From IMG/VR virus record IMGVR_UViG_2711768009_000004: DNA of 5,248 bases; one strand, 5' to 3'. The translations under genes and the position numbers were made by a program. The DNA comes from a virus (lineage: Duplodnaviria; Heunggongvirae; Uroviricota; Caudoviricetes). Of the stretch, positions 1 to 5,248 are shown piece after piece. Numbering within the stretch: the first letter of the stretch is position 1; the number at the start of each line of letters is the position of its first letter. The notes beneath the pieces were generated by a model, which saw nothing but the letters and a program-made list of their open reading frames with translations, did not search any database and was not told the DNA's origin.

Positions 1-10
1 GGGGCGGGAT

Positions 11-226
11 ATGTATCAGATGGAAAAAATATCAACAGGCATTGCCTACGGCACCTCCGCCGGCAGTGCCGGCTACTGGTTTTTGCAGTGGTTGGATCAG
101 GTCAGTCCATCACAGTGGGCTGCGATTGGTGTGCTGGGAAGTCTGCTTCTGGGGCTTCTGACTTATCTGACAAATCTGTATTTCAAAATAAGAGAAGACA
201 AGCGTAAGGCTGCGAGAGGTGAATAA
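11..226 (+). CDS. S: Class II holin / pinholin, phage 21 S21-like (71 aa from ATG 11; 68 aa from in-frame ATG 20)
   Basis: Seen: N-terminus MYQMEK with two in-frame Met codons (11-13, 20-22); Gly/Ala/Ser-rich weakly hydrophobic TMD1 ([19 protein letters not shown]); strongly hydrophobic TMD2 ([23 protein letters not shown]); basic C-tail [13 protein letters not shown]. Stop TAA 224-226 overlaps endolysin ATG 226-228 (TAATG). Established: near-identical along its length to the phage 21 S21 pinholin as I recall it (from memory, not database-checked). Confidence 0.9.
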
Positions 227-595
227 TGTCGCCATCATTACGCAAGGCTGTTGCAGCTGCTATTGGTGGTGGGGCTGTTGCTATAGCATCTGTGTTAATC
301 ACTGGCCCAGGTGGTAACGATGGTCTGGAAGGTGTCAGCTACATACCATACAAAGATATCATTGGTGTATGGACTGTATGTCACGGACACACCGGAAAAG
401 ACATCATGCTCGGTAAAACGTATACCGAAGCAGAATGCAAAGCCCTCCTGAATAAAGACCTTGCCACTGTCGCCAGACAAATTAACCCGTACATCAAAGT
501 CGATATACCGGAAACAACGCGCGGCGCTCTTTACTCGTTCGTTTACAACGTGGGCGCTGGCAATTTCAGAACATCGACGCTTCTTCGCAAAATAA
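226..595 (+). CDS. R: SAR endolysin, T4-lysozyme-family muramidase (phage 21 R21-like); only first 123 codons visible, 3' end lost in N-run
   Basis: Seen: N-terminal signal-anchor-release-type segment [22 protein letters not shown], then lysozyme core with E35 (GLEG), D44 (YKD), T50 (WTV) and motif [10 protein letters not shown]. Established: this pattern and residue spacing match R21 (about 165 aa, from memory). The 258-aa ORF in the track is an artefact of reading through the Ns. Confidence 0.9.
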
Positions 596-887
596 NNNNN
601 NNNNNNNNNNNNNNNNNNNNNNNNNNNNNNNNNNNNNNNNNNNNNNNNNNNNNNNNNNNNNNNNNNNNNNNNNNNNNNNNNNNNNNNNNNNNNNNNNNNN
701 NNNNNNNNNNNNNNNNNNNNNNNNNNNNNNNNNNNNNNNNNNNNNNNNNNNNNNNNNNNNNNNNNNNNNNNNNNNNNNNNNNNNNNNNNNNNNNNNNNNN
801 NNNNNNNNNNNNNNNNNNNNNNNNNNNNNNNNNNNNNNNNNNNNNNNNNNNNNNNNNNNNNNNNNNNNNNNNNNNNNNNNNNNNNNN
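596..887. other. Run of 292 unresolved bases (N): assembly gap or masked sequence
   Basis: Seen directly: contiguous n characters from 596 to 887. Content cannot be inferred; expected to contain the endolysin 3' end, Rz start and Rz1 start. Confidence 1.
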
Positions 888-1064
888 GCAGTCTGTCAGT
901 CAGTGCGTGAAGCCACCACCGCCTCCGGCGTGGATAATGCAACCAGCCCCCGACTGGCAGACACCGCTGAACGGGATTATTTCACCCTCAGAGAGCGGCT
1001 GATGACGATGCAGATGCAACTGGAAGGGGCACAGGAGTATATCCGCACTCAGTGCATTAAGTAG
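888..1064 (+). CDS. Rz: Rz i-spanin, C-terminal 58 codons only (5' end inside N-run); stop TAG 1062-1064
   Basis: Seen: frame translation from 888 gives AVCQSVREATTASGVDNATSPRLADTAERDYFTLRERLMTMQMQLEGAQEYIRTQCIK*. Established: this closely matches the C-terminus of lambda Rz as I recall it. It is in a different frame from the X-bridged ORF in the track. Confidence 0.85.
   Translation, partial: AVCQSVREATTASGVDNATSPRLADTAERDYFTLRERLMTMQMQLEGAQEYIRTQCIK
889..1002 (+). CDS. Rz1: Rz1 o-spanin lipoprotein, C-terminal 37 codons only, embedded in the +1 frame of Rz; stop TGA 1000-1002
   Basis: Seen: QSVSQCVKPPPPPAWIMQPAPDWQTPLNGIISPSESG* with penta-proline tract. Established: matches the C-terminal part of lambda Rz1 (60 aa) from memory. 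Lies wholly inside the Rz reading frame, ending 62 nt before the Rz stop as in lambda-type cassettes. Confidence 0.85.
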   Translation, partial: QSVSQCVKPPPPPAWIMQPAPDWQTPLNGIISPSESG

Positions 1065-1106
1065 CCTTTTTATCGTGGTAAACATTTCGCAGGGTATGAG
1101 GTATTT

Positions 1107-1457
1107 ATGCCATCACTAATCCCACGTGCCTGCCGTAAGCGTGGATGTGCAGGTACAACCACAGACAGTTCGGGTTACTGCGATAAACATCGCGGTGAAG
1201 GCTGGGTGCAGCACCAGCGCGGACTGAGCCGCCACCAGCGTGGCTATGGCTCAAAATGGACGGTGATTCGTGCCCGTATTCTGAAGCGCGATAAAGGTCT
1301 GTGTCAGTTGTGTCTGCGTGTCGGTGTGGTGAGCGAGGCGAAAACCGTCGACCACATCATCCCGAAAGCGCATGGCGGAACAGACGCAGACAGCAACCTG
1401 CAGAGTCTGTGCTGGCCCTGCCATAAAGCGAAAACAGCGCGCGAACGAATCCGGTGA
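1107..1457 (+). CDS. HNH endonuclease, packaging-associated (HK97 gp74-like), 116 aa
   Basis: Seen: SD GAGG (1098-1101) 5 nt before ATG 1107. HNH core motifs DHIIPKAHGG ... NLQSLCWPCHKAKT with CxxC pairs (CQLC, CWPC); extra N-terminal Cys/His cluster (C-x4-C ... C-x2-H). Established: HNH genes sit immediately upstream of terS in HK97-like cos phages. Confidence 0.9.
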   Translation: MPSLIPRACRKRGCAGTTTDSSGYCDKHRGEGWVQHQRGLSRHQRGYGSKWTVIRARILKRDKGLCQLCLRVGVVSEAKTVDHIIPKAHGGTDADSNLQSLCWPCHKAKTARERIR

Positions 1458-1475
1458 TAATTATTCTCACTTGTA

Positions 1476-1539
1476 GGGAGGGGCGGGGCAAATCCCTGTG
1501 ACCTGACGTCTTCCGGACTGCCCGCCCCATCGTTTTTTT
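1476..1539 (+). other. GC-rich imperfect inverted repeat plus T7 tract in HNH-terS intergenic region; candidate cos region or non-canonical terminator
   Basis: Seen: arms ggggcggggca (1480-1490) and tgcccgcccc (1519-1528) are reverse complements except one extra G. Spacer of 28 nt contains palindrome gacgtc. T7 run at 1533-1539 follows after 4 nt. Inference: in HK97-like phages cos lies between HNH and terS. Confidence 0.35.
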
Positions 1540-1578
1540 ATACCCGCGAAAAATGAAATTTAACCAGGAGTGCCGCAT

Positions 1579-2073
1579 ATGGCTGGAACGGCGGGGCGTT
1601 CCGGGCGTCGCCCCAAGCCAACGGCGCGCAAGGCGCTGGCCGGAAACCCCGGCAAGCGAGCCCTGAACAAAGATGAACCTGTTTTTACGCCCATCAAAGG
1701 TGTTGAGCCACCAGAGTGGTTCGCTGAAGAAGATCTCCCTCTCGCCACGATCATGTGGCAACTGACAACCAAAGAACTCTGCGGTCAGGGCCTGCTGTGC
1801 GTGACTGACCTGGCGGTACTTGAGCGGTGGTGCGTGGCCTATGAGTTCTGGCGACGTGCCGTGAAAAATATTGCCATACAGGGCAACACCATCACCGGTG
1901 CAATGGGCGGCAGGGTCAAAAATCCGGAGCTGACCGCCAAAAAAGAACAGGAGTCCGAGATGAGCAGCACGGGGGCAATGCTCGGACTCGACCCCAGCAG
2001 CCGCCAGCGTCTGATTGGCCTGGCGGGGCAGAAGAAAGCCACTAACCCGTTTCTGAAAATTATCGAATCATGA
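1579..2073 (+). CDS. Terminase small subunit, P27 family (HK97 gp1-like), 164 aa from ATG 1579
   Basis: Seen: SD AGGAG (1566-1570) 8 nt before ATG 1579. N-terminus [30 protein letters not shown] is typical of P27-family small terminases (established). The track's start at 1570 is a GTG overlapping the SD and is less likely. Stop TGA 2071-2073 overlaps terL start (ATGA). Confidence 0.9.
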
Positions 2074-3803
2074 GCCGGAAATCTTACCCCAACGTAAATG
2101 CTGCAAATCAGTATGCCCGGGATGTCGTGCGCGGAAAGATTGTTGCCTGCCAGTTTGTGATTCAGGCCTGCCAGCGCCATCTTGATGACCTGATGGCGGA
2201 AAAAAGTAAGTCGTTTCGTTACCGCTTCGACAAGGACCTGGCTGAACGGGCCGCGAAATTTATTCAGCTGTTGCCGCACACCAAGGGGGAGTGGGCATTC
2301 AAACGGATGCCCATCACGCTGGAGCCGTGGCAGCTATTTGTGATCTGCTGTGCGTTTGGCTGGGTCAATAAAGGCACCCGGTTGCGCCGCTTCCGGGAGG
2401 TGTACACCGAAATCCCCCGTAAGAACGGCAAATCAGCAATCTCTGCCGGTGTTGCCCTGTATTGTTTTGCCTGTGATAACGAGTTTGGCGCGGAAGTGTA
2501 TTCCGGTGCCACGACAGAGAAACAGGCGTGGGAAGTCTTTCGCCCGGCGCGACTGATGTGTAAACGCACACCCATGCTGACGGAAGCGTTCGGGATTGAG
2601 GTTAACGCCTCAAACATGAACCGTCCGGAGGATGGCGCGCGGTTTGAACCGCTGATCGGCAACCCAGGTGATGGTTCATCACCCCACTGTGCCGTGGTTG
2701 ATGAATATCACGAGCATGCCACCGATGCGCTTTATACCACAATGCTTACCGGGATGGGGGCGCGACGTCAGCCACTGATGTGGGCCATCACCACCGCCGG
2801 GTACAACATTGAGGGGCCGTGCTACGACAAGCGGCGGGAAGTCATCGAGATGCTCAACGGCTCGGTGCCTAACGATGAACTGTTCGGGATCATCTATACC
2901 GTTGATGAAGGTGACGACTGGACCGGCCCGCAGGTGCTGGAAAAAGCCAATCCAAATATTGGCGTGTCGGTTTATCGCGAATTTTTGTTAAGTCAGCAGC
3001 AGCGTGCGAAAAATAACGCCCGTCTGGCAAACGTCTTTAAAACAAAACACCTCAATATCTGGGTGTCGGCGCGTTCGGCGTATTTCAACTTGGTGAGCTG
3101 GCAGAGCTGCGAGGATAAATCACTGACCCTTGAGCAGTTCGAGGGGCAGCCGTGCATTCTGGCCTTTGACCTGGCGCGTAAGCTGGATATGAACAGCATG
3201 GCGCGACTTTATACCCGCGAGATTGACGGTAAAACGCATTACTACAGTGTGGCCCCGCGTTTCTGGGTACCGTATGACACGGTGTACAGCGTCGAGAAAA
3301 ATGAAGATCGACGGACAGCCGAACGCTTTCAGAAATGGGTGGAAATGGGCGTTCTGACCGTTACCGATGGTGCGGAGGTGGATTATCGCTACATCCTCGA
3401 GGAGGCCAAAGCGGCGAACAAAATCAGCCCGGTCAGTGAGTCACCCATCGACCCCTTCGGGGCGACCGGGTTGTCACATGACCTTGCTGATGAAGACCTG
3501 AATCCCGTCACTATCGTCCAGAACTTCACCAATATGTCCGATCCGATGAAAGAGCTGGAAGCAGCGATTGAATCGGGACGTTTTCATCATGACGGCAATC
3601 CCATCATGACCTGGTGTATCGGCAACGTGGTCGGCAAAAACATGCCGGGTAACGATGATGTGGTGAAACCCGTCAAAGAGCAGGCGGAAAACAAAATCGA
3701 TGGTGCAGTTGCGCTGATTATGGCGGTTGGCAGAGCCATGCTGTACGAGAAAGAAGACACGCTGTCTGACCACATTGAGTCCTACGGGATCCGCTCGCTT
3801 TAA
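2070..3803 (+). CDS. Terminase large subunit (HK97 gp2-like), 577 aa
   Basis: Seen: Walker A-like EIPRKNGKS (nt 2409-2435); Walker B-like CAVVDEYHE (nt 2688-2714); C-terminal nuclease-type region with acidic motif ILAFDLARK. Start ATG 2070 overlaps terS stop. Size and motif order fit the HK97-type large terminase family (established). Confidence 0.95.
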
Positions 3804-3814
3804 CTGAGGTAATT

Positions 3815-3997
3815 ATGATCATGCTGATTCTCGCGCCTCTGGTGGGCGTGCTGGGTGCGCTTTTGCTGGCGTATGGTGCCTGGCTGATTTATCCCCCGGC
3901 GGGTTTTGTTGTTGCCGGGGCGCTGTGCCTGTTCTGGTCGTGGCTGGTGGCGCGATATCTCGACCGTACACGGCAGTCTGTCGGCGGAGGTAAATAG
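3815..3997 (+). CDS. Small hydrophobic protein, predicted two transmembrane segments, unknown function (60 aa)
   Basis: Seen: SD GAGG (3806-3809) 5 nt before ATG 3815 (second ATG at 3821). Product [60 protein letters not shown] has two hydrophobic stretches split by YPPAG and a basic C-tail. Stop TAG 3995-3997. No family recognised; could still be a non-coding leader. Confidence 0.5.
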
Positions 3998-5153
3998 TGT
4001 TCTTTTCGGGATTATTTCAACGAAAAAGCGATGTGCCGGTGACCACGCCAGCAGAACTGCTGATGCTATCGGGCTGTCATACGACACCTATACCGGAAAG
4101 CGGATCAGTAGCCAGCGGGCCATGCGCCTGACGGCGGTCTATTCTTGCGTCAGGGTGCTGGCAGAGTCTGTTGGTATGCTGCCCTGCAGTCTCTACAAAA
4201 TCAGCGGTACCCTGAAAACACGGGCGGTGGATGAACGACTGCATAAGTTGGTTTCGGCAAAACCTAATGGCTACATGACACCGCAGGAATTCTGGGAGCT
4301 GGTTATTGTCTGCCTGTGTCTACGGGGGAATTTTTACGCCTACAAGGTAAAGGCACTGGGAGAAGTGGTGGAGCTTCTTCCGATAGATCCGGGCTGTGTG
4401 GAACCGAAGCTGAACAGCCAGTGGCAGCCGGTTTATCAGGTGACGTTTCCGGATGGTTCCGTGGATGTGTTGACCCAGAATGAAATCTGGCATGTGCGCA
4501 CCCTGACGCTGGATGGACTTGTCGGGCTGAATCCCATTGCGTATGCGCGTGAGGCCATTTCACTGGCAGCGGCAACCGAGGAGCACGGTGCCAGGTTGTT
4601 TAGTAATGGTGCGGTGACATCCGGTGTGTTGCGTACGGAACAAAAGCTCACGCCGGATGCTTACGAGCGTCTGAAGAAAGATTTTGAGGAGTGTCACACG
4701 GGGCTTGGCAATGCTCACCGCCCGATGATTCTGGAAATGGGGCTGGACTGGAAGTCGATGGCGCTGAACGCCGAGGACAGTCAGTTCCTGGAAACCCGCA
4801 AGTTTCAGCTGGAAGAAATCTGTCGTCTGTTCCGGGTGCCGTTGCACATGGTGCAGAACACCGATCGCGCCACCTTCAACAATATCGAAGAGCTGGGGCT
4901 GGGATTTATCAACTATTCACTGGTGCCGTATCTGACCCGCATCGAACAGCGGATCAACACCGGACTGGTACGAAAAAGTAAGCAGGGCGTTTATTACGCC
5001 AAATTTAACGCCGGGGCGTTACTGCGCGGGGATATGAAGTCCCGTTTTGAAGCCTACGCCACCGGGATCAACTGGGGAATTTACTCTTCCAATGACTGCC
5101 GCGACCTGGAAGATATGAATCCGCGTCCCGGTGGTGTAATGCCGATCAGTTAA
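3997..5153 (+). CDS. Portal protein, HK97 family; apparent frameshift near 5' end (possible pseudogene or sequence error)
   Basis: Seen: long ORF to TAA 5151-5153 with conserved portal N-terminal core AMRLTAVYSCVRVLAESVGMLPCSLYK and C-terminal RDLEDMNPRPGG. The only credible initiation signal is GTG 3997 with GGAGG (3986-3990) 6 nt upstream, but it is in a different frame (positions 3n+1) that stops at TGA 4129-4131; the portal body is in frame 3n. First in-frame ATG of the body is 4122 (no SD). The track start 3906 is a TTG inside the upstream ORF. Confidence 0.85.
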
Positions 5154-5185
5154 GGATCAGTTGACCGATCCAGTGGCTGTGTAAG

Positions 5186-5220
5186 AATCCGGAAACGCTC
5201 ACTTGTTTCCGGATTTTTTT
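5186..5220 (+). terminator. Rho-independent (intrinsic) terminator
   Basis: Seen: perfect 11-bp inverted repeat aatccggaaac (5186-5196) / gtttccggatt (5205-5215) with 8-nt loop gctcactt, running into a T7 tract (5214-5220). Lies 33 nt after the portal stop. Confidence 0.75.
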
Positions 5221-5248
5221 ATGCACATTGGACAGGCTCTTGATCTGG

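Follow-up and report, generated by a model that had tools for sequence, protein, structure and literature searches.

The 60-codon open reading frame (ORF) at positions 3815–3997 of the window, by which is meant the whole 5,248-nucleotide stretch of IMG/VR record IMGVR_UViG_2711768009_000004, is almost certainly, in identity and in anatomy, an already known gene: YmfR of Escherichia coli K-12, L37 of phage phiP27, phrog_502 of PHROGs. Its product is a predicted membrane hairpin encoded between the large terminase (terL) and the portal. Comparison of the loci suggests that it is inherited with one branch of HK97-type head modules, and it may act in the inner membrane at the start of portal or procapsid assembly.

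The window runs from the lysis genes to the head genes of a lambdoid or P27-like prophage, as read from the list of ORFs and from matches in Pfam, NCBIfam, and PHROGs. Its features are the following.

11–226, S21-type holin, the window's own holin
From 226, endolysin, the gene being interrupted by a run of N at 596–887
888–1064, Rz/Rz1 spanins, which complete the lysis cassette of holin, endolysin, and Rz/Rz1 (11–1064)
1107–1457, HNH endonuclease
1570–2073, P27-type small terminase
2070–3803, plus strand, large terminase terL, intact, 577 aa (PF03354, PF20441, phrog_9)
3806–3809, plus strand, GAGG, a Shine-Dalgarno-like motif read from the sequence, 5 nt upstream of the YmfR ATG
3815–3997, plus strand, ymfR-type ORF with ATG start, 60 codons plus TAG, a phrog_502 member 97% identical to K-12 YmfR (b1150)
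3986–3990, plus strand, GGAGG within the last YmfR codons, read from the sequence, 6 nt before the portal GTG
3997–5136, plus strand, HK97-type portal, pseudogene (PF04860 and TIGR01537 on the 3906 frame; aligned to an intact portal)
5137–5248, terminal part of an IS4 element (100% identical to IS4 copies of E. coli genomes), by which the portal is truncated

The terL gene has ~99% nucleotide identity to that of a prophage of E. coli BS15R-A. The window is a mosaic, passing from an L003-like terL to a phiP27-like portal, with the switch across a shared patch at 3750–4150. The synonymous divergence of ymfR among E. coli phages is unusually low, which had suggested a constraint at the nucleotide level; mosaicism across this shared patch explains it better.

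The portal of this window is dead. The GTG at 3997 is the annotated start of intact portals in phiP27, in a Klebsiella phage, and in an E. coli prophage, and is evidently the true ancestral portal start. Here the frame that it opens is shut after 44 codons; there is a 1-nt deletion at ~4058 relative to intact portals, and the remainder of the gene lies in another frame. Portal homology ends at ~5137, where the IS4 end begins. Four IMG/VR contigs (L016–L019) are 100% identical over 4.3 kb, frameshift included; hence, the frameshift is not a read error, and the prophage is fixed and defective. Because the portal is both frameshifted and cut by IS4, the gene to which the YmfR ORF would be coupled here is a pseudogene. 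The ymfR gene itself survives intact within this dead prophage.

An earlier reading made from the sequence alone (hereafter, the sequence-only reading) described a 183-nt ORF with its own ATG and Shine-Dalgarno sequence, and this is what is found, the GAGG lying in the 11 nt that separate the terL stop (3803) from the YmfR start. It also proposed translational coupling into the portal. The elements of that proposal hold, namely the GGAGG in the last codons, the overlap of the TAG stop (3995–3997) with the portal GTG (3997–3999) by one base, and a position embedded in the late operon, but it overlooked that the portal is a pseudogene here. The layout is nearly invariant in 96 enterobacterial loci, with 59–61 codons and a stop overlapping the portal start, and the GAGG in the 9–12 nt gap between terL and the ATG is kept in 95 of them. 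Equivalent G-rich motifs precede the portal in other enterobacterial loci as well. Among 40 divergent loci, the YmfR stop and the portal start overlap by 1 nt in 30, overlap by 4 nt in five, and lie 0–2 nt apart in four. A strict Shine-Dalgarno sequence precedes the portal start in only ~38% of loci, with or without the small gene (background 10%), so that the general feature of the junction is the overlap of stop and start rather than the GGAGG.

The identity of the gene is given by its matches. The peptide matches phrog_502 ("membrane protein") with E = 2.8e-28, residues 1–55 aligning on profile positions 3–57 of 58. It shares 58 of 60 residues with YmfR (b1150) of the cryptic prophage e14 of E. 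coli K-12, the differences being at residues 53–54, in the variable tail; in K-12 the gene is flanked by the terL remnant aaaE and the portal fragment beeE. A megablast search with positions 3500–4300 matched 1,604 of 5,426 complete E. coli genomes, and in about 1,600 E. coli genomes the PGAP label is "ymfR: protein YmfR", between "terminase large subunit" and "phage portal protein". In phiP27 this gene is L37, annotated as "putative integral membrane protein"; in ST64B it is Sb3 and in phiKO2 gp3, and it is also found in SfI, SfII, SfIV, and 118970_sal3. Among isolated phages, PY54, phiKO2, Marinobacter AS1, Azospirillum Cd, and Stutzerimonas PG1 are further carriers or examples of it. The sequence-only reading did not recognise this catalogued identity; its statement that the function is not readable from the sequence is one with which we agree. 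The profile searches that it proposed led to phrog_502 in PHROGs and to no family in Pfam. Neither Pfam nor NCBIfam holds a model for YmfR; the best Pfam match of the window protein is TctB (E = 0.025, below the cut-off), and distant members of the family have only weak matches to DUF2244 and DUF1206, also below the cut-off. A sequence search of the PDB with YmfR found no similar solved structure.

The family is much wider than the enterobacteria. There are 166 close clusters, almost all of 60 aa. A phmmer search of 1.84 billion representatives gives 173 proteins with E ≤ 1e-3, almost all of 50–70 aa, and these align as a single family in which G11, G14, G21, W23, the P-A-G turn, and G35 are conserved. 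All 33 distant members of alignment A2 match phrog_502. A profile search extends the set to 664 clusters, with sources in Neptuniibacter, Marinobacter, Halomonas, Pseudomonas, Nitrobacter, Sphingomonadales, and uncultured marine phages, and relatives down to ~35% identity are found in prophages of Alpha- and Gammaproteobacteria. The window ORF has the character of the family, a two-helix hairpin of ~50–65 aa with the conserved positions. In the literature, the search for "ymfR" returned gene lists, mentions as part of e14 deletions, and no functional study; the search for phrog_502 returned nothing; and the search for genes between terminase and portal returned only unrelated actinophage insertions, the SPP1 genome paper containing nothing relevant.

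By its pattern of substitution, the ORF is a real coding gene whose membrane core is under purifying selection. In 65 distinct enterobacterial loci, pN/pS is 0.23 for the whole ORF, 0.09 for the core (codons 1–46), and 1.05 for the tail, where pS is low (0.029); the corresponding values for the adjoining parts of terL and of the portal are 0.20 and 0.21. The bias toward synonymous change that the sequence-only reading suggested looking for is thus present. At larger distances, YmfR changes about twice as fast as its neighbours (pN 0.2–0.28 versus 0.06–0.15), while still being constrained. In all 40 divergent homologous loci compared the frame stays open, so the segment neither lacks a conserved reading frame nor looks like a mere leader, two of the outcomes that would have told against the original proposal. 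The other five frames have stops in 16–36 of these loci; since only the YmfR frame is free of stops throughout, an antisense ORF of 95 aa and the stretch by which the portal frame extends upstream are incidental. Six residues (G11, G14, G21, W23, G30, and G35) are kept at 30–40% overall identity, and nearly all members have 46–63 aa with two spans.

The hydrophobic peptide with two spans and a basic tail that was first noticed is confirmed by closer analysis. Its GRAVY is 1.16, there is no charged residue between positions 1 and 46, and two hydrophobic stretches are parted by Y26-P-P-A-G30. The tail (47–60) contains R47, R51, R53, K60, and D50, for a net charge of +3. Among the 46 stop-to-stop segments of at least 50 aa in the window, the one holding the YmfR ORF is the most hydrophobic, and because it ranks first its hydrophobicity is beyond chance. 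AlphaFold2, given an alignment of 55 sequences, predicts helices at 2–25 and 29–56, with 26–28 non-helical and a mean pLDDT of 68.7. The peptide can be divided as follows.

3818–3889, plus strand, predicted transmembrane helix 1, residues 2–25 (hydropathy, AlphaFold2, and conserved columns), with the family-conserved G11, G14, G21, and W23
3890–3904, plus strand, tight turn Y26-P-P-A-G30, the best-conserved motif of the family (alignments A1, A2, and A6), predicted periplasmic
3899–3952, plus strand, predicted transmembrane helix 2, residues 29–46, with conserved G30 and G35 and, in enterobacteria, C38, W41, S42, and W43
3953–3994, plus strand, basic C-terminal tail, residues 47–60, variable in sequence, predicted cytoplasmic, its last codons doubling as the portal ribosome-binding site

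In enterobacterial members G58 and G59 are nearly invariant, the tail being otherwise free to vary. Their codons coincide with the portal ribosome-binding site and are probably dual-use nucleotides. Four proteins are head-to-tail tandem duplications of the hairpin in one polypeptide, and distant members carry charged N-terminal extensions. Tandem duplication keeps the topology only if both ends of the hairpin are on the same side of the membrane. Together with the positive-inside rule applied to the basic tail, and with the charged extensions, this suggests that both termini are cytoplasmic. The duplicated forms and the many conserved small residues (Gly/Ala) also suggest that the hairpins pack side by side into an oligomer.

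The position of the gene is fixed. All 138 copies that were located lie in the slot between terL and portal, as the sequence-only reading had proposed to check by synteny; they comprise 96 close relatives, eight distant members found by look-up, 26 from a portal-selected sample, and eight from reference or named-phage records. The eight distant members all lie between TerL and Phage_portal, with a prohead protease and an HK97-fold capsid downstream and usually HNH and small terminase upstream, even though the terL of these loci is only 21–48% identical to that of the window. The portal-selected sample came from a scan of IMG/VR for which the seed was an alignment of portals, headed by a Nitrobacter prophage portal. 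It returned 80 loci, 36–69% identical to that portal, of which 74 contain both terL and portal. A phrog_502-like ORF is present in 26 of the 74, always in the slot; terL abuts the portal in 43; and five have a larger gap, including one divergent family member missed by the profile and three unrelated inserts, among them an HNH gene. In HK97 itself terL overlaps the portal directly. Hence, the statement that HK97-type modules run from terL straight into the portal is accurate for HK97 and for these 43 relatives.

On the portal tree, the presence of YmfR is clumped in clades with a few switches. YmfR identity follows portal identity (Mantel r = 0.55, a value reached in none of 2,000 permutations; Spearman 0.23), and its correlation with terL identity is not significant (Spearman 0.07). 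At portal identities of 28–43%, YmfR is still ~35% identical. Carriers include both siphoviruses (PY54, phiKO2) and myoviruses (SfI, SfII, SfIV), and YmfR accompanies holins of three families (S21-type, lambda-type, and 3_5-type). The comparison of portal N-termini between modules with and without YmfR found no distinguishing feature. From these comparisons, YmfR looks like a gene co-inherited with one branch of HK97-type HNH–terS–terL–portal–protease–capsid modules, and the apparent pattern is that of inheritance with the module, occasional loss, and rare gain, not that of an independently mobile cassette. With roughly one in three related modules carrying it and the others lacking it, it is an accessory and not a core part.

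Which role would suit such a gene? By analogy with T4, YmfR may be an oligomer in the inner membrane that tethers the portal ring or early procapsid or helps to nucleate it, a reading to which we give a probability of roughly 0.3. The terL, YmfR, and portal genes are read in series (terL stop, 11 nt with GAGG, ATG, 60 codons, stop overlapping the portal start). In the late phase YmfR would be made next to the portal protein; in the inner membrane it would then hold or nucleate the product of the next cistron, as portal ring or early procapsid. In T4, assembly of the portal initiator on the inner membrane depends on gp40, with the involvement of YidC (PMC9958956, PMC9026906). What YmfR would share with the T4 gp20/gp40/YidC system is a phage-encoded helper acting at the start of head assembly on the cytoplasmic face of the inner membrane. 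However, gp40 has no similarity to YmfR (hhalign probability 0.07%); it has 114 aa, is acidic, lacks a predicted membrane span, and its gene is not adjacent to gene 20. As gp40 is thus neither related to YmfR nor transmembrane, the likeness is one of role only, and besides T4 our search found no other precedent for membrane-linked portal assembly in tailed phages.

Some points tell against a tether. Adjacency and coupling could reflect a mere convenient insertion point, and there is hardly any cytoplasmic mass to bind with, as the tail has 4–14 residues and is neutral at the protein level. Portal N-termini are alike whether or not a module has the gene, and procapsid assembly in HK97 is not known to call for a membrane. 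Because 43 of the 74 related modules and HK97 do without YmfR, any role that it has must be dispensable or replaceable. In a more specific and rather unlikely version of the same reading, a ring of hairpins in the inner membrane would template or hold the twelve-fold portal ring translated from the next cistron. The ring idea rests on the tandem-duplicated forms and on conserved small-residue faces, as in other ring-forming hairpins.

It is unlikely that YmfR is instead a moron-type accessory that excludes superinfecting phages or blocks DNA entry at the inner membrane, like HK97 gp15 or T4 Imm. Morons such as these are independently expressed accessories; as defined by Hendrix and colleagues, a moron reportedly lies between normally adjacent genes, has its own promoter and terminator and an odd base composition, and is expressed from the repressed prophage. 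YmfR resembles gp15 and Imm in being a small phage-encoded inner-membrane protein among structural or other genes. The two genes that flank it are neighbours in HK97 and in 43 of 74 relatives, its presence is patchy, its PHROGs category is "moron, auxiliary metabolic gene and host takeover", and intact copies persist in decayed prophages, namely e14 and this window. Yet it is not an autonomous transcription unit. A consensus scan of the plus strand found no promoter-like or terminator-like site flanking the ORF; with only 11 nt between it and terL, and with the portal overlapping it by 1 nt, there is no room for such signals; and the gene is translationally chained to the late genes. Nor is its base composition deviant, with a G+C of 0.58 in a module ranging from 0.50 to 0.59 (terL and portal) and no compositional break. 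In K-12, ymfR RNA rises together with the e14 lytic genes, by ~4.5 log2 along with other e14 genes under SOS-inducing treatment, which fits lytic rather than lysogenic expression (PMC10012262). Unlike mobile morons, YmfR keeps the same slot across modules with strongly diverged terL, and it diverges in step with the portal. A blocker of DNA entry would be expected to go with the injection machinery; YmfR instead stays with the head module, whether the tail is that of a siphovirus or of a myovirus. PADLOC gave no match for the window protein or for three distant members, and YmfR is unlike T4 Imm in sequence (hhalign 0.3%). The idea that a membrane peptide is out of place here and fits a moron is therefore not borne out.

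It is likewise improbable that YmfR modulates lysis as a late-made holin or antiholin, or that it otherwise regulates the timing of lysis or the membrane potential. The resemblance to class II holins such as the S21 pinholin is real in outline: ~60 aa, two membrane helices, both ends predicted inside, a short charged C-terminus, late-operon expression, and conserved small residues that favour helix packing. However, YmfR is not homologous to them. It has no significant match to a holin profile in Pfam or PHROGs, and its hhalign probability against the window's own S21-type holin is 1.1%. The window already has a holin, an endolysin, and Rz/Rz1, and since YmfR occurs beside three unrelated holin families it has no fixed holin partner. 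It is never found in the lysis cassette, from which it lies 2.7 kb downstream in the window. An IPTG-induced ASKA clone of ymfR came out of a screen among the candidates that grew (PMC10299036); this speaks against strong lethality, if weakly, because ASKA proteins are tagged. The sequence-only reading had offered a holin or antiholin, a superinfection-exclusion factor, or a toxin; with no similarity to holin, defence, or Imm profiles, and with lysis cassettes already complete, these proposals lose their footing. What had pointed specifically to lysis timing or exclusion is taken away by these results, leaving either as an improbable role.

It is decidedly improbable that YmfR is a virion-associated or ejection protein, a hairpin at or near the portal that would help DNA across the inner membrane at the next infection. 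In favour of this, YmfR is encoded within the structural module and chained to the portal, and would be made in portal-like amounts if coupling were efficient. Against this, its presence in virions was not found in the literature searched, it is common to contractile and non-contractile tails, which deliver DNA differently, and it is dispensable in many sister modules. An uncharged stretch of 46 residues would probably also be hard to keep soluble inside a capsid. Finally, that the peptide is inert and the ORF only a translational relay or untranslated leader setting the supply of ribosomes to the portal start would fit the nearly universal overlap of stop and start and the use of the last codons as portal ribosome-binding site (tail pN/pS ~1, synonymous change depressed), but it is very improbable given the strong conservation of amino acids in the core (pN/pS 0.09, the six residues kept), the maintenance of length, of two spans, and of the open frame in divergent loci, and the fact that no relay is needed where the gene is absent, the portal start there overlapping the terL stop. 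These readings do not take up the whole of the probability, and the rest falls to some role of another kind.

Phage lambda also has a small gene at this point of the map, lying between terminase A and portal B, and it provides a source of confusion. Its product, gpW, is a soluble head-tail joining protein, whereas YmfR has 46 uncharged residues and two membrane helices and no match to the gpW model of Pfam. In several GenBank records the YmfR-type ORF goes under the name "head-tail joining protein W", which appears to be a positional misannotation. This has a practical side, as many records leave YmfR unannotated or name it "gpW".

In conclusion, YmfR is a catalogued protein whose function has never been studied, and it is more than a stray passenger. 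How deeply its slot is conserved, the purifying selection, and the co-divergence with the portal are new with respect to the literature searched. Several inducible model phages carry it (SfII, SfV-like phages, ST64B, phiP27, PY54, and phiKO2), which makes it cheap to study. A role in lysis or exclusion, if it had one, would add a new protein family to those functions. HK97-type assembly is thought to be fully cytoplasmic, and a conserved integral membrane protein in the head/packaging operon has no place in this standard picture. If, as in the tether or nucleation reading, YmfR acts on the portal or procapsid, one step of assembly would be linked to the membrane in a very common class of temperate phages. 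Were the ring version true, a large branch of proteobacterial HK97-type phages would start their heads on the membrane, as T4 does, by means of an unrelated protein of 60 residues.

Judged by identity to phiP27 and to a prophage of E. coli BS15R-A, window positions 2070-5136 are a mosaic. The terL gene (2070-3803) is ~99% identical to that of the BS15R-A prophage versus 61-84% to that of phiP27, whereas the portal gene has 94-99% identity with phiP27, and its 5′ half only 64-83% with BS15R-A. The switch from one type to the other lies within a patch at ~3750-4150, where the window, phiP27, and the BS15R-A prophage share at least 90% identity. The ymfR gene (3815-3997, + strand) is inside this patch, which accounts for its very low synonymous divergence among E. 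coli phages. The two parts of ymfR evolve differently across enterobacterial loci. The tail (codons 47-60, window 3953-3994) has a pN/pS of 1.05, i.e., neutral evolution at the protein level, and it accumulates fewer synonymous changes than the core of codons 1-46 (pS of 0.029 vs 0.053). The low pS of the tail fits with the last codons of ymfR doubling as the ribosome-binding site of the portal gene.

The portal gene of the window (3997-5248 region) is a pseudogene: its frame is broken after 44 codons by a 1-nt deletion at ~4058, and its 3′ end is missing, as the end of an IS4 element is found at ~5137. Four IMG/VR contigs are 100% identical, frameshift included, and three of them stop just past the IS4 junction. 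The same pattern of an intact ymfR beside a decayed neighbor is found in the e14 element of E. coli K-12. There, an intact ymfR (1205549-1205731), sharing 97% identity with the window copy, has only remnants as neighbors on both sides (the terL pseudogene aaaE and the 157-aa portal fragment beeE). The survival of ymfR beside decayed genes in the two elements may be due to chance, the gene having only 183 nt.

A complete lysis cassette (window 11-1064) lies immediately upstream of the packaging genes and comprises:

S21-type holin with two membrane spans (PF04971)
Endolysin, whose N-terminus (18 residues) resembles a signal-anchor-release segment
Rz/Rz1 spanins in nested frames

An assembly gap of 292 consecutive N (window 596-887) falls within the endolysin and spanin region.

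Because of this gap, ORF calling merges the endolysin and Rz1 frames into a false 258-aa ORF.

Several GenBank phage records (ON470603, ON470584, ON470580, and PQ793804) label the YmfR-type ORF "head-tail joining protein W," which appears to be a positional misannotation taken over from lambda. The records of PY54 (AJ564013/NC_005069) and SfIV (KC814930/NC_022749) leave the ORF without any annotation. E. coli-type YmfR sequences (94-97% identity) also occur in two records of attributed Gram-positive origin, JAEWTL010000102.1 ("MAG: Bacillota bacterium") and OR844959.1 ("Enterococcus phage Efm 3-10," 1,764 bp), likely through contamination or mis-binning.

Four family members (P0141, P0150, P0168, and P0179; 102-122 aa) contain the whole YmfR hairpin duplicated in tandem within a single polypeptide, with four spans each. 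Some relatives (L175, L179, and L181) carry unrelated insertions of 0.8-2 kb between terL and portal, including in L181 an HNH endonuclease gene. Hence, the terL-portal junction is itself a site of insertion.

Follow-up and report, generated by a model that had tools for sequence, protein, structure and literature searches.

The window, by which we mean the whole 5,248-nucleotide stretch analysed here, holds part of a prophage in which lysis genes, packaging genes and a ymfR-like gene precede a portal gene that is interrupted by an IS4 element. It is what remains of a defective Shigella sonnei prophage with an HK97-type head module, whose relatives include phiP27 and SfII. S. sonnei is a species known for the expansion of IS elements and for gene decay. 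The features of the portal region are collected in Table 1.

Table 1. Features of the ymfR-portal-IS4 region, in window coordinates
Feature	Position	Strand	Details
ymfR-like gene	3815-3997	+	60-aa membrane protein from the ORF list; Shigella and E. coli records give an identical protein the name YmfR
Shine-Dalgarno GGAGG	3986-3990	+	read from the sequence; 6 nt before the portal GTG; kept in all aligned homologues
Portal GTG start codon	3997-3999	+	opens frame 3n+1
Frame 3n+1 ORF, 44 aa	3997-4131	+	translation MFFSGLFQRKSDVPVTTPAELLMLSGCHTTPIPESGSVASGPCA; TGA stop at 4129-4131
Portal codons 1-21, true N-terminus	3997-4059	+	MFFSGLFQRKSDVPVTTPAEL, frame 3n+1; lines up with the starts annotated for the portals of phiP27, SfII, ST64B and E. 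coli
A5 homopolymer	4023-4027	+	read from the sequence
Deletion site	4059	+	single G where the ancestor had GG; gap in one alignment column against six homologues
Portal body	4059-5136	+	frame 3n; residues 22-380 of the ancestral 413-aa HK97-family portal; gene callers begin at ATG 4122
Out-of-frame tail of the 44-aa N-terminal fragment	4060-4131	+	LMLSGCHTTPIPESGSVASGPCA, from the translation; ends at TGA 4129-4131
IS4 left end	5137-5248	+	112 bp in the window; portal homology ends at 5136; matches E. coli features that carry the annotation "IS4-like element IS4 family transposase"
IS4 terminal inverted repeat	5137-5154	+	TAATGCCGATCAGTTAAG; left end of the element
IS4 transposase ATG	5221	+	within the IS4 left end

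Several observations concern the DNA upstream of the portal gene. At 596-887 the window contains 292 Ns where complete S. sonnei genomes have 412 nt, which belong to the lysozyme gene (its 3' end) and to the Rz spanin gene (its 5' part). In the ORF list, 226-1002 appears as a 258-aa "ORF", an artefact in which two genes are joined across these Ns. Between the genes for the HNH endonuclease and the small terminase subunit (TerS), the sequence TGCCCGCCCC (1519-1528) is the counterpart of the 10-base cos site annotated in phiP27 (CGCCCGCCCC), from which it differs at one base. Judging from its sequence, the packaging module of HNH, cos, TerS and the large terminase subunit (TerL) looks intact even though the portal gene is dead. 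The terminase genes are disrupted in three of ten complete S. sonnei genomes: TerL is divided into two ORFs in L006 and reduced to a 498-aa ORF in L010 and L011, while L006 has a split TerS and L010 a shortened one. These breaks could be errors of long-read assembly or further strain-specific decay.

The portal gene is spread over two reading frames. The earlier note had read a GTG at 3997, with GGAGG six nucleotides upstream, as the opening of frame 3n+1 and had placed the end of that frame at a TGA; all of these coordinates were verified. Its observation that frame 3n has no credible start was likewise borne out on the sequence. Frame 3n is free of stops across 3906-5153, and the only ATG or GTG in it before the AVYSCVRV motif is ATG 4122, which is preceded by ggatcagtagccagcgggcc, a sequence in which no Shine-Dalgarno was found. 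The other frame-3n start codons before this motif are three TTGs at 3906-3912, within the upstream gene. Neither the 44-aa N-terminal fragment nor the 415-aa ORF started at a TTG returned a match in exact protein look-ups, and neither is called by gene callers.

The start codon shares a base with the gene before it, as the last G of the ymfR-like TAG stop (3995-3997) is the first base of the portal GTG. The same layout of ymfR stop and portal start is found in phiP27, SfII and E. coli A36. Read from the sequence, this overlap is compatible with translational coupling of the two genes.

A megablast of positions 3800-4400 identified this region as the TerL-YmfR-portal junction of P27-like prophages. 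Matches came from 1384 of 5426 complete E. coli genomes, with identities of up to 95.7%, and from the phages phiP27, SfII, SfIV, SfI and ST64B. The annotated portal is 413 aa long in phiP27, E. coli A36, SfII, E. coli AST240 and phage 689R6, and its start corresponds to position 3997 of the window. In all five the portal gene overlaps the stop of the gene for the 60-aa membrane protein, and the genes for the prohead protease and the major capsid protein come after it. The ST64B portal is annotated one codon further upstream. A comparison of window positions 2070-4400 with phiP27, SfII and 689R6 showed that the locus is mosaic. Around 3075-3105, in TerL, the window matches SfII and 689R6 except for a T/C difference at 3090 and phiP27 is clearly different, while in the ymfR-portal 5' region phiP27 is the closest (95.5%) and SfII reaches only about 85% identity.

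These homologues locate the frame switch precisely. When the translations of both frames were aligned to HK97-family portals, as the earlier note had proposed, frame 3n+1 matched the homologues up to ...VTTPAEL, whose last codon is CTG 4057-4059, and frame 3n matched them from ADAIGLSYDTYTGK..., whose first codon is GCT 4059-4061. Past residue 21, the 44-aa fragment showed no similarity to the homologues in the alignment. The DNA alignment with six homologues has a single gap in one column, with GAACT-GCTGATGCT in the window and GAGCTGGCGGA(G/T)GCT in the others. An ancestral CTGGCT, encoding Leu21-Ala22, has become CTGCT, and the remaining G at 4059 serves both as the last base of the Leu21 CTG in frame 3n+1 and as the first base of the Ala22 GCT in frame 3n. 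Among the megablast matches listed, every E. coli row spans 602 bases against 601 of the window, and the full-length phage rows span 602 against 601 or 570 against 569, always with one additional base. Since the homologous DNA listed is always one base longer and the gap falls in a single column, the frame split is not a chance pattern. It is caused by a one-base deletion.

The earlier note had thus correctly proposed that the loss of one nucleotide within 3997-4131 parts the true start from the portal body. The A5 run, the site that it favoured, is intact and identical in all close homologues, and the homology of frame 3n+1 runs on beyond it to 4059. Its second candidate, near 4057-4062, contains the lost G, as both the homologue alignments and a sister allele in S. 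sonnei demonstrate.

Inserting a G after 4059 restores MFFSGLFQRKSDVPVTTPAELADAIGLSYDTYTGK... (MFFSGLFQRKSDVPVTTPAELADAIGLSYDTYTGKRISSQRAMRLTAVYSCVRV...). From residue 1 on, the repaired protein is collinear with 15 diverse Enterobacterales portals as well as with those of phiP27, SfII, ST64B and E. coli. As a query it is covered over 100% of its length by more than 100 single-frame portals of approximately 406-413 aa, which come from many Enterobacterales. It scores 359.2 bits against Pfam PF04860 Phage_portal (cut-off 39.1) and 263.6 bits against NCBIfam TIGR01537 portal_HK97 (cut-off 112.05).

We considered whether a single frame could suffice, with the portal starting at ATG 4122 or at a non-canonical in-frame codon and the 3n+1 ORF being unrelated to it. 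Many S. sonnei records do annotate a 343-aa ORF from ATG 4122 as "portal protein", and the PF04860 domain begins near this codon, at about residue 47. Against this, the TIGR01537 alignment begins at residue 39, which is upstream of ATG 4122, and 101 of the 104 full-length homologues begin with MFF, the first 42 residues being conserved across Enterobacterales. AVYSCVRV begins at residue 47 of 413 in the intact homologues, in keeping with the expectation in the earlier note that this motif sits some tens of residues into the protein. In phiP27, SfII and E. coli the start is annotated at the equivalent of GTG 3997, where it overlaps the ymfR stop, and not at that of ATG 4122, which also lacks a Shine-Dalgarno. 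A genuine start at or near ATG 4122 is therefore extremely unlikely.

At its other end the portal gene is truncated. The homology to the phiP27 and E. coli portals stops at 5136, after codon 380, and the last 33 codons are lost to IS4. The element itself supplies the last five codons of the truncated portal (VMPIS, after GG) and a TAA stop at 5151-5153. Since only its left end lies in the window, we used the copy in S. sonnei genome L008 to identify the element by its 18-bp terminal inverted repeats, a length of about 1.4 kb and a DDE (IS4-family) transposase, all of which are present. In L008 the 18-bp inverted-repeat cores bound 1426 bp (7016-8441), which contain a 442-aa ORF for an Nterm_IS4/DDE_Tnp_1 transposase. 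A G+C-rich hairpin followed by a T-run (AATCCGGAAAC...GTTTCCGGATTTTTTT) lies at 5181-5219, just upstream of the transposase ATG. In sequence it looks like an intrinsic terminator, and this putative terminator would keep transcripts of the portal gene from running on into the transposase.

What follows IS4 is not the same in all S. sonnei strains. In L008 and L012 a full IS4 is followed by raiA-pheL-pheA-tyrA-aroF. In the other S. sonnei genomes among L003-L012, IS4 is cut by an IS3-family element, leaving a 374-aa transposase, and is followed by bamE-recN-nadK. These differences suggest an IS-mediated rearrangement at the junction. No head or tail genes (protease, capsid, tail) were found after IS4 in the complete S. 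sonnei genomes examined.

A functional HK97-family portal would be expected in a single uninterrupted ORF of about 400-415 aa and in the order TerL, portal, prohead protease and major capsid. The window instead has a frameshift at 4059 and IS4 at 5137, and its portal region has TerS, TerL and YmfR upstream and IS4 followed by chromosomal genes downstream. Considering that both the intact ORF and the synteny of the head module are lost, this is not a functional member of the HK97-portal family. It is a pseudogene, and its ancestor was an HK97-family portal of the phiP27/SfII group.

The two frames could in principle be joined during translation, by a programmed -1 ribosomal frameshift from the 3n+1 segment into the 3n body, which the earlier note had mentioned as a less likely option. 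Both frames are open over 3997-4131, and the A AAA AG run at 4023-4028 would permit slippage in the P site. A slip on this run would, however, exchange the conserved SDVPVTTPAEL for out-of-frame residues. There is no zero-frame X XXY YYZ heptamer in 3997-4131, and at the point where the homology switches (GAA CTG / CTG) the tRNA would be unable to re-pair in the -1 frame. The two-frame layout is also not conserved, as all homologues and the sister S. sonnei allele are read in a single frame, and the gene has lost its 3' end and its partner head genes. Programmed frameshifting is excluded for practical purposes, and we give it a vanishingly small chance of being correct.

Comparison with the same prophage in other strains, a further proposal of the earlier note, revealed two alleles in S. 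sonnei. Ten chromosome-scale S. sonnei assemblies (4.8-5.04 Mb) are identical to the window over 3700-5248 and carry the deletion. The 343-aa product from ATG 4122, which marks this majority allele, occurs in at least 1000 contigs (1695 index blocks), of which the longest contig has 5.04 Mb, and the exact repaired, IS4-truncated 385-aa protein, named "portal protein [Shigella sonnei]", in 19 contigs (31 blocks). The undeleted minority allele, with CTGGCT, was found in eight S. sonnei assemblies. Downstream of the site these have no mismatch to the window, through an identical IS4 junction. Over about 3.2 kb upstream, seven of the eight have one or two mismatches; in the eighth, an N-run gap upstream breaks the ungapped comparison. 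All seven comparable assemblies share a C at window position 3090, where the window has T, and two of them have one private SNP each. The T/C difference is synonymous (TTG or CTG, both Leu in TerL). SfII and phage 689R6 also carry C at 3090, so the T of the window is derived.

Since the GG state is linked to C at 3090, the difference at 4059 is not noise. The GG and G states represent two lineages of one locus, and the window belongs to the derived one. No deleted allele was found among the complete E. coli genomes, where the best match, at 92.7% identity, had one additional base, and an exact-pattern scan for it in a collection with one genome per GTDB species matched no record. A further difference emerged when positions 1-1400 of L019, an assembly with the undeleted allele, were compared with L017 and L003. 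Upstream of the lysis genes, L019 encodes ANT, RusA, NinH and a Q-like antiterminator, while the others encode a 187-aa ORF6N protein; the regulatory region of the prophage therefore varies among S. sonnei strains.

The two lineages also bear on the possibility, raised in the earlier note, of a sequencing error, in which case the base would have been missed in the sequencing or assembly of this one record and the real gene would have a single frame. The assembly of the window is indeed imperfect, as seen from its run of Ns among the lysis genes, and a few long-read assemblies of the locus (L006, L010 and L011) have broken terminase genes. Nevertheless, 3700-5248 is the same in ten independent complete genomes, the resulting 343-aa ORF recurs throughout the index, and the undeleted allele goes together with C at 3090 in the comparable assemblies, as expected of lineages. 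The site is moreover a GG dinucleotide and not a long homopolymer. This recurrence and the linked SNP exclude a sequencing error, and we consider it exceedingly improbable.

The best explanation, to which we assign a probability of about 97%, is that a neutral deletion removed a single base from an already dead portal gene and became fixed by descent within the dominant lineage of S. sonnei. The portal gene starts at GTG 3997, as in all relatives. IS4 would have inserted first, at 5137, taking the last 33 codons and leaving the gene dead. This order is likely by parsimony, because the sister allele has the identical IS4 junction yet retains GG, and the outgroups give the polarity of the change. 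One G would then have been lost from CTG-GCT. At that time the gene would already have been dead, since IS4 had removed its 3' end and no head or tail genes follow. A ribosome reading from the true start would now leave the portal frame at 4059 and end at TGA 4129, and the other 359 portal codons lie in the -1 frame without a start of their own; annotators resort to ATG 4122. Taken by itself, such a lesion would be predicted to inactivate the portal gene. As a secondary event it was likely selectively neutral, and the two-frame layout probably does nothing. One suggestion of the earlier note was a real inactivating mutation in a decaying prophage. The mutation is real, as it recurs across assemblies, while the inactivating step was likely the earlier IS4 insertion.

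A function for what remains of the gene is also conceivable. If expressed from ATG 4122, the doubly truncated 343-aa portal might act as a dominant negative that poisons the portal rings of incoming phiP27- or SfII-like phages. It would then be a domesticated superinfection-exclusion factor kept in a globally dominant S. sonnei lineage. The one observation in favour of this is that the ORF has been retained, and retention does not imply selection because S. sonnei is too young and clonal. We regard such a role as very unlikely and prefer the neutral deletion in a dead gene.

The loss of a base from one more S. sonnei pseudogene carries little biological weight. A literature search for this specific locus returned only general papers on Shigella IS elements and pseudogenes, one of which describes IS elements that pseudogenise Shigella genes (PMC8072062). 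Gene decay by frameshift and by IS elements is already well known in Shigella, and the finding is ordinary in this respect. It has two practical consequences. In many S. sonnei records, the 343-aa "portal protein" that begins at ATG 4122 is a pseudogene annotated with the wrong start. In addition, the lost G at 4059 and the T at 3090 that is linked to it provide a clean derived marker that separates the majority from the minority S. sonnei lineage. The portal case also shows a secondary lesion accruing in a gene that an IS element had already killed.

The closest known systems include the undeleted S. sonnei allele (P0180, 385 aa; for example CSN80531.1, GCA_900487965.1 and GCA_001253095.1). 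It shares its locus and its IS4 junction with the window, but retains CTGGCT, with its N-terminus and body in one frame, and has C at 3090, whereas the window has CTGCT and T. They also include portal L38 of the Stx2e phage phiP27 (NP_543090.1) and nearly identical portals of E. coli prophages, such as WP_240745495.1, whose DNA is 95.5-95.7% identical to the window over 3800-4400. They share with it the order HNH, TerS, TerL, YmfR-like gene and portal, the overlap of the GTG with the upstream stop, and a matching N-terminus (MFFSGLFQRKSD.PVTTPAEL). These portals are intact, with 413 aa in one frame and protease and capsid genes after them, whereas that of the window is one G short at 4059 and interrupted by IS4 after codon 380. 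The portals of the Shigella phages SfII, SfIV and SfI and the Salmonella phage ST64B have about 85-88% DNA identity and the same layout, with Ala-Asp-Ala-Ile (ADAI) after Leu21 as in the repaired window sequence. Unlike the portal of the window, they are intact genes of functional phages. A further parallel is beeE, which we take to be a portal pseudogene adjoining ymfR in the defective E. coli K-12 prophage e14. The lesion and the host presumably differ, but by description, which is the level at which we liken them, both would be portal remnants downstream of ymfR in decayed prophages.
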